From assembly GCA_051859245.1 (NCBI GenBank), contig JBHYGA010000008.1:32001-96000 (forward strand): a DNA stretch of 64,000 nucleotides, written 5' to 3'. The notes beneath the pieces were generated by a model that saw nothing but the letters and a program-made list of their open reading frames with translations, searched no databases and was not told the DNA's origin. The position numbers and the translations under genes are program-made. Below are positions 1-64,000 of the stretch, one piece after another. Position 1 is the stretch's first letter, and the number at the start of each line of letters is the position of its first letter. This DNA comes from Gemmatimonadaceae bacterium. Its GTDB lineage: Bacteria; Gemmatimonadota; Gemmatimonadetes; Gemmatimonadales; Gemmatimonadaceae.

Positions 1-639
1 ATTGTGCGACTGGGATTCGCCGCGATCCGCAACATTGCGATCGCGGCCAGCCTTACGCGCATGTTTCGTGGTGGCAGGCTGCACCAGTCGTTTGATGCCC
101 GTGACCTGTGGTTGCACTCGGTTGCTGTCGCCGAAGGTGCGCGACTGCTCGCACTGCAAACGCGCAAAGGCAGCGCTGAGGAAGCGATGCTGGCCGGATT
201 GCTGCATGACATCGGCGTTGTGGTTGCCATGCAAACGCTGCGGCCGCAGTTCGAACAGTTGCTGCTCGCACTCGAAAGCGATCCGGGGCTCGAGTTTGCA
301 AGCGCCGAGCTGCTGCATCTGGGCACTACGCACGAAGCACTGGGCGCGGCGCTCAGCAGTAGCTGGGGATTTCCGCAGTCACTGGCACACGTGGCCGCGC
401 ATCATCATGCGCCCATGGCGCTGGAACCCGCACAGCGTGTGATGCCGGCGCTGGTGTACGTGGCAGATCACCTCGCGGCCGAATGCAAATTGGGCTACAG
501 TCGCACGGTGCACGGGCACACGCTTGAACCCGCGGTGTGTGAATGGCTCGGGCTCAGTGAGGCCGATCTGCTCTCTGTGCGCGAGCGATTGCCGGCCGCT
601 ACAGCCGAAGCGTCACAGGTGCTTGGCGACGGGAGCTGA
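1..639 (+). CDS. HDOD domain protein (5' end outside window)
   Basis: LG..IRN, LWLHSVAVA, AGLLHDIG, THEALGAAL..WGFP, HHH motifs typical of HDOD. Confidence 0.85.
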   Translation: MVRLGFAAIRNIAIAASLTRMFRGGRLHQSFDARDLWLHSVAVAEGARLLALQTRKGSAEEAMLAGLLHDIGVVVAMQTLRPQFEQLLLALESDPGLEFASAELLHLGTTHEALGAALSSSWGFPQSLAHVAAHHHAPMALEPAQRVMPALVYVADHLAAECKLGYSRTVHGHTLEPAVCEWLGLSEADLLSVRERLPAATAEASQVLGDGS

Positions 640-768
640 GGAACTGCACCCGCATCCGCTTGCACAGCCCGACGACGCAGCGCGCGAGGCACGCCACGCG
701 CCCAACGCACGGCGCGCAATGAATGCCACCGACGCGAGAACGATGAGCGCTACGATCAGGGATTGCAT
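613..768 (-). CDS. FeoB-associated Cys-rich small membrane protein, 51 aa (not in ORF track)
   Basis: Hand translation MQSLIVALIVLASVAFIARRALGAWRASRAASSGCASGCGCSSSAPVAKHL: one TM helix plus GCxxGCGC; GGAGG SD within the feoB 3' end; starts 3 nt after the feoB stop. Confidence 0.8.
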   Translation of the reverse strand: MQSLIVALIVLASVAFIARRALGAWRASRAASSGCASGCGCSSSAPVAKHL

Positions 769-771
769 GCG

Positions 772-2949
772 TTAGCCTCCGTATCCAAGGGCTCGTCCCA
801 CGGTGTACACAAGCCACGCGGCTCCGTACGCCAGTGCGAGCATGTAGCCAAACTGAATCGCGGCCCATGACCAGCCAATCTTGCCGCCGCCCGCTTCGCG
901 CACGGTGATTGCCGTGGTGCTCATGCACATGAGCGCGTACACGTAAAACACCATCAAACCGAGTGCCACCAATGTTGAATACACCGGACGACCGGTGTTC
1001 GGATCAACTTCAGCCTTAAGGCGCTCGCCCAGCGCGGCGGCATTGTCTTCATCGCCGCCCACGCCGTAGATCGTGCCCATGGTGGACACGAACACTTCAC
1101 GCGCCGCAAAGCTGGCAGCAATCGACACACCAATTTTCCAGTCGTAACCGAGCGGGCGTACCACCGGCTCAATAATCTTGCCGATCTGTCCGAGTGCGCT
1201 CTGCTCCAGCTGCTGCTCCTGTTGCGCGACGTCAGACAACGCGGGATCTGGCGCCGTACGCGGATACGTGGCCAGCGCCCACAGCACTATCGAGAGTGCC
1301 ATGATCACCGTGCCGGCGCGGCGTACGAATAACATCGCGCGCTGCCACACGGTCACACCAAGCGTACGCACACTCGGCCACCGGTACGACGGCAGCTCGA
1401 GAATCATGGGCCGCACGGGACCCTTGAGCAGCGTGCGCTTGAACACGGCAGCAACGGCGAGCGCGGTGAGTGTACCGAGCAGATACATGCCGAGTAACGT
1501 CATGCCCTGCAGACCAAAGCCAAGCGGAAGCGTACTCGCTGGCACAAATGAACCAATGAGCAGCGTGTACACCGGCAGTCGTGCCGAGCAACTCATGAGC
1601 GGCACCACCATCATCGTGGCCAATCGATCTTGCCGGTTCTCAATCACGCGTGTGGCCATGATGCCAGGTACCGCACACGCATAACCCGACAACATGGGAA
1701 TGAAGCTGCGGCCGTGGAGGCCAACGCGTCGCATCACTCGATCCATGAGAAACGCCGCGCGCGCCATGTAGCCGCTGTCTTCCAGTACGCCGATGACCAG
1801 AAACAGAATGCAGATTTGCGGGAGGAACACGAGCACCGATCCCACGCCCGCAAACACGCCGTCTACCACGAGCGACCGCAGCTCACCTTCGGGCATGAAG
1901 CTGCCAACGAGAGAGCCGAGCGCCGCAATGCCACCTTCGATGGCGTCTTGCAACGGTGCGGCCCACGTAAAGACGGACTGAAAAACAAACGCCATCAGTC
2001 CAATAAACAGAATCGGACCAATCACGCGATGCAGTGCAACGGAATCAATGCGATCAGAGACAGACTGGCCATGCGCTGCGCGCGACGCGGTAGTGCGCGC
2101 CATCACTTCGCCAATCCATCCGTAACGCGCATCTGATTCGAGGCGCTGCGGCGCAATGCCCATCTGTGCGAGCGTGACGGTTGCGTCGCGCCGCGCATCG
2201 TCGAGACCGTCAATCGTTTCGAGATGCGGCTCGGCGTGTTGCACCGACATCAGGCGCAGCGCTTCGAGCCGCGCCGCCGACGGTTTGAATCCCGCCTGTT
2301 CGAGACGCTGCACAACCGGCAGCAGTGCGTCGTCTACGGCGTGCGGCAATGCGAACTTTCGACTCGGCGCCGGCAGTGTGACCGCGATTTCGCAGGCGCG
2401 CGTGAGCGCATCGAGTCCCTGCGCACGCTTGGCAATCAGTGGCACAACCGGCACACCGAGTTCGTGAATCAGCTCGGGCACATCAATCGTGATGCCCTTG
2501 GCTTCCGCCGCGTCCATCTGATTGAGCGCCACCACAACCGGCACACCAACTTCGAGCACCTGGCTGGTGAGATACAGGTTGCGCTCAAGATGTGCGGCGT
2601 CCACCACCACAACGATCACATCAGGGCGCCATCCGTCCCGCGCTTTGCCGAGCAATACCTCGAGCGCAATCTGTTCATCGGGCGAGGACGCGGAGAGCGA
2701 ATAGCTGCCCGGGAGATCAAGACACGAAACGCGTGCGCCACCCGCCGTGCGAAACGCACCTTCCACGCGTTCCACGGTCACGCCGGCAAAATTGCCAACA
2801 CGCTGACGCAGTCCGGTCAGCGCATTGAAGAGTGTCGTCTTGCCTGTGTTAGGATTTCCTACGAGCGCGATGCGCAAGACTGCGGCATCATTCGGTGCAG
2901 GAAGCGCGGGCGGTGTTGATTCGACCACCGGCACAGCGAGATCGCTCAT
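772..2949 (-). CDS. feoB: ferrous iron transport protein B
   Basis: GNPNTGKT, VGNFAGVTVE, DLPG GTPase motifs; EDSGYMARAAF, CSARLPVY, REVFVST membrane motifs. Confidence 0.97.
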   Translation of the reverse strand: MSDLAVPVVESTPPALPAPNDAAVLRIALVGNPNTGKTTLFNALTGLRQRVGNFAGVTVERVEGAFRTAGGARVSCLDLPGSYSLSASSPDEQIALEVLLGKARDGWRPDVIVVVVDAAHLERNLYLTSQVLEVGVPVVVALNQMDAAEAKGITIDVPELIHELGVPVVPLIAKRAQGLDALTRACEIAVTLPAPSRKFALPHAVDDALLPVVQRLEQAGFKPSAARLEALRLMSVQHAEPHLETIDGLDDARRDATVTLAQMGIAPQRLESDARYGWIGEVMARTTASRAAHGQSVSDRIDSVALHRVIGPILFIGLMAFVFQSVFTWAAPLQDAIEGGIAALGSLVGSFMPEGELRSLVVDGVFAGVGSVLVFLPQICILFLVIGVLEDSGYMARAAFLMDRVMRRVGLHGRSFIPMLSGYACAVPGIMATRVIENRQDRLATMMVVPLMSCSARLPVYTLLIGSFVPASTLPLGFGLQGMTLLGMYLLGTLTALAVAAVFKRTLLKGPVRPMILELPSYRWPSVRTLGVTVWQRAMLFVRRAGTVIMALSIVLWALATYPRTAPDPALSDVAQQEQQLEQSALGQIGKIIEPVVRPLGYDWKIGVSIAASFAAREVFVSTMGTIYGVGGDEDNAAALGERLKAEVDPNTGRPVYSTLVALGLMVFYVYALMCMSTTAITVREAGGGKIGWSWAAIQFGYMLALAYGAAWLVYTVGRALGYGG

Positions 2950-2975
2950 GTGGCGACCGAACTACTGAGCTTCGC

Positions 2976-3290
2976 TCAGCCGCGCGCCGAACGGACGGCT
3001 GGCAGCGGCTGAACAGTGATGCCGGCAGTGAGCGCCGAACCGAGTGCGATACGCGTGCCGCGCACATCGAGAACCATCGCGTGACGCGCGTCAATCACGC
3101 TGACCGACGTGCCTTCGCACAAACCGAGTGCACGGAGGCGGCAGGCTTCGTCTGAACCACAATCATCAAGGCCGAGCACGGTGGCGCGACTGCCCGGACG
3201 ACACTGCGAGAGCGTACACGGACGCGCGTCTGCAAGCAGACCATTCGCAGGCTGTGCGACCGACTCAAGAACAGGAAGCTTGGTGCTCAC
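2976..3290 (-). CDS. feoA: ferrous iron transport protein A
   Basis: RLRALGLCEG..V.V, VRGTRIAL SH3-like FeoA pattern; directly upstream of feoB. Confidence 0.9.
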   Translation of the reverse strand: MSTKLPVLESVAQPANGLLADARPCTLSQCRPGSRATVLGLDDCGSDEACRLRALGLCEGTSVSVIDARHAMVLDVRGTRIALGSALTAGITVQPLPAVRSARG

Positions 3291-3306
3291 GTGGCGATGA
3301 TGAGAA

Positions 3307-3326
3307 GATGAGAATGGTTCTCAATC
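3307..3326. promoter_or_regulatory. Fur-box-like inverted repeat upstream of feoA
   Basis: GATGAGAATGGTTCTCAATC (TGAGAA-N3-TTCTCA), 17 nt upstream of the feoA start. Confidence 0.7.
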
Positions 3327-3420
3327 GTTACTTACTTAGATTAGCACAACGAGAGAGGCGAAGCAATGGGGAGTGATTTTGTCGGGAGACGCTCCCCAGC
3401 CTCCGTTGTTAGCGAGCCCG

Positions 3421-4260
3421 TCAGGCTGGGGCCAGCGCTGAACCGTTGGGGTCGCGCCGCGCCATGATGAAGCCCACGCCAATGACGGCGATCGTAATCG
3501 CGATCACCTGCGCGATCGTGAGTCCGGCCACAAAGCGATCGTCCTTGGCTCGGAAGAACTCCACGATAAAGCGCTCCAGACCGGCCACCACGCAGTACAC
3601 GCCGGCCAGCCACCCTTCCTTATGGGTGTGCTTCCGGAACTGCCACAGCACCAGAAACATCACGAAGCCCATGGCCACTTCGTACAGCTGCGTGGGGTGT
3701 ACGGCGATCACCTGGAGCGGATCGGTGCCGGGCGGGAGATCCACGCCGAACATGCTCTGCAGGTTCTGTGCGGTGCTCGGCGGCGCGCCCTCTGGGAAGC
3801 GCACGGCAAACGGACCGCTCCACGGCCGGCCGTAGTCATCACCAACCGCCCAGCATCCGGTGCGTCCCACCGCGTAGCCACCGGCGATGGAAATGCCGGC
3901 GACATCCGCGATGCGAAAAAACCCGAGCTTCTTCCAGCGAACGGTGAGTGTGCACAAAATCACCGCGCCAATAAATCCGCCCCAGAAGACAAAACCGCCG
4001 CGACTGAAAAACGCCGAGACGTCACCCACCAGAATCACGTAGTAGGTCTTGGCACCAATCAGCGTACCGATCAACGCGGCCATGATGATGTCGGGCATCG
4101 CGTCGGCTTCCACGAGCTGTCCGCGCCGCGTGAGCTCACGAATGCAGATAATCTGCGCGAGCACAAATCCGGCGAGCACGGCCAGACCAAACCCCGTGAG
4201 CTCGATGGGACCAAACTTGAAAACCGTGGGCAGCGCCGTAATGCCGTCAATAGCAAGCAT
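3421..4260 (-). CDS. lgt: prolipoprotein diacylglyceryl transferase
   Basis: GGF..WGG, GRTGC, HPTQLYE, ERFIVEFFR motifs; multiple TM segments. Confidence 0.92.
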   Translation of the reverse strand: MLAIDGITALPTVFKFGPIELTGFGLAVLAGFVLAQIICIRELTRRGQLVEADAMPDIIMAALIGTLIGAKTYYVILVGDVSAFFSRGGFVFWGGFIGAVILCTLTVRWKKLGFFRIADVAGISIAGGYAVGRTGCWAVGDDYGRPWSGPFAVRFPEGAPPSTAQNLQSMFGVDLPPGTDPLQVIAVHPTQLYEVAMGFVMFLVLWQFRKHTHKEGWLAGVYCVVAGLERFIVEFFRAKDDRFVAGLTIAQVIAITIAVIGVGFIMARRDPNGSALAPA

Positions 4261-4287
4261 GCGCGAATGGTGGCGAAAGAAGACGGA

Positions 4288-5397
4288 TTAGCGCGATGCT
4301 GAGCCGCTGCGGGCGGCGCTTCGCGAGACGGAGTGAGTCGGCGACCGCTGTAACATACCGGGAATGGGCATCGCCGCGTGCGCGGAGAACGCGGGATGTC
4401 CAATCTCACCTGCCGCGAAGCGAAATGCACCCGCGGCGGCGATCATGGCGGCGTTGTCGGTGGCGAGTCGGGGTGAAGGGGCGAAGACTACCTGACCGTT
4501 GGGCAGGGCCCGCTGCATGGCCGCCTGCAACGCCTGATTGCAGGCCACACCGCCGCCGAGCACGACACGATCACGATTGAACAATCGGGCGGCGCGGGAA
4601 GTTTTGGCCACGAGCGTATCAACCACCGCGTCCTGAAATCCACGCGCAATGTGTGGCCGTTCTTCGTTAATCGTGCCATTTGCTTCGGCGGCACGAACGG
4701 CCAGCATGACGGCGGTTTTCAACCCACTGAATGACAGGTCAAAATAGTCCGCATCGTCGGGCTGCTGGTTGCGCCGCAGCATGGGCCGCGAAAACACATG
4801 GCGCGACGGATCACCGTCGCGCGCGAGCAACTCCAGCGGTCGACCGCCAGGATACGGAAGTCCTAGCAGCTTGGCCACCTTGTCGAACGCTTCACCGGCA
4901 GCATCATCACGCGTCTGACCGAGCAACTGATACGAGCCCCAGTCTGGAACATCGAGCAACAACGTGTGCCCACCGCTCACCAACAGCGCGGTAAAGGGCG
5001 GCGTGGCAAGCGGGTGTTCAAGCGCCGTGGCAAACAGATGACCTTCAAGATGATGTACAGGCACAACGGGTACGCCGCGCGCGAGACCGAGCGCTTTGGC
5101 AAAGTGCACACCCACAAGCAGCGCGCCTACCAGACCAGGCGCGTGTGTCACGGCGATCGCGTCACAATCGTTCACATCGCACGCGGCGTCGCGCAGCGCT
5201 TCGCGCACGACCGGAGGCAGTGCGGTGAGATGTTGCCGGCTCGCGATCTCCGGCACCACGCCACCAAACACGCGGTGCACATCCTGCGATAGAATCACCA
5301 GCGAACGCAGCGTGAAGGCATCTCCGGTGCGCTCAACAACGGCGGCCGATGTTTCGTCGCACGATGTTTCAATGCCGAGAATTCGCACGGTGCTCAT
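4288..5397 (-). CDS. tsaD: tRNA N6-adenosine threonylcarbamoyltransferase
   Basis: ILGIETSCDETS, GGVVPEIASRQH, HHLEGH, SGGHT, DDAAGEAFDKVAK, TDNAAMI. Confidence 0.97.
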   Translation of the reverse strand: MSTVRILGIETSCDETSAAVVERTGDAFTLRSLVILSQDVHRVFGGVVPEIASRQHLTALPPVVREALRDAACDVNDCDAIAVTHAPGLVGALLVGVHFAKALGLARGVPVVPVHHLEGHLFATALEHPLATPPFTALLVSGGHTLLLDVPDWGSYQLLGQTRDDAAGEAFDKVAKLLGLPYPGGRPLELLARDGDPSRHVFSRPMLRRNQQPDDADYFDLSFSGLKTAVMLAVRAAEANGTINEERPHIARGFQDAVVDTLVAKTSRAARLFNRDRVVLGGGVACNQALQAAMQRALPNGQVVFAPSPRLATDNAAMIAAAGAFRFAAGEIGHPAFSAHAAMPIPGMLQRSPTHSVSRSAARSGSASR

Positions 5398-5425
5398 GGC
5401 TGCACACCGCTGTTTAGGGCGTCGC

Positions 5426-5842
5426 TCATGGCACGGGTTGCACGGACTTGGTGGTATCCCGCTCTGGGCGACGCAGCAGCACCAGCAACAATCGCGGGCG
5501 AACGTCGCGCACGACTACATCACTGCCAGTTGGTAGATTGATATCCTCGCCACGCAGTTCAAGCCGCGCGCTGTCGCCGCCTTCGCTCGTGACCGCGCGG
5601 GGCATCATGGGCGGTGTCGTAATTAGTTTGAACAATTCTCGGCGCTTGCCAACCACGAGTGCTTCAACCGGCGGTGTGGGTTCGGCCAGCGTGACGTCGG
5701 CATCAAGCGTGAGCGCGACGTTCACGGGAATCCATTCCGACGCGGATTCTTCTGCACTCACGATGAGCCAGAGGCCCGTGGCCAGGACGAGTGCAATCAC
5801 GGCCCGCGGCCATTCGGCGCGCAGTCGCCGCTTCATGCCCAC
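5426..5842 (-). CDS. YbbR/CdaR-like single-domain membrane protein
   Basis: N-terminal TM ending LATGLWLIV, followed by a beta-rich domain resembling the YbbR N-terminus; in operon. Confidence 0.5.
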   Translation of the reverse strand: MGMKRRLRAEWPRAVIALVLATGLWLIVSAEESASEWIPVNVALTLDADVTLAEPTPPVEALVVGKRRELFKLITTPPMMPRAVTSEGGDSARLELRGEDINLPTGSDVVVRDVRPRLLLVLLRRPERDTTKSVQPVP

Positions 5843-5845
5843 GCG

Positions 5846-6400
5846 TCAGGCCTCAGACTCGGCCAGCAGTTGCGCGATGAACTTACGGTTGCTTTCTGAG
5901 TTCCAGTCGTCCGGGCCGATCCACTTGCGACGCACCGTGCCCGACTTGTCGATCACGTACGTTTCTGGCACAGCACGATACGGATACACGGCGCGAAACA
6001 GCTCTTCGCGATCGTGCAACACGTCAAACGTCAGTGAGAACTCCTTCACAAAATCGCGAATTGCTTTGTCCATATCGCGGTTGTCGACACTTACGGCAAC
6101 GACCGCGAGTCCCTGACCATCGAACGCTTTGTGCAGCTGTTCCATGCTTGGCATTTCTTCACGGCATGGGCCGCACCACGTGGCCCAGATATTGAGCAGC
6201 ACCACCTTGCCACGGTAGTCGCTCAACGTTTTGAGCGAGCCGTCGGTACGACTCATATCGATCGCGTTGAATCCCGGCGCTTGCGAGCCAATGCCCACGT
6301 GGAACGACTCTTCGTGCATCATGCGCGAGCCCACAAACAACCCCACGGCCAGCACAGCCACGATCCCCGCTACCGCCATCCACTGTTGTTTCACCGTCAT
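5846..6400 (-). CDS. TlpA/ResA-family thiol-disulfide oxidoreductase
   Basis: LLNIWATWCGPCREEMP; N-terminal TM; start at 6400 by ATGA overlap with the rpe stop. Confidence 0.9.
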   Translation of the reverse strand: MTVKQQWMAVAGIVAVLAVGLFVGSRMMHEESFHVGIGSQAPGFNAIDMSRTDGSLKTLSDYRGKVVLLNIWATWCGPCREEMPSMEQLHKAFDGQGLAVVAVSVDNRDMDKAIRDFVKEFSLTFDVLHDREELFRAVYPYRAVPETYVIDKSGTVRRKWIGPDDWNSESNRKFIAQLLAESEA

Positions 6401-7062
6401 ACCGAAACTCCGCACAGTGCGCGCAACGCACCGATCTCCGCGGTTGGATTGGCTGCGGTGAACACGGCGTTCCCCGCAACGAATGTGTCTGCACCGGCGC
6501 GCCAGCAACGCGTGATCGTCTCACGACTCACGCCGCCATCAATCTCAAGTACGGCGCGTGAGCCGGTGGCCACGAGCATCTGCTTGGCGCGCGCAATTTT
6601 GTCGACCGTGTACTCAATAAACTTTTGCCCGCCGTAACCTGGATTCACAGTCATGATGAGCAGCAGATCCAGCTCGGCGGCCACCTCGCGCACCTGTTCG
6701 AGCGGCGTAGCCGGATTCAACGCTACACCAGCCATGCAGCCAAGTTCGCGAATGCGCGCCAACTGCCGATCCAGATGCGGCGCGGCCTCGGCATGCACGG
6801 TGAGTACATTGGCGCCGGCCTTGGCATAATCATCGAAGTAGCGCTCTGGCTCCACGACCATCAGATGCACATCAATCGGCAATGATGTGCATCGACGCAC
6901 GGTTTCGATCACCTTGGCGCCAAACGTGAGGTTCGGGACAAAGCGCCCGTCCATCACGTCAACGTGAATCCAGTCGGCACCGCCGGCTTCACACATGGCC
7001 AGGTCATCAGCGAGACGTGCAAAGTCGGCCGATAGGATAGACGGAGCAATACGTACGGTCAT
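6397..7062 (-). CDS. rpe: ribulose-phosphate 3-epimerase
   Basis: IAPSILSADF, HVDVMDG.FVPN, DVHLMV, MTVNPGYGGQ, EIDGGV. Confidence 0.97.
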   Translation of the reverse strand: MTVRIAPSILSADFARLADDLAMCEAGGADWIHVDVMDGRFVPNLTFGAKVIETVRRCTSLPIDVHLMVVEPERYFDDYAKAGANVLTVHAEAAPHLDRQLARIRELGCMAGVALNPATPLEQVREVAAELDLLLIMTVNPGYGGQKFIEYTVDKIARAKQMLVATGSRAVLEIDGGVSRETITRCWRAGADTFVAGNAVFTAANPTAEIGALRALCGVSV

Positions 7063-7649
7063 GGAAGCGTGTCGGCGCGCATGGTGTCAATGCGCGTGGT
7101 GTCAATGCGCGTGGTGTCAATGCGCATGGTGTCGGGCGGCATGGTGTCAATCGTCATTGGATTGATCGAACGACGACGGTCCGCGAGAATCAAATTCACC
7201 GTTGCGGGCAACTGCACGCGCTCGCCGGGAACGGGAAACGTTTCAAGCACGGTGCCGGTGCGCTCGTCTGATTCACGAAACATGATATCGCCGAGGGTAA
7301 AACCGGCGCGTTCCAGCAAGCGCCGTGCGTCACCTTCCACACGGCCAAGCAGATCGGGTACCACAGCAACGGGCGTGCTCGAGACTTCCACCCCTTCGCC
7401 GCGTCGCGCGGTCTGCGCAGACCCAGCGCGCATGCCGTCTGCTCGAGGGCCGCTGAACGTTTTGCGCGGTGCCGGTTCGTCGATTACCTCGTCTACGACT
7501 TCCGGAATCGGCGTGCGCGAATCTCCTTCAAGAATTCGCAGCGACACAAACCCGCTGGCTGCTCCGAAGATCAGCCCCGCTCCAAGCGCGATGCCGGCGC
7601 GAGAGAGCCAGAGCTTCGTGAGTGGAGACATTTTCTTGTTGGTGCTCAC
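7059..7649 (-). CDS. membrane-anchored PASTA domain protein with repetitive C-terminal tail
   Basis: TM helix; VVPDLLG..EGDARRLLERAGF..G.VLET.PVPG PASTA pattern. Confidence 0.8.
   Translation of the reverse strand: MSTNKKMSPLTKLWLSRAGIALGAGLIFGAASGFVSLRILEGDSRTPIPEVVDEVIDEPAPRKTFSGPRADGMRAGSAQTARRGEGVEVSSTPVAVVPDLLGRVEGDARRLLERAGFTLGDIMFRESDERTGTVLETFPVPGERVQLPATVNLILADRRRSINPMTIDTMPPDTMRIDTTRIDTTRIDTMRADTLP
7066..7155. repeat. six 15-bp tandem units encoding xxDT(M/T/L)
   Basis: RTGGTGTCAATGCGC-like units at 7066, 7081, 7096, 7111, 7126, 7141. Confidence 0.9.
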
Positions 7650-9082
7650 GAGTTCTCCCGACGGCGCAGGCGTGCGGCAAACGCACCGTCTGCACCATGA
7701 AGATGTGGCAGGACGCGCAACCGACCATTGTCGAGCACGGTGTCTGGCACTGAACCCTCTGGAGGCGGCTCAAGCACAAACTCGGGGTGTTCCGCGAGAA
7801 ACGCGTCAACCGGCGCGTCATTCTCTTCCGGCTCAAGTGAGCACGTGGAATAAATGAGCAATCCACCAGGGCGCACACACTGTGCCGCTGACCGCAGAAT
7901 CTCGCGCTGAATGTTGCTCATCACCGCGAGATCCGATGTCTTGAGGCGCCAGCGTGCATCGGGATGACGACGGAACGTACCGGTTCCAGTGCACGGCACG
8001 TCGAGCAACAGCGCGTCCATATCGCGCAGCGCCGGTTCACGCGCATCACCCACGTACGCCACAATGTTTTCTACGTCGAGTCGACCAAGGCCGAGCAACA
8101 GGCGCTCCAGTCGGCCCGGCACACGATCGGCTGCAATCACCAGCTTTGCCACGCGTGACAGTTCCAGCGATTTGCCACCGGGCGCCGCACACAAATCGGC
8201 CACAATGCTTCCGGGCGCAATCGCCGCGTACCGCGTGACCAACGTGGCCGCGGGATCCTGCACAAACAGCAGCCCCTGCTTGAACGCACCGAGTTCGGTG
8301 AGCTGCACGCCGTGACCGAGCACGAGTGAGTCACTCACAAGCGGTGCATCGGACACGGTGACCCCTGCGCCTTCGAGCATGGCCTCGAGCTGCTCACGCA
8401 CCACGCCAAACGGGCGCAAAACGATCGGCGCCTCGTGGTTGTTTGCTTCAAGCAATTTTTCCGTGTCCGCCAAGCCGAATCGTGCGACCCAACGCGCAAC
8501 CATCCACCGCGGATGCGACGCGCGCTGTGCCAGCGCGTCAATCGGATCAGTGGGCGGAATCGGTTGCAGCGCGTCACGTTCGCGATCCACACGACGCAGC
8601 ACCGCGTTCACCAGCTTGCTCGCACCAATGCCGTGTCGCTGTTTGGCGAGTTCAACCGTTTGTGCGATGGCCGCATACGGCGGCACACTGCCCATGTTGA
8701 GCAGTTGATACGCACCAAGTCGCAGCAGATCGGCCACGTCGCCATCGAGGCGCGCCAGACCACCGCGCACACGCGCGCCGAGGATGGCGTCAAACCAGCT
8801 GCGTTTGCGCAGTGTGCCCCAGACCAGCTCCTGCACCCAGCGGCGATCGCGCGCGTCGAGCGGACCGGCGTGACGGTCAAAAGCGGGATCAAGCAGCTGG
8901 CCACTGCGGATTTCCGCGAGAATGGCCGCCGCGGCTATGCGCGATTCGGTGATCGACGCGGTCTTGCCCCGCGGACCACGATACAGTTTGCGCACGCGAT
9001 CAACCGAGTTGCCCTCGGGCTCGCGCGCGTCCACCCCTACATCGGGACCGAAGTCCCCGTCAGATTCCCCCACCGGCGTCAT
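7646..9082 (-). CDS. rsmB: 16S rRNA m5C967 methyltransferase (start uncertain, ATG 9082 or TTG 9130)
   Basis: NusB-like N-domain, VQD, DLCAAPGGKS, DVPCTGTG, YSTCSL. Confidence 0.93.
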   Translation of the reverse strand: MTPVGESDGDFGPDVGVDAREPEGNSVDRVRKLYRGPRGKTASITESRIAAAAILAEIRSGQLLDPAFDRHAGPLDARDRRWVQELVWGTLRKRSWFDAILGARVRGGLARLDGDVADLLRLGAYQLLNMGSVPPYAAIAQTVELAKQRHGIGASKLVNAVLRRVDRERDALQPIPPTDPIDALAQRASHPRWMVARWVARFGLADTEKLLEANNHEAPIVLRPFGVVREQLEAMLEGAGVTVSDAPLVSDSLVLGHGVQLTELGAFKQGLLFVQDPAATLVTRYAAIAPGSIVADLCAAPGGKSLELSRVAKLVIAADRVPGRLERLLLGLGRLDVENIVAYVGDAREPALRDMDALLLDVPCTGTGTFRRHPDARWRLKTSDLAVMSNIQREILRSAAQCVRPGGLLIYSTCSLEPEENDAPVDAFLAEHPEFVLEPPPEGSVPDTVLDNGRLRVLPHLHGADGAFAARLRRRENS

Positions 9083-10070
9083 GGGAGGAAAGATAGCCGG
9101 TTCCCTCTGAATCGTCGAAGCGGTCGCCAATCCTCACGCCGCGGCCGCGCATCCAGTCGAGCGGCGCGAGGCGGCCCTTGCCTGCCGGCTGCACCTGCGA
9201 GATACGCACCGCGCCCGAGCCACAGCGCACCACGAGCCCTTCGGCGTCAACGGATCGGATGGTACCCGGACGGCTGGCCAGCAGCGCATCGTCGGTGATA
9301 TCCGCGTCGGTCTCGGCGATAACCCGCACGCCGAAACACTTCACGGACTGTCCGTGCAGCACGGTGTGCGCGCCGGGCCGGGGATCAAAGGCGCGAATAA
9401 TGCGCGACACATTGATCGCGTCGCGATTGAAGTGCAGCTCGGCAGACGCGCGATCGATCTTGGCGGCGTACGTCGCTTGCGAGTCATCCTGCGCGATCTC
9501 CTGCGACGCACCCGCTTCGAGCAACGCCAGGGCCTGCACAATGCCGAGCGCGCCCAGCTCGGCGAGCTGATCGTGCAGCTCGCCGTAGGTAGTGTCGTTG
9601 TTGATCGGTGTACGGACCACGTGCAACATCGGGCCGGCGTCGAGCGCGAGCACCATGCGCATGATTGTCACGCCGGTTTCCGTGTGCCCTTCAAGAATCG
9701 ACGCCTGAATAGGCGCCGCACCGCGCAACCTGGGCAACAGCGACGCGTGAATGTTCAGCGTACCAAGCCGCGGCGCGTCGATCACCAGCTGCGAAAGAAT
9801 GTGCCCGTACGCCACCACCACACTCAGGTCGGGCGCGAGCGCGGCCATGTCACTCATGAAGGCGTCGCCGCGCGGTCGCTCCGGTTGCAACACCGGCAGT
9901 CCTTCTTGCAGTGCCGCCGCTTTCACCGGCGAGGGATCGAGTTGCGAACGCGAACGTCCGCGTGCGCGATCCGGTTGTGTCACCACACCCACCACATCAT
10001 GCCCCTCGCCTAGCAAGGCGAGCAGCGGGGGTACAGCAAAATCGGGAGTACCCCAGAACAAAATGCGCAT
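9060..10070 (-). CDS. fmt: methionyl-tRNA formyltransferase
   Basis: MRILFWGTPDFA, TQPDR, NIHASLLPRLRGAAPI. Confidence 0.97.
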   Translation of the reverse strand: MRILFWGTPDFAVPPLLALLGEGHDVVGVVTQPDRARGRSRSQLDPSPVKAAALQEGLPVLQPERPRGDAFMSDMAALAPDLSVVVAYGHILSQLVIDAPRLGTLNIHASLLPRLRGAAPIQASILEGHTETGVTIMRMVLALDAGPMLHVVRTPINNDTTYGELHDQLAELGALGIVQALALLEAGASQEIAQDDSQATYAAKIDRASAELHFNRDAINVSRIIRAFDPRPGAHTVLHGQSVKCFGVRVIAETDADITDDALLASRPGTIRSVDAEGLVVRCGSGAVRISQVQPAGKGRLAPLDWMRGRGVRIGDRFDDSEGTGYLSSHDAGGGI

Positions 10071-10074
10071 GATG

Positions 10075-10614
10075 TCAGGCTTCGGGCGGCAGGTCTTCCA
10101 CAGGCAATACACGCAGCAACTTCGGGTACTGCACTTTTTCTTCTTCCCATGTGCGCATGGCCGCTCTGCGTTTGAGTAACGACAGGCGATCAAGAAACAG
10201 TTTGCCGTGCAGGTGATCAATCTCGTGCTGCAGGCACACGGCTAACAACTCCGTACCGGTGACTTCGATCACCTTTCCGTCAATATCAAGCGCGCGCACC
10301 GTGACTTCGGCCGAACGATCGACCTCGGCAAACACTTCCGGAATGGAGAGACAGCCTTCTTCCCATCGAATCTTGCCTTCGCGCCGGATGATTTCCGGAT
10401 TAAAGAGCGCGAATCGCTGATCATCCACACCTACCACCGTCAAACGCTCAAGACGTCCAACCTGTGGCGCGGCCAGGCCAACACCTTTGGCCGCGTCCAT
10501 GGTGTCGAGCATATCGTCCGCCAGTCGCCGAAGTTCCGGCGTGATGTGCGTGACGAGTTCGGTCTCCTGCCGAAGAATCGGCGAGCCGAGTACGTGAATG
10601 TCGAGGCGTGCCAC
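10075..10614 (-). CDS. def: peptide deformylase
   Basis: GVGLAAPQ, EGCLS, QHEIDHLHG. Confidence 0.97.
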   Translation of the reverse strand: MARLDIHVLGSPILRQETELVTHITPELRRLADDMLDTMDAAKGVGLAAPQVGRLERLTVVGVDDQRFALFNPEIIRREGKIRWEEGCLSIPEVFAEVDRSAEVTVRALDIDGKVIEVTGTELLAVCLQHEIDHLHGKLFLDRLSLLKRRAAMRTWEEEKVQYPKLLRVLPVEDLPPEA

Positions 10615-10620
10615 TGCCGA

Positions 10621-13183
<2,563 letters not shown>

Positions 13184-13246
13184 GGGCGGGAAAGTAATGT
13201 CCAACACGGAATTCAGAACGGCGTGAGGCAAAAAAATCGCGCGCCG

Positions 13247-14275
13247 TTACAGCAGTTCACCTTGATCGCTGCGAACGCGCGGCGGTTCATAACCCAGATG
13301 CCGGTACGCGTGCGCGGTGGCCATGCGTCCTCGTGGCGTGCGTTGCAGAAATCCCTGCTGCACCAGGAAAGGTTCGTACACGTCTTCAATGGTGCCCGCG
13401 TCTTCGGCAACGGCGGCCGCGATGGTGCTCAGTCCAACCGGACCACCATCGAATTTTTCAATGATCACGCGCAAGAGCCGCGCATCCATATCGTCGAGTC
13501 CGAACTGATCCACGTCAAGCAGTTCCAGGGCGGCGTCGGCCACGGCCCGATCAATCGAGCCATTGGCACGCACCTGCGCGTAGTCACGCACGCGGCGCAG
13601 CAGCCGGTTGGCTACGCGCGGTGTGCCTCTCGACCGCCGCGCGATTTCGTGCGCGCCGTCGTCACTAATTTCCACGCGCAGCACCTCGGCCGTGCGGCGC
13701 ACGATGATCTCCAGCTCCGACTCCGGATAGAACGCGAGCTGATGCACCAGTCCGAATCGCGCCCGCAGCGGCGGTGTGAGCATGCCGAGCCGCGTGGTGG
13801 CGCCAACGAGCGTGAACTTCTCAATCGGCATGGTGATGCTTTGCGCCTTCGGGCCTTCCGAAAGCCGGATGTCAATCTTGTAGTCTTCCATGGCCGGATA
13901 GAGGTACTCCTCGATCACCGGGCGCAGGCGATGGATCTCGTCAATAAAGAGCAGATCCCCTTCGCGCATGTTCGTCAGCGTCCCCACCAGGTCGCCGGGC
14001 TTTTCGAGCGCCGGACCAGACGTGGTGTGAATGTTCACACCCATTTCGCGCGCCATCAGTTCGGCGAGGGTGGTCTTACCGAGTCCCGGTGGGCCAAAAA
14101 AGAGCGTGTGGTCAATCGGTTCGCGACGGCCGCGCGCAGCGTCGATCGCGATGGACAGACTTTCCTTGACCTTGCCCTGCCCAATGAACTCGGCCAGCCG
14201 CTGCGGGCGGAGCGAGAGCTCAACCACGCTTTCATCGATCAGGGCTTCGGGGGTGGTGATCTCGGGGCGGGCCAT
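13247..14275 (-). CDS. ruvB: Holliday junction branch migration helicase
   Basis: [44 protein letters not shown]. Confidence 0.98.
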
Positions 14276-14428
14276 CGCGGGCGGCGGAAGGCGGAACTGA
14301 GGAACGACTTACGCGGGTTGGGGAATATAGATGAAGACCGAGCGTTGGGCTCAGCATTCGGGCCGGATTTGCGTAGTATTCAGTAGCACTGGCTGCAGGT
14401 CGGCCAATTCCTCGCACCCCATACGACC

Positions 14429-15040
14429 ATGCTTCGTCGCCTGTTTACGCGTGACGCTGCCTTCACACGGCGCGCACTGTTGCTGACGCTCTCTTCGACA
14501 CTTGCTGTTACGGCGTTCGTTTCTCCGGCTGATGCGCGCCCCGACGCGCCGCGCGTCCATCACAACGGCGGCGCCATTTATGTGCCGCAGCTGTGGGAAG
14601 CGCCGTTGTATCACGCGCCGATTCGCATGCAGGCCGCGAAGATGGCCGCGCGGGCTGAAATGGGCGCCGATGCACCTCCCATCGATTGGCGGGTGTTGGC
14701 GGGGCTCGACTACCTCACCGGTAAGGCCACCGACACGCTCAAGGCGCTGAACGGCAAGGAAGTGCGCATTCCGGGCTTTGTAGTCCCTCTCGACGACTTC
14801 ATGGAAGACGGCGCCGAGTTCCTGCTCGTGCCGTACTACGGCGCGTGCGTGCACACCCCGCCGCCGCCGCCCAATCAGATCATCTTTGTGCAGATGGCCG
14901 GCAAGAAAGCGGTGAAGCTCACGCTGTTTGACGCGGTCTGGATGCACGGCAAAATCAAGATTGCCACGGTGGAAAGCCCGTACGGTACGGTCGGCTTCAC
15001 GCTCGACGGCACCAAAATGGAACCGTACAGCTCGCGATGA
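14429..15040 (+). CDS. DUF3299 domain protein
   Basis: LNGKEVRIPGFVVPL, EFLLVPYYGACVHTPPPPPNQII; possible Tat-like signal (TRRALL). Confidence 0.85.
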   Translation: MLRRLFTRDAAFTRRALLLTLSSTLAVTAFVSPADARPDAPRVHHNGGAIYVPQLWEAPLYHAPIRMQAAKMAARAEMGADAPPIDWRVLAGLDYLTGKATDTLKALNGKEVRIPGFVVPLDDFMEDGAEFLLVPYYGACVHTPPPPPNQIIFVQMAGKKAVKLTLFDAVWMHGKIKIATVESPYGTVGFTLDGTKMEPYSSR

Positions 15041-15753
15041 TGTCAAACGCGGCCCCTCCGGCCGTCGCACTCTCGAACGTTCGGTTCGCCTATCGCCCGG
15101 GTCGTGATGTTGTGTCAATCGACACGCTCACAATTGAACGCGGCGAGACAGTGTTCCTTCACGGGCCGAGCGGCAGTGGTAAAACCACGCTGCTCGGCCT
15201 GTTGGCTGGTGTGCTCACCGCCACGTCGGGATCGGTGCGTATTCTTGGCCAGGATCTGACCCCCATGTCGAGCGGCGCGCGCGATGCGTTTCGTGCGCAG
15301 CACCTGGGCTATGTGTTTCAGCAGTTCAACCTGATTCCGTATTTGTCGGTGCGGGAGAACATTCTGCTGCCTGTGCGGCTTGATAGCGCGCGCCGTGCGA
15401 AGCTTGGTGGGACGGATCCGGTAAAGGCGGCGGAATCGTTGGCGTCGGACCTCGATATTGCGTCGGCGTTAGGCTCGCCGGTCACGGAGTTGTCGGTCGG
15501 ACAGCAGCAGCGCGTAGCTGTGGCGCGGGCGCTTATCGGTTCACCGGAAGTGGTGATTTGTGACGAGCCCACATCGGCATTGGATTCCGATCGCCGTGAG
15601 CGTTTCCTGCAGTTGCTCTTTGCGTCGTGTCAGAAGGCCGGCACCACGTTGGTATTTGTGAGCCATGATTTTTCGCTGCAGCCGCTGTTCTCGCGTACGG
15701 TGGAGTTGCCCCAGATCAACAGCGCCAGCGCGCTGATTGCGAAGGAGAACTAG
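15037..15753 (+). CDS. ABC transporter ATP-binding protein (LolD/MacB-like)
   Basis: GPSGSGKTT, LSVGQQQRVA, CDEPTSALD. Confidence 0.93.
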   Translation: MMSNAAPPAVALSNVRFAYRPGRDVVSIDTLTIERGETVFLHGPSGSGKTTLLGLLAGVLTATSGSVRILGQDLTPMSSGARDAFRAQHLGYVFQQFNLIPYLSVRENILLPVRLDSARRAKLGGTDPVKAAESLASDLDIASALGSPVTELSVGQQQRVAVARALIGSPEVVICDEPTSALDSDRRERFLQLLFASCQKAGTTLVFVSHDFSLQPLFSRTVELPQINSASALIAKEN

Positions 15754-15756
15754 CGC

Positions 15757-17307
15757 GTGGGCACGATTCTTCGGCTGGCCCTGCAGTCGCTGCGCAGTCG
15801 CGCGTTCACCTCGTCGCTCACCGTGGCGAGCATTGCGCTCAGCGTGACGTTGCTCGTGGGCATTGAACATGTGCGTAGCGGCGTGCGCGAAAGTTTTGCG
15901 GGCACCATTCGTGGTGTGGATCTCATCGTTGGTGCGCGCGGTGGATCGCTGCAGGTGTTGCTGTCCACGGTGTTTGGTATTGGTGCGTCGTCCACGGCGA
16001 TCAGCTACGAAACGTACGAGCGCTGGGCCGAACATCCGGCGGTGGCGTGGTCCATTCCGTTTGCGCTTGGCGACAGTCATCGCAGTTATCGCGTGATTGG
16101 CACCACGAACGAGTTTTACGAGCGGTATCGTTTTCGTGAAGACGGGCGCGTGACCTTTGCGGAGGGGCGTGCCGCGGAAACGGATACCGATGTGGTACTT
16201 GGTGCCGAAGTCGCGTCGCGTTTGGGTTACACGCTGGGTTCGCCGATCGTGGTGACGCACGGATTGCAGGGTGGCGGCATCGCGGACCACGAGGCGAATC
16301 CGTTTACGGTGGTGGGTATTTTGAACCGCACGTTCACGCCGATTGATCGCGCGATTTACGTGACGCTCGGTGGTATTGAAGCGATGCACGAGGATTTTGA
16401 GCAGGCGCCGAGTGCGGCGCCTGTGGTGCCGCCGGCGGGGACGCCGAGCATGCCGGGGGCGACGCCGCCGGTGATGCCGGGTGCGGAGCCGCCGCCGGTG
16501 ATGCCTGGCGCTACGCCGCCTGCAATGCCGGGATACGAGCCCCCGCCGGGCACGCCAACCATGCCGGGTGCGACGCCGCCGGTCATGCCGGGTGCAACGC
16601 CGCCGGTCATGCCGGGATATGAGCCGCCACCGGGCACGCCCACGATGCCCGGTGCGCAGCCGCCGGTAGCCTCAGAAGCGCGTCCGACGGCGTCGGTGTC
16701 GAGCGATTCGGCGCCGGCGGCCGACGACGACCACGCCGACCACGATCACGAAGCCGAACAGGTCTCGTCGTTCATGGTGGGGACGAAGAACCGATTCGAG
16801 GCGCTGCAGCTGCAGCGCGAAATGAACACGGATCTGGTGGAGCCAGTCACGGCCATCATTCCCGGCGTCGCACTCGGCGAACTGTGGCAGAACATTTCCA
16901 GCGCCGAAGTCGGCCTGCGCATTGTGGCCATGTTTGCGGTGGCGATTGGCCTCACGGGTATGCTGGTAGCGCTGTACAGCTCACTCGACGCGCGTCGCCG
17001 CGAAATGGCGATTCTGCGCGCGGTTGGCGCGGGTCCGCGCACCATTGTGTCGTTGCTCGTGATTGAATCCGCATTGCTGGCGTTTGTTGGCTGCGTGCTT
17101 GGTGTGTTGTTCGTCTATGCGATTCTCACGCTGGGGCAAGGCGCAATCGAAGCGCGTTCCGGTGTGCATCTTGCGATTCGCGCACTCGGCGCCACTGAGT
17201 GGAAGTATCTCGCGCTCGTGCTTGGCGCCGGCACGCTGATTGGTTTTGTGCCGGCGATCAAGGCGTATCGTATGTCGCTCACGGATGGCTTGAGTCCGCG
17301 CGCCTGA
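15757..17307 (+). CDS. ABC permease (FtsX/MacB-type) with Met/Pro-rich insertion
   Basis: DLIVGARG..LQ.LL..VF, LGDSH, RRREMAILRAVGA; four predicted TM helices. Confidence 0.9.
   Translation: MGTILRLALQSLRSRAFTSSLTVASIALSVTLLVGIEHVRSGVRESFAGTIRGVDLIVGARGGSLQVLLSTVFGIGASSTAISYETYERWAEHPAVAWSIPFALGDSHRSYRVIGTTNEFYERYRFREDGRVTFAEGRAAETDTDVVLGAEVASRLGYTLGSPIVVTHGLQGGGIADHEANPFTVVGILNRTFTPIDRAIYVTLGGIEAMHEDFEQAPSAAPVVPPAGTPSMPGATPPVMPGAEPPPVMPGATPPAMPGYEPPPGTPTMPGATPPVMPGATPPVMPGYEPPPGTPTMPGAQPPVASEARPTASVSSDSAPAADDDHADHDHEAEQVSSFMVGTKNRFEALQLQREMNTDLVEPVTAIIPGVALGELWQNISSAEVGLRIVAMFAVAIGLTGMLVALYSSLDARRREMAILRAVGAGPRTIVSLLVIESALLAFVGCVLGVLFVYAILTLGQGAIEARSGVHLAIRALGATEWKYLALVLGAGTLIGFVPAIKAYRMSLTDGLSPRA
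16450..16668 (+). repeat. eight in-frame MPG(A/Y)xPP repeats inside the permease
   Basis: MPGATPPV, MPGAEPPPV, MPGATPPA, MPGYEPPPGTPT and related units. Confidence 0.9.
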
Positions 17308-17430
17308 TTCGTGTCGCTCGCGTGGCAGGTGTGGCGATACATGCCGCGCACGCAGTTGAAGTAACCAACCCCGTGCGCGTCAGGTCGCGGAGAGACGCGC
17401 ACACTCTCCAGTTCCGCGCAGGAGTTTTAC

Positions 17431-19086
17431 ATGTCGTCACGTTTGTTCACGCGTTCGGGCATCGCCCTCGCGTTTGTGATTGCGGCTATGCCGCTCGACG
17501 CGCAGGGCCCGGGTGGTCGCGGTCCGGCTCGCCCGATTGTCAAAGCGCCTGGTGCCACGCCCCCCGCGATCGATAGCGCACCGGAATACGTGCGTCGCTC
17601 GCCCGCTACTGATGCGGGCATCAATCGCATTTATGAAGAGGGCATGCAGCGCTCGCAGGTGGCGAAAATTGCGCAGGTGTTGCTCGACTCGATTGGTCCG
17701 CGACTCACGGGTTCGCCCAACATGAATCGTGCGCAAGATTGGGCCGTGTCGTTGCTTAAGAGCTGGGGCGTGGACGCAAAGAAGGAACAGTACGGCACAT
17801 GGAACGCGTGGAAGCGTGGCTCTGCGTATGCATCGCTCACCGCGCCGCGTGTGAAGACACTCGACGCAACGATGTTGTCGTGGAGTGGCAATACCGGCGG
17901 ACAGTTTGTTGAAGGCGGCGTGGTAATTCTTGAGCCGTATCAGACGCTCGAAGAGTTCCGTGCGTGGCTGCCGAAGGTGAAGGGCAAGATCGTTCTAACT
18001 GGCGGACCACGATTGTCGTGTCGATCGGCCGAGCAGATTGGTTTGTTCGGAATGCCGAGCACGATTGAAGCGCTGAACCTTGAGCAGAATCAGCTCACGG
18101 CCACGTATCGCGGACTCAATCAGCGCGTGCCCACGTTCTATCAGGATGTGAAAGACGCCGGTGCACTGGCCGTCTTTGAATCGAGCTGGTCGGCGTACTC
18201 GGGCGTACAGAAGATCTTCGGATCGCCGCGCAACAACCCGCTGCCCACGCTCGACATTGGCTGCGAAGATTACGGCATGCTGTTCCGACTGGCGCAGAAC
18301 AACCAGGGTCCAGTTGTGAAGTTGATGGCCGAATCGGAGTCACTCGGCGAACAGCCGGTGTTCAATGTGGTTGGCACGATCAAAGGCTCGGAGAAGCCGA
18401 ACGAATACGTGATGCTCTCTGCGCACTATGATTCGTGGGAAGGACACTCGGGCGCCACCGACAATGGCACGGGCTCCGTGACCATGCTCGAGGCGCTGCG
18501 TATTCTGAAGACGGTATATCCGCAGCCGAAGCGCACGATCATCATTGGGCTTTGGAGCGGTGAAGAGCAGGGCCTCAACGGATCTGGCGCGTATTCGGCC
18601 GATCATCCGGAAGTGATTGAAGGGCTGCAGTTCCTCTTCAATCAGGACAACGGCACAGGCCGCGTGGTCAGCATGGGCCCGGGCATTCTGCCCAAGAACG
18701 GCGCGCGTTTGGCGCAGTACATGTCGGCGATGCCCTCAGACATCACGCAGTGGATTCGCCTGTCAGGCCCTGGCGGCATTGGTGGTGGCACCGACCACGT
18801 GTCGTTCGCCTGTCGCGGCGCGCCGGCGCTGACGCTCAACGCACTGTCTTGGGATTACAGCAACAGCACGTGGCACACGCAGCGCGACTCGTACGACAAG
18901 CTGATCATCGACGACGTGAAGAACAACGCGACCCTCACGGCGATGCTGGCGTACATGGCGAGCGAAGATCCGGAGCGTAGCTCGCGTGAGCTGATCAGTC
19001 CGCTGCCAACGGGGCCGAACGGTCAGCCGATCACGATTCCGAACTGTGGTACGCCGACGCGCAGTTCGCAGGGGAACCGAAGATAG
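17431..19086 (+). CDS. secreted M28-family peptidase (carboxypeptidase Q-like)
   Basis: Signal peptide; IGPRLTGS, SAHYDSW, GATDNGTG, GEEQGL, TDH, WHT; AGGAG SD. Confidence 0.9.
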   Translation: MSSRLFTRSGIALAFVIAAMPLDAQGPGGRGPARPIVKAPGATPPAIDSAPEYVRRSPATDAGINRIYEEGMQRSQVAKIAQVLLDSIGPRLTGSPNMNRAQDWAVSLLKSWGVDAKKEQYGTWNAWKRGSAYASLTAPRVKTLDATMLSWSGNTGGQFVEGGVVILEPYQTLEEFRAWLPKVKGKIVLTGGPRLSCRSAEQIGLFGMPSTIEALNLEQNQLTATYRGLNQRVPTFYQDVKDAGALAVFESSWSAYSGVQKIFGSPRNNPLPTLDIGCEDYGMLFRLAQNNQGPVVKLMAESESLGEQPVFNVVGTIKGSEKPNEYVMLSAHYDSWEGHSGATDNGTGSVTMLEALRILKTVYPQPKRTIIIGLWSGEEQGLNGSGAYSADHPEVIEGLQFLFNQDNGTGRVVSMGPGILPKNGARLAQYMSAMPSDITQWIRLSGPGGIGGGTDHVSFACRGAPALTLNALSWDYSNSTWHTQRDSYDKLIIDDVKNNATLTAMLAYMASEDPERSSRELISPLPTGPNGQPITIPNCGTPTRSSQGNRR

Positions 19087-19106
19087 TAACTGGAGCAGGC
19101 ATAACT

Positions 19107-19204
19107 GCCGGGGCCCGTCGGCGCGCTGCGCCGACGGGCCAAGGGCACGAAGAACACAAAAGGACACGAAAACTGCAACGGCAACAGATTCTGAGGGGAA
19201 CTGC
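19107..19204 (+). repeat. REP-like GC hairpin with AAGGACACGAAAACTGC tail (copy 1)
   Basis: GGCCCGTCGGCGC-GCT-GCGCCGACGGGCC; near-identical copy at 50168. Confidence 0.8.
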
Positions 19205-19246
19205 AACGGGCCACTGCTTCCTAATCGAATTTGCGATGCGTTCTTA

Positions 19247-20401
19247 TCAGCTTGGGCGCTTAGGTGCTCTCTCCAAACGGTAACGCTCGACCGAGAGCAG
19301 GTCATCCGCATTCCGACGAACTCCAAGCACGTAGTCGCGTCCGATTTCCATCACTTGCAAGCCGTTAGGTAGCACGACCGTCGCGATAACGGCACCTGAG
19401 GCGTTCAGCACTAGACACTCACGTGGTTGCGCTGTAGGCACTTCCTCGAACAACTCGACCCACAGACCATCGTTGTAGTCGGCGTATAAGCTGCTGTAGT
19501 AGGGTCGTGTCTTGGGACGCCACTTACTGTCCAGCTCCGCAAGAGCCAGCTCGCGATCTGCCCCAGGAGAGACCTCGCGAACCAGCCTTGCTCGTTCTGC
19601 TGCGATCCGCGACTCCCTCCAAGCCGTCTCTTTGATGGCCAACGTCGTGGATCCGGTGCTTCCGGTGCGAGTATCGAGCCACGACAGCTTTCTCTCGCCT
19701 GAGTCTCCGAACCACAGTTTCTCATAGGCACCAACAACGTGGAGATGGTGACCCAGCCGTTGTTTAGAGCCTAGCATGCCAGCTGCTGCGTTCGACGTCG
19801 CGACTGTAAGTGAGGTCGACGCCAAGCGCGGACCAAGCGACGCCGTGACCCGCGTCCGAGTGGGGTCCAGAAGCACGTACTCCACCGAATCTCGACGAAC
19901 TCCGGTTACCACCTTCGCTTCAACCGTCCAGCTACTCGTGCGCATTCCCCAGAACCGACCATTCCCTAGAACGCCGCCGATAGTGACTTTAGCGCCGTCG
20001 AGCACGGTCTCTCGGCGCTTCTCACGAACTGAGTCACTGTCGAACCAGACTGCTCGACGTCGGTCGTAAACGACGATTGCGTCGTTCAAGCGTCGCAGGA
20101 ATGCGATGGAACCGACTTCGTTTGGCCCCTCGCCGCGTCGTGTCGCGATCTGCAGAGGCTGACCGTTCGCGTCGAAGATGCGCAGTTCTCCTGATTGTCT
20201 CTCTGCGACTAGAAGGCGTCCGCGATTGAGTTCGCTAACCGCAACAATGGCGCCGAAATTTTTCGCAGGCGATCCATCATCCTCTATTCGAAGAGTCGGT
20301 GCAGACGAAACTTCGTAGCGTTGTATCGACTGTGCGGCGAGCGGGCGCAAGCCCATCCAAGCAAACAGTAGAAGTAAATTCGCACTTAAAGGTCCGGTCA
20401 C
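19247..20401 (-). CDS. secreted 6-bladed beta-propeller-type protein
   Basis: GTG start with GGAG SD gives a signal peptide; LRIFDANG, RRGEGPNE, DGLWV, DYVLGV..DDL..VERYRL patterns; codon usage less GC-skewed than neighbours. Confidence 0.65.
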   Translation of the reverse strand: MTGPLSANLLLLFAWMGLRPLAAQSIQRYEVSSAPTLRIEDDGSPAKNFGAIVAVSELNRGRLLVAERQSGELRIFDANGQPLQIATRRGEGPNEVGSIAFLRRLNDAIVVYDRRRAVWFDSDSVREKRRETVLDGAKVTIGGVLGNGRFWGMRTSSWTVEAKVVTGVRRDSVEYVLLDPTRTRVTASLGPRLASTSLTVATSNAAAGMLGSKQRLGHHLHVVGAYEKLWFGDSGERKLSWLDTRTGSTGSTTLAIKETAWRESRIAAERARLVREVSPGADRELALAELDSKWRPKTRPYYSSLYADYNDGLWVELFEEVPTAQPRECLVLNASGAVIATVVLPNGLQVMEIGRDYVLGVRRNADDLLSVERYRLERAPKRPS

Positions 20402-20429
20402 GATGACTCCAAGACGAAGAAGAATGAGC

Positions 20430-20480
20430 AAAAAAGAAAATGCTTGACAAAGATGCAGGGGGGGGGAGTATCGTCGGCAA
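20430..20480 (+). promoter_or_regulatory. sigma70-type promoter with G9 tract in the spacer
   Basis: A-rich UP element 20430-20440, TTGACA 20444-20449, G9 20458-20466, TATCGT 20469-20474 (19-nt spacer). Confidence 0.6.
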
Positions 20481-20561
20481 CTCATCTCACCCTGAGATGT
20501 AGTCGAAGCGTTCACTCAGGGGCGCTCCGAAGCTGATCCTCTAGACTGTCAGGAGTAGTCG

Positions 20562-20786
20562 ATGACGTTGAGACACTTTGGTTTTGCATTGTCGATGGCG
20601 GTCCTCAGTTTCGCATACACCGAAACCGCTCAAGCAGCGGACGAGGGTCCATGCCCTCGCATTACTTACGACTCGACAAACGGCTCGTGCAGCAACACCG
20701 GCGGAACGACGTGCAAGACCTGCAAGTACAACTGCAGCATCACCGGTGATGACGTCGAGATCGATCGCTGCCCGGCAGTCGAGTAA
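20562..20786 (+). CDS. secreted six-cysteine peptide (74 aa precursor)
   Basis: AGGAG SD; Sec signal ending AQA; mature 49 aa with C-x11-C-x7-C-x2-C-x3-C-x11-C; mostly C/G-ending codons. Confidence 0.8.
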   Translation: MTLRHFGFALSMAVLSFAYTETAQAADEGPCPRITYDSTNGSCSNTGGTTCKTCKYNCSITGDDVEIDRCPAVE

Positions 20787-20866
20787 GGCCATAGCGATAA
20801 AGCATTTCTCAAGCACACTCTGAAGCCTGCGTCCACGAACACTTTAGCTCAGGAACTACATCACGC

Positions 20867-21523
20867 GTGCGCAACAAGGAAAAACGTTCACGTTTCGATC
20901 GCATCCTGAGTGTTGCAACGGTCTTGGCATTTGCGACCGCGATCGGATTGTTCATTCGTCCGAGTGCTCCGCTTGGACGCAGGCTGATGAGCTATGTAGA
21001 GATACTGGAAGTTCAGTGGAAGGCACCAAAACGTTGGGCCGAGCTTTCTCTTGCTGCGCTGCCCCTGCAGGAAGGAGCAGCCAACTATCAAGTGATTATG
21101 ATCGCTGACTTTCAATGTGCGTTTTGCGCTGAGAGTGCACCGATCGTAGACTCCGCAATAGCACTTGGAATGAGCGTCGGATACCTGCACATGCCAGCTC
21201 CATCGCGCGCTTTAGCAGTCAGGGCTGCTGAGCTCAGTGTTTGCGCAGCCGCAGGTGGCGAGTTCAAACGGGCGTTTGACCACTATTTCTACACACTCAA
21301 TTGGGCGAACGCGGATTCCGTGGAGCTCATTCTGCCTAATGTCGAAGACCCGCGCTTCCAATCGTGTGCGCAATCAGATAGCGCGAAGCTTGAAGTGGAA
21401 CGATCGATTCGAGTTGCCTCGGAGCTTGGCGTTCGAGGTACTCCGGTCTTCGTCTCAAGAACCGGATTGATTCGCGGAATCCCAAGTCTGAAAGAGCTTC
21501 AGGCAATCGCCGGGGCGCAGTAA
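20867..21523 (+). CDS. membrane-anchored DsbA-like thioredoxin-fold protein
   Basis: DFQCAFC CxxC, GVRGTPVF cis-Pro loop, extra Cys pair, N-terminal TM. Confidence 0.85.
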   Translation: MRNKEKRSRFDRILSVATVLAFATAIGLFIRPSAPLGRRLMSYVEILEVQWKAPKRWAELSLAALPLQEGAANYQVIMIADFQCAFCAESAPIVDSAIALGMSVGYLHMPAPSRALAVRAAELSVCAAAGGEFKRAFDHYFYTLNWANADSVELILPNVEDPRFQSCAQSDSAKLEVERSIRVASELGVRGTPVFVSRTGLIRGIPSLKELQAIAGAQ

Positions 21524-21778
21524 TGTCAGCTTAGCTACGAAGGTGCGAATGGAGATAGTCACCATTCGGGAGCGACGGCAAACATCTTCGCTGAATGCTG
21601 GGCCTCTTGGACAAGGTGTAAGTCAATCCAAGAGACCAGACTCATTCAGATGAAAACTGAACGGTTCGCGACTTGCTTCCAAGCCGCGAGCTGCTTTCGG
21701 GTTTTTGTAGTTCGCAGTTTTCGCGCCTTCGCGTTCCCTGCGGCCCGCCCTGCAGGAACGTTGACCGGAGGGCAGTGA

Positions 21779-22375
21779 CTACCGGCCCAGCACCACCAGC
21801 GCCGCGCGCACTGTACTCGCGACATCACCCTGCGCGCCAACTTGCCGCACCGCCGCAAGCGCCTCGGCTTCGCCATAACCGAGTGCAATAAGCGCACGCA
21901 CCGATTCGTTATTCGGCGCAGCACCGCCCGCCCGCGCGCGCGACACATCACCGCCACCGGCCACGAGCAAGTCGTCTACCTTCTCGGAAAGATCCAGCAC
22001 AATCTGCTCGGCTTTACGCTTACCCACGCGCGGTACGCGCATGAGTGTGGTGATGTCCTTGGCGCGCAGCACTTCGACTACTCGCTCGGCGCCAATGGTT
22101 GAGAGAATGCCCAGCGCCAGCGACGGACCTACGCCCTTGGCCGTGAGCACACGACGGAATACATCGCGTTCCAGTCGCGAGACAAAGCCGTATAGATCCC
22201 ACGCATCTTCACGCACCGCGAGATGTGTATGCAACGTGAGTTCCGCGCCGTCAGCCGGGAGCTTCTCGAAAACGGAGAGCGGAATATGCACTTCGTACCC
22301 CGTGCCACCGCTCGTTTCGATTTCGATGAGCGCAACAGAGCGATACACCAGACGACCAGTCAGCAGCGCAATCAT
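21779..22375 (-). CDS. ruvA: Holliday junction branch migration protein RuvA
   Basis: MIALLTG, GTGYEV, VREDAWDLYGF, GVGP.LAL, VGKRKAE, ALIALGY; ATGA overlap with ruvC. Confidence 0.96.
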   Translation of the reverse strand: MIALLTGRLVYRSVALIEIETSGGTGYEVHIPLSVFEKLPADGAELTLHTHLAVREDAWDLYGFVSRLERDVFRRVLTAKGVGPSLALGILSTIGAERVVEVLRAKDITTLMRVPRVGKRKAEQIVLDLSEKVDDLLVAGGGDVSRARAGGAAPNNESVRALIALGYGEAEALAAVRQVGAQGDVASTVRAALVVLGR

Positions 22376-22902
22376 GGGCGGCGCGTGGGCAACTTGAGTG
22401 AAGACAACGAGGGGAGCCGCGGCGCGAGCAGCGCACACAGCGCCGCAGCGACACCGTCGGCCGCGTCGGCGGGCTGCGGCGGAGACTTCAGGCGAAGCAA
22501 CTGCGCCACCATGTACTGCATTTGTTCTTTCGTTGCGGCGCCACGTCCGACAATGGCCTTTTTGATCACCGCGGGCGGGTACTCCTCGATCGTGACACCA
22601 GCCAGTTCACCGGCCAGCAGAATCACACCGCGCGCGTGGCCCAATACAACAGTAGTGCGCACATTCTTGGCGTAGAACACGTCTTCAACAGCCATTGTTG
22701 ACGGTGCGTGACGCGCGATCAGTTCCGTCACACCTTCATGAATGTCGCGCAGCCTCGCCGCCAACGGCTGCTCGGCGCGCGTCCGAATCACACCACATTC
22801 AATGAGCTCCGGTGCACCGCGAACACCGCGTCGCACCACACCGTACCCGGTGACCGCCGTGCCCGGATCAATGCCGAGAACGACGCCACCGGTGAGCGTC
22901 AC
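22372..22902 (-). CDS. ruvC: crossover junction endodeoxyribonuclease RuvC
   Basis: LGIDPG..TGYG, AVEDVF, LGHARG, KEQ, DAADGVA. Confidence 0.97.
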   Translation of the reverse strand: MTLTGGVVLGIDPGTAVTGYGVVRRGVRGAPELIECGVIRTRAEQPLAARLRDIHEGVTELIARHAPSTMAVEDVFYAKNVRTTVVLGHARGVILLAGELAGVTIEEYPPAVIKKAIVGRGAATKEQMQYMVAQLLRLKSPPQPADAADGVAAALCALLAPRLPSLSSLKLPTRRP

Positions 22903-23630
22903 GCGTCGTCGTCCATTTCGAAGTTCGCGTCAATGTTCTGCACGTCGTCGAGATCATCGAGTGCGTCGAGCAACTTGAGCAGCGCGGTCGCATTTTCGCC
23001 TTCCACTTTTACCGTGGACTTAGGCACCCAGGCCAGCGCCGCTTCACGCACCGGATAACCCGCCTTCTCGAGTGCTTCACGTACCGCGTGCAAATCCGAG
23101 GGCGCAGTGGTGATGGTAAAATCTTCGCCGTCGAGCGCTACATCTTCAGCGCCCGCTTCAAGCGAGGCCATCATCACCGTGTCTTCGTCGCGCCCTTCGG
23201 CAGCGAGTGACATGCGTCCCTTGCGATCAAACAGATACGACACGGAGTTCGACGCACCAAGATTTCCACCGTTGCGCGACAACTTGTGCCGCACGTCGGC
23301 CACGGTGCGCGTGGGATTGTCGGTGAGTGCCTGAATCATCAGCGCCACACCGCCCGGCGCGTACGCCTCGTACAGCACTTCGATGTAGTCCACACCTTCG
23401 AGTTCGCCGGTGCCCTTCTTGATGCCGCGCTCAATGTTTTCCTTGGGGCACGACACTTTGCGCGCGTTGTCAATTGCGGTGCGCAAACGCGGATTGCCCT
23501 CGGGGTCACCGCCGCCGGCCTTGGCGGCTACGGTGATTTCACGAATGAGCTTTGTGAACAAGGCACCGCGCTTGGCGTCAACCGCCGCCTTGTAGTGCTT
23601 GGTGGTTTTCCATTTACTGTGACCAGCCAT
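22899..23630 (-). CDS. yebC: YebC/PmpR family protein
   Basis: MAGHSKW, NPRLR, YEAYAPGG, TDNPTRT, DLDDVQ. Confidence 0.95.
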   Translation of the reverse strand: MAGHSKWKTTKHYKAAVDAKRGALFTKLIREITVAAKAGGGDPEGNPRLRTAIDNARKVSCPKENIERGIKKGTGELEGVDYIEVLYEAYAPGGVALMIQALTDNPTRTVADVRHKLSRNGGNLGASNSVSYLFDRKGRMSLAAEGRDEDTVMMASLEAGAEDVALDGEDFTITTAPSDLHAVREALEKAGYPVREAALAWVPKSTVKVEGENATALLKLLDALDDLDDVQNIDANFEMDDDA

Positions 23631-23723
23631 ATTCACTCCGGGAGCGTCTCAAAGGCGAAGGCGCCGCAGAAGCGGGGCCAACCTGATTCAACCTCAAAAT
23701 ATAATCAGCGCTGAGGGCTGGCC

Positions 23724-24533
23724 CTACGCCTCGATCACGTCTTCGAACCGCAGGCAGGGGGCGTCAAAATAGAGGTCCACATAGGCCCGATCACCCGTGC
23801 GGTGCTTGAGCAGATGCAATTCGGCCGCCCCGACCAGCGCCGAGTCTGATTGGTAGAGCTCTTCCCGAAACAGGCCGAGCACGAGGTCCGCGTGCGCACT
23901 CACCGCACCGCGCACGCCAAAATCGGCGAGCACCGGGCGCAGGTCGCGGCGCGTGCGATCAAGGTTCGGCAGGTGCGCGGTGAGCAGCACCACCATGTCA
24001 CGTGACACCGCGAGGCGCTTGCAGGCGAGTACCGCGTACGCGAGCGCGTCGTCGCGCGACGATGGATCCGTGAGCAGCGCTTCAAGTCCGTCAATCACGA
24101 GCAGTCGCGTGCCGCGCGCGGCGTCAACGGCGCGGGTGACGCCGGCCACACCGTCAAGCTCCATGGACATGATCACTGGTGCACGCTCGCGCAAATGCGA
24201 TGCGGCCGCCGAGAGCGCGGTGCGCGCCGCATCATCGAGTGAACCGCGCCGCAAGGTTTCCAGCGGAACGCGCGAAACCGACGTGAGTGCGCGTTCAAAC
24301 GTGCGCGCCGCCGAGTATTCAGACGAGAGTACAAGCGAAGGCGTACCCATGGCGCTGGCGCGCAGTGCAAACGCGAGGGCCAGCGATGATGTACCGCTGC
24401 CTGCGTCGCCACCAAGCACGATCAGATCACCGGCGCGAAAACCGCCGTGCACCAGTGGTGCCAGGCTTGGAAATCCGCACGGCACGAGCCACGGATCAGC
24501 TGACGCGGTGCGAACGGGTGGTCGCGCGGTCAT
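23724..24533 (-). CDS. DnaB-like helicase C-terminal domain protein with degenerate Walker A
   Basis: GGFRAGDLIVLGG, SSEYS, LLVIDGL, RPVLADF, ADLVLGLFRE, AELHLLKHRTG; no N-terminal domain. Confidence 0.8.
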   Translation of the reverse strand: MTARPPVRTASADPWLVPCGFPSLAPLVHGGFRAGDLIVLGGDAGSGTSSLALAFALRASAMGTPSLVLSSEYSAARTFERALTSVSRVPLETLRRGSLDDAARTALSAAASHLRERAPVIMSMELDGVAGVTRAVDAARGTRLLVIDGLEALLTDPSSRDDALAYAVLACKRLAVSRDMVVLLTAHLPNLDRTRRDLRPVLADFGVRGAVSAHADLVLGLFREELYQSDSALVGAAELHLLKHRTGDRAYVDLYFDAPCLRFEDVIEA

Positions 24534-24579
24534 GCGTCGTGCCCTCGCGAAGCAGCACCGCCAAATCTGGCCAGCACGC

Positions 24580-24972
24580 TCATGACGCCGTGGCGAGTCG
24601 GCGCACCAACCGCTCGATTTCGAGCGACGCGGCGCCGTCGAGATATCCGCCCGCCGCCGCACCAACCGCACGTAAGGCGCCGGCAGTTGGCATCGCGCCA
24701 GCCGTGGTTGCATCGATCACGCGGGCCAACGGCACACGCAGCGCGGCCGGGAGCGCAAGCGACGCCAGCCAGATGCGGGCCGCCGCCGAACGAGCCTGTC
24801 GATCTTCGAGCGGCAATCGGTCGGGCGGCAGCAAGCCACTCGCCAGCCGCGCGACCGCGAGCAGGGCCAGCACCACTTCGCGCCCGCCGCCAAGCGGCAG
24901 CCGGCCGGCCAGTCCGGCCATGGCGGGAAACGGGAACCCGATGGGAGCGAGTGAGTAGGGAGGTTGAAGCAT
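24580..24972 (-). CDS. hypothetical helical protein
   Basis: Fills the gap upstream of the DnaB-like gene on the same strand; host-like codon usage; no recognisable motif. Confidence 0.55.
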   Translation of the reverse strand: MLQPPYSLAPIGFPFPAMAGLAGRLPLGGGREVVLALLAVARLASGLLPPDRLPLEDRQARSAAARIWLASLALPAALRVPLARVIDATTAGAMPTAGALRAVGAAAGGYLDGAASLEIERLVRRLATAS

Positions 24973-25033
24973 AGACACGAGCGAATCTACATCGCCTCTC
25001 ATCCGCCCGCGAAACCGGATAGCTTTCACGCAT

Positions 25034-26596
25034 ATGGCATTACCGGTCAAACAGATTCTCTGGGTCGACGACGAAGCCGAGCTTCTTGAACCCCACAAGC
25101 TTTTCCTCGGCGACAAAGGCTACGCCGTGGAGATGGCCACGAACGCGGACGACGCGCTCGAGCTGCTGCGGCGGCGTCCGTTTGATTTGCTGCTGCTCGA
25201 CGAGCAGATGCCAGGCACGCGTGGCCTGGCGGCGTATCGTGAGCTGCGAGAGTTTGCGCCATCTCTTCCCGTGGTGATGATCACCAAGAGCGAAGAAGAC
25301 GCCACCATGAAGGAGGCGATCGGCGCGAACGTACGCGACTATCTGGTGAAGCCGGTCACACCACGTCAGGTGCTCGCGGTTGTCACGCGCATTCTCGAGG
25401 GTCCGCTCATTCGCTCGCAGGCGCTGGCCCGCGGATTTGTGGAGCGGTTTCGTGCGATTGAGGCCGAACGTCATTCCGGACTCGACTGGCGCGGCTGGAT
25501 TGATCGCTGGGTGGAACTGGCGCAATGGGATGTTGACCTCGCGGACGCCGGCGAAATGGGGCTGCACGAATCGCTGCGCGGGCTCTATCCCGACATGCAC
25601 CGCGCGTTTGCGCAGTTCATGAAGACGGAGTATCCGCGATGGTTGCGCGATCTTGAAGGCGAACGTCCACCGCTTTCCGTAGACGTGGTGCCGGAGTTTG
25701 TCGCGCCCGTGCTGCGCAACGATCGGAAGGTGGTGTTCATTGTGATCGACTGCTTGCGTCAGGATCAGTGGAAGGCGATTGAGCCGTTGTTCGCGCCGCT
25801 CTTTGAGATTGAGACCACGCACTACTACGGCATTCTGCCCACGGCCACACCGTACGCACGCAACTCGCTCTTCAGCGGACTGTTTCCTGGCGAAATCGCG
25901 GCGAGATACCCCGATTGGTGGGGCGATCGTGACGACGAAACGCTGAACGCGCACGAGAAGGATCTGCTGCAGGCGCAGTTGAAAGACCTCGGCTTTGATC
26001 TGCCCGTTCGCTACAGCAAGATCACATCGCCCGCAGATGCCGACGATCTGCTGCGGCACCTGTCGAGTGCAATTGCCGGTGACGGCATCTCGGCGTTCGT
26101 GTTCAACTTTGTAGACTTGCTCACACACGGACGCAGCGAGTCCATGATTCTGTACGAAGTGGCGCGCGACGAGATGGCACTGCGTGCGCTTACGCATCAG
26201 TGGGTGCAGCGGTCTGCGCTGTTCGCACTCCTGCAGGATGCTGCGCGTCGCGGCATCAAAGTCGTGATCACCACTGATCACGGCGCGCTGCATTGCAACA
26301 CGCCGGCTACGGTATTCGCCAAGCGCGATGCGACGTCGAACCTTCGTTACAAGTTCGGCGAAGACTTGCGCGCCGAACGCGAAGACCAGGCGCTGCTCTT
26401 TACGAATCCCGACGATCTGCGACTGCCACACCGCGGGCAGTCCATGAATACGCTGCTGTCAACGGGCGACACGTTTTTTGTGTACCCCACGAAACTGCGC
26501 GAATATCAGCAGCGCTATAAGGGATCGTTTCTGCACGGCGGTGTCACGCCGGAAGAGTGCATTCTTCCGGTGTCGCTGCTGACGCCCAAACGCTAG
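25034..26596 (+). CDS. PorX-like response regulator (receiver + PglZ/alkaline-phosphatase domain)
   Basis: ILWVDDE..LLDEQMPG..MITKSEE..KPV receiver; IDCLR, LPTATPYARN, VDLLTHGR, TTDHG, FLHGG. Confidence 0.9.
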   Translation: MALPVKQILWVDDEAELLEPHKLFLGDKGYAVEMATNADDALELLRRRPFDLLLLDEQMPGTRGLAAYRELREFAPSLPVVMITKSEEDATMKEAIGANVRDYLVKPVTPRQVLAVVTRILEGPLIRSQALARGFVERFRAIEAERHSGLDWRGWIDRWVELAQWDVDLADAGEMGLHESLRGLYPDMHRAFAQFMKTEYPRWLRDLEGERPPLSVDVVPEFVAPVLRNDRKVVFIVIDCLRQDQWKAIEPLFAPLFEIETTHYYGILPTATPYARNSLFSGLFPGEIAARYPDWWGDRDDETLNAHEKDLLQAQLKDLGFDLPVRYSKITSPADADDLLRHLSSAIAGDGISAFVFNFVDLLTHGRSESMILYEVARDEMALRALTHQWVQRSALFALLQDAARRGIKVVITTDHGALHCNTPATVFAKRDATSNLRYKFGEDLRAEREDQALLFTNPDDLRLPHRGQSMNTLLSTGDTFFVYPTKLREYQQRYKGSFLHGGVTPEECILPVSLLTPKR

Positions 26597-26599
26597 CCC

Positions 26600-28468
26600 A
26601 TGGCAACGCATACGTCTGAGATGCGGGCGGTAGCGCCGCTCAAGGTGTATCCGAGACTGTTCGCGTTCCTGCGCCCGCACCGTTGGCGCATGGTGCTGGC
26701 AGTGGTTACAAACGTAGGAGCGGCGATTCTCGACGTCTTCTCGTTCACGCTGCTCATTCCGTTTCTGAATGCGCTGTTCAAGTTGCCGCCACTCACCAAC
26801 TCGCCAGGGTTGGTGAACGACCTCTTGCAGGTCACGGTCGGCTGGTTCCTTGATTCCACCGATCCGCGCGGCTCTCTGCTCAGCGTCATTCTGTTCATTC
26901 TGGCCGTTGTCACGGCCAAGAATGTGCTGGTGTGGTTTAGCGGACAGCTCGGTGCGCAGCTGCAGGAGTACGTGCTGCGCGATTTGCGGAGTGCGCTGTA
27001 CAGCCACTTGCAGCGCTTGCCGTTGCCCTGGTTTACGAGTACCAAAGTGGGGCAGGTGATTGCGCGTGTTCTCACCGATACGCAGAACACCAAGGCCGTG
27101 ATCACCGAGTTGATTACACGCTCAATCATGAGCGGCGCACAGGTGATCGTGACGATTGTGGCGCTGCTTTCCATGTCGTGGGAGCTGACGCTGGTATCGC
27201 TGGTGGGCGCGCCGCTCATTACAGCGTCGCTGCTGCCGGTGCTGCGCAAGTTACGAAAGGGGCACCGTCGATTAGGTAATCAGCACGGTGAACTCACGAG
27301 CATTGTCCAGGAGTCGGTCACCGGCATGCGATTGGTGAAAGCATTCCGCGCCGAACCGTATGAAACGCAGCGCTTTCAGCAAGCCAACGAGGTGTTCGCC
27401 CGCGGCAACGTGAAAGTGGGTCGTCTGGCCATGTTGAGCGCACCGATTACGGAAACGCTCGGTACCGTGGTGGCCGTGGCCGTGCTGTGGACGGGCGCGC
27501 AGCTGGTCATGGTTGAGGAGACGATGGTGGGCTCCGAGCTGGTCGCGTTCCTGATCATGGTGATGCGCATGTTGCAGCCTCTCAAGCAGCTTGCGCAGGT
27601 ACCCACCGTGGCGCAGCAGTCGCTGGCCAGCGCGGAGCGAGTGTTTGAAGTGTTCGATGCACCGTCGGAAACCATGAACGATCGCGGCACACGCACCATC
27701 GCCGAGTTTAAGGAAGGACTGACGTTTGAAGGCGTGCACTTTGCGTACGAGGGCGGCGCCGAGGCATTGCGCGGCGTGTCATTCCGTGCGCGCAAAGGCG
27801 AGGTCGTGGCGCTGGTGGGGCCGAGCGGTGCGGGAAAGTCGACGCTGGTGGACCTGATTCCGCGGTTCGCCGAGCCTTCGCAAGGTCGCATTGTCCTTGA
27901 TGGTGTGAACATTGCGGACATCCGGTTGGATGCACTGCGTTCACTCACTGGCATTGTGAGTCAGGACACCGTGCTATTTAACGACACCGTGCGCAACAAC
28001 ATTGCGTTTGGTGGTCGCACATATACCGATGCGCAGGTGGAAGCGGCCGCACGCGCGGCCAACGCGCACGGATTCATCACCGAACTGCCCGACGGTTACA
28101 ATACGTCTCTAGGCGAACGTGGCGCGCGTTTGTCGGGTGGACAGCGTCAGCGGCTGGCCATCGCGCGGGCGCTGCTGCTCGACCCGCCGATTCTCATTCT
28201 CGACGAAGCCACGAGTGCGCTCGATGTGGAATCGGAGCGACTGGTGCAGGAAGCAATTGATCGGTTGCTGGAGGGCCGCACGGTGTTTGTGATTGCGCAC
28301 CGGTTGTCCACCATTCAGCATGCCGACCGCATTCTGGTGTTAGAGCGCGGCGAACTCGTAGAAGAGGGCACGCATCAGCAGTTGCTTGCCCGCGGTGGTA
28401 CCTACGCGCGGCTGCACGCAATGCAGTTTGACGGTGGCCGTACGGCCGTGTCGGCTGGCGCCGCGTGA
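26600..28468 (+). CDS. ABC transporter, fused permease/ATPase (MsbA-like)
   Basis: TM domain plus GPSGAGKST, LSGGQRQR, LDEATSALD. Confidence 0.93.
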   Translation: MATHTSEMRAVAPLKVYPRLFAFLRPHRWRMVLAVVTNVGAAILDVFSFTLLIPFLNALFKLPPLTNSPGLVNDLLQVTVGWFLDSTDPRGSLLSVILFILAVVTAKNVLVWFSGQLGAQLQEYVLRDLRSALYSHLQRLPLPWFTSTKVGQVIARVLTDTQNTKAVITELITRSIMSGAQVIVTIVALLSMSWELTLVSLVGAPLITASLLPVLRKLRKGHRRLGNQHGELTSIVQESVTGMRLVKAFRAEPYETQRFQQANEVFARGNVKVGRLAMLSAPITETLGTVVAVAVLWTGAQLVMVEETMVGSELVAFLIMVMRMLQPLKQLAQVPTVAQQSLASAERVFEVFDAPSETMNDRGTRTIAEFKEGLTFEGVHFAYEGGAEALRGVSFRARKGEVVALVGPSGAGKSTLVDLIPRFAEPSQGRIVLDGVNIADIRLDALRSLTGIVSQDTVLFNDTVRNNIAFGGRTYTDAQVEAAARAANAHGFITELPDGYNTSLGERGARLSGGQRQRLAIARALLLDPPILILDEATSALDVESERLVQEAIDRLLEGRTVFVIAHRLSTIQHADRILVLERGELVEEGTHQQLLARGGTYARLHAMQFDGGRTAVSAGAA

Positions 28469-29553
28469 ATACACCGCGCGTTCGGTTGCTGCTGGCATCG
28501 TCGCGCGCGTGGGATGCGTCAACGCTGCAGCTTGCGCTCTTCGCTCAGGAAGCACGTGTGCGTGATTTGCCAGTGTCGGCCGTGGTGCCGAATGGTGCGG
28601 ACGCGTACTGGCGCGACGTGGCACCTGATGTCACGCTGTCAACATTCGACACCGAAGCGCGGGCTCGCGTGATCGCATCCACGCTGCGTGCGCGTGCGGA
28701 ATCGGTGCGCGCGAATGTGGCCGTCACCGACGATGAAGTATTGCGACGGCTGCTTGCCCGCACCGTGGCCGAACACGGATGTGTGTTGCAGCGATTGGCG
28801 TTTGGCGCAGCGCCCCAGGAGGCCTCACTCGGGTCGCGGCTGTTTTCGCGGCGTGTGCCGAGCGCGTACCTCTTGCCAACGTTGCGCGAAAAAATCAGCA
28901 CCGCACGTGAGCCGGCGAACAACAACACGTGCGAAATCCCGATGGCCGTGAGCCCGCGCGAGGACGTGCTGTTTCAGGCCGCGCGTGAAACACCGGTGTT
29001 GGTGATCGTACCGCACCCGGAGGCGCCCCACGAATCGCTGAGTGCGTTGCGCGCCGCCGCTCAGGTTGCCAAACGGCACGCGCAGCTGCGTATTCACTTG
29101 CTCGGCGCACCCGAAGCACTGCAACCGCTGCGTGTACACGGTGCCGCGCTGCAAATCGCGTCGCAGTTGACCACAGGACCACTCGGTGATGGAAGTAGAA
29201 TGCTGCCGGTGGGCACATTTGCCGCGTGGGTGATTGCCGAGGGTGACTCGGGCGCTTCCGTGGCGTTGCATGCAATGGCGCAACGTGTGCCACTGCTGCT
29301 GTGGGCGGAGTCTACGCTGATGCCGTTGGTTGAGCATGGTGTGACTGGCTGTGTGCTGGGCGGCGAGGGCGTGCTGGCCGAATCACTGGCGGCGGCCGAG
29401 TTGGCGCGCTTGATCGCGCACGACAATGAGCAGCGCGCGCTTGGTGGTGCGGCGCGACTTCGTGTGCAGCGGTTGCACGGGCCTGAGCGACTGTATGACG
29501 CGGTGCTCGAGGCGGTAACGCGCGTGCAAAGCGCGGCGCGTCGCGCGGCATGA
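28465..29553 (+). CDS. divergent GT-B (GT4-like) glycosyltransferase
   Basis: C-terminal ..AMA.RVP, VEHGVTG, RALGGAAR..V pattern; GTGA overlap with the upstream gene. Confidence 0.55.
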   Translation: MNTPRVRLLLASSRAWDASTLQLALFAQEARVRDLPVSAVVPNGADAYWRDVAPDVTLSTFDTEARARVIASTLRARAESVRANVAVTDDEVLRRLLARTVAEHGCVLQRLAFGAAPQEASLGSRLFSRRVPSAYLLPTLREKISTAREPANNNTCEIPMAVSPREDVLFQAARETPVLVIVPHPEAPHESLSALRAAAQVAKRHAQLRIHLLGAPEALQPLRVHGAALQIASQLTTGPLGDGSRMLPVGTFAAWVIAEGDSGASVALHAMAQRVPLLLWAESTLMPLVEHGVTGCVLGGEGVLAESLAAAELARLIAHDNEQRALGGAARLRVQRLHGPERLYDAVLEAVTRVQSAARRAA

Positions 29554-30389
29554 TGGCGGAGCGTTCGCGCGCCTGGCGGCACTTGCTGCGCGATGCACGC
29601 GGGTGGATTGGTGTCAGCGTCGTTGGTTTGCTCGTGCTGCTTGCAATCGCCGCGCCACTCGTGGCCGGAGATCCGCTGCGCATCAGCCTCAACGATGCAC
29701 TGCAAGCGCCCTCGGCTGATCACTGGTTCGGCACTGACGTACAGGGGCGCGATGTGTGGTCGCGCCTGGTGTATGGCGCGCGTGTGTCGTTGCTGGTGGG
29801 CATCGTGTCGCAGGGCATCGCGCTGTTGCTTGGCGTCGCGCTTGGGCTGGTGGCCGGATACTACGGTCGGTGGATTGATGAAATCGTGATGCGACTCGCC
29901 GATGTGACGCTCGCATTTCCGTCGTTGTTGCTACTCATTGCCATGGCCGCCGCATTTTCGCCGTCGCTTACGGTGGTGTGCGTAACGATCGGTGTAGTGG
30001 GCTGGGCTGGCATGGCGCGGTTGGTGCGTGGTCAGGTGCTGGTGGTGCGTGAGCTGGAGTATGTGCAGGCCATGCGCGCGGTGGGTGCGCGTGACGCGCG
30101 CATTCTGGTGCGGCATGTTCTGCCGAACGTTGCGGCGCCGGTGCTGATTGCGGTCACGCTTGGTGTAGCCGGTGCTATCATGGCCGAGGCGGCGCTGTCG
30201 TTTCTTGGGCTCGGCGTGCAACCGCCAACGCCGAGTTGGGGCGCCATGATTGCCGACGGCCGCGACCTTTCGCAGCTGCGTGGCGCGCCGTGGACGTCAC
30301 TTGCGCCTGGTCTCGCCATTGGCGCGGCGGTGCTTGGTTTTAATCTCTTGGGCGACGCGGTGCGCGACGCTACCGATCCTCGTCGCTAG
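29550..30389 (+). CDS. peptide ABC transporter permease (DppC/OppC-like)
   Basis: HWFGTD..GRD..SRL.YGARVSL, EYVQA..A.GA, EAALSFLGLG, PSWG.MI. Confidence 0.93.
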   Translation: MMAERSRAWRHLLRDARGWIGVSVVGLLVLLAIAAPLVAGDPLRISLNDALQAPSADHWFGTDVQGRDVWSRLVYGARVSLLVGIVSQGIALLLGVALGLVAGYYGRWIDEIVMRLADVTLAFPSLLLLIAMAAAFSPSLTVVCVTIGVVGWAGMARLVRGQVLVVRELEYVQAMRAVGARDARILVRHVLPNVAAPVLIAVTLGVAGAIMAEAALSFLGLGVQPPTPSWGAMIADGRDLSQLRGAPWTSLAPGLAIGAAVLGFNLLGDAVRDATDPRR

Positions 30390-30408
30390 ACATCTTTCAG
30401 ATTTTCAT

Positions 30409-31551
30409 ATGAGCACTGCTCCGCTTCGCGCACACTATCCGTGGATGTCGTCAGACGACGTCATCTATCTGAACGCCGCCAGCACTGGCCCGCATCCGGC
30501 GCGTGCGGTGGAGAAGGGGCGCGAGTGGTTGGAGCTGCGCGCGCAGCCACAGAACATCTCGATCCCGCACATGGTGAACGCCGCGCAGCACGCGCGTGAG
30601 CACTTTGCAGCGATGATTGGCGCAGAGAGCACCGAGATCGCGCTCATGCCCAATACTACCTACGGTTTGAACGTGGCCGCACGTGGATTGCCGCTGCGCC
30701 CCGGCACGATTCTCACCTTCGACGGCGAGTTTCCGAGCTGCGTGTATCCGTTCATGGCGCTTGGTTCGCGCGGTGTTGGCCTTGAGCGTGTGCCGTTTGG
30801 CGAAGATGGACTGCCAGACGAAAACGAACTGATCACGCGCATCTCACGCGGTGATGTTGTGGCCGTAGTGGTGTCGTGGGTGCAGTACGCGAGCGGCTTT
30901 GTGGTGGATCTCGCGCGGATTGGTGACGCCTGTCGAGCGGCCGGCGCCTTCTTTATTGTGGACGGCATTCAGGGCTGCGGTGTACGCGAGATTAATGTGC
31001 GAGAGCTCGGCGTTGATGTGTTTGCGAGCGGTGCTCAAAAGTGGATGCTGAGTCCGTGGGGAACGGGCTTCGTGTACGTGCGCCAGGAATTGCACGATGT
31101 GCTGCAGGCGCCTGATGTAGGCTGGGCGTGCATGACTGCATCGGCAGACTACGCGCATCTTACCGACTACAAGTACGAGTTCTGGCCCGACGCGCGCCGG
31201 TTTGAAGTGGTGACGCTCGCGTATCACGACTTTGGCGTGGCGAACGAATCACTCGCCGCCATGCGCGAAGCGGGCGGGCCGGCGGCGCTCGGCGCGCACA
31301 TTGAAGCGTTGGCGGATCGGCTCGTGGAGTGGGCGCAGTCGCGCAGCGATGTGAAGTTGTGGACGCCGGCTGACCGCTCGCGTCGTGCGGGTGTAGTTGC
31401 GGTTACGCCTGACGATATGTCGGGCGCGCTTGGTCGACTAAAGCGTGCCGGTGTGGTATGTGTGCCGCGCGAGGGCGCGATTCGGCTCGCGCCCCACGGT
31501 TACAACACGATGGAAGAGATTGAGCGGACGATTGCGGCGCTGGAATCCTAG
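30409..31551 (+). CDS. class V PLP-dependent aminotransferase / cysteine desulfurase-like
   Basis: YLNAASTGP, NTTYGL, VDGIQ, GAQKWMLSPWG. Confidence 0.88.
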   Translation: MSTAPLRAHYPWMSSDDVIYLNAASTGPHPARAVEKGREWLELRAQPQNISIPHMVNAAQHAREHFAAMIGAESTEIALMPNTTYGLNVAARGLPLRPGTILTFDGEFPSCVYPFMALGSRGVGLERVPFGEDGLPDENELITRISRGDVVAVVVSWVQYASGFVVDLARIGDACRAAGAFFIVDGIQGCGVREINVRELGVDVFASGAQKWMLSPWGTGFVYVRQELHDVLQAPDVGWACMTASADYAHLTDYKYEFWPDARRFEVVTLAYHDFGVANESLAAMREAGGPAALGAHIEALADRLVEWAQSRSDVKLWTPADRSRRAGVVAVTPDDMSGALGRLKRAGVVCVPREGAIRLAPHGYNTMEEIERTIAALES

Positions 31552-31582
31552 TTCGCGCCGAAAGGGCTGCGGCGATGAGAGC

Positions 31583-32401
31583 TTAGCGCCGAGCTCCCGT
31601 CCAGATCGCAACAATCCCGCATGATCCACCTCCTGTCAGCGGGATGAGTTCTGCAGGCGCATTCGCTGTACTCGGATAGATCTCAATTGCGGCTACAGAT
31701 CCGCCTCCCACCAACTCGTCAACCGTCAACCGCCTGTCGGCCGGCTCGGGCCCCGAGTAGTTGGGTGGTCGACGCTCGCGCGCCATTTCATCACCTGGTT
31801 GAAGCACGTCGTTCATTCGTACACCATCAAGCAGTATGGTCATCGCGCATGAACCTCGACCCGAAAGCGTCGAGCGCGAACGTTTGCCCTCTCGACGTAC
31901 CGTGACGTACCGTTTGCCTGCGAGCGCGTAAGAAGTCTGCATGGGTTTACGCTGATCCAGTTCCTCCGGCGTAATGAACTCGCCCACGATTGCACCATTC
32001 TGCACGCGCTGCATGCGATCGCAAAAGCCATTGCGGGCGAGAGGTGACGCTAGTGGGTTTCCCACCACGCGTACGCCTTGGATCTCCGTTGCGGTGCGCG
32101 AAAGCGTCACTTAATAAACCCCGTTGGTATCGCGATCCACTTTGCCAGAGAACGGCGCGTACCCTATGCGTCGCGCGCGGATTTGCAGCGTTGCTTGCTC
32201 CGTGTTGACGAGCCTCAGAATGCCTAGCGAATCTGTGACGCGACCGGACAAGGAACCGGCGTCCACAAGCGCGTACGGAACGGCAATGCCGGCCGAGTCT
32301 CGTACGTGCACCACAGAATCCTGGCCTGTGACAATCGCGCACGGAGCGGCAAGCGCCGCTAACGCGAGAGTCAGCCGGAGAGTGCTTATTCGCATCGGCA
32401 T
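31583..32401 (-). pseudogene. CarboxypepD_reg-like + TonB-plug-like secreted protein interrupted by an in-frame TAA at 32111-32113
   Basis: ORFs 32111..32401 and 31583..32110 share a frame (GVY*VTL); signal peptide, TDSLG, RRIGYAP, then LDG, AAIEIY, CGIVAIWT. Confidence 0.75.
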
Positions 32402-32420
32402 GCGAAAAAGGTACGAAATC

Positions 32421-32429
32421 GGGGGGGGG
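32421..32429. repeat. G9 homopolymer tract in a divergent promoter region
   Basis: Nine consecutive G; on the minus strand 7 nt upstream of a TACCTT box that precedes ATG 32401. Confidence 0.9.
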
Positions 32430-32583
32430 CAAGCGAGCTGAGCTTCTAGCCCTGCGCCGCTCTTGGCACGCCTGAGACACGCCTTGCGCTGCGAGAGTTC
32501 CAACCGTCGATTGGACATGAGCGAGGACATTCATGGGAGTTCGTCGCAATGTTTTCCCGTGAGAAGACCTTCACACGACAACC

Positions 32584-33792
32584 ATGAAGCATTCTCTCAA
32601 GGCCGTCGCTTTGGTTTGCGTCGCATTAATCGGCTGCGCCGACAGTTCGCGCGGTGACGATGCTGCGGTAGGAGCGATTGCAGCGACGGGTGAAGACGCT
32701 CCGTCGCGACCTGTCGAGATGGTCGCAGCCGAAGATGTGTTGAGCGACTCTGTGCCTGATGATCCGTCGCCCAACGCCACGGAGAAGATTCTCCTTCAGC
32801 CCGCACATTGGCCCGAGGATCTGCGCGAATCCGGTCGACGTCCGACATCGCTACAAATGCGCGTGCGTTGGAGCAACGTCGGCACGTGGGACGATACCAC
32901 CTTCCTGCACCCGACACACGCAGAAGTTATGCCGAACTCTGTGATCGTTCAGGACATTGGACGCATGTCCTTGATGGGACTGCGACGTGAGGATGGCGAG
33001 GTGCTGTGGAGAAAGGGCAGACGCGGAAGCGGGCCGGGCGAGTTGCTGCTTGGTGAAATCTCGAGAGCGACAGATTCTTCCGTTTTTTACTACGATTCTG
33101 GAAACAGGCGCATCACGGAATGGACGAGCGAGGGCGCGCTCCTTGAATCGCGGAATGTCACCATGATGGGATTGCTTCGCGGGCTCTGTCGTTTATCGAA
33201 CGGAGAACTGCACGCGTTCACTTTCCCGAGTGGCACGATTCGGGGTCGCGGTCTCGCCCGACTCGTGCCCGATGTCGACTCACTGGTGGACTTAATACCG
33301 GTAGCACTTGGTCGGCCCGTTCACCGCACTGCGCTGGATGCCCAACTGAAGCTCTATCCGCTTGAAGGCGGCTCGTGCGCACTGGGCGCTCATGACGAGT
33401 CGTGGCTTGCCGTATTTTCCGACGTGGCAACGGTTTCGCCGCTTCCGTTAGTTGAGTTTGTGCCGCCGCCGATTGTCATCGACACGAAAGAAGGCAAGGG
33501 CACGCGAACATCTTTCGTGCCCGGACAGCCGTTCGGGGTGCAGGCGGTTGCGCAGCTCGGCTCCTATCTCGCGGTCGGGTTTGGGGGAAAAACGTCAGTG
33601 CGGCGGCGCCTCGTTGATTTTTACCATCTGAATCCCTGGCGCTACGAGGGCAGCATCGTGATGCCTGGCACTGTGCGCGGATTATCCGCCCGCGACTCCA
33701 CGCTGGTCATCGTATCCGAGGACACCTCCGGCTTTCCCCGGATCGATAACTTCGCGGTCAGTGTGTTTACGAAAGCGTGCTGCAACCAGTAA
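32584..33792 (+). CDS. beta-propeller lipoprotein (6-bladed/TolB-like)
   Basis: Lipobox LIGC; GRRGSGPGEL, YDSGNRRIT, VDFY..Y.GS patterns. Confidence 0.7.
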   Translation: MKHSLKAVALVCVALIGCADSSRGDDAAVGAIAATGEDAPSRPVEMVAAEDVLSDSVPDDPSPNATEKILLQPAHWPEDLRESGRRPTSLQMRVRWSNVGTWDDTTFLHPTHAEVMPNSVIVQDIGRMSLMGLRREDGEVLWRKGRRGSGPGELLLGEISRATDSSVFYYDSGNRRITEWTSEGALLESRNVTMMGLLRGLCRLSNGELHAFTFPSGTIRGRGLARLVPDVDSLVDLIPVALGRPVHRTALDAQLKLYPLEGGSCALGAHDESWLAVFSDVATVSPLPLVEFVPPPIVIDTKEGKGTRTSFVPGQPFGVQAVAQLGSYLAVGFGGKTSVRRRLVDFYHLNPWRYEGSIVMPGTVRGLSARDSTLVIVSEDTSGFPRIDNFAVSVFTKACCNQ

Positions 33793-33804
33793 GCGGTAAA
33801 GCGC

Positions 33805-35079
33805 CTAACGCACCCGCACCAACCCCCAATCCCGGCTCCCCTTCTTCACCAGCACATGCCGCCCGGCGAGCCAACGTTCGTTTGGCACCGTGCGATCGGC
33901 CATCGACACCTTCTCGCCGTTCACACTCACACCGCCCTGCTCCACGAGCCGCTTCGCATCACCGCGGCTCTTCGCGAGGCCCGTGCTCACGACCAGATCC
34001 AGCGCGTCAATCGGCGCGCCATCGGCCGGTACATCCACCTCGGCGAACGGCACTTCACCCGCCATTGCACGCAACGTGCCCTCGGCGAGCTCGCGCGGAT
34101 CTCCCTTGCCAAACAGCACGCGCGAAATCTCGTCCACCGTGCGCAGCACATCACGGCCGTGCACACGCGCGGTCATGTCATCGGCCAGCGCACGCTGCGC
34201 CTCGCGCTGATCCGGACGTGACTCCGTAGCCGCTTCGAGCGCACCAATCTCGTCGCGCGTGAGAAACGTGAACAGCTTGAGCCAGCGAATCACGTCGCGA
34301 TCGTCTGCACCAAGCCAGAACTGATAAAACCGGTACGGCGACGTGCGCTGGGCATCGAGGTACACCGCGCCCGCTTCCGATTTACCAAACTTCTGTCCAC
34401 TCGCCGTGGTGACCAGCGGCAATGTGAACACATGCGCCTCAGCGCCATTCGTGCGCCGAATGAGCTCGAGACCAGCCGTCATGTTGCCCCACTGATCGCT
34501 GCCGCCAATCTGCAGCGTCACGCCGAGCCGCTTGTGCAGCTCGGCGTAGTCGTGCGCTTGCAGCAACATGTAGGTGAACTCGGTGTAGGAAATTCCGTCT
34601 TCAAGACGGGACTTCACCGAGTCCTTGGCCAGCATGTAGTTCACCGTAAAGTGCTTGCCGGTGGTACGAAGAAAATCGAGCATGCCGAGTCCGCCCAGCC
34701 ACTCCAGGTTGTTCGACATGCGCGCCGCCTGCGGTCCGTCAAAGTCGAGAAAGCGCTCAAGCTGTAACCCGATCAGTCGCGCGTTTTCGGCGATCACGTC
34801 CAGCGACTGCAGCGTGCGTTCGGCGCTTTTGCCACTTGGATCACCGATCATTCCTGTCCCGCCGCCCACAAGCGCGATCGGCCGATGGCCGGCGCGCTGC
34901 AAATGGCGCAGCCCCATGACGGGCACGAGATTGCCCACGTGCAGGCTGGGCGCGGTGGGATCAAAGCCGCAGTACGCGGTTACTGATCCGGAGGCGAGGT
35001 GCTGGGCGAGGCCGTCGGTGTGCTGGAACAGCAGGCCGCGCCACGCCAATTCGTCGAGCAGTGCGATATCAGAGGACAT
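33805..35079 (-). CDS. tyrS: tyrosine--tRNA ligase
   Basis: YCGFDPTAPSLHVGN, GDPSGK, QIGGSDQWGN, KFGKS, S4 domain; TATAAT 7 nt before the ATG. Confidence 0.98.
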   Translation of the reverse strand: MSSDIALLDELAWRGLLFQHTDGLAQHLASGSVTAYCGFDPTAPSLHVGNLVPVMGLRHLQRAGHRPIALVGGGTGMIGDPSGKSAERTLQSLDVIAENARLIGLQLERFLDFDGPQAARMSNNLEWLGGLGMLDFLRTTGKHFTVNYMLAKDSVKSRLEDGISYTEFTYMLLQAHDYAELHKRLGVTLQIGGSDQWGNMTAGLELIRRTNGAEAHVFTLPLVTTASGQKFGKSEAGAVYLDAQRTSPYRFYQFWLGADDRDVIRWLKLFTFLTRDEIGALEAATESRPDQREAQRALADDMTARVHGRDVLRTVDEISRVLFGKGDPRELAEGTLRAMAGEVPFAEVDVPADGAPIDALDLVVSTGLAKSRGDAKRLVEQGGVSVNGEKVSMADRTVPNERWLAGRHVLVKKGSRDWGLVRVR

Positions 35080-35186
35080 ACGCCCAATTATAGGCGCCTG
35101 TAGCTCTTGGCGCGTCTGCGCCATTCCTGTAGCGTTCATTTCATGAATTCTCGCGAACCAAGCAGCGCCACGCGCGCCCGCAGCCT

Positions 35187-37379
35187 GTGAGCGCCGCCAC
35201 CAAACGTGCCAAGGGGCCGCGCTTTTGGCGTCGTCCATGGTTTGGCTGGCTCTGCATTGCGGCGATTTTCGGCACGGCGGTGGGCATTGCCGGAACCGCC
35301 GTGGCTTGGACCATGGTGTGCCGAGGCAATGTGTGCCCCACCGTGGCCGCACTGGACGCGTACATCCCGAACCAGACGTCCAAGCTCTACGCGGCCGATG
35401 GTCGATTTATCGCCGAACTCGGACTCGAGCGACGCACCCTCGTGCGCCTGACCGATCTGCCGCAGCACGTGAAAGACGCGTTTCTGGTGGTGGAAGACAA
35501 GCGATTCTACGACCACAACGGCATCGACTTCATCCGCGTGTTCGGCGCGTTGGCTCGCAACATCAAAGCCGGTGGATTCGCTGAGGGCTTCAGCACCATC
35601 ACCATGCAGTTGGCGCGCAATATTTTTCCGGAGTCGTTGTCGCGCGAAAAAACGATCGTGCGCAAGCTCAAGGAAGCGCGCGTCGCGATCTCCATTGAAC
35701 GTGCGTACGAAAAAGATCGCATTCTCGAGTTGTATCTGAATCAGATCTATCTCGGCGCGGGCGCCTACGGCGTGGAAACAGCAGCGCAGCGCTACTTCGG
35801 CAAATCTGTCAAGGACATCAGCGTGGCCGAAGCCGCCATGCTGGCCGCACTGCCTAAAGCCCCGGAGCGGTACAACCCGCGCCGCTTTGCCGATCGCGCC
35901 ATTCAGCGCCGCAATACCGTTATCGAACTGATGCGACGCGCCGGTGTGGTTACCAGCGCTGACGCGAGTCTGGCGAAAGCTTTTCCGTTACAGCTGGCGC
36001 AGCGCACGGAGTCAGGCGAAACAGCGCCGTACTTTGTGGAATGGGTGCGTCAACAGCTTGATCAGCACTTTGGTCAGAAGCTGTACGAGCAGGGGCTCAA
36101 GGTGTACACCACGCTCGACCTCGACATGCAGGTCGCGGCCGAACGCGCCATGGAAGAACAGCTCGGCGCAATTGAATCCGGAAAGTTTGGCAACTACACG
36201 CATCTCACGTACGAGCAGTATCAGGCGCGCAACGCGGAAGGCGCCGCGCTCGGCGGAGGTGGCGACTCTCCGTACTTGCAGGGCGCCTTTGTGGCCGTTG
36301 ACCCACGTGCGGGCGCGGTGCGCGCGCTCGTTGGCGGACGCGACTTTGCCGATTCCAAGTTCAATCGTGCGGTGCAGGCGCTGCGTCAGCCAGGGTCAAC
36401 GTTCAAGCCGATCGTGTACGCGACGGCCGTCCGCGCAGGACTCGGGCCTGCGTACGTGATCGATGATTCACCGCTCAGCATGGATCAGGTGAGTGGCGAA
36501 ACATGGCGGCCGCAGAACTTTGACTTCAAGTTCGATGGTCCGATTGCGATGCGTCGCGCGCTGTTCATGTCGCGCAACATTCCGGCTATTCGCACCGGCA
36601 TGGAACTGGGGCCGCAACCGGTCATAGCGATGGCGCGCCGGTTCGGCATCAGCACACCCATTCCGCCGTACCCGTCGCTCTATATTGGCGCGGCCGATGT
36701 GTATCCGCTTGAAATGATCGCGTCGTATTCGGTGTTCGCCAACCTCGGACTGCGCACCACGCCATACGCAATCATGCGCGTTGAAACGGCCGATGGCGAA
36801 GTGCTGTGGCAGCCGCGTCCGGAACGCGAAGCGGTGCTCACACCGGAAGAAGCGTGGCTCATGGTGAGCATGATGAAGGATGTGGTCGGTCGCGGTACAG
36901 CCTACGGTGCCACCACTGGCGCCGGATTTCGTGTGCCCGCTGGTGGCAAAACAGGTACCACCAACGATGGTGCCGATGTGTGGTTTATCGGGTACACGGC
37001 CGACCTTGTGGCCGGTATGTGGGTGGGCTTTGATCGACCGAAGAAAATCAAAGCCAACGCGCAGGGTGGATCGCTTGTGGCGCCGGCCTGGACGGCGTTC
37101 ATGACCGACGTGTACAAGCGCAAGCCGGTGCCGCCCGACTGGCCTCGACCAGATGGTGTCATCGCCCGTGAAATTGACGCCGCAACCGGATTGCTCCCGA
37201 ACTTCTCGTGTATGGATCGCCGTGTCACTGAGTATTTCATTGCCGGAACGGAGCCGCGTCTGACCTGTTCTGAGTCGGCCTTCCTGCTGCCGAAAGTGGT
37301 GGGTGACTCGGTTGTCGGTGGCGCGGTACCACGCGCATTCCGCGATACCACCAACCCGTTTCGTATCCCTCCCCAGTGA
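35187..37379 (+). CDS. class A penicillin-binding protein (PBP1A family)
   Basis: EDKRFYDH, STITMQL, RKLKE, YLNQIY; QPGSTFK, SRN, KTGT. Confidence 0.95.
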   Translation: MSAATKRAKGPRFWRRPWFGWLCIAAIFGTAVGIAGTAVAWTMVCRGNVCPTVAALDAYIPNQTSKLYAADGRFIAELGLERRTLVRLTDLPQHVKDAFLVVEDKRFYDHNGIDFIRVFGALARNIKAGGFAEGFSTITMQLARNIFPESLSREKTIVRKLKEARVAISIERAYEKDRILELYLNQIYLGAGAYGVETAAQRYFGKSVKDISVAEAAMLAALPKAPERYNPRRFADRAIQRRNTVIELMRRAGVVTSADASLAKAFPLQLAQRTESGETAPYFVEWVRQQLDQHFGQKLYEQGLKVYTTLDLDMQVAAERAMEEQLGAIESGKFGNYTHLTYEQYQARNAEGAALGGGGDSPYLQGAFVAVDPRAGAVRALVGGRDFADSKFNRAVQALRQPGSTFKPIVYATAVRAGLGPAYVIDDSPLSMDQVSGETWRPQNFDFKFDGPIAMRRALFMSRNIPAIRTGMELGPQPVIAMARRFGISTPIPPYPSLYIGAADVYPLEMIASYSVFANLGLRTTPYAIMRVETADGEVLWQPRPEREAVLTPEEAWLMVSMMKDVVGRGTAYGATTGAGFRVPAGGKTGTTNDGADVWFIGYTADLVAGMWVGFDRPKKIKANAQGGSLVAPAWTAFMTDVYKRKPVPPDWPRPDGVIAREIDAATGLLPNFSCMDRRVTEYFIAGTEPRLTCSESAFLLPKVVGDSVVGGAVPRAFRDTTNPFRIPPQ

Positions 37380-38740
37380 GTTCGCACACGCCACGAGACT
37401 CTCGCGTCGCGTGGCACGCGCGCTGGGTGTTGCCAATCGTGGGGCCGCCGATCGCGAACGGTGCGGTTGTGGTTGACGGGAGCACGATCAGCTGGGTGGG
37501 TCCGTCGAGCGAAGCGCAGGCAGCCGTACACGAACAGCTCGGCAACGCCATTCTGCTGCCCGGCCTCGTGAATGCGCACACGCATCTCGAACTCACCGGC
37601 CTGCGCGGACTGCTTGAAGGACTCGACTTTCGCGAGTGGTTGCGTGTGCTCACCACAGTGCGCGCCAAGGTGCTCGATCAACGCGCGCTCACGGATGCGT
37701 CTCGCTTTGGAGTTTCGGAAGCGTTGCGAGCGGGCATTACCACCCTCGCGGATTGTTCAGCCAGTGGCACGCCGCTTGGCAGCATGATCGAAGCGGGCGT
37801 CCGTGGGCGGGTGTATCTCGAAACGTTCGGACCGGACAGCGCGCAGGCGGTGGACGCCATGTCCGCCCTTCGCCAAGGCGTTGATCGACTGCGCACGCAG
37901 GCCACATCGCTGGTGAGCGTGGGCGTATCTCCACACGCGCCGTACACGGTGCACGAGTCCCTGTTCGCAGCGGTGGCCGAATACGCGCAACAGGAGAAGC
38001 TGCCTGTCGCCACGCACGTCGCGGAAAGCGCCGATGAAGTGCGCTTTGTGCAGCATGGCGACGGACCGTTCGCGGAACGCTTGCGCGCTCGCACTATCGC
38101 GGTCGCTCCCACCGGTGCGTCTCCGATTGCGCTGCTCGCGCGCACCGGGCTACTCGATACGCAGCCACTCTGCATTCATACCATCCACGCGAGCGGCGAC
38201 GACCTCGGCTTGATTGCCGATCGCGGAGCTACGGTCGTGCACTGTCCCATCAGTAACGCCAAGCTGGGGCAGGGCATTGCACCGGTGCGCGACATGCTGA
38301 GCGCGGGCATCGCGGTTGGACTCGGCACGGATTCCGTCGCCAGCAATGATCGCATGGATCTGATCGCCGAGGCCCGACAGGCGGTGCTTCTGCAATCGCT
38401 CGCTGCAGCGGTTCCCGATGCGCTCTCCAGCGAAGCTGTCATTCGTATGGCGACGCTCGGAGGGGCACGCGCGCTGGGACTCGACGCGCTCGGTGCGCTC
38501 GCTCCTGGAAACGCCGCGGATCTTTGTGCGTTCTCCTGTGGGGCGTTTGAGGCGGCTCCCGTGTATGACCCGTACGTGTTGCTTGTCCACGTGCTGGGTA
38601 GCGGCGCGAACGCCGAGCTCACCATGGTGAATGGACGTGTGCTGGTACGTCACGGCCAGGAGCTGGCATTCGATCCGACCGTTCGAATGCGTGTAATAGA
38701 AGACGCGGAGCGTGTGGCCGCTTTCGTCACGCCCGCGTGA
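37376..38740 (+). CDS. metal-dependent amidohydrolase (MtaD/SAH-deaminase-like)
   Basis: PGLVNAHTH, PHAPY, HVAES, HCPISN, GTDS. Confidence 0.88.
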   Translation: MSSHTPRDSRVAWHARWVLPIVGPPIANGAVVVDGSTISWVGPSSEAQAAVHEQLGNAILLPGLVNAHTHLELTGLRGLLEGLDFREWLRVLTTVRAKVLDQRALTDASRFGVSEALRAGITTLADCSASGTPLGSMIEAGVRGRVYLETFGPDSAQAVDAMSALRQGVDRLRTQATSLVSVGVSPHAPYTVHESLFAAVAEYAQQEKLPVATHVAESADEVRFVQHGDGPFAERLRARTIAVAPTGASPIALLARTGLLDTQPLCIHTIHASGDDLGLIADRGATVVHCPISNAKLGQGIAPVRDMLSAGIAVGLGTDSVASNDRMDLIAEARQAVLLQSLAAAVPDALSSEAVIRMATLGGARALGLDALGALAPGNAADLCAFSCGAFEAAPVYDPYVLLVHVLGSGANAELTMVNGRVLVRHGQELAFDPTVRMRVIEDAERVAAFVTPA

Positions 38741-38837
38741 CAAGGTGTACCACGCCATAGCATTGCGAACGTACCTGACAGTATTTTGAACCATACGCAG
38801 TCCAGTACCTCACGCGTACCTGACACGGAGGGCATGA

Positions 38838-39416
38838 GTGATTGCCGGGTGTCTTGCTCTGAATGCGTCGTACGAGCCGTTAACGATGGTCCCGCTTCGC
38901 CGGGCCCTCAGACTCGTAATCGATGGAAAGGCGGAAATCGTCGAAGCGGAGGGTGACAGGCCCATTCGCTCCGAGCGTCTGGCCATGCCGCGCCCGGCCG
39001 TTATCCGGCTCACCAAGTTCATTCATGTGCCGCGGCGCTTTCGCCGTCAGGTCACGAACATCTTCCTGTTCGCGCGTGATCACTACCAGTGCCAGTACTG
39101 CGGTCGACTGAGCGCCGAGCTCAAACCGCGCGAGTCACTCACGCGTGATCACGTGATTCCGATGTCACGTGGTGGCCTGAACGAGTGGACCAACGTGGTC
39201 ACGGCGTGCAGCAGCTGCAATACGCGCAAGGCGAGCCGCCTGCCAAACGAAATCGGCATGCATCCGATCGCCGATCCCGCTGAGCCGCACTTTGTGCATC
39301 TGAGCTGGGCCGTGCGTCGTCTGACGCCAACACAATCGCGCTACATCAAGGTGTTCTACGGCGAGGAAACACTTCGTCGTGTGAAGGCCATGGACGCGTT
39401 GCCGGCGGTGGTGTAG
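38838..39416 (+). CDS. HNH endonuclease
   Basis: LNASYEPL, RD..CQYCG, TRDHVIP.SRGG, WTNVVTAC..CN..K; GGAGG SD. Confidence 0.93.
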   Translation: MIAGCLALNASYEPLTMVPLRRALRLVIDGKAEIVEAEGDRPIRSERLAMPRPAVIRLTKFIHVPRRFRRQVTNIFLFARDHYQCQYCGRLSAELKPRESLTRDHVIPMSRGGLNEWTNVVTACSSCNTRKASRLPNEIGMHPIADPAEPHFVHLSWAVRRLTPTQSRYIKVFYGEETLRRVKAMDALPAVV

Positions 39417-39417
39417 G

Positions 39418-40113
39418 TCAGGGCTCAGCGGTCACACGGAACAGCGGCGACCGCGCCTCAAGCCGCCGCACCTCACCGCCCATCACGCGTGATACAAGCG
39501 TACGCAGTCCGCGGCCAAGCGCAGTGCCCGGATTGCGTCGACCTTGTACCGCCGGCGCGAGTTCACCGCGCAACCAGCGCGTGACTTCGTCGAGATCCTT
39601 GAGATCAAGCGTTTCGATATCGGTCTGCACACTGTAGTAGTGTGACTGCCCGGCACGCGGTCGACCGATTGGCGGAGAATACGGCAGCGCGAGCGCCGCT
39701 TTCGCGTCGGCGAGCCGGCGATACGTGCCGAGCGGTGCGACCTCGCCGTTTCCGTTAATACGCGCGACCTCGAAGGTTTGATCAAACTGATCGTAGTGTA
39801 CGATCACATCCCATTCCTGGCGCGCCACCACGTCGTTCAGAAATCGGCCGGTTTTCCAGAGCTCGGCGCGCATGTGCACCCGCACATCAAATCCATTGCG
39901 CAAGAGCTCTTCGAATCGGCCCCCGTCAATCGCATTGCGCAATCGCACCGACATCGGCGCAGACGCCGTTGGCAGCTCGATCTCAATGCGCGGCCCGGCC
40001 TCACCTTGCGCCATCGCAACGGTCAACGGCGCGCTGAACAACAGCGCACCACAGATCAACGCAGTGCGCGCCGCGGCGCGTGTGAGAAACGTTCGACGAG
40101 AAAGCGCGGGCAC
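39418..40113 (-). CDS. DUF4390-like exported protein
   Basis: Twin-Arg signal SRRTFL; ELL.NG..V....ELW..W..YD pattern; last gene of the NtrY/X-like operon. Confidence 0.6.
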   Translation of the reverse strand: MPALSRRTFLTRAAARTALICGALLFSAPLTVAMAQGEAGPRIEIELPTASAPMSVRLRNAIDGGRFEELLRNGFDVRVHMRAELWKTGRFLNDVVARQEWDVIVHYDQFDQTFEVARINGNGEVAPLGTYRRLADAKAALALPYSPPIGRPRAGQSHYYSVQTDIETLDLKDLDEVTRWLRGELAPAVQGRRNPGTALGRGLRTLVSRVMGGEVRRLEARSPLFRVTAEP

Positions 40114-40115
40114 TG

Positions 40116-41906
40116 TCAGAATCGCGCTCCCAATCTGACAAACACGCGCGGCGTATTGCTGTCGCCTTGCAATGGCTGCGCGACATACACCCCAAGAATC
40201 CCAAAATCGAGGCCAACGCCAACATCGGAGCGGAAGCCATCGAACAGCGGCGCCGAACCACGCGGGTACGTGAGTTCGTTGTCGCCATTGCTGTCACGGT
40301 CGCCTACCAGCCAGCCGCGACCGCTGTTTGCAAAAATGATCCAGGTGCCGTCGGCGCGCAGTCCGTCGGCGTACCAGCGCCGTGCATCCGTACGCTCGTT
40401 GGCGCCGAACAGCGCAATGCGGAAGTCGCCCTTCCACTCCGCCTGCAGCAACATCATCGCGTCGCAACCGGCGGGTCGACCAGCGGCTGCGAACTCGGCT
40501 TGCGAGCGCACGTTGCACATGCCAACGTCAACATTGCCTTCGAGTGAGCGAAAGCCGTAGCCCGGCAGTGCATCAACGCCGCTCACCGAGAGTTTGCGCT
40601 GTGCTGGCAACGCATCGCCGTGCAAGAGGCCACCCGCAACAAGTCGCAGGTTCACGGAAGAATGCGGCGACACACGATTGTATCGTCGTGCGTCCACGAA
40701 CAGACGGCCGTACGTGATTTCAGGAACAGACAACGCGAGCACGGTGGTGTCGGCAGCACGCGTAATGTCCACGTGGCCGCGCTCATATTCGGCGCTCAGC
40801 AGCCAGCCATCGCGCGGTTGCAAGGGATCATTGCGCGTGTCGATCACGCCTTTCACACCGAACAGCGTCGCGGTGCCTTCGAGTGCGCCGGGATTCACGC
40901 GCCATTCGCGCCCACTGCGAAAGAGCGCCAACGGATCGCGCGCCTCGCGTGATTCCCATTCTTCGCGTCCGAGCGACAGTTGCACCTGCGAACCATTGGC
41001 ACCGGCGGCCCGCACAAACGCACTGCCGCCGAGCCGGTTGTAGTAGTCGCGGTAGTCGCGCGCGAACAGCAGTGAGGTGAGTCCGGTTTCCGCGTCGCCG
41101 AGCGACCAGCTTTCCACGGCTGCGACTTCATCCACATGTTGCGCGCCAAAGGCGATGTGCCGTGCATCGGTGCCTTCGCGGAACTCAGCGAGCAACTGAT
41201 GGCCGAGGTTTCTGCGCTCCCACGCGAGTCGATCGCCCGTTCGGAAGATGCCGAGCGCTTCGAACGTAGCGCGACTGGCGCCGCGGCTGAGTCGCAACCG
41301 GGGACCCGCGAGTATGGACAGCCCCTCGACACGATTGTACGTGTGCGCCGACGACACCAGCACATCGCGGAACGCATCCGACTTTCGCTTGCGCCACTCG
41401 GCGTAGCGAGAGAAGAACGTTTCGTTCTCGTCGGCGACCAGGCGGCCGTCCACCTCGCGGTACGCGAGTGCAGATCGCCACACCTGCAGCTCTCCATCAA
41501 CGCGCCCCTGTGATCGGCCAACCACCGTGCCGCCCACCACCACAATTGAACCTTGCACCACGGCCGTGGAATCCAGACGGAGGTCACCGTTGATCACCAC
41601 GAGATCACCGAGCACCGTGCCGCTGACAATGACCGGTCCTTGCAGCACACCAAGTGTGCGACGGACGGTATCAGAGGCGGTGATTGTGAAGCGGCCGCGT
41701 TCTCGCTGCGTGGTTGGCGCGTTCCAGGCTTCGACTACGGCGAGGGTGACCTGAGACGACAGCGGACCAACGCGCGGAGCGCCGCGCTCCTGCGCATCAA
41801 GCGACGTGGCGGACGCAGCGGCTGCGAGCAACGCACACGCGGTCAGCGTGAACAGGCGTATCCGCCACGTCGTGCTCCGAGGCGCCAGCGAGGCATTAGT
41901 TGTCAT
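40116..41906 (-). CDS. outer-membrane beta-barrel (BamA/TamA-like) with N-terminal polymer-forming/bactofilin-like repeats
   Basis: Signal peptide; V.GD.VV..G repeats; YNRVEGL, DTRND..P..GW, D.RRY; C-terminal RLGARF. Confidence 0.7.
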   Translation of the reverse strand: MTTNASLAPRSTTWRIRLFTLTACALLAAAASATSLDAQERGAPRVGPLSSQVTLAVVEAWNAPTTQRERGRFTITASDTVRRTLGVLQGPVIVSGTVLGDLVVINGDLRLDSTAVVQGSIVVVGGTVVGRSQGRVDGELQVWRSALAYREVDGRLVADENETFFSRYAEWRKRKSDAFRDVLVSSAHTYNRVEGLSILAGPRLRLSRGASRATFEALGIFRTGDRLAWERRNLGHQLLAEFREGTDARHIAFGAQHVDEVAAVESWSLGDAETGLTSLLFARDYRDYYNRLGGSAFVRAAGANGSQVQLSLGREEWESREARDPLALFRSGREWRVNPGALEGTATLFGVKGVIDTRNDPLQPRDGWLLSAEYERGHVDITRAADTTVLALSVPEITYGRLFVDARRYNRVSPHSSVNLRLVAGGLLHGDALPAQRKLSVSGVDALPGYGFRSLEGNVDVGMCNVRSQAEFAAAGRPAGCDAMMLLQAEWKGDFRIALFGANERTDARRWYADGLRADGTWIIFANSGRGWLVGDRDSNGDNELTYPRGSAPLFDGFRSDVGVGLDFGILGVYVAQPLQGDSNTPRVFVRLGARF

Positions 41907-43284
41907 TCGCGCCTCCCAATCCAAGCCGACGCATGCGCCGATACAGGTTCGGTCGATCGGTTTGCAGCCGTCGCGCCGCTTCGGCAATGTTGCCGCTGGA
42001 CGCGCTGAGCGCGCGCGTGATGAGCGAACGCTCGTATTCATCCAGCGCGTCGTTCAGACTGAGGCTCTCGCTCTCGTCACCAACCTGCGCAATGCGTGCG
42101 ACGGATGGTGGCGTTTGCATGCTGTCCGGCAATAAACGGCGCAGCTGGTCACCGGTGACCGCGCTGCCGGGATAGAGAATGGAAAGTCGTTCCACAATGT
42201 TGGCGAGTTCCCGGATATTTCCAGGCCAGGAGTAACTCGTCAGCACATGGATCACCTCGTTCGACCAGGCGCAGCACGTTTTCCCGGTGCGCGTTCTGTG
42301 GCGCTCCGCAAAGTGCTCAACCAGCAACGGAATGTCTGCAGGACGTTCCCGCAGTGGCGCCAGTTCAATTGGAATCACGTTCAAACGAAAGAGCAGATCC
42401 TCGCGAAAGGCGCCCTCTTTCACGGCTTTGTTGAGATCCTTGTTGGTGGCGGCAATAATGCGCACATCAATCTTGATGGGTTTGCCACCACCGACCCGTT
42501 CAATCTCGCGTGCTTCAATGGCGCGCAACAGTTTGGCCTGCGCCTCGAGGCCGAGGTCGCCCACTTCGTCGAGGAACAGTGTGCCGGTGTGTGCGAGTTC
42601 AAACCGACCAATGCGTCGCTCGGTGGCTCCGGTAAACGCACCGCGCTCATGGCCAAACATTTCGCTCTCGAGCAGATCGCGCGGAATGGCGGCGCAGTTC
42701 ACACGAATGAACGGCAGATCTCGACGCGGACTCGACGCATGCAGCGCGGCTGCGACGAGTTCCTTGCCGGTTCCGGATTCACCAGTCACGAGCACGCGTG
42801 CATCGGTGGGCCCGACCTGCGCAATGAGCTGACGCACCGCGCGGATCTGCGCGCTGTCGCCCACCATCTGCGACGTGAGCCCAAGATCTTCACGCAGCGA
42901 ACGCGCCGTGCGCCGCGCCTGGCGCAGTTCCAGCGCTGAACCCAGCGCCAACAACACACTTTCCGGCGTGAGTGGTTTTTCAAGGAACGTGAACGCGCCA
43001 AGTCGGGTGGCGCGCACGGCGTCGGTCAGCGCGGCGCGTCCGCTCATCATGACCACGGGCAAATCGGGCGAAATGCGACGCAACTGCTCAAGCAGCGCCA
43101 GTCCGTCCAACTCGCCGGGCATCATGAGGTCTACCAGCGCAATGTCCGGATCCTGCGCTTGTGCCATGGTCAGACCGGCGCGGCCATCCGGCGCATCGAG
43201 CACATCGTAGCCTTCGGCCGACAACAACGCGCCCACCATGCGACGAATGTTTGGTTCGTCATCAACAATCAAGACGCTGGGCAC
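41896..43284 (-). CDS. sigma54-dependent response regulator (NtrX/NtrC family)
   Basis: VLIVDDE receiver, TGESGTGKE, GAFTGA, LFLDEVG, WPGNIREL, Fis-type HTH. Confidence 0.95.
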   Translation of the reverse strand: MPSVLIVDDEPNIRRMVGALLSAEGYDVLDAPDGRAGLTMAQAQDPDIALVDLMMPGELDGLALLEQLRRISPDLPVVMMSGRAALTDAVRATRLGAFTFLEKPLTPESVLLALGSALELRQARRTARSLREDLGLTSQMVGDSAQIRAVRQLIAQVGPTDARVLVTGESGTGKELVAAALHASSPRRDLPFIRVNCAAIPRDLLESEMFGHERGAFTGATERRIGRFELAHTGTLFLDEVGDLGLEAQAKLLRAIEAREIERVGGGKPIKIDVRIIAATNKDLNKAVKEGAFREDLLFRLNVIPIELAPLRERPADIPLLVEHFAERHRTRTGKTCCAWSNEVIHVLTSYSWPGNIRELANIVERLSILYPGSAVTGDQLRRLLPDSMQTPPSVARIAQVGDESESLSLNDALDEYERSLITRALSASSGNIAEAARRLQTDRPNLYRRMRRLGLGGANDN

Positions 43285-43348
43285 TGCGGCCTCCCAGTCG
43301 CGTGTCGCAGTGTGTCGCATCCAACGGCAAAAATGCGCACGCGCGTTC

Positions 43349-44011
43349 TCACCCTCGGATTGCGTCAGAACGCTGCACGTTCGAGCTTGCGACGTCGCGG
43401 GCCATGGGTTCACGCCCATTCGCATCGTGGCGCGCCGAAAAATCGGGCGCGTTCACACGCTCCGTGAGCAGTCGCGTGGTGAAGCGATTGGCTTCACTCA
43501 TCTTTTCCATTTCAATGGCCACCGTGTCAATCGATTGTTCGATCGCATCCAGTCGACGCGCCACATCGTCAGGCGCTTTGCTGACGGTGCCGCGCCGATC
43601 AATCCAGCGCGCGATTGCGCGTCCGATGGGGAACGCCATGATGATGCCGATCAGTCCGATCACGCTGATGAACAGAATTTCCGGCACCTGCGGTGGAATC
43701 ACATTGTTCGCGTCGTATGGGACAACGGTCACGGCACCGTCGGGACTCGTTTGCACAATCTCGAGTCCATCGGGTCCAACACGGATGTCGAAATCATTAC
43801 CGCCGGGTGGAACCGGCGGTGCCGGGACTTCCTGCAGCGCTTCGAGTCGCGCCATCTCGGCTTCCGTGCGTGCTTCCTGCGCCGCTTCGCGCGCGGCTTG
43901 CATCGCTTCCTGAATGGTCTGCCGAATTTCTTCTTGATTGGTACGCGGCGCCTGCGCAGGCTGTCCTTGCTGCAATACGGGTGCGCTTGATGGGAGTGTA
44001 AGGCGATTCAT
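43349..44011 (-). CDS. hypothetical single-TM protein with coiled coils
   Basis: Host-like codons; ATGA overlap with the kinase; TM followed by RLDAIEQSIDTVAIEMEKMSEANRF. Confidence 0.7.
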   Translation of the reverse strand: MNRLTLPSSAPVLQQGQPAQAPRTNQEEIRQTIQEAMQAAREAAQEARTEAEMARLEALQEVPAPPVPPGGNDFDIRVGPDGLEIVQTSPDGAVTVVPYDANNVIPPQVPEILFISVIGLIGIIMAFPIGRAIARWIDRRGTVSKAPDDVARRLDAIEQSIDTVAIEMEKMSEANRFTTRLLTERVNAPDFSARHDANGREPMARDVASSNVQRSDAIRG

Positions 44012-45375
44012 GCGTGCGCTCCGGAAAGTGACGACTCAGACGAAACAGGAATGCCGCGCGCCGGAATGCGAAACCGGACTTCCGTGCCGCGACCAACAGT
44101 GCTCTCAGCTTCTACGACGCCGCGATGCGCGGATATCGTTTGTCGTGCGATTGCGAGACCCAGCCCCGTGCCGCCGGGTTTTGTGGTGACATACGGATCA
44201 AACATGCGATCGAGGACCTGCGCCTCAATGCCGGGACCGGAGTCACGGACTGCAACACAGACGGCCGGTTCGCCCGCGAGCTCGTCAGCGTCAACGCGCA
44301 CGGTAATGACGCCGGCCGCAGGACAGACGTCGACCGCATTGATGAGCACGTTCGTTACCGCCCGCACGAGCGCGTCGTGAAAACCGCGTACGAGCGGAAG
44401 GTCGCTCGCGATCTCGCGCACGAGCGTAATGCGCTCCGGAACAGTGGATTCGGCCGCACGCGACACGAGATCGCCCACGTCGACATCCGCCGCTGGCCCA
44501 TCGGGCAACCGACCGAACTGGGCAAATGACCGGGCCATGGTTTCAAGTCGCGCCGACTCTTCGGCCAGCACTTCAACCGTGTCGTGCAGTTCGGGCGGTG
44601 CGCCACGTCGCAGTCGATCCACGGCGAAGCGAATGGGTGTGAGCGGGTTCTTGAGCTCGTGGGCGAAGCGACGCGCGCTTTCGCGAAACGCTTCAGCGCG
44701 TTCCGCCGCGAGCGCCTGTTGTCGACCCTGCTCCAGTTCGTTCGCCATGGTGCGCATGCCGGTGCGGAGCACTTCGAACTCGGGTGCGCCCTTTCTCGCA
44801 GTAGCCGCGGGCAGTTGGCTGCCCGAACGGATGAGCCCCGTCCAACCGACGAGTTCATCGAGCGGCCGACTGAGCTGACGTGCGAGGTGACCGGCCACGC
44901 GAGACGCGCCAAGGGCCACGCCGAACAGCAGGACAAAGGCGCCAAGCCCGATAAGCTGGACGGCTTGCGGAACCACAAATCCGAAGCGCTTGGCCATTTC
45001 GAGCGAGCGGCGGAGTTCGGATTCATGGGTTCGCAGAGCCTCGCGCTGAGCATCAGTGAGTGGCGCGTCGGCGAGCGCGGAGATGGCGCGCTCCCCACTG
45101 CTGCCTACCCGCTCCCAGGCCGACGTGGCACCGACCAGTGGCAAGGCTCGGCTGGTGGTGATCACCCACGCTGCGGTGAGCAGAATCGAGGGGACGACCG
45201 CGAAGAGCAGCAGCACCGCGAACAAACGCGTCCGGAACGGCGTGTGGGCGCGTTTGGGAACGCGCGCACCGACCGACTGACTCGCGTGGGAGTCCGTACG
45301 GCGCCCGTTGGAGGGCGGTTTCGGGGAGGGCGTGTGTGGATCCAACCCGGTGGTCGGCTTCCGCATCTCGTTCAT
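44008..45375 (-). CDS. HAMP sensor histidine kinase (NtrY-like)
   Basis: 2 TM, HAMP, AHELKNPLTPI, NA, DSGPG, GTGLGL; TAAATT 7 nt before ATG 45375. Confidence 0.93.
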   Translation of the reverse strand: MNEMRKPTTGLDPHTPSPKPPSNGRRTDSHASQSVGARVPKRAHTPFRTRLFAVLLLFAVVPSILLTAAWVITTSRALPLVGATSAWERVGSSGERAISALADAPLTDAQREALRTHESELRRSLEMAKRFGFVVPQAVQLIGLGAFVLLFGVALGASRVAGHLARQLSRPLDELVGWTGLIRSGSQLPAATARKGAPEFEVLRTGMRTMANELEQGRQQALAAERAEAFRESARRFAHELKNPLTPIRFAVDRLRRGAPPELHDTVEVLAEESARLETMARSFAQFGRLPDGPAADVDVGDLVSRAAESTVPERITLVREIASDLPLVRGFHDALVRAVTNVLINAVDVCPAAGVITVRVDADELAGEPAVCVAVRDSGPGIEAQVLDRMFDPYVTTKPGGTGLGLAIARQTISAHRGVVEAESTVGRGTEVRFRIPARGIPVSSESSLSGAHA

Positions 45376-45419
45376 GGCTGGTAATTTACATGATTGTGTT
45401 GTCTCATGACCGGAGCGGA

Positions 45420-46997
45420 ATGCCAAACCAGTGGACCCTGACCACCCTATTCGAATCGCGCGTCCGGGAATTCCCGGATCGATTCGTTGTTGTGGCAGGT
45501 GATCGGTCGCATTCGTTCCAACAGGTGGACGCGCAGGCGTCGGCACTCGCCGCCGCGTTCGCGGAACTTGGCATTGAGCACGGTGATCGTGTCGCCGTGA
45601 ACTTGCCCAACGGGGTGGAGTGGCTCATCACCCTGGTTGCGTGCGCCAAACTTGGCGCCGCTGTGGTTCCGATCAGCCCGCAGCTCAACATTCACGAGTT
45701 GCGTTATCAGCTGCGTCATGCCGAAGCGAGTCTCGTCGTCACGATTGAACGACTCGATGGCGTGGATTTTCTGCAGCGTTTTGAAGACGTGCTCGCCGAT
45801 CTTCCTGATCTGCAGTACGTGGTCACCGTGGGCGAAGAAGATCTGTGGTACGACGATCGCATTTTTCAGTTCGAGGATTTGCTCTCGAGCGGAACGGGAC
45901 GTCCGGTTCCGATGGTGTCGTGCACAGATGATGACGATCTGGCGGTGATTTATACGTCGGGTTTGTCGGGTAAGCCAAAGGGTGTGCGCCTGAGCCACCG
46001 GGCATTGCTCGAAAACGCCGCTTTGACAGGCGACGTTCTTGAACTGTCACCCGATGATCGGGTGCTGACGCCGGTGCCATTTTTTACCGTGTTTGGATTT
46101 TCGGTGATGGTAGGGGCGATCAAGGCTGGTGCACCGTTGGTTGTCACGCCGCACTTTGACGCACGCGACACGTTGCGTGTGATTGAGACCCAGCGAGTCT
46201 CGGTGTTGTACGGTGTGCCCACCATGTGGCAGTTGCTGATGCGTGACTCGACGTTCTCACCGGCGCGTGTGCAGTCGCTGCGCACGGGTGTGATTGCCGG
46301 AACCGATGTCGCAGAAGATCTCGTGCAGCGCGTGCGCCAATGGTGCAATGTGCTGGTTGCGTACGGGCTGACGGAAACCGGGCCCACCGTAACGATCACG
46401 CGTTTCTCTGATGACGACGAACAGCGTGTGAGCAGTGTAGGTCGCGCCCTTCCGGGTGTGGAGGTGATGGCGGTAGACGTTGTCACCGGAGTGTTGCACG
46501 GGCCCGAAGCCGTCGGCGAAATCGCTGTACGTGGGCCGTTTCTCATGCGCGGGTATCTGCGCATGCCGGCCGAAACCGCCAAGGTTCACACGCCGGAAGG
46601 ATTCTTTCTCACCGGTGATCTCGGCATCATCGACGAGGAAGGATACGTTCGCATCGTTGGTCGCCGTCGGGACACCATCGCGCGCGGAGGATTCCAAGTG
46701 TATCCCCGTGAGGTGGAAGACCGGCTTCGCGCGCATCCAGCGGTAGACGATGTCTGCGTCATCGGTATTCCCCATGAGGTGCTGGGGGAGCAGGTGTGCG
46801 CATGCATCGTGCCCATTGAGGGCGCAGTCATCACGGGACGCGACATCATACTGTTCGCGCGCGACGTCATGGCTGAATACAAAGTTCCCGATCTCGTGCG
46901 CTTCTACGATGCTTTCCCCATGACGGGGAGTGGCAAGGTGAGGCGGCGCGAGCTAGCGCGGTCAATCGCGCTCGAACTCTCCGCATCGTACACCTGA
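45420..46997 (+). CDS. class I adenylate-forming enzyme (acyl-CoA synthetase)
   Basis: YTSG..GKPKG, YGLTE, TGDLG, YKVP, GSGKV; GGAG SD. Confidence 0.92.
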   Translation: MPNQWTLTTLFESRVREFPDRFVVVAGDRSHSFQQVDAQASALAAAFAELGIEHGDRVAVNLPNGVEWLITLVACAKLGAAVVPISPQLNIHELRYQLRHAEASLVVTIERLDGVDFLQRFEDVLADLPDLQYVVTVGEEDLWYDDRIFQFEDLLSSGTGRPVPMVSCTDDDDLAVIYTSGLSGKPKGVRLSHRALLENAALTGDVLELSPDDRVLTPVPFFTVFGFSVMVGAIKAGAPLVVTPHFDARDTLRVIETQRVSVLYGVPTMWQLLMRDSTFSPARVQSLRTGVIAGTDVAEDLVQRVRQWCNVLVAYGLTETGPTVTITRFSDDDEQRVSSVGRALPGVEVMAVDVVTGVLHGPEAVGEIAVRGPFLMRGYLRMPAETAKVHTPEGFFLTGDLGIIDEEGYVRIVGRRRDTIARGGFQVYPREVEDRLRAHPAVDDVCVIGIPHEVLGEQVCACIVPIEGAVITGRDIILFARDVMAEYKVPDLVRFYDAFPMTGSGKVRRRELARSIALELSASYT

Positions 46998-47001
46998 GTC
47001 C

Positions 47002-49101
47002 ATGTCTCCTCGTCATTTACGTCCGTCTGCTCCACCTCGCCGTCCCGTCGCGCCGCTGCATCGCGGACCGCAGGCCGCTCCGATTTCTGCCTCCATGAGT
47101 TCGAACGTTGTCGGAGGCGCACCGCCGCATCAGGCGCCCAACGCCGCCATGCTCATCGATTTTGACAACGTCACGATGGGTATTCGCTCCGACCTGCAGG
47201 AAGAGCTCAAGAATCTGCTCTCGTCGGACATCATCAAAGGCAAAGTGGCCGTGCGTCGTGCCTACGCCGACTGGCGCCGCTATCCGCAGTACATCGTGCC
47301 GCTCACCGAAGCGTCGATCGATCTGATCTTTGCACCGGCGTATGGTTCGGCCAAAAAGAACGCCACCGATATTCGACTTGCCATCGACGCGCTTGAGCTC
47401 GTGTTCACGCGTCCTGAAATCGGCACGTTTGTATTGCTCTCCGGCGATTCCGATTTCTCGAGCATGGTGATCAAGCTCAAGGAGTACGGCAAGTACGTGA
47501 TCGGCGTGGGCATTCGCGAATCGTCGAGCGATTTGCTGGTGATGAATTGCGACGAGTACTACTCGTACAACGCACTCGCCGGTCTAGTGCGCAACAGCGA
47601 TGAAGAAGCAGTGCGCTGGGATCCGTGGGAGTTGGTGACGGAAGCCGTGCAGCGCATGAAGCGTAACGGTGATGTCATGCGCTCCGATCGCCTCAAGCAG
47701 GTGATGCAGGAAATCGACGCACAGTTCGACGAGAAAAATCTCGGCATGCCGAAGTTCTCGCGTTTTGTGCAGGAAGCACAGGCGAAGGGTTTGGTGACGG
47801 TCACCAAACTTGAGAACGGACAGCTGGAAATTGGTGTACCGGTGAGCGCAGTCGCGGCGACTGACGCGCCTGTTGCCGTTGCCGGTGTCGCTCCTGTGGA
47901 AGGCGCGGACGTCGAAACGCGTGAAGCACGCGAAGAGCGCGAAGAGCGTCGCGGTGGCCGTCGTGGTCGTCGTGGTCGTGGACGTGATCGTGAGCGTGAG
48001 CCACGTGGTGCGGAAAGCAGTGACGACACGGCGCCTGCCGCGGCCGGTGCAACGGCCGCTGCTGCTCCAGCGGCGCCCGTCGTTGACGCCAGCGCACCGC
48101 TCGGTTCAGTCGCGCGCGTTGGTGCGGTACGCCCGCCGGTTGCGGCGCCTGTTGCCCCAGCTGCTGCCGCACCTGCCGCTGACGCGCCGGTTGTCTCGCC
48201 GCCGCGCGACATGATTCGTGTGTCGCCGGAAAATGATACGATCGGCTTGTCGGGTGAAAAACTCACGCGCGCCGAAGCGTTTGATCTGGTGCAGCGTGCC
48301 GTCGCCTCACTCGTGAAGGGTGTGCAAACGACCACCGCGGTGAAGGTGCGCAAGAAGTCGTTCGAGTTGCTCGGCCGCGACTCCGAAACGCTGGCCGCGC
48401 GCATGTTCGAGCGCATTCTGCGTGACGCGCATGATGCTGACGTGATTGATTTGCGTCGTCGTGGTGATGATTACGAAGTCGGTCGCGTTGCAGAAGCCGC
48501 CACGATTTCCGATCAGCTCGCGAAGAAGGAAGCCGAGATCGTGCAGGAACAGAAGGCGGCCAAGATTGCGAGTGGCACGGCCGGTCCGAGCGGACTTGGC
48601 ACGCGTGGTCGTGCACCGGCGCGCGGTGGATCGCGTGGTGGTCCGCCGCCGGAGTTGTTGATGGTTGGTGTGGTGTCGCAGTCGTCGAGCGCAGCGGCAG
48701 CCGCCGCGGCGAAGCCGGTTGTACCAGCGACACCGGTTGTGGCTGCTCCAGTTGCATCCGCGCCGGTTGCGGCAGCGCCAATCGTTGAAGAGAAGGCCGA
48801 GCCGAAGGTCGACGCGAAGCCTGCGCGTGGTGGCAAGCCCGCAGCCAAGGCTCCGGCCAAGGCTGCAGCGCGCACGGAGCCGCGTACATCGGTGGCAACC
48901 AAGCCAGCCAAGGCAGCCAAGGCTCCGGCCAAGACTGCGGCCAAGGCACCAGCCAAGGCACCAGCCAAAGCACCGGCCAAGACCGCGGCCAAGGCTGCGC
49001 CCAAGCCAGCTGCGAAGTCTCCGGCGAAGGCCGCGGCCAAGCCAGCAAAGTCGGCCGCCAAGGCGCCCGCGAAGAAAGCGGCGAAGAAGGCCGCGAAGTA
49101 G
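47002..49101 (+). CDS. NYN (LabA/DUF88) nuclease with OST-HTH-like domains and Lys/Ala/Pro tail
   Basis: IDFDN, AYADW, KNATD..L.IDA, LSGDSDF; FDEKNLG..KFS; C-terminal AKAPAK repeats; start could be 47095. Confidence 0.88.
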   Translation: MSPRHLRPSAPPRRPVAPLHRGPQAAPISASMSSNVVGGAPPHQAPNAAMLIDFDNVTMGIRSDLQEELKNLLSSDIIKGKVAVRRAYADWRRYPQYIVPLTEASIDLIFAPAYGSAKKNATDIRLAIDALELVFTRPEIGTFVLLSGDSDFSSMVIKLKEYGKYVIGVGIRESSSDLLVMNCDEYYSYNALAGLVRNSDEEAVRWDPWELVTEAVQRMKRNGDVMRSDRLKQVMQEIDAQFDEKNLGMPKFSRFVQEAQAKGLVTVTKLENGQLEIGVPVSAVAATDAPVAVAGVAPVEGADVETREAREEREERRGGRRGRRGRGRDREREPRGAESSDDTAPAAAGATAAAAPAAPVVDASAPLGSVARVGAVRPPVAAPVAPAAAAPAADAPVVSPPRDMIRVSPENDTIGLSGEKLTRAEAFDLVQRAVASLVKGVQTTTAVKVRKKSFELLGRDSETLAARMFERILRDAHDADVIDLRRRGDDYEVGRVAEAATISDQLAKKEAEIVQEQKAAKIASGTAGPSGLGTRGRAPARGGSRGGPPPELLMVGVVSQSSSAAAAAAAKPVVPATPVVAAPVASAPVAAAPIVEEKAEPKVDAKPARGGKPAAKAPAKAAARTEPRTSVATKPAKAAKAPAKTAAKAPAKAPAKAPAKTAAKAAPKPAAKSPAKAAAKPAKSAAKAPAKKAAKKAAK

Positions 49102-49129
49102 TTCGACGCGGTCGCTTCGTTTTGTGCGC

Positions 49130-49178
49130 GAACCGCGCAATACCCCCGGTGTACTTGCCGGGTGGTATTGCGCGGTTC
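49130..49178 (+). terminator. long hairpin after the NYN gene, probable terminator
   Basis: GAACCGCGCAATACC..GGTATTGCGCGGTTC stem followed by CACGTTTT. Confidence 0.6.
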
Positions 49179-49200
49179 CACGTTTTCGCGGTTGCAGTTG

Positions 49201-49416
49201 CTGATGCGTCCATTCGGCCGCTCTGGAAGGAGCTCAGGGCCATTTGGCCTTTCGACAAATCATTTTCGTACGACGGCGTGGAGCACCAGCGCTGGTTGAC
49301 CACCTCGTGGTATTACACAGCCCGACATCGCTGCTGAGTGCACCTTTTCGAAACACGTTCGCCGAACGGCCAAATGGCCCTGGGCTCCTTCCAGAGCGGC
49401 CGAATGGACGAATCAG
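49201..49416. repeat. long-hairpin element, copy A
   Basis: ~54-bp imperfect terminal inverted arms; homologous to 61456-61674. Confidence 0.85.
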
Positions 49417-49531
49417 ACCGCATGTTGACGCAAGTTCGTTTCGTGTAACCGAGAGGCTGTGATGCAGCAGCGGAATCTTGCGTTGATGTTGGCACTCTTT
49501 CTCCCCACGCCCACGCTACACTCGCACTCTG

Positions 49532-50227
49532 GTGCAGGTGAATAATCGCCTCGCACTTCCGCGCGAGTTCTACGATCGCGATGCCGACCTCGTCGCGCGC
49601 GACTTGCTCGGCGCCGAGCTGCGGTTTGCATCGCCCGACGGTGTGACGAGTGGTGTGATCGTGGAGACGGAGGCGTACCTTGGTCCGCACGATCCGGCGT
49701 GTCACGCGGTGGTCGGTCGCACCGCTCGCACCTGGCATCTGTTCGGACCGCCCGGCACGGCCTACGTGTATTTCGTGTACGGCATGCACTGGTGTGTGAA
49801 TGCGGTCACGCGTGAAGACGGGTTCGGTAGTGCCGTACTCATTCGTGCGGTGCAGCCGGTGGAGGGAATTGCGATCATGCGCCAGCGTCGCGTGAAGGCG
49901 CGTCGTGATGTGGACCTGTGCAACGGCCCGGCGAAGTTGTGCGAAGCGTTTGGTATTACGCGGGCGCAGGACGGTGTATCGCTCGTTGAGAGCGAGCTGC
50001 AGATTGGTGCCGGAACGTATGTGCCTGACGCGCAGGTGATTGTGGGTCCACGCGTTGGGATCAGTAAGGCAGTGGACTGGCCGCTGCGGTTTCGGGTTCG
50101 CGCGGATCGCGGGGTAACGGCAACGCCAACTGCAAAAGCCACTGCAAAAGCCACTGCAAAAGCCACAGCCGGGGCCCGTCGGCGCGTTGCACCGACGGGC
50201 CAAGGACACGAAAACAGCAACAGATAA
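49532..50227 (+). CDS. mpg: 3-methyladenine DNA glycosylase (AAG/MPG family)
   Basis: VARDLLG, IVETEAY, YVYFVYGMHWC.N, AVLIRA, NGPAKL, PRVGI. Confidence 0.93.
   Translation: MQVNNRLALPREFYDRDADLVARDLLGAELRFASPDGVTSGVIVETEAYLGPHDPACHAVVGRTARTWHLFGPPGTAYVYFVYGMHWCVNAVTREDGFGSAVLIRAVQPVEGIAIMRQRRVKARRDVDLCNGPAKLCEAFGITRAQDGVSLVESELQIGAGTYVPDAQVIVGPRVGISKAVDWPLRFRVRADRGVTATPTAKATAKATAKATAGARRRVAPTGQGHENSNR
50129..50164 (+). repeat. 3 x ACTGCAAAAGCC tandem repeat
   Basis: Exact 12-bp units at 50129, 50141, 50153. Confidence 0.95.
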
Positions 50228-50270
50228 GGACACGAAAACTGCTTTCGTGTCCTTCCCGCCGCAGTTCCCC
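50168..50270 (+). repeat. REP-like GC hairpin with AAGGACACGAAAAC tail (copy 2)
   Basis: GGCCCGTCGGCGCGTTGCACCGACGGGCC; also hairpin AAGGACACGAAA..TTTCGTGTCCTT at 50226-50254. Confidence 0.8.
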
Positions 50271-50306
50271 CAGCCCTAGGCGAACGCGCGCGACAACGAT
50301 CGAACC

Positions 50307-52979
50307 CTACCGCCCCAGATACAACGCGTTGAACAGCAGCCGGAACGTGCCGTACGACTGCGCGCGATGCTGAGGCCGAAAACCAAAGAGCACCGCGTCA
50401 CCCTGGCCCGCGCGCACACGAACCATCGCGGCGCGACCGGCGATGGTTTCGGCGCCGTCGAGATAGCCACTTAATAGAATGTCGCTCGCCTGGGTCGGAT
50501 ACCGTGCCACCACTTCGGCCGGACCGTCGGCGGGCATCAGGAACGACACGCTGTTGGTGAAGTACACCGCCGTCGTATCGCTGGCGCCAACGGCCAAAGG
50601 ATGACGCGTGCTCACGAGCGTGCGCAGGATGGATCCGGGCGCGTACGGTGATGTGCGTGGTGCCGCCACAGCGGCCTGATCGCCTCCCGGATTTGCTTCG
50701 CCGGTGCGATTGCCACCGGCAATGATGCGCAGTGGTGCACCGAGCTGCTCCACCGCAAACTCACTCGCGTGATCGAGCAGTACGAGTCGGCCACCGGCGC
50801 GAGTGAACGATGCGAGCTCGCCCAGGCCTGCGTCGCCAAGTCCGCTTGCGTAACGCGCCGGCACCTCGCGCGCAGACATGCCGTCGCGCATTTGACGCAG
50901 CGGCATATCAGGCACCACGATCACATCGAACTGGCGCGAGAGACCACCCGCACGCACCATGGAATCGGTGAGCGCGGTGAACGGTACTCCAAACTGTTCG
51001 AGGATCCAGCGTGTCCACCCTTCATCCATATTGGCGGTCCACGGCTTGTACATCGCAATGCGTGGCGCGCGAATGACGGTGCTCCCTGGTACGCGCGAGA
51101 CCGCATGCACCTGATGCGCGCACACCGGCTCGTCGCCCAATGCTGATGCGGCTGGCAACCGGTCGAGGATCACCGTACCGGCAGGCATCGTAACACCAGC
51201 AGCGGTGACAAACTCGGCGTTGCTCGATCGCGCCCGCACGCCCGCTTTGAGTGCACGTGCAAGCAGGGAGTAGGAGCGCGTATCCCGCAGGTCGAGCGCA
51301 ACCGCACCGCGAACGGTGGCCGCGGTGCAGGTGGTTGCGCGATCATGCAGTGCAGCAACCGGCGCCGCGGCAACGTTCGTGAGTGGTGCGTCAGTTACCG
51401 CGTTGGCGAGCACGCCGAGCTGCATGGGCAGCGTCCAGCCGGCCACATCATATGGTGGATCGACCGGTCCGCCCGGATACTGCTCCATGCGCGGGAATCG
51501 CTGCACCTCGAGCAGGTCCTTGGCGTGCGCGCGGAATGGCTGCGACATGGGCACCACATACGATCCCGCCGCATATTCGCGCCCGTTCGCTCGGAAGGGC
51601 GCGCTGGCCTTGGACACTTCCACGCCGCCAAGGCGCAACACTTCCACAAGTCGCTGCACCGCACTCGGATCACGCTGTCCCGACGGAATCACGTACGCGT
51701 ACGGCGCGGAATCGGCGCCGAGTGCAAGCTGCTTGCGCGTGAGCTGCACCTGGTTGCGCACAAAGCTGGCGCGCTGTGTGCTGGCGAGTTCAATGAGCGC
51801 TTCAACGGCGATCAGCTCGTAATCCATGATGTCACGCAGGCGCCATGTGCCGCCCATCCACGGATTCGGGAAGTTCACCTTTTTCTCGTAGACTGGCAGT
51901 CCGCGCGGATGGCCGCGCAACTCACTCGCCGACTGCGTGATCGGTGTGGCAATGCGAACGCTCGCCGCTTCAGACAGCAGGCCCACCATGTTGTGGCGCG
52001 TGGGCGTAGAACGTGCGCCGCCGTGCCACCACAGGTCGTACGTCACACCATCGCCAACGCCGGTTTTACCCGCCGCTTCGAGCGAAAACTGCATTTGCAT
52101 GCCGACCAGATTGATGCTGCGCACAATGAGCGGATCAAGATTGTCGTTGATCGGATCCACGTGCGGCGGCACGGTGAGTCGCATGCCGGCGTTGCCCTGC
52201 TGGTGCACATCATAGAACACATGCGGGAACCAGCGACGGTACAGGTAGTCGGTGACAAGACGCGTTTCCGTCTGGGTCACCATGAACCAATCGCGGTTGT
52301 TGTCGTGCCCGGTGTACACGTGGTACAACCACGGCAGCAGTCCACCTTCGAACGGCGTGCCCACGCCTTGGCGGTACCAGTCGGTGATCATCTGCTGGCC
52401 GTCGGGATTCATGCTCGGCACGAGCAGGACGACGACATTTTCCAACTGACGCTGCAGCGTGTCCACCGTGGCCAGACGATACGCCAGCTCCATGGCCATC
52501 TGCGACGCGCCAATTTCGTTGGAGTGCAGATTGCACGAAATGAAGAGCACCGTGGGCTGATCGGCGCGCAGTCGCGCTTCGTCGGCGCTGCTCAATCCGC
52601 GCGGGTCGGCGAGGCGCGCTTGCGTGGTACGGATCTGCTCCAGCCGCGCGATGTTGCGCGTCGACGAAATTGCGGCCACAACAAACGGTTTGCCCTGCGT
52701 AGTGCGGCCAAGGGTGTCGAGCTTCATCTGCTGCGGCACCGCACGCGCGAGCGCGGAGAAGTAGCTCGTGATCTGCGTCCAGTCGGCGAGCACGCGGTCG
52801 GCCCCTACATCTATACCAATGTGCGCGCTGGGCGTTGGAACGCCCGACACGGGGCGAATGGGCTGCGCGTGCAACCGCGACGCAGAGGTCGCGGCCGCGA
52901 GGGCGAGCGTAGTTGCACACACGGTCTGCGCGAGTCGATGACCGAGTGACGCGGCGCGGTGCGCCTTACGCCCGATCAT
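50307..52979 (-). CDS. secreted M14 zinc carboxypeptidase-family protein
   Basis: LHSNE, NPDG, DNNRD, DVHQ, DEGWTRW, FRPQHR; ATGA overlap with kbl. Confidence 0.88.
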   Translation of the reverse strand: MIGRKAHRAASLGHRLAQTVCATTLALAAATSASRLHAQPIRPVSGVPTPSAHIGIDVGADRVLADWTQITSYFSALARAVPQQMKLDTLGRTTQGKPFVVAAISSTRNIARLEQIRTTQARLADPRGLSSADEARLRADQPTVLFISCNLHSNEIGASQMAMELAYRLATVDTLQRQLENVVVLLVPSMNPDGQQMITDWYRQGVGTPFEGGLLPWLYHVYTGHDNNRDWFMVTQTETRLVTDYLYRRWFPHVFYDVHQQGNAGMRLTVPPHVDPINDNLDPLIVRSINLVGMQMQFSLEAAGKTGVGDGVTYDLWWHGGARSTPTRHNMVGLLSEAASVRIATPITQSASELRGHPRGLPVYEKKVNFPNPWMGGTWRLRDIMDYELIAVEALIELASTQRASFVRNQVQLTRKQLALGADSAPYAYVIPSGQRDPSAVQRLVEVLRLGGVEVSKASAPFRANGREYAAGSYVVPMSQPFRAHAKDLLEVQRFPRMEQYPGGPVDPPYDVAGWTLPMQLGVLANAVTDAPLTNVAAAPVAALHDRATTCTAATVRGAVALDLRDTRSYSLLARALKAGVRARSSNAEFVTAAGVTMPAGTVILDRLPAASALGDEPVCAHQVHAVSRVPGSTVIRAPRIAMYKPWTANMDEGWTRWILEQFGVPFTALTDSMVRAGGLSRQFDVIVVPDMPLRQMRDGMSAREVPARYASGLGDAGLGELASFTRAGGRLVLLDHASEFAVEQLGAPLRIIAGGNRTGEANPGGDQAAVAAPRTSPYAPGSILRTLVSTRHPLAVGASDTTAVYFTNSVSFLMPADGPAEVVARYPTQASDILLSGYLDGAETIAGRAAMVRVRAGQGDAVLFGFRPQHRAQSYGTFRLLFNALYLGR

Positions 52980-54181
52980 TTGAGCAGTCCCGCCGCGCGT
53001 CCTGCCACCTTGAACGCGGCCACGACCTGCTCCAGATCCTCGCGCGTGTGATCGGCACTGACCTGACACCGCACGCGCGCTTCGCCTTTGGGCACTACGG
53101 GAAATCCGAAGCCTGTAACAAACACACCCTGCTCCAGCAGCAATTCGCTCATGCGAATCGCCAGTGCCGTTTCGCCCACAATGATCGGAACGATTGGCGT
53201 CTCACCTTCCATGGGCGCAAAACCGGCTTCGCGAATCGCGCCGCGAAACCAGTTCGCGTTCTCGCGTAGCGTGGTCACACGCTCCGGCTCCGCGCGCAGG
53301 ACACGTACCGCGGCGAGCGATGACGCGGCCACGGTGGGCGGCAACGCATTCGAAAACAGCTGCGGACGCGAACGCTGCGTGAGCAGATCTACCACTGATT
53401 CGGCAGACGCGACAAACCCACCGGCGGCCCCGCCGAGCGCTTTGCCAAGCGTGGACGTGATCACGTCCACTTCACCGATCACACCAAAATGTTCGGCCGT
53501 GCCGCGTCCGGTGGCGCCGAGCACGCCGGTGGCGTGCGAGTCGTCCATGATCACAATCGCGTCGTACTCGCGCGCCAGTTCGAGAATCTCGGGCAGTTTT
53601 GCAATGCTGCCCTCCATGGAAAACACGCCATCGGTCCAGATAAAACGGCGGCGTGCGTCGCGCGAAGCGGCCAGCTTTTCGCGCAGGTCGTCCATGTCGC
53701 TGTGCTTGTACACGGCGCTCCGACACTTGGTGATGGACTTGGCCAGGCGCACCGAATCAATGATCGAGGCGTGGTTGAGTTCATCGGAAATCACCATGTC
53801 GTCGGGGCCGGCATGCGTGGGCGTGAACGCTTCGTTCGCATTCCACGCCGACACGTACGACAGGCTGGCGGGCGTTCCGGCCAACTGTGCCAGCTCGGCT
53901 TCAAGCTCGCGGTGCAGGGCAAACGTGCCGCAGATAAAGCGCACGCTGGCCGTACCGGCGCCGTAGCGGTGCAGTGCATCAACACCGGCCTGTACCACGG
54001 TGGGATGGTTGGCCAGTCCCAGATAGTTATTGGACGACAGCACAATCACCTCGCCGCGCCCTTCCATGCGCACGCGCGCGCCCTGCGGTGACTCGAGGTG
54101 ATTGAGGCGCTTGTACACGCGGTCAGCTTTGAGCTGGGCGATCTCGGCGTCGCTATCGGCGACGAAGCGGGCGTTGAGCAT
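52976..54181 (-). CDS. kbl: glycine C-acetyltransferase
   Basis: SNNYLGLA, SVRFICGT, LNHASIID, DGVFSM, STLGKALGG; adjacent to tdh. Confidence 0.95.
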   Translation of the reverse strand: MLNARFVADSDAEIAQLKADRVYKRLNHLESPQGARVRMEGRGEVIVLSSNNYLGLANHPTVVQAGVDALHRYGAGTASVRFICGTFALHRELEAELAQLAGTPASLSYVSAWNANEAFTPTHAGPDDMVISDELNHASIIDSVRLAKSITKCRSAVYKHSDMDDLREKLAASRDARRRFIWTDGVFSMEGSIAKLPEILELAREYDAIVIMDDSHATGVLGATGRGTAEHFGVIGEVDVITSTLGKALGGAAGGFVASAESVVDLLTQRSRPQLFSNALPPTVAASSLAAVRVLRAEPERVTTLRENANWFRGAIREAGFAPMEGETPIVPIIVGETALAIRMSELLLEQGVFVTGFGFPVVPKGEARVRCQVSADHTREDLEQVVAAFKVAGRAAGLLK

Positions 54182-54248
54182 GTGACGAATCGGAGTCAAG
54201 GAAGAGCGCGAACTGCGTGACGAACAATTGGCGAGCCAGCGGGCGGCG

Positions 54249-55274
54249 TTACGCGATCTCGAAAATCACCTTACCGGCTTCACCGGATTTGATCAGGTGC
54301 ATGGCGTCGTCCACCGCTTCCAGCGGCAGGCGGTGCGTGATCACCGGTGTGGGATCAAACGTGCCGGCGCGCAGGAAACGCGTCATCTGGTGCCACGTGT
54401 CGTACATGCGACGACCCACCACACCGTAGATCGTGAGTCCCTTGAAGATGATTTCGGTGGCGAAATCGATGTCGATGGAGCGGTTCGGAATGCCCAGCAT
54501 GTTGACGCGGCCGGCCGGTCGCGCGAGCGCAAACGCCTGATGCACGGCGCTCGGTACACCGGACATTTCGAGCACCACATCGGCGCCGTGCCCGTTCGAC
54601 GCGGCGTACACGAGCGCGGCGGCTTCGTCGGGATGCACGGCATCGTGCGCACCCATCGTGCGCGCGAGTTCGAGCCGGCGCGGGTTCACATCGGTGGCGA
54701 TAATGCGTGCTGCACCGGCGGCTCGGCAGATGCCAACGGCGAACGCGCCGATCGGTCCGCAGCCTGTGATGAGCACCACGGCGCCGGGAATATCGGCGGT
54801 GAGCGCGGTGTGAAACGCGTTGCCCATCGGGTCGTGAATGCCGCCAATGTCGTAGCTGATCGCGTCGTCGAGATGCCAGACGTTGGTGGCCGGCATGGCG
54901 ATGTACTCGGCGAAACAGCCGTCGCGGTCCACGCCAATGATCTTGGTGGACGGGTCGACGTGCGCGTTGCCGGTGCGCGAAAAGATCGAACGCTCGTCGA
55001 CAACGTGTCCTTCGGCGGTGACACGATCACCGACCGCGACGGACTCCACGAGCTTGCCAACTTCGACCACGTCGCCGGCAAATTCGTGGCCCACGACGAA
55101 CGGCGCTTTGCATCTCCCCTGTGCCCAGGCGTCCCATTCGTAAATGTGGACGTCGGTTCCGCAGACGCCCGCGCGTCGCACTTTGATCAGCACTTCATCG
55201 TCGCGAATGCGCGGCTCGGGAACATCGGTGAGCACGAGACCAGGCGCAGCGGACGGTTTGACGAGAGCTTTCAC
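54249..55274 (-). CDS. tdh: L-threonine 3-dehydrogenase
   Basis: CGTDVHIY.WD.WA, GHEF, GNAFHT, LEMSG, GRRMYDTW. Confidence 0.95.
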   Translation of the reverse strand: MKALVKPSAAPGLVLTDVPEPRIRDDEVLIKVRRAGVCGTDVHIYEWDAWAQGRCKAPFVVGHEFAGDVVEVGKLVESVAVGDRVTAEGHVVDERSIFSRTGNAHVDPSTKIIGVDRDGCFAEYIAMPATNVWHLDDAISYDIGGIHDPMGNAFHTALTADIPGAVVLITGCGPIGAFAVGICRAAGAARIIATDVNPRRLELARTMGAHDAVHPDEAAALVYAASNGHGADVVLEMSGVPSAVHQAFALARPAGRVNMLGIPNRSIDIDFATEIIFKGLTIYGVVGRRMYDTWHQMTRFLRAGTFDPTPVITHRLPLEAVDDAMHLIKSGEAGKVIFEIA

Positions 55275-55530
55275 GGTGGTGTTTGAAGAGTCGATTTGGG
55301 AGTGTCGTGCACCGCGTTCCGATGCGCGCCACGTCAAAGCTCGCACCGCGTCGGGGTGGTTGGAAGGGTTTACGCGTGGTGCATTCCGCGTGTTCGACAT
55401 TACAATTTCGCGCGCGTTCTTTATACGCACTATTGCGCAGTTGAAATGTCCACACGTATATTCGCGTTAATTCAACAACTTGCGCGCGCTGTCCACAGTG
55501 GACGCCGCACTCACTGAACCCCGGAACTGC

Positions 55531-57180
55531 GTGGCCATAAACCGGCGCGAGTTTCTTCAAGGCACAAGCGCTGCAGCAGCGGCGCTCGGATTGACCGTCG
55601 GCGCTCCGTCGCTGCTGTCAGCCGAAGGCTTCGCTCCACGCATCGCACATCCGGGAACGCCGGGCGACGCCGTGTCTCGCGACCTCGCCCTGCTCGCGCT
55701 CGATGCCGCAAAGTCCGCCGGTGCGTCGTACGCCGACGCCCGCATCAGTCGCAACAACGTGCGCACCGTGGCCACCCGCGAACAGCGTGTGCTCGGCCTG
55801 GTCGATAACGAAACGTTTGGCATCGGCGTGCGCGTGCTGGTTGGTGGGGCGTGGGGTTTCGCCGCCACGCACGAGCTCACGCGTGACGAAGTGATCCGCG
55901 TGGCCAAGCAGGCGGTCGCACAGGCGCAGGCCAATCGTTCGGCGCAGCGTCGTCCGGTTACGCTTGCGCCCGTGACGCCCACGCCCGATGGCACGTGGCG
56001 TTCGCCGGCGCGCATCGATCCGTTCGACGTGCCGATCGAAGACCAGGTCGGATTGCTGTTGCAGGCCAACGAGGCGGCACTCAAAGTGCTCAAGCCCGGT
56101 GGACGCGGCATGGGTTTTGTGAACTCGTCCATGTTCTTCCTGCGCGAAGAAAAAACGCTGGCCACCACCGACGGTACGTTCGTGGTGCAGACGATTTATC
56201 GGTCGCAGCCGAGCATGACGTGTCAGGCGGTGAACGTGTCGGCGGGTGATTTTCAGTCGCGCCAGAGCACGGACATTCAGCCCATGGGGCGCGGGTACGA
56301 GCATGTGCTCGACGCGAACCTGGTGGTGAATGCGGAACGCTGGGCCACCGAAGCTACGGAAAAACTGAGCGCCAAATCGGTGGATGTGGGGCGCTACGAT
56401 CTGGTGCTGCACCCCACGCATTTGTGGCTCACGATTCACGAATCGATTGCGCATCCCACCGAACTCGATCGCGCGCTTGGCTTCGAAGCCAACTACGCCG
56501 GCACCAGTTTTGTGGCGCCGCCGGAGCGTGTGCTCGGCTCGCTCAAGTTCGGTCCGGAGTTCATGAACGTGCAGGCCGACCGCTCGCAGGAAGGATCGTT
56601 GGCGGCGGTGGGTTGGGATGACGAAGGCGTGAAGCCCGACGAGTTCCTGATCATCAAGAACGGCATCATGAACGACTACCAGACCACGCGCGAACAGGCG
56701 CCGTATCTGGAATCGTGGTACCGCTCGCAGGGGCGCGAGGTGCGGTCGCACGGCAACTCGTATTCGCAAAGCTGGGCAGACGTGCAGTTCCAGCGTATGC
56801 CGAATGTGTCGCTCATGCCGGGCGAGCGTGATCTGGTGTGGGATGATCTCATTGCGGCTACAGATCGCGGGATCGCGATTGTAGGTGACGGATCGTTCTC
56901 CATTGATCAGCAGCGCTACAACGCGCAGTTCGGCGGCCAGCTGTTCTACGAAATCCGCGGTGGCAAGATCGTGGGTATGCTCAAGGACGTCGCGTATCAA
57001 ATGCGCACGCCCGAGTTCTGGGGCGGCATGGATATGCTCGGCGGCAAGCGCAGCTACGTGCTGGGCGGTGCGTTCAACGATGGCAAGGGTCAGCCCTCGC
57101 AGTCGAACGCCGTGAGCCATGGCTGCCCGCCCACGCGCCACAAAGCGGTGAATGTGATCAACACGGGACGGCAGTCGTGA
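55531..57180 (+). CDS. tldD: TldD-family metalloprotease with Tat signal
   Basis: NRREFLQ twin-Arg signal; HESIAH, WDDEG, QRMPN, GKGQP.Q. Confidence 0.9.
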   Translation: MAINRREFLQGTSAAAAALGLTVGAPSLLSAEGFAPRIAHPGTPGDAVSRDLALLALDAAKSAGASYADARISRNNVRTVATREQRVLGLVDNETFGIGVRVLVGGAWGFAATHELTRDEVIRVAKQAVAQAQANRSAQRRPVTLAPVTPTPDGTWRSPARIDPFDVPIEDQVGLLLQANEAALKVLKPGGRGMGFVNSSMFFLREEKTLATTDGTFVVQTIYRSQPSMTCQAVNVSAGDFQSRQSTDIQPMGRGYEHVLDANLVVNAERWATEATEKLSAKSVDVGRYDLVLHPTHLWLTIHESIAHPTELDRALGFEANYAGTSFVAPPERVLGSLKFGPEFMNVQADRSQEGSLAAVGWDDEGVKPDEFLIIKNGIMNDYQTTREQAPYLESWYRSQGREVRSHGNSYSQSWADVQFQRMPNVSLMPGERDLVWDDLIAATDRGIAIVGDGSFSIDQQRYNAQFGGQLFYEIRGGKIVGMLKDVAYQMRTPEFWGGMDMLGGKRSYVLGGAFNDGKGQPSQSNAVSHGCPPTRHKAVNVINTGRQS

Positions 57181-58556
57181 GCGGCCCGCGTTCGCTGTAC
57201 TCGGCCGCGCTCGCGCCGCATTTGTCGCGCGAGCAGGCGCAGGCGCTCACCGCGCGTGTCCTCAGCTTTTCTACGGCCGACGAGATGCGTGTGAACGTGA
57301 ACTCGGGTTCTACGGCCAACACGCGCTTTGCGGTGAACCAGGTTTCCACGGCGGGTGACAACACCAACGTGTCGATCACGGTGCGCGCGGTGTTCGGCAA
57401 AAAAGCCGGTAGTGCGACCACTAATCGCCTCGATGACGAATCGCTGCGCGCCGTGGTAAAGCGTGCCGAATCGCTCGCGCGACTGGCGCCGGAAGATCCG
57501 GAAATGCTACCCGAGCTCGGCCCGCAAACGTATTTGAATGGAAGTGCCTACTCCGCGAACACGGCCAATCTTGATCCGGCCGGACGTGCGCGAGCGGTGC
57601 AGGCCATTACCGAACCGGCCGCTGCGGCCGGACTAATCGCCACAGGTTATATGCAGGCCAACACCGGTTCGTCGGCGGTTGCCACGTCGCGCGGATTGTT
57701 TGCCTGGGCTGAACAAACGGCGTCGTCGCTCACCACCACGGTGCGCACCACAGACGGAACTGGTTCTGGTTGGGCCGGTGCCACGCATCATGATTGGTCG
57801 CGGATCAATCCCGCTGAACTCGGCGCGCGTGCCATCGACAAGGCTAAACGTTCGGCGAATCCCGTGGCTGTTGAACCGGGGCGTTACACCGTGGTGCTCG
57901 AGCCGACAGCGGTTGGCAACCTTGTGCAGTTGATCGTTGGTGCGGCGCAGGCGCGCTCGGCCGACGAAGGGCGTTCGTTTTTTTCAAAGCCTGGCGGCGG
58001 TACCAAGATCGGACTCAAAGTGGTGGATGAGCGCGTGACGCTGCTCTCCGATCCGCTGGATGCCGACGCGGCTGGCAGCACGTTTGGTGGCGATGGACTG
58101 CCCACGTCCAAAATGACGTGGATTGAAAACGGCGTGGTGAAGAACCTCGCGTACGATCGCTATTGGGCGCAGCAGAAGGGCGCACAGGCGTCGGCGTTTT
58201 CGGGTTCACTGCGCATGATGGGTGGCAACAGCAGTGTGGAGGAGATGATCGCGTCGACCGAGCGCGGACTCCTCGTGACACGGCTCTGGTATATCCGACC
58301 GGTTGATCCGCGCACGATTCTGTTCACCGGCCTCACACGCGACGGCACGTTCCTCATTGAGAACGGCAAAGTCACGCGCGCGGTCAAGAATCTGCGGTGG
58401 AACGAGTCTCCGATTTTCATGCTCAACAACATTGAAGCGATGGGTGCACCGGTGCGTGTCAGCGCCAGTGAAGACGGCGGGCCTGGTCAGGCTGTCGTTG
58501 TTCCACCGCTCAAAGTTCGTGATTTCACATTCACCAGTCTTAGCGACGCGGTATAA
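57177..58556 (+). CDS. TldE/PmbA-family partner subunit
   Basis: NTRFA.N, EPGRYTVVLEP.AV, TGLTRDG.F.IENG; no HExxxH; GTGA overlap with tldD. Confidence 0.88.
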   Translation: MSGPRSLYSAALAPHLSREQAQALTARVLSFSTADEMRVNVNSGSTANTRFAVNQVSTAGDNTNVSITVRAVFGKKAGSATTNRLDDESLRAVVKRAESLARLAPEDPEMLPELGPQTYLNGSAYSANTANLDPAGRARAVQAITEPAAAAGLIATGYMQANTGSSAVATSRGLFAWAEQTASSLTTTVRTTDGTGSGWAGATHHDWSRINPAELGARAIDKAKRSANPVAVEPGRYTVVLEPTAVGNLVQLIVGAAQARSADEGRSFFSKPGGGTKIGLKVVDERVTLLSDPLDADAAGSTFGGDGLPTSKMTWIENGVVKNLAYDRYWAQQKGAQASAFSGSLRMMGGNSSVEEMIASTERGLLVTRLWYIRPVDPRTILFTGLTRDGTFLIENGKVTRAVKNLRWNESPIFMLNNIEAMGAPVRVSASEDGGPGQAVVVPPLKVRDFTFTSLSDAV

Positions 58557-58751
58557 AAGCGTGACGTTGTAACACGTTGCACCGTCATTCCGACAACCGT
58601 TCGCAGTGCTGTACATGCAGGTCGTGTATCGACACGCATGTTCAGCGTATCACCACCGGGAGCTCGCTCCGCATTACGGACGGTGATACGTCGCTCAAGT
58701 TTCCACCGGGGGAAACTGGGCAGTTCACCCTCCTCGTGAGGAGTTTTTCAG

Positions 58752-59117
58752 ATGTCACCAGCCAAGAAGGGCGCGCGCAAGAAGACGGCCAAGAAGGCCA
58801 CGCGCAAGACCGCAAAGAAGGCCACGCGTAAGACCGCGAAGAAGGCCGGACGCAAGACGGCGAAGAAGGCCACGCGTAAGACCGCGAAGAAGGCCACTCG
58901 CAAGACTGCAAAGAAGGCCACTCGCAAGACTGCGAAGAAGGCCGCGAAGAAGGCCGGTCGCAAGACCGCCAAGAAGGCCACTCGCAAGACGGCCAAGAAG
59001 GCTGCGAAGAAGGCCGGTCGTAAGAAGACCGCCAAGAAAGCAGCGAAGAAGACCACTCGCCGCAAGACCACGCGGAAGCGCGCGGCGGCCGAAGCACCGG
59101 CTGCGGCTCAGGCGTAA
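58752..59117 (+). CDS. histone H1-like basic repeat protein
   Basis: GAGGAG SD; KTAKKA(T/G)R repeats with synonymous codon variation; terminator downstream. Confidence 0.85.
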   Translation: MSPAKKGARKKTAKKATRKTAKKATRKTAKKAGRKTAKKATRKTAKKATRKTAKKATRKTAKKAAKKAGRKTAKKATRKTAKKAAKKAGRKKTAKKAAKKTTRRKTTRKRAAAEAPAAAQA

Positions 59118-59157
59118 GCCATATACCGTCGCGGGTCCCTCGGGATTCGTCGAACGC

Positions 59158-59187
59158 AAAGACGCCGGCATGTCTGCCGGCGTCTTT
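59158..59187. terminator. bidirectional intrinsic terminator
   Basis: AAAGACGCCGGCA-TGTC-TGCCGGCGTCTTT perfect stem between convergent genes. Confidence 0.85.
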
Positions 59188-59270
59188 CGCGTTTTGTGAA
59201 GTCACGCGCAAAAAAATCGCGCGCTACGATGTGCGTAGCGCGCGACCTTGATGTACGACCAAGACGTGAG

Positions 59271-59459
59271 TCAGGCCGTTGCTGCAGTCAGCAACGAGGA
59301 CGTGAACGGAGACGTTTCATCGTCATCGTCCGGACCGGGTCCCCACACATAGGCCAGAAAGCGCGTTGCCGTTTCCGGCACACCGCCGTCGGCAATCACA
59401 ATCCCCATGGGTTCGCGCGCTTCTACGTCTGGCGCGCTCTTCTTACGATTTAGTGGCAT
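59271..59459 (-). CDS. small hypothetical protein (62 aa)
   Basis: GGAGG SD 8 nt upstream; sigma54-type promoter upstream. Confidence 0.7.
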   Translation of the reverse strand: MPLNRKKSAPDVEAREPMGIVIADGGVPETATRFLAYVWGPGPDDDDETSPFTSSLLTAATA

Positions 59460-59532
59460 TGGGCAGACCTCCACCCGTATTCGAGAACTGTCTTGGGCCG
59501 ACCGTCATGGCCAGCGCCTCGAAGGGGTGTAG

Positions 59533-59670
59533 TGCAGGAGTCGTGCCGGTTCTCCGCTCGCGTGTAAGCCGTTGAAAAACAAACGCTTGCGTATCCCAGG
59601 CCAGCACTGCCGGAGCCCGTTGTGTCGTTTTCGCACAGGGGAAAACGAACAGAGAGTGTCGTTACGACAC
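59533..59670 (-). promoter_or_regulatory. sigma54 promoter with IHF site and palindromic upstream activator sites
   Basis: Minus-strand CCGGCACGACTCCTGCA (59549-59533); TTTCAACGGCTTA (59577-59565); TGTGTCGTTTTCGCACA 59621-59637; GTGTCGTTACGACAC 59656-59670. Confidence 0.7.
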
Positions 59671-59672
59671 GG

Positions 59673-60497
59673 TTACGCGACGGCTTCCTTGCGGGCCAGG
59701 AAGGTACGGCTTCCGTTTTCGCGCGTGCGTTCCAAAGACACCTGCCAACCGCGATAACGCGCTTCCAACTCTTCGATTGGAATCACCACCGCACCGGTGG
59801 CCAGCTCTTCACCGTCGCGCACCACATCCGGATTCGCGCCCGTGGCCACAGTCTCCACAAGGTGCACGCCACCGTCTGCCGTTGCTTGCTGCAACACGGT
59901 GATGACGCGCGCACGATCACCAGGTGACAGCATGGCGAGCGACGCTGCACTGCACACCACCGCGTGCAGCTCGACATCAGGACTCCAACCGGCGAGGTCG
60001 GCACAGTAACCGCGCACACGATCAATCAGGCCGGCCTGCTGCGCTGCAGCGAGCACACGCTGCATGGCATCTGCGGCGGGATCCAGCGCTGTCACGGCGC
60101 AGCCATGCGCCGCAAGGAACAGCGCTTGCCCTTCGCGCGCAGCGCCAGCGACCAGCACGTGTCGATCCGGCGAGTGTTGCAGTTCGCGTACGAGCGCCGC
60201 ATTGGGATCGAGCCCCCAGTGTTCAGGGCGGCGATATTGCTCCAGTTCTTTGACGCGACGACGACGCCACGTGGAGTAACTGGGCAACCGCAGGCGACGC
60301 GAAATAATGCGGTCGACTTCCTGCCAGATCAGGATTTCCGTGAGCGCAACCTGCGCCTGTTCGGCGAGCGCTGCCACAGCCTCATCCCCAATCTTCAGGA
60401 TGTGGCTGCGTGGGATCGAGTCCTTGTAGTCCTCGATCTCGCGTTCGACGTATAGCTCGTATTCGTGCTTGAGCGAGCGCGGATTCTGGAAGGGCAT
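59673..60497 (-). CDS. class I SAM-methyltransferase-like protein with helical N-terminal extension
   Basis: ALFLAAHGCAVTALD, ADL..W, LQQATADGG resemble TehB-like fold; Gly-rich motif I degenerate. Confidence 0.6.
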   Translation of the reverse strand: MPFQNPRSLKHEYELYVEREIEDYKDSIPRSHILKIGDEAVAALAEQAQVALTEILIWQEVDRIISRRLRLPSYSTWRRRRVKELEQYRRPEHWGLDPNAALVRELQHSPDRHVLVAGAAREGQALFLAAHGCAVTALDPAADAMQRVLAAAQQAGLIDRVRGYCADLAGWSPDVELHAVVCSAASLAMLSPGDRARVITVLQQATADGGVHLVETVATGANPDVVRDGEELATGAVVIPIEELEARYRGWQVSLERTRENGSRTFLARKEAVA

Positions 60498-60622
60498 GCC
60501 CCATGTGGAAAGGTGTGGACAAATCATAGGTTACAATCAAAAATACGCAAGGGCACAACACGCATTTGACGTTCGTTTCACGCACGAATCATCACATTCT
60601 CACGTCATGACACCGAGGTGAC

Positions 60623-61441
60623 GTGCCCGAGTTACCAGAAGTCGAGCGGGCCACGCGATTGCTGCGCAACGCGCTCGAAGGCCGAACACTAATCGACGTG
60701 CGCACGCTGCATCCGTCCGCCGCTCGTTCGTTACCGCACACGGTGGCCCACTCGGTGCTCGGCCACGTCGTGACGGCGGTCACTCGACGCGCCAAATATC
60801 AATTGCTCACACTCGATGACGGGCGCGTGATCGAAGTGCACTTCAAGATGACGGGTGACTGGGCCATTGGTCCGGTGTCGCTTGAACCGCCCCCACTTGA
60901 ACGCGTGCGGCTCATTACGAACGACGGCACGCGCATCTCACTGGTTGACGGCCGAGCGTTTGCGGTGGTGCGTGTGCACGCGGCTGGCGCGGTGTTCTTG
61001 CCGCCGCTCGGGCTGGAGCCGCTTGATCCCGAATGGTCCGGCGCCGTGCTGCGCGACGCACTGTCGCGCAAACGTGGCCCGATCAAACCCGCATTACTGG
61101 ACCAGCAGGTTGTTGCGGGGCTCGGCAATATCTACGCCGCGGAAGCCCTGTGGGAGGCGCGCATTCATCCGCTCGCGCGCGCGAATCGATTGTCGGTGGC
61201 GCGAACCGAGCGGCTTGCTGATGCCGCGAGAGAAGTGCTCGAGCGCGCACCGTCGGCCCGGTACTACGGCAAACGAGCCACGGATAATGGCTATACCTAC
61301 GCGCTTGGCGACGGTGATGACGAATCGTGGAAGGTATACGACCGCGAAGGCGAGCCATGCGCGCGCTGCGGCGCGGTGGTGAAGCGCATGGAGCAGGCGG
61401 GGCGGAGTACGTACTACTGCGGCGGGTGTCAGCGGGTGTAG
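60623..61441 (+). CDS. mutM: formamidopyrimidine-DNA glycosylase
   Basis: PELPEVE, RRAKY, HFKMTG, LLDQ..VAGLGNIY, C-terminal Zn finger. Confidence 0.96.
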   Translation: MPELPEVERATRLLRNALEGRTLIDVRTLHPSAARSLPHTVAHSVLGHVVTAVTRRAKYQLLTLDDGRVIEVHFKMTGDWAIGPVSLEPPPLERVRLITNDGTRISLVDGRAFAVVRVHAAGAVFLPPLGLEPLDPEWSGAVLRDALSRKRGPIKPALLDQQVVAGLGNIYAAEALWEARIHPLARANRLSVARTERLADAAREVLERAPSARYYGKRATDNGYTYALGDGDDESWKVYDREGEPCARCGAVVKRMEQAGRSTYYCGGCQRV

Positions 61442-61455
61442 CAGTTGCCGTTCAA

Positions 61456-61674
61456 TGATTCGGTCATTCGGCCCAGTCGCGGGAGCCCACGGCCATTTGG
61501 CCTTTCGGCCTCGCCGTTTCGTACAGCGGCACACAGCACCAGTGCAATCCATTGAAATCGGTGCGACGCGATTCTTTAACGACGATTCGTACGTTCCGTG
61601 CGGCCTTTCGAAACTGCGAGGCCGAAAGGCCAAATGGCCGTGGGCTCCCGCTACTGGGCCGAATGACCGAATCA
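61456..61674. repeat. long-hairpin element, copy B
   Basis: ~58-bp near-perfect inverted arms between convergent mutM and rlmI-like genes; homologous to 49201-49416. Confidence 0.85.
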
Positions 61675-61709
61675 GAACAGCATGCTAATACAGCGTTCGC
61701 AGCTCGCCG

Positions 61710-62891
61710 CTACCCCACATCCTCCAACAACACGCCCTTCAGGTACCCGGTCTCCGGAATGGTGATCACCTCGGGATGATCAACGCCCTGTCCGGTGACG
61801 GCACGAATCGCGAAACGTCTGCCGCTATCTGCTGCCGCTGCTTGCAGCATCTCCAGAAACATCGCGCGATCCACGTGATGTGAGCAGCTTGCACTGAACA
61901 ACACACCGCCGGGTGCCAGCAACTTCATGGCCTGCACATTCACATCCTTGTAACCGCGCAGTGCACCGTTCAGCGAGGCGCGATTCTTGGCGAATGCTGG
62001 TGGATCCACCACGATCGTTTCAAAACGGCGGCCTTCGCGGTGCCACAGGCGCATGGTATCGAACGCATCGCCCACATGGGTGTGCAGATTGTCGTAACCA
62101 TTCAGCGCGGCGTTCGCTACGGCCCGCTCAAGCGCTGGCGCCGAAATATCGAGCGCCGTGACGTCTGTTGCGTTGCGCGCGAGATGCAGCGCAAACGAAC
62201 CGTGGTACGCAAAACAGTCGAGCGCGCGACCTCGCGCCAGCGAACCAATGAGAACACGATTGTCGCGCTGGTCAAGAAACGCACCCGTCTTCTGACCGTC
62301 CCACGGTGCGGCCAGAAATCGGACCCCATGCTCGACCACTTCAATCGTGCGCGGTACGGTGCCCATAAGCTCCACGGTTTCCCGCGGCAGTCCTTCGCGT
62401 GAACGCACCGCCGGATCATTGCGCGCGAGAATTCCTTCGCACGCCGTGTGCGCGACCAGTGCCGAAATGATCTGTTCACGGCACGCTTCGAGCCCGGCCG
62501 AGAGCAGTTGCACCACCAGCCAGCGATCGTACTGATCGACCACCAGCGACGGCAATCCATCGCCCTCGCCGTGAATGAGGCGACGCGCATTCGTGTGCGC
62601 ACCCACTCCACTGCGGCGAGCGATGGCCGCGCCAATGCGATCGTGCCACCAGGCGGCGTCAACGGTGCGGTCACTCGACGCGTCGATCAGACGCAGTGAA
62701 ATTTCAGATGCCGGACTCCACAAGGCCTGGCCAAGCGGTCGACCGTTCGACGCTTGCATGCGCACCACGCCGGCCGCCACTGTAGGTGCGGCCAGCACAT
62801 CACTCTTGAAGATCCACGGATGGCCGTGCGACAATCGTTGTTCGGCGCGTTTGTTCACTGTCGCCACCGACGGAAGATTCGGTCGGTTCAC
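61710..62891 (-). CDS. RlmI-like SAM-dependent rRNA methyltransferase
   Basis: GHPWIF PUA domain, GQKTGAFLDQRDNR, DPPAF, SCSHH, PET.YLK; GTGA overlap. Confidence 0.9.
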   Translation of the reverse strand: MNRPNLPSVATVNKRAEQRLSHGHPWIFKSDVLAAPTVAAGVVRMQASNGRPLGQALWSPASEISLRLIDASSDRTVDAAWWHDRIGAAIARRSGVGAHTNARRLIHGEGDGLPSLVVDQYDRWLVVQLLSAGLEACREQIISALVAHTACEGILARNDPAVRSREGLPRETVELMGTVPRTIEVVEHGVRFLAAPWDGQKTGAFLDQRDNRVLIGSLARGRALDCFAYHGSFALHLARNATDVTALDISAPALERAVANAALNGYDNLHTHVGDAFDTMRLWHREGRRFETIVVDPPAFAKNRASLNGALRGYKDVNVQAMKLLAPGGVLFSASCSHHVDRAMFLEMLQAAAADSGRRFAIRAVTGQGVDHPEVITIPETGYLKGVLLEDVG

Positions 62892-63742
62892 GCGGGGACC
62901 GACGAACGAAAAGACGGTGTGGCAGTCACAGAAGTCGGATTGTTCAGTCCCAGTTCGCACCAGGTGGCACGAGTTGAGAGTGTGTGTTGAAGGATCGCCT
63001 GATTGCGCGGGAGCGCTGCACGCGGTTGTTCAGGATGCCACAGGTGCCATGCTGCCGCGGCCAACTTTCGGGAGGCGCGTCGCACTCCGGTGTGCTGGAG
63101 ACGCGCGACAAACTCACTGTCTTCACGACCCCATCCGGTGATGGCTTCATTGAATCCGTTCACGCGCACGGCGTCGTCGCGCCAGAACCCCATGTGACAT
63201 CCGCGAATGCCACGTTCCGGATCATTGGGTACGCGCGCGAAGAGTGGCGTGAGCATGGGCACGTACCAACCGTTGGCACGATTGCGCACCTCGCGTTCAA
63301 ACGGGCCCACCCACGCACGCCCTGTTTGCAACAGCTGCTGCGTAAGCTGCGGCCCGATCAGTGCCCGACTGCCCTGCACAAACTCGCCGCGCCGCGCGCG
63401 GGTGATGTGTGCGCGCATGGCTTCAGGATGCAACAGGATATCGCCGTCGAGCTGCACGATATAGTCGCACTGCGTGGCACTGATGGCGCGATTGCGAATG
63501 GCACCGAGCCGAAACCCTTCGTCCGCGTGCCACACGTGTCGCAGTGGCACCGGAAAATCGTGCGCCTGCGCATCCACAAGTTCGGCCGTTTCGACTCCCG
63601 ATCCATCATCCGCAATGATCACTTCCGTGGGCAGCAACGACTGCCTGCGCAGCGCCGTGAGCACGAGCGACAGCGCGGCGGGCCAGTTGTACGTGGCCAC
63701 GATCACTGCACACGACGGCAGCCCCGAGCGGGAAGCGCTCAC
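62888..63742 (-). CDS. glycosyltransferase family 2
   Basis: ATYNWP, IADDGS, RNRA, DGD, VNGFNE...WGREDSE. Confidence 0.92.
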   Translation of the reverse strand: MSASRSGLPSCAVIVATYNWPAALSLVLTALRRQSLLPTEVIIADDGSGVETAELVDAQAHDFPVPLRHVWHADEGFRLGAIRNRAISATQCDYIVQLDGDILLHPEAMRAHITRARRGEFVQGSRALIGPQLTQQLLQTGRAWVGPFEREVRNRANGWYVPMLTPLFARVPNDPERGIRGCHMGFWRDDAVRVNGFNEAITGWGREDSEFVARLQHTGVRRASRKLAAAAWHLWHPEQPRAALPRNQAILQHTLSTRATWCELGLNNPTSVTATPSFRSSVPA

Positions 63743-64000
63743 GCGGACGTGGGCGCATGCGACGGCGTCGCGCCGCGCAATGTCATTCCAGCGTCGACGG
63801 CTGCACGCAGCGTGCGCGCCGCCAGCTCTGGATCAGGCTGCGACAACACCGCGCGAATCACCGACACGCCATCAAATCCGGCCGCCACAATGGGTGCGGC
63901 GTTGTCACTATCGATGCCACCAATGGCAACCGCCGGCCGCAACGCGGCGTGTGCCAATGCGGAGGCACCGGCAAGCCCCAATCCGTCGCCCGCGTCACTC
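63739..64000 (-). CDS. thiE: thiamine phosphate synthase, C-terminal part (start outside window)
   Basis: GL, P.VAIGGI..N, AGFDGVSVIRAV...DP. Confidence 0.85.
   Translation of the reverse strand, partial: SDAGDGLGLAGASALAHAALRPAVAIGGIDSDNAAPIVAAGFDGVSVIRAVLSQPDPELAARTLRAAVDAGMTLRGATPSHAPTSA

Follow-up and report, generated by a model that had tools for sequence, protein, structure and literature searches.

The three genes described here, for a small secreted six-cysteine protein, a DsbA-like thioredoxin-fold protein and an exported beta-propeller, are read as a mobile, phase-variable cassette in which a disulfide-locked mini-protein travels with its own binding partner; on the sequence and the comparative analyses we give this reading a probability of about 0.45. 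The peptide, DsbA-like and propeller genes form a real, recurring and probably mobile module. We found no description of such a cassette in the literature searched (titles and abstract openings), and against that literature the description "candidate new system," given in an earlier sequence-only reading, holds.

The features are listed in coordinates of the window, the whole 64,000-nt stretch of Gemmatimonadaceae DNA that was analyzed:

19111-19176, + strand: GC-rich hairpin and left arm of a dispersed REP-like repeat, directly after the M28 peptidase stop
19247-20401, - strand: exported six-bladed beta-propeller, NHL/DUF4221/DUF5128-like, 384 aa, GTG start most likely
20444-20474, + strand: candidate sigma-70-type promoter, TTGACA (20444-20449) and TATCGT (20469-20474), spacer 19 nt
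20450-20480, - strand: weak overlapping promoter candidate for the propeller, TTGCCG and CATCTT, with a 19-nt spacer over the same G tract
20562-20786, + strand: secreted six-cysteine mini-protein, 74 aa (25-aa Sec signal, 49-aa acidic mature part)
20867-21523, + strand: membrane-anchored DsbA-like thioredoxin-fold protein, 218 aa
21714-21739, - strand: inverted right-hand REP-like arm, belonging to a related variant of the repeat, just ahead of the ruvA stop

The sequence-only reading had missed the poly-G promoter, both repeat arms and three paralogous cassettes elsewhere in the genome.

The Peptide and the DsbA-Like Protein

The 74-aa ORF with a Sec signal and a six-Cys mature part is real, its cysteines exactly as first reported. 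It is preceded by an AGGAG ribosome site (20551-20555), and its signal ends in A-Q-A. The mature part has a calculated monoisotopic mass of 5,146.17 Da when reduced, and of about 5,140.1 Da with three disulfides. The ORF stands out from chance because the detector used rarely fires at random (at most 300 bp from a random 700-bp window in 0.9% of 5,000 draws from the same genome) and because it has homologues with invariant cysteines. These form a six-Cys family without a name, with the core motif C-x7-C-x2-C-x-Y-x-C; in 30 aligned sequences C31, C43, C54, Y56, C58, and C70 are invariant and C51 nearly so. A Sec-type signal is present in 30 of 30, and this conserved signal suggests that Sec exports the peptide, with cleavage after A-Q-A.

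No Pfam family matched in more than one of the 30 members. With the peptide as a single sequence, a homologue search recovered only the peptide itself; its relatives surfaced only through DsbA neighborhoods and a two-sequence profile. ESM Atlas matches were to unnamed clusters only, all below 0.9, most commonly from Acidobacteriota; the family profile found no match in five genomes reached via Acidobacteriota-titled loci, a result that counts neither for nor against its presence there. The proposal that the peptide is defensin-like was not borne out: its mature part has a net charge of -4, 28 of the 30 family members are negative and 2 neutral (only a stand-alone subfamily lies at 0 to +3), and the predicted model (pLDDT 80) is all-beta, with four strands and no helix. 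The best structural matches to this model were weak (SH3/Tudor-like, Z 4.2 or less); there was no clear known fold, and no defensin among the matches listed.

The gene downstream had been described as encoding a membrane-anchored thioredoxin-fold protein with CxxC and cis-Pro motifs, and so it does: the product has a CAFC motif, a G-T-P loop and an N-terminal hydrophobic anchor, and scores 25.5 bits against Pfam Thioredoxin_4 (cut-off 23.2). Across 25 aligned sequences D81, C84, C87, T192, and P193 are invariant. The protein has a second Cys pair, C126/C167, and belongs to a peptide-linked subfamily; its profile matches solved DsbA/BdbD/ScsC-type chains, some of which are of isomerase or metal-resistance type. 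The genome encodes a VKOR, and no DsbB match was found in it. The peptide is the likely substrate: the anchored protein would make its three disulfides and be re-oxidized by VKOR. The propeller was considered as a substrate and rejected, since its mature part has a single Cys, which cannot form a disulfide; 34 of 84 cassette propellers contain none.

A peptide that is Cys-rich, acidic and exported might instead bind metal through its cysteines, or serve as a redox buffer. We consider this very improbable, as even Cys numbers (67 of 72 DsbA-adjacent peptides) and the oxidase-type neighbor point to disulfides, Cys spacing differs widely between cassettes, and no metal-handling family was found among 22 neighbor proteins scanned.

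The Beta-Propeller

That the third gene is of propeller type, secreted and transcribed divergently can be seen from its ORF, a probable signal peptide (ending L-A-A) and a structure model. GGAG precedes the most likely start, GTG at 20401, and the ORF ends at 19247. Pfam DUF5128 scores only 13.7 bits against it (16.6 for a close relative), below the cut-off of 22.9. The AlphaFold2 model (pLDDT 86) resembles propellers of the NHL/DUF4221 kind, with six blades; against 3s9j it gives Z 17.1 and rmsd 4.7 with 307 aligned, tied with NHL domains. The closest bacterial folds are the Bacteroides exported proteins 3s9j and 4raa. There are 56 propeller copies in this genome, as against 4 cassette DsbAs.

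Recurrence and Co-inheritance in Gemmatimonadota

The three-gene association does recur in relatives. A same-strand secreted Cys-rich peptide lies within 2.1 kb of 72 of 90 subfamily DsbA-like genes but of just 7 of 74 generic DsbAs, and a propeller within 1.4 kb of 56 of the 90 and none of the 74 (the control set being generic DsbAs from a pattern scan of genome contigs, among the matches listed). All four cassette DsbA paralogues of this genome adjoin a 6- or 8-Cys secreted peptide; a fifth, generic DsbA does not. For all three window genes the best match comes from a single locus in another family (G047, L031). The DsbAs found with this peptide family, seven in all, group within a single clade of 14 members out of 142 (support 0.948); the five propellers most similar to that of the window, out of 105, are those at loci of the same peptide family.

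The DsbA and propeller trees have a top-3 neighbor in common at 38 of 84 loci (permutation maximum 18), but overall the DsbA and propeller distances show no significant correlation (rho 0.06, a value reached in 78 of 500 permutations). For this comparison a quick propeller tree was used and L298, not of the family, was left out; the window propeller has no starred support for its placement in either tree. Co-inheritance of this kind can also be plain linkage.

Two features of the original proposal fared less well. The case for a strict need for the dedicated DsbA is weakened: of 13 genomes carrying the peptide family, 8 contain a conserved stand-alone copy that has neither a DsbA nor a propeller inside 1.5 kb, so that neither partner can be called obligatory. 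The divergent layout is not characteristic of the system, the nearest propeller being on the opposite strand in just 2 of 56 cases and co-directional in the closest relatives. The window copy is atypical: its propeller is inverted and has no lipobox, its DsbA-like protein lacks a His nearly invariant in relatives, and a fourth ORF of four related loci is absent.

Codon Usage and Mobility

The genes flanking the peptide gene had been noted to have more A/T-ending codons than the host, the peptide gene itself not; GC3 values agree (DsbA-like 0.53, propeller 0.60, peptide 0.70; nine neighboring host genes 0.65-0.74). Between the M28 peptidase and ruvA, all ten congeners where ruvA was found have either nothing or other cargo. 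With the finding that the best relatives of the three genes share loci, this makes the suggested mobility of the module probable. Between the REP-like arms lie 2,580 bp here, compared with about 100-130 bp for the majority of other pairs in the genome, and there is no such arm within 4 kb of the other three cassettes. No Y1 (REP-type) transposase was found in the genome, so that these are repeat arms without a demonstrated mobilizer. Viral contigs gave three motif matches, of which, among the matches listed, one is a 34-codon frame without a signal peptide; plasmids gave two distant generic DsbAs.

Two other genomes (G002, G012) carry other propellers without a peptide at the M28-ruvA site. 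This would be expected if peptide and DsbA were the unit and propellers gathered at cargo hotspots without binding the peptide, and it would also suit the many propeller paralogues in the genome and the lack of a global mirror-tree signal; alternatively, the inverted orientation, lost lipobox and promoter spacer of 19 could mark a decaying cassette. We regard either as quite unlikely. Two observations tell against them: the window propeller resembles those at the five family loci elsewhere more than it does any of the 55 paralogues in its own genome, and all three reading frames are intact, each with a ribosome site.

A Poly-G Tract in the Promoter

Upstream of the peptide gene, a G9 tract (20458-20466) sits inside the 19-nt spacer of the candidate promoter, of which the -35 element is perfect. 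A consensus promoter scan had no match at this intergenic region because it permitted only spacers of 16-18. Assembled tract lengths can be wrong through sequencing error, which makes it unsure whether the spacer is weak as assembled. That the tract as a whole is a sequencing artifact was rejected, given its internal position and the -35/-10 geometry. G runs at contig ends, for example in L036, are likely artifacts.

In 401 genomes there are 41 promoters with TTGACA followed by a run of at least G8, of which 22 are directly before a cassette-type gene, as against 13 of 1,057 plain TTGACA sites; genes not of cassette type follow the other 19. A -10-like hexamer comes after the G run in 32 of the 41, compared with 8 of 86 other runs. 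Their spacers spread over 16-19, while those of tract-free promoters peak at 17. Of just seven G/C runs of 9 or more in the 4.7-Mb genome, two occupy -35/-10 spacers ahead of cassettes of this kind. Among the 90 cassettes, only 17 carry a G/C run of at least 8 in the 1.4 kb upstream. In G366 two paralogous promoters whose flanks are identical read G12 and G9, a difference that assembly error could also produce.

From this geometry and enrichment, and by the precedent of porA (see below), we infer that slipped-strand phase variation probably switches the peptide and DsbA genes. Slippage by 1-2 bases would move the promoter between a weak (19) and a strong (17-18) spacing, so that the cassette would be expressed in only part of the population. 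The overlapping minus-strand candidate may serve the propeller.

Possible Functions

Under the favored reading, the co-inherited propeller would bind the folded peptide outside the inner membrane. Peptide and propeller might then be a variable ligand and its cognate binder, acting in strain-to-strain recognition or receptor-mediated antagonism, which on sequence grounds is our best guess at the role of the cassette; stand-alone propellers could be a repertoire of binders for the peptides of other strains. Prediction of the peptide-propeller complex, with alignments, scored 0.00 in two runs in which the controls did not fold, which is neither support for binding nor a verdict against it.

A surface or periplasmic structural complex is one alternative, with the peptide as a disulfide-locked subunit of a propeller adhesin, or a lid or scaffold on the producer, and the switch hiding the complex from phages or grazers. 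Promoter-tract phase variation is known for surface proteins (PMC3899988). Also consistent with such a complex are lipobox-like motifs, seen in 35 of 83 cassette propellers, CarboxypepD_reg-domain proteins at 23 of 128 loci and the Bacteroides exported proteins as nearest bacterial folds, as is the lack of a dedicated exporter (there is no recurrent outer-membrane exporter, and an HlyD-type gene at only 3 of 128 loci). The window propeller, however, has no lipobox, and a structural complex alone would leave both the propeller excess (56 vs. 4) and the stand-alone peptides unexplained; we consider it unlikely, if a serious competitor.

An exported peptide that is small, stable and variable and has a partner linked to it might also be a diffusible signal (pherotype), with the propeller as its receptor, and ECF sigma factors (6 of 128 loci) and LuxR-type regulators (4 of 128) do occur nearby. 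This seems improbable to us: there is no linked transducer in the window or at most loci, the propeller lacks any domain in the membrane or cytoplasm, and random promoter switching is a poor fit to density sensing.

To return to ligand and binding partner, a broader version can be proposed more tentatively and is, in our judgment, doubtful: a large polymorphic repertoire of disulfide-locked mini-proteins across a free-living phylum, each with its own foldase and cognate propeller, switched stochastically by poly-G/C promoter tracts (here with one tract for two divergent genes) and used in identity or antagonism, with stand-alone propellers binding foreign peptides. If true, a little-studied environmental phylum would encode hundreds of disulfide-rich mini-protein scaffolds, a class known, to our knowledge, mostly from eukaryotes, together with their folding enzymes. 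Their control would lie with phase variation of promoter repeats, descriptions of which have so far come mainly from pathogens, and one of the largest unexplained propeller families of these genomes, with 56 copies here, would gain a candidate role in peptide binding.

Comparison with Known Systems

The methylamine dehydrogenase (mau) cluster includes a propeller (mauB), a thioredoxin-like protein (mauD) and a disulfide-rich small subunit (mauA), and thus resembles the cassette in combining a propeller, a thioredoxin-fold protein and a small disulfide-rich exported protein. Unlike it, the cassette has a mature peptide of only 49 aa that lacks the Trp residues needed for a TTQ cofactor; cassette peptides are hypervariable, and no MauE or MauG gene lies between the M28 peptidase and ruvA. 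In Bacteroidota, NVEALA (PF14055) peptides occur beside DUF5128-DUF4221 propellers, likewise small exported Cys peptides next to propellers that have six blades and belong, broadly, to the same structural group (3s9j, 4raa). Here, though, none of the 30 family members matches PF14055 at E 0.1, and the cassette partner is DsbA-type. The term NVEALA was absent from the literature searched, which gave no function for NVEALA/propeller loci.

AstA is also a propeller. In the DsbL/DsbI-AstA system and Campylobacter dsbA2-dsbB-astA, a DsbA paralogue is dedicated to a co-encoded exported substrate (PMC4460558). The cassette is similar in its DsbA paralogue but has no DsbB/DsbI gene; the DsbL/DsbI substrate is a large enzyme, and the cassette propeller, with one Cys, cannot hold a disulfide.

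Two bacteriocin systems also pair peptides with oxidoreductases. In bacteroidetocin (class IIf) clusters of Bacteroidales a small Cys-containing peptide is linked to a thiol oxidoreductase thought to form its disulfides, much as here; there the peptide carries a double-glycine leader, and an ABC transporter/peptidase and a five-TM protein complete the cluster (PMC6671954). The cassette instead has a Sec signal, a propeller partner, an acidic peptide with 6-10 Cys and a poly-G promoter, with no ABC transporter/peptidase in the window copy or among recurrent neighbors. The horizontally acquired sublancin operon of Bacillus subtilis (sunA-sunT-bdbA-sunS-bdbB) similarly has its own thiol-disulfide oxidoreductases, but its product is a bacteriocin that is glycosylated and has an ABC exporter of its own as well as SunI immunity (PMC6391423); the cassette has no glycosyltransferase, exporter or such immunity gene.

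For the promoter there are two precedents (PMC3899988): porA of Neisseria meningitidis, with a phase-variable poly-G between -35 and -10, and hifA/hifB of Haemophilus influenzae, with a phase-variable shared divergent promoter. The cassette tract lies in the same position as that of porA and, as in hif, is possibly shared by two divergent genes; those cases concern surface antigens of pathogens, while here a putative switch lies before peptide genes in a mostly environmental phylum.

Genes of the cassette

The three frames lie where the sequence-only reading had placed them, between an M28 peptidase gene and ruvA:

20562-20786, + strand: peptide gene, preceded by a ribosome site; its signal spans 25 residues, and the mature part has 49, six of them Cys
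20867-21523, + strand: DsbA-like gene, Pfam Thioredoxin_4 score above cut-off, CAFC motif and T-P loop
most likely start GTG 20401, divergent from the peptide gene: propeller gene, Pfam DUF5128 score below cut-off

The propeller model (pLDDT 86, 53-row alignment) resembles six-bladed NHL and Bacteroides DUF4221/BF0058 propellers. The reported codon bias was borne out, with GC3 of 0.53 in the DsbA, 0.60 in the propeller and 0.70 in the peptide gene, compared with 0.65-0.74 in nine host genes. Elsewhere in the window, an ABC permease (15757-17307) adjoining an ATPase and a DUF3299 gene carries a long repeat insert rich in Pro, Gly and Met, and a short segment rich in His and Asp.

Recurrence of the trio

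In the source genome, which encodes 56 propeller paralogues, each of the four cassette-type DsbA paralogues lies next to a secreted peptide with 6 or 8 Cys, and three have a propeller within about 1.2 kb; a fifth, generic DsbA has no such peptide beside it. The paralogous cassettes (contig:positions) are:

C1:528471-531284: DsbA, 8-Cys peptide and propeller, preceded by TTGACA-G10-CATCGT with spacer 18
C4:485331-487797: DsbA frame, two 8-Cys peptides and propeller; at 153 codons between stops the frame is short, and possibly broken
C1:1096110-1097262: DsbA and 8-Cys peptide

A profile of 25 cassette-type DsbAs, run against 301 genomes of the phylum (probably Gemmatimonadota), had matches in 67, and the best 90 of roughly 130 matches listed, minus two training loci (88 loci, 90 DsbA genes), were scored with a fixed detector. 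A same-strand peptide lies within 300 bp of 51 of the 90 genes and within 2.1 kb of 72 (the Cys count being even in 67 of these), an opposite-strand peptide beside just one, and a propeller within 1.4 kb of 56. The corresponding numbers for 74 generic DsbAs from other phyla are 3, 7 and, for propellers, 0, and the detector fires in 0.9% (300 bp) and 4.8% (2.1 kb) of random windows of the source genome; since the training DsbAs were mostly picked as peptide-linked and the genomes are kin, the contrast with the controls is descriptive and carries no probability. The unpublished genome G021 contributes to tallies only. The proposed association thus does recur in other genomes. Its divergent layout is atypical: the nearest propeller is on the opposite strand in only 2 of 56 cases, and gene order is co-directional in the peptide-family relatives.

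Few neighbours recur among 128 loci: CarboxypepD_reg proteins (23), MacB/FtsX permeases (12), integrases (7) and ECF sigma factors (6). Two loci, L112 and L158, have a cassette-type DsbA with an adjacent 8-Cys secreted peptide; going by the title of the L112 record (Proteobacteria), the cassette may be present outside the phylum. The window holds a second propeller paralogue (32584-33792, +), with no neighbouring peptide or DsbA, divergent from CarboxypepD_reg-like (32111-32530, -) and Plug-like (31583-32110, -) ORFs with weak Pfam hits; these are two frames here, and relatives may have one. A further G9 run nearby, at about 32421, has no clear -35/-10 geometry.

The peptide family

A two-sequence peptide profile matched 33 proteins among 1.84 billion, of which 30 were aligned (the three left out were an over-long frame and two long matches due to chance). 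Five Cys and one Tyr are invariant and the sixth Cys nearly so; no Pfam family matches more than one of the 30. The mature peptide is modelled as four strands with no helix (pLDDT 80), with weak structural matches (SH3/Tudor-like, Z 4.2 or less). Its net charge is -4; 28 of the 30 family members are negative, and 86% of 121 cassette peptides are acidic. A membrane-lytic defensin is therefore unlikely, and the defensin-like label of the sequence-only reading is not supported. Metal binding by the peptide is the least probable of the roles considered.

The family occurs in 13 of 401 genomes. Eight of these, all of one genus, carry a copy that is conserved, neutral to basic and stand-alone, with neither a DsbA nor a propeller closer than 1.5 kb. 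Of the proposed dedicated-partner module, the linkage at cassette loci survives and strict coupling is weakened. Similar stand-alone copies predominate among true metagenome matches; they are possibly domesticated copies with a different role. In that genus the stand-alone peptide was seen in 8 of 16 genomes sampled; across genus and metagenomes, several copies are followed by a small lipoprotein-like ORF (stand-alone six-Cys loci: L357-L364, L253, L256, L257, L260, L262, L266-L270, L277, L279).

Co-inheritance of subtypes

Locus L031 of genome G047 (another family, same order) gives the top match for all three window genes, the peptide among 121, the propeller among 158 (including 55 in-genome paralogues) and the DsbA among the loci compared. 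This peptide family adjoins four of the five best non-training DsbA matches to the window/G047 pair, and a metagenome locus picked up by peptide motif alone (L264) also has DsbA and propeller. All seven DsbAs with this peptide family fall in one 14-member clade of 142 (FastTree 0.948). DsbA and propeller trees share a top-three neighbour at 38 of 84 loci (maximum of 18 in 200 permutations); the global DsbA-propeller distance correlation is 0.06, not significant.

A fourth ORF of ~400-450 aa, with no Pfam match, follows DsbA at four loci of this peptide family, L031:4803-6146, L297:1728-3032, L264 and L293; it is missing from the window cassette.

The window propeller has no starred placement in the trees. 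Among 105 propellers, the five closest to it are those at loci with this peptide family. We consider it quite unlikely that the propeller is hitchhiking or decaying in this genome.

A candidate poly-G promoter

The sequence-only reading overlooked a promoter candidate:

20444-20474, between the divergent genes: TTGACA, 19-nt spacer with G9, TATCGT

The source genome has only seven G/C runs of 9 or more, among them this G9 and the G10 of the same geometry before the second cassette. A G/C run of 8 or more lies within 1.4 kb upstream of 17 of 90 DsbAs and downstream of 5; the two control sets give 1 of 74 and 2 of 23. A reverse search blind to genes (TTGACA-N2-10-G8; 401 genomes of the order) gave 41 distinct sites in 30 genomes, the reversed pattern 9 matches. 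Directly downstream at 22 of the 41, four of them already known, is a same-strand peptide, DsbA-subfamily or propeller gene (DsbA at 10); the other 19 have no such gene in that position, a few of them having little downstream sequence. Of 1,057 plain TTGACA sites in the source genome, 13 precede a cassette-type gene. At 32 of 41 tract sites, a -10-like hexamer starts no more than 6 nt after the run, compared with 8 of 86 for other G runs. The commonest spacer of tract-free promoters is 17 (15 of the 32 at 16-19, with 2 at spacer 19), while tract promoters are flat across spacers 16-19 (7, 6, 3, 6).

In excerpts of a published account (PMC3899988), a one-base tract change alters transcription from the porA promoter, and hifA and hifB share a promoter. 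The window has the porA layout, and a weak minus-strand TTGCCG-19-CATCTT spans the same tract, as in the shared hifA/hifB promoter. By the porA precedent, the cassette would probably switch phase, with random on/off expression. Most cassettes have no tract. Genome G366 has two paralogous promoters differing solely in G12 versus G9; this difference, like any homopolymer length taken from an assembly, may be erroneous. The putative switch is not confined to peptide cassettes: three paralogous S8 peptidase genes of G366 (L338, L339, L344), encoding ~1,040-aa lipoproteins, lie behind TTGACA and G9 or G12, and two of them share the same flanks but differ in tract length.

Insertion site

The cassette is absent from the M28 peptidase-ruvA site in all ten congeners giving a ruvA match (14 searched; intervals inspected, L062-L067). 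The interval is a gap of roughly 200-460 bp in four; it contains a small PIN-like gene (labelled by eye) in three, a long unrelated ORF (1,199 codons) in one and other propellers in two. As congeners have varied cargo or nothing there, the site is a cargo hotspot. Dispersed repeats bracket the cassette:

19111-19176 and 21714-21739, inverted relative to each other: REP-like repeat arms

Genome-wide there are about 30 further arms, most of them paired in inverted orientation at a spacing of about 100-130 bp. A PDDEXK_3 (GxxExxY) gene (C5:414217) lies next to one pair; no Y1 transposase was found in the source genome. In the closest congener, G002, the site is occupied by a different propeller, again with repeats of this kind on either side.

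Possible role

The peptide would be exported by Sec, its signal cleaved, and then oxidised by the cassette DsbA; it is the likely substrate because the window propeller has a single Cys, and 34 of the 84 cassette propellers lack Cys altogether. The source genome encodes VKOR and has no DsbB match. The propeller may in turn bind the peptide. We tentatively favour, at a probability of about 0.45, a variable ligand and its cognate binder acting in strain-level recognition or antagonism. Next comes a surface complex retained by the producer, which we regard as somewhat unlikely; signalling seems very unlikely.

Comparison with known systems

The cassette is real, and is undescribed in the literature searched, whose titles and abstract openings hold no report of it or of phase variation in the phylum. 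It lacks the defining features of the mau and NVEALA systems. As outlined in excerpts of the respective papers, bacteroidetocin (PMC6671954) and sublancin (PMC6391423) clusters likewise combine a peptide with its own thiol oxidoreductase, and DsbL-AstA (PMC4460558) has a dedicated DsbA paralogue, but the cassette lacks the features defining these systems there. What is new is a defined peptide family, co-inheritance at the level of subtypes, and the poly-G promoter.

Follow-up and report, generated by a model that had tools for sequence, protein, structure and literature searches.

Long hairpin repeats in a Gemmatimonadaceae genome as probable gene-less copies of the repeat that encloses its sole PF05635 gene

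Correia, ERIC and Nezha sequences are MITEs or foldback-type non-autonomous elements, and BIMEs are mosaics of REP units whose orientation alternates. For proteins of the PF05635 family we know of no binding, cleavage or copying activity. S23p-ORF IVS elements of 23S rRNA are described, in the relevant passages of PMC4990558, as selfish elements with terminal inverted repeats that are cut by RNase III. PF05635 has also been reported to resemble Avd, a protein of DGRs (part of PMC10053308), where Avd works together with a reverse transcriptase (part of bioRxiv 10.1101/2023.10.23.563531). According to the parts of PMC3116915 and bioRxiv 10.1101/2021.07.10.451892 that deal with REPIN-RAYT systems, compensatory changes are common in REPINs, the single-copy RAYT gene is flanked by repeats, each paralogue has a repeat family of its own, and the repeats are passed on vertically and duplicate very slowly.

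The window analysed here is the whole stretch of 64,000 nucleotides shown above, taken from a genome of 4.7 Mb that is 99.87% complete (G000; G002-G014 denote other genomes of the genus). It contains two near-perfect hairpins about 250 bases long, copies A and B, with a mean column identity of 77% between them. Both had been recognised in an earlier note, whose shared motifs and covarying blocks we found as it had them, and its statement that the copies hold no ORF of note stands. The length of ~217 nt that it gave is too short, as the alignment of all copies extends the element by about 30 nt and sets its limits at GTTGCAGTTCCTGATTCGG on one end and at ...CCGAATCAGACTGCATG plus ~15 nt on the other; the supposed asymmetric flanks are part of the element itself, being its two kinds of end. 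The claim that pairing is kept where the copies differ is right overall, but the box of copy B (CAGTCGCG / CGCTACTG) has one mismatch. The features of the two copies and of their neighbours in the window are as follows.

47002..49101, plus strand: NYN-domain protein with an AKPA-repeat tail, upstream of A
49121..49178, plus strand: separate hairpin with a T-run just upstream of A, conserved in G002 (alignment)
49191..49436, no strand: copy A, whole element, ~246 nt, type-1 end on the left and type-2 end on the right
49211 (+) and 49406 (-): arm anchors CATTCGGCC of copy A
49191..49268, plus strand: left arm of copy A (inverted repeat I2), containing GATGCGTC, CATTCGGCC, the box GCTCTGGAA (49220-49228) and GGAGCTCAGGGCCATTTGGCCTTTCG
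49269..49348, no strand: centre of copy A, a conserved asymmetric inner module, TTTCGTACGACGGC...GAGCAC / GTGCA..TTTTCGAAAC, around a variable apex
49349..49436, minus strand: right arm of copy A, with box complement TTCCAGAGC (49389-49397) and type-2 end to about 49436
49532..50227, plus strand: methylpurine-DNA glycosylase, downstream of A
60623..61441, plus strand: formamidopyrimidine-DNA glycosylase (Fpg), upstream of B
61441..61688, no strand: copy B, whole element, ~248 nt, between convergent genes
61465 (+) and 61665 (-): arm anchors of copy B
61441..61532, plus strand: left arm of copy B (inverted repeat I1), with box CAGTCGCG at 61474-61481
61533..61597, no strand: centre of copy B, inverted in the G002 orthologue
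61598..61688, minus strand: right arm of copy B, with type-2 end; its box complement CGCTACTG at 61649-61656 is mismatched to the left box at one base
61710..62960, minus strand: PUA and SAM-dependent methyltransferase, downstream of B, convergent

The first base of copy B is the final base of the Fpg stop codon. By eye, the separate hairpin at 49121..49178 resembles a terminator that serves the NYN-domain gene upstream of it, and it is absent from the consensus terminator scan.

Further copies, which the earlier note had proposed to look for, are numerous: G000 has about 27 copies, about 25 of which are gene-less, and its 51 arms make up 17 intact pairs, 7 contig-end pairs, 1 divergent pair and 1 truncated copy. 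The 7 contig-end pairs are split over 14 contig ends and were matched up by their identical boxes. Perfect arms that exceed the word size of the assembler explain 14 of the 22 contig ends of the assembly. The arm model R1 matches 12 of the 15 genomes of the genus, and arms occur in convergent pairs, in divergent pairs and in alternating arrays, with two kinds of linker. This use of the arm as a unit is like that in BIMEs, although the units here are four to five times longer and have a partner gene. By a crude gene call, with rough counts, the genes on either side of an element may be convergent, tandem or divergent.

A scan of a genome collection with a degenerate arm pattern, whose matches were mostly due to chance, gave intact arm pairs in Gemmatimonadaceae MAG records only. 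Two specific arm patterns had no match in a metagenome contig collection, and one of them had none in viral contigs; a family-wide scan with the arm model, a weak one that scored 26 candidates per genome, gave nothing further. Rfam returned no match in the 64 kb at gathering scores, and the best sub-threshold matches (E 0.18 and 0.23) scored 19.6 and 12.7 bits where the gathering scores are 80 and 82, so the suggestion of a structured ncRNA found no matching family in either the gathering or the E-value mode. The literature on the arm motifs, on Gemmatimonas repeats and on PF05635 with hairpin repeats, subscription journals being outside the coverage, describes no such family. The view of the dispersed hairpins as an undescribed family is supported.

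Two members of the family enclose a gene. A profile search gave a single PF05635 match in G000, at C1:950774-951085, which lies in the clpX-clpP spacer between the elements C1:950455-950691 and C1:951127-951371; the arms beside the gene are in minus and plus orientation, with flank inverted-repeat scores of 105 and 77, and the TGA stop of the gene falls within the element end CTGATTCGG. The encoded protein (P0001), a member of the S23p / Avd-like family of 23S-rRNA intervening-sequence (IVS) proteins, has 127 residues and matches PF05635 (E = 1.4e-28), TIGR02436 and PDB 2GSC (E = 2e-12), and its gene is under purifying selection (dN/dS 0.06). The order clpX - E - IVP - E - clpP is also present in G002, G008 and G014, while arms were found on one side only at clpX-clpP in G006 and G007. 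The spacer measures 1,049 nt in G000 versus 121 nt in G012, 165 nt in G005 and 166 nt in G013. The bracket of hairpin, PF05635 gene and hairpin has been gained or lost as one unit. Its presence in six species, however, counts as one inherited event and not as six, and a Uma2 gene in G002 is likewise bracketed by two copies, so that brackets can form by other routes.

Related PF05635 genes of the genus were found in similar settings. With a cut-off of score >= 25 for a long inverted repeat at the flanks, 8 of 14 clade-I loci have one on both sides and 10 of 14 on at least one side, versus 0 of 40 distal controls. Further comparison and R1 matches add weaker brackets beyond these counts; locus L250 has no bracket, and L237, L242 and L251 are below the cut-off on both sides. 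The loci differ in position, with housekeeping genes as the neighbours in at least six distinct places and no transposase present. Clade-II genes of the genus have no bracket in 6 of 7 cases. Hairpins around one PF05635 gene are alike (scores 56-155), whereas those around paralogues of the same genome are unlike each other (12-23). For the bracket hairpin of G005 there are 46 matches within G005 and no more than one in any other genome, for that of the G012 locus on C46 there are 113 within G012 and none elsewhere, and for that of G013 there are 24 within G013 itself and 2 in G005. Within the genus, each related PF05635 gene is accompanied by a hairpin pair of its own, and the three pairs tested from non-syntenic loci belong to species-specific dispersed families. 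Among P0001-like genes from other genera of the family, hairpins were found on both sides in 1 of 25 and on at least one side in 6 of 25 (control 1 of 49), and in a phylum-wide sample of PF05635 genes on both sides in 0 of 29 and on one side in 1 of 29 (control windows 1 of 54).

On this basis we regard A and B as probable copies, without the gene, of the hairpin repeat that encloses the only PF05635 gene of G000, the whole being an IVS-like cassette with REPIN-like dynamics; the link between the PF05635 protein and the hairpin repeats is a correlational one. The likeness to 23S rRNA IVS lies in the same ORF family (PF05635, TIGR02436), which applies to the gene-bearing locus only, since A and B are without the ORF, and in a self-contained unit without transposase, in which inverted repeats pair into a stem that surrounds the ORF (as far as described in part of PMC4990558). 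The differences are that the cassettes here occupy the clpX-clpP spacer (with ClpX and ClpP / trigger factor as the neighbours in G000) and other spacers between protein genes, rather than helix 25 or 45 of 23S rRNA, and that there is a full hairpin of ~245 nt on each side, with about 25 gene-less copies besides. In common with REPIN-RAYT systems, as presented in part of PMC3116915, there are dispersed extragenic hairpins made of two inverted conserved units with a less conserved spacer. A single-copy gene with its own, paralogue-specific repeat family is a further likeness, by analogy only, as the gene here is PF05635. The partner is a 127-residue four-helix-bundle protein and not a HUH Y1 transposase, the PF05635 gene lies between two complete hairpins, and the arms are ~100 nt long versus 20-40 nt for REPs and have no GTAG/CGTC tag. 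The REPIN-like character proposed earlier thus fits the population behaviour and the tie to one flanked single-copy gene, but not the gene itself: PF01797 (Y1_Tnp, HUH/RAYT) had no match in G000, whereas the control search matched 6 of 14 genomes, and the suggested link to a HUH/RAYT transposase is not borne out.

Comparison of sites within the genus gives a view of how the copies persist. The site of B measures 273 nt in G000 versus 49, 58, 98 and 91 nt in G005, G006, G008 and G014, in which it is empty, and 12 loci examined in five congeners showed no arm at either the A or the B site. Empty sites, another check proposed in the earlier note, thus exist for both A and B in the more distant congeners, and it was in the lineage of G000 and G002 that both sites became occupied. 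All 21 elements of G002, the closest species, are at sites that G000 also occupies, and no new insertion was seen in this comparison over a synonymous divergence of 0.69. The solo hairpins are a vertically inherited population with slow turnover, as are REPINs around a RAYT gene.

This stability could also be expected of elements of the BIME/REP kind that serve the host as protein-binding sites, transcript-end stabilisers or terminators, with PF05635 genes merely landing beside hairpins, and we consider such a role unlikely. It would be in line with core arm blocks that are conserved, and sites that are common, over the divergence from G002, with the many copies that adjoin gene 3' ends (five or six merge with a terminator T-run, by the crude gene call), and with the alternating-orientation arm arrays of G014 and the divergent pairs, as in BIMEs. 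However, the family is absent from the same sites in sister species or replaced there by unrelated sequences, which argues against a fixed host role tied to positions, and a host role would leave unexplained why each PF05635 paralogue has its own hairpin pair. The octamer ATTCGGCC was observed 246 times versus 211 expected, with 67 occurrences within elements; it is not enriched outside them, and an uptake-signal or Chi-like role for it was rejected for the same reason.

An origin as ordinary MITEs, that is, as deletion derivatives of a lost or unassembled DDE-type IS with the position of the PF05635 gene being incidental, appears quite unlikely. The elements do resemble MITEs, being short, non-coding and dispersed over intergenic sites in multiple and partly clustered copies, with long terminal inverted repeats, conserved termini, alternative end types and chimeric copies, and they are polymorphic for presence or absence at the scale of the genus (site B is filled in G000 and G002 only among the genomes compared above). 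In addition, 14 contig ends stop within arms, so the interiors of some elements are unseen (seven interiors are at contig breaks). On the other hand, the absence of a target-site duplication, as reported before for the two copies, extends to the family, since direct repeats at the flanks are at no offset more frequent than with permuted partners (k = 2-8, n = 36 elements), and nearly all sites are common to G000 and G002 despite their divergence. A parent IS that carries a transposase was looked for and not found: each of the 51 arms belongs to a short element or to a contig-end pair, and no arm pair in G000 surrounds a segment of 1-3 kb. Four mobility-gene profiles were run on G000 (PF01797, PF01609, PF00665 and PF00078), of which DDE_Tnp_1 (PF01609), like Y1_Tnp, had no match and rve (PF00665) matched one locus far from any arm. 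Moreover, a MITE origin leaves unexplained the unrelated hairpin families that bracket PF05635 genes in G005, G012 and G013.

The arms themselves were examined for the compensatory substitutions that had been noted between A and B. The predicted RNA folds are very stable for both copy A (-140 kcal/mol, z -12.8) and copy B (-173.8 kcal/mol, z -19.2), with 0 of 200 shuffles as stable in either case, and the inverted arms have 87% complementarity over 68 nt in A and 92% over 77 nt in B. Over 34 full copies from two species, both-sided changes occurred in 21 of 62 stem pairs, versus 7.3 +/- 1.6 in 500 shuffles, none of which reached 21, and 5-7 in slid controls, so that arm-to-arm covariation is significant and the compensatory substitutions are confirmed. 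Maintenance of the fold by selection on RNA, as the earlier note had it, does not follow from them. Stem mismatches in genome orientation are G-T in 78 cases versus A-C in 91; in centre orientation they are 51 versus 32, or 36 versus 32 without one polymorphic pair. The centre is flipped relative to the ends and the flanking genes in 4 of 13 orthologous pairs. Given the lack of a G-U bias over A-C and the inversion of the centre, the complementarity is better explained at the DNA level, and recombination or gene conversion between the two arms, not RNA selection, is the best explanation for its upkeep. The two arms of one copy recombine with one another: box mismatch inside one element is 0.1-0.2 versus 0.4-0.6 expected for random arm pairs, and the boxes match perfectly in 14 of the 24 arm pairs, which have 14 different box sequences. 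The core blocks of the arms show little or no variation across 66 arms of two species, despite the synonymous divergence of 0.69 between these; whole-arm identity of orthologous copies (0.83-0.84) is not above that of coding flanks, and the core blocks alone stand out.

A structured ncRNA family whose long hairpin is kept by RNA-fold selection is therefore improbable, because the stable folds, the significant covariation, one inner pair that is G-C in 15 copies and G-U in another 15 but never A-C (centre-defined orientation) and the action of IVS stems at the RNA level (part of PMC4990558) are set against the mismatch counts, the flipping centre, the spread over convergent, tandem and divergent gene contexts (crude gene call), the lack of an Rfam match at gathering score and the absence of sigma-70-like promoters in or beside A and B. 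Two other readings of the variable parts were rejected. An invertible promoter in the flipping centre finds no sigma-70-like site in or beside the two copies (the scan covers sigma-70-like sites only). The PF05635 protein shares its superfamily with Avd, which acts on structured nucleic acid beside its own gene (as described in part of PMC10053308), but DGR-like adenine mutagenesis does not account for the box, whose changes affect all base types and are not confined to adenines, and no match to RVT_1 (PF00078, reverse transcriptase) was found in G000.

Returning to the reading of A and B as gene-less copies of a PF05635 cassette, the gene-bearing locus would be a small self-contained unit of hairpin, gene and hairpin inserted between clpX and clpP, the same type of package as an ORF-carrying 23S rRNA IVS but located outside rRNA. 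The PF05635 protein may recognise the arms of its own family in their folded or duplex form, and may be needed for the persistence or the rare copying of these arms, both being putative functions. Arm complementarity would be upheld mainly by gene conversion during arm-to-arm recombination, and the conserved arm blocks would be held by a sequence-specific constraint. If transcribed, the stems of ~80 bp could be RNase III substrates, by analogy with IVS stems.

The genus offers a natural experiment, with paralogues that have their own hairpin families, species without one or the other pair, and sites both filled and empty, and a nearly closed, isolate-grade genome together with this variation makes binding specificity and dependence directly testable. 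The family is also a worked example of a case in which gene conversion between inverted repeats accounts better than RNA-fold selection for convincing "compensatory substitutions" of a hairpin. More tentatively, it is possible that S23p four-helix-bundle proteins are specificity factors of distinct, long-lived intragenomic replicators, with each protein maintaining a hairpin family of its own, and on rare occasions copying it, with no classical transposase involved. If so, the classic 23S rRNA IVS would be one landing site of an S23p-hairpin system, whose gene-less offspring would include many of the bacterial palindromic intergenic repeats that lack an explanation. Two old puzzles, the role of the S23p / Avd-like proteins that rRNA IVS encode and the origin of lineage-specific families of long palindromic intergenic repeats, would then join.

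Both long-hairpin repeats described in the earlier note, copies A and B, proved to be real, with a mean column identity of 77% in a pairwise alignment. However, alignment of all genomic copies showed that the element had been drawn too short and that what had been taken for asymmetric flanks are two alternative types of element end. The full extents and the end types are as follows.

Window ~49191-49436: copy A; arms (conserved hairpin halves) of 68 nt, 87% complementary; predicted fold -140 kcal/mol, z -12.8
Window ~61441-61688: copy B; arms of 77 nt, 92% complementary; predicted fold -173.8 kcal/mol, z -19.2
Type-1 element end: GTTGCAGTTCCTGATTCGG
Type-2 element end: GACTCGC.TCAACATGCAGTCTGATTCGG

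Each copy is predicted to fold as RNA into a single long hairpin, and none of 200 shuffles folded as well as A or B. Copy A lies between an NYN-domain gene and a gene for methylpurine-DNA glycosylase, and the hairpin separating it from the former resembles that gene's own terminator. The first base of copy B is the last of the Fpg stop codon, and the genes around it are convergent. Other repeats were also observed in the window. Periodic coding repeats of 12 and 24 nt, encoding AKPA/KKA-rich, histone-H1-like tails, occupy 48830-49102, where they form the tail of the NYN-domain protein whose gene precedes copy A, and 58758-59033, within a 121-residue ORF. Positions 7069-7166 and 16439-16657 hold, respectively, five tandem copies of a 15-nt unit (GTGTCAATGCGCGTG) and three copies of an 84-nt coding repeat that looks proline-rich. 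A second small repeat family has two copies in the window (50149-50291 and 19104-19176, 85% alike), in which AAGGACACGAAAAC-type units come after a GC-rich hairpin (GGCCCGTCGGCGCG..CGACGGGCC), and many short matches to it lie on contigs of G002, another genome of the genus.

Further copies exist beyond A and B, as a search with the arm-core pattern found 51 arms in the source genome (G000; 4.70 Mb, 11 contigs, G+C 62%), of which the window is C8:32001-96000:

17 intact convergent arm pairs
14 contig-end arms, which form 7 pairs when sorted by identical 8-nt boxes
C5:97964/98026: one divergent pair, with outer ends facing
C4:9239: one truncated copy

The contig-end pair formed by the starts of C2 and C5 is also divergent, and an internally deleted remnant of ~75 nt survives at an additional site near C4:832,7xx. 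Of the 22 contig ends, 14 lie within an arm, probably because the arms are perfect beyond the word length of the assembler. Each arm contains invariant blocks (GATTCGG, CATTCGGCC, GGAGCCCA, GGCCATTTGGCCTTTCGGCCTC, and TTTCG) interrupted by a box of 8-9 nt whose sequence varies between elements, and at the element centre an asymmetric but conserved inner module surrounds an apex that varies. Some copies are chimeric and combine an arm of one subtype with an arm of the other.

The covariation between arms that had been noticed in A and B was borne out by 34 full copies from G000 and G002, for which RNAalifold predicts 62 pairs. Both sides had changed in 21 of these pairs, compared with 7.3 +/- 1.6 in shuffles (0 of 500 reached 21) and with 5-7 in a control in which partners were slid by 1-3 columns. 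The mismatch rate of the boxes is 0.1-0.2 within one element versus 0.4-0.6 expected for random arm pairs; the boxes match perfectly in 14 of the 24 G000 arm pairs, each with a box sequence of its own, and four more pairs, including B, differ at one position. However, the inference that the fold is maintained was not upheld for an RNA, since the expected excess of G-U pairs is absent. Non-Watson-Crick cells numbered 78 G-T, 91 A-C, and 222 other in genome orientation, many of the last stemming from the alignment of type-1 with type-2 ends, and 51 G-U, 32 A-C, and 45 other in the orientation defined by the centre, where removal of one polymorphic inner pair left 36 G-U versus 32 A-C. In addition, among the 13 orthologous G000/G002 pairs, the centre matched best in the same orientation in five, inverted in four (including B, 0.67 inverted vs 0.57, and C5:62466, 0.82 vs 0.51), and in neither orientation in four, one of which is copy A. 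These centre inversions show that the two arms of a copy recombine with each other. Orthologous copies may also differ strongly in both boxes, as in copy A (GCTCTGGAA in G000, GAGTAGCG in G002). Considering the lack of wobble bias, the centre inversions, the differing orthologous boxes, and the chimeras, we infer that the complementarity arises mainly from gene conversion between inverted arms and at times between copies. Such conversion would act on the freely varying box, with the other arm blocks under sequence-specific constraint.

Comparison with congeners points to slow turnover. At least 21 elements were found in G002, whose 200-400-nt flanks are 77-95% identical to those of G000 at the nucleotide level (synonymous divergence 0.69 at the analysed gene), and each of the 21 has a counterpart at the same site in G000, namely an intact copy in 13 cases, a contig end stopped in an arm in six, the truncated copy in one, and the deleted remnant in one. 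Thus, no new insertion between the two genomes is visible among these 21 elements. Empty sites were found further out: the spacer at copy B is 273 nt in G000 versus 49, 58, 98, and 91 nt in G005, G006, G008, and G014, respectively, although divergence of the compared A- and B-site spacers prevents exact placement of the insertion borders, and the arm model found no arm in 12 loci corresponding to the A or B sites of G006-G009 and G014. The B site, filled here and short in more distant congeners, shows that older turnover occurred. As the earlier note had stated, no target-site duplication is detectable at the element ends. A sequencing run from a third organism (X4) contains a 149-nt contig that matches the interior of copy A except at 5 letters, and a 7.4-kb contig of this run differs from the genes neighbouring copy A at 532 of 5,934 letters.

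R1, the arm model derived from 66 arms, matched in 12 of the 15 genomes of the genus (42 matches in G008, 39 in G007, 35 in G014, and 19 in G012), with much lower scores outside G000 and G002, and gave no match in G005, G013, and the 64%-complete G003. Divergent arm pairs and alternating arrays also occur in G008, G014, and G007. A family-wide scan, with just 26 candidates scored per genome, gave matches in four of 151 genomes, and the exact arm patterns were absent from the metagenome_contigs and viral_contigs collections. A single strong arm match of 71.6 bits in another genus (L189, G068:C482:1134-1225) lies on a 1.8-kb contig, has no second arm, and may reflect mis-binning (the assembly has 6% contamination). 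The octamer GGCCGAAT forms inverted arrays in other Gemmatimonadota records, where we observed intergenic hairpins in which each arm repeats an 8-nt unit in tandem, the two arms being mirror images (GGCCGAAT / GGCCGTAT), both in G018 (L190, L193, L196, L199, L205, and L207, with the conserved apex GGCCGTAGTG.CGTAAACGGCGTTTGTAGTTTTCGGCC) and elsewhere (L084, L091, L100, and L117); the arms of the G000 family show the same octamer periodicity.

The HUH/RAYT transposase proposed as an associated enzyme was not found: Y1_Tnp (RAYT/IS200) had zero matches in G000, which is 99.87% complete, as did DDE_Tnp_1 and RVT_1 in a profile search covering these three families and rve, and the single rve locus (C5:214996-215753) is far from all arms. 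Instead, hairpins lie on both sides of one gene between clpX and clpP:

C1:950455-950691: element
Between the elements, strand opposite to clpX and clpP: P0001, 127-residue ORF
C1:951127-951371: element

P0001 matches PF05635 (23S_rRNA_IVP, E = 1.4e-28), TIGR02436 ('four helix bundle protein'), and PDB 2GSC (E = 2e-12), and is the only PF05635 match in a whole-genome search of G000. Its TGA stop lies inside the element end CTGATTCGG, its last ~8 codons being the type-2 end common to solo copies such as A. ClpX is its neighbour on one side, ClpP and trigger factor on the other, and the bracket has the clpP terminator at one end and the clpX leader at the other. The same layout occurs in G002, G008, and G014, and arms were detected on one side only in G006 and G007. 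Between clpX and clpP lie 1,049 nt in G000, compared with just 121 in G012, 165 in G005, and 166 in G013; therefore, the bracket as a whole is either there or missing. Purifying selection acts on the gene (G000 vs G002: dN 0.042, dS 0.69, dN/dS 0.06), which is nonetheless far less conserved than its neighbours (68-74% identity vs 95-97% for ClpX in G006, G007, G008, and G014).

The arrangement of arms around the PF05635 gene, with outer ends facing, is also seen over 20-60 nt in 'inside-out' pairs (C5:97880-98110 and the C5 start with the C2 start in G000; L179 and L180 in G002; L232, L220, and L226), which may be cassettes that lost the PF05635 gene. Type-1 ends fused to the T-run of a hairpin resembling an intrinsic terminator (..CCGCCGTTTTGCTTTTCTGATTCGG) were observed in G000 (C1:951349, C5:62659, C6:315547, and C11:12259) and G002 (L173, L177, and L185); together with the bracket abutting the clpP terminator, this suggests terminators as a preferred place of insertion.

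PF05635 genes are present in 14 of the 15 genus genomes (1-3 copies each) and were grouped by identity to P0001 into clade I (51-100%, 14 loci) and others (~36-51%, 9 loci, 7 scored). With a scorer based on the best local alignment of each 350-nt flank to its own reverse complement (cut-off 25), long inverted repeats flanked clade I genes on both sides at 8 of 14 loci and on at least one side at 10 of 14, compared with one of seven in the other group and none of 40 distal control windows. Repeat search and R1 gave weaker brackets at L237, L238, and L251, and no bracket was found at L250. Outside clpX-clpP, the bracketed genes have housekeeping neighbours and no nearby transposase:

G005: between YCII and IscU (a YCII gene also adjoins in G013)
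G011 and G009: between H+-PPase and YchF
G012: between HTH protein and aminopeptidase P
G009: beside a PaaA-family gene
G013: beside kinase and thiolase

The hairpins of these brackets are all predicted to fold long (-104 to -220 kcal/mol) and have no sequence in common with the G000 family; each one tested is part of a family that is dispersed in the genome of its own species, with 46 matches in G005 (at most one in any other genome), 113 in G012 for the C46 bracket (0 in the other 14), and 24 in G013 (two in G005). The two hairpins around one gene are alike (scores 56-155, nine loci), whereas those around paralogues of the same genome are unlike (12-23; G009, G011, G012, and G013), and G012 has two clade I genes and two families (one R1-like with 19 arm matches, and C46). 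The hairpin families around related genes are thus species- and paralogue-specific. The unrelated G005 family (L262, L263, and L245) has the ends GCAGTTGAACCC...GGGTTCAACTGC and shares with the G000 type-1 end the terminal GCAGTTG, which may be a conserved terminal signal; the remaining arm differs.

Limits to the association were also seen. Excluding L277, L318, and L319 (genomes flagged unpublished), hairpins flanked P0001-like genes of other genera of the family on both sides in one of 25 cases and on at least one side in 6 of 25 (controls 1 of 49), and flanked the best PF05635 hits of a phylum-wide sample on both sides in 0 of 29 and on one side in 1 of 29 (controls 1 of 54). In addition, two same-orientation element copies in G002 (L170, C68:4719-6307, positions 194-1395) enclose a 226-residue Uma2-family (PF05685) gene, and the G000 counterpart (C5:184444-184685) is a single copy, so that the gene was either lost via recombination between copies or gained with a duplicated copy. 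Thus, a bracketed gene can be gained or lost through recombination between copies, and bracketing by itself does not prove partnership.

To our knowledge, no catalytic activity has been assigned to the PF05635 family. The REPIN-like reading of the earlier note holds in part: as in REPIN-RAYT systems (PMC3116915; bioRxiv 10.1101/2021.07.10.451892), there are compensatory changes, slow vertical dynamics, a flanked single-copy gene, and paralogue-specific families, but the partner here is PF05635 and Y1_Tnp is lacking in G000. Our searches of the open literature turned up no account of dispersed hairpin families linked to PF05635 genes. Published relatives include the S23p-ORF intervening sequences found in 23S rRNA, described as selfish and as having terminal inverted repeats that RNase III cleaves (PMC4990558), as well as Avd of diversity-generating retroelements (PMC10053308). 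A small cassette of IVS-like design, an S23p-family gene within hairpin-forming repeats, fits the data, alongside gene-less hairpins of that family, a population to which A and B belong. The PF05635 protein would then bind its own arms and be needed for their upkeep or copying, and transcribed copies would be substrates of RNase III.
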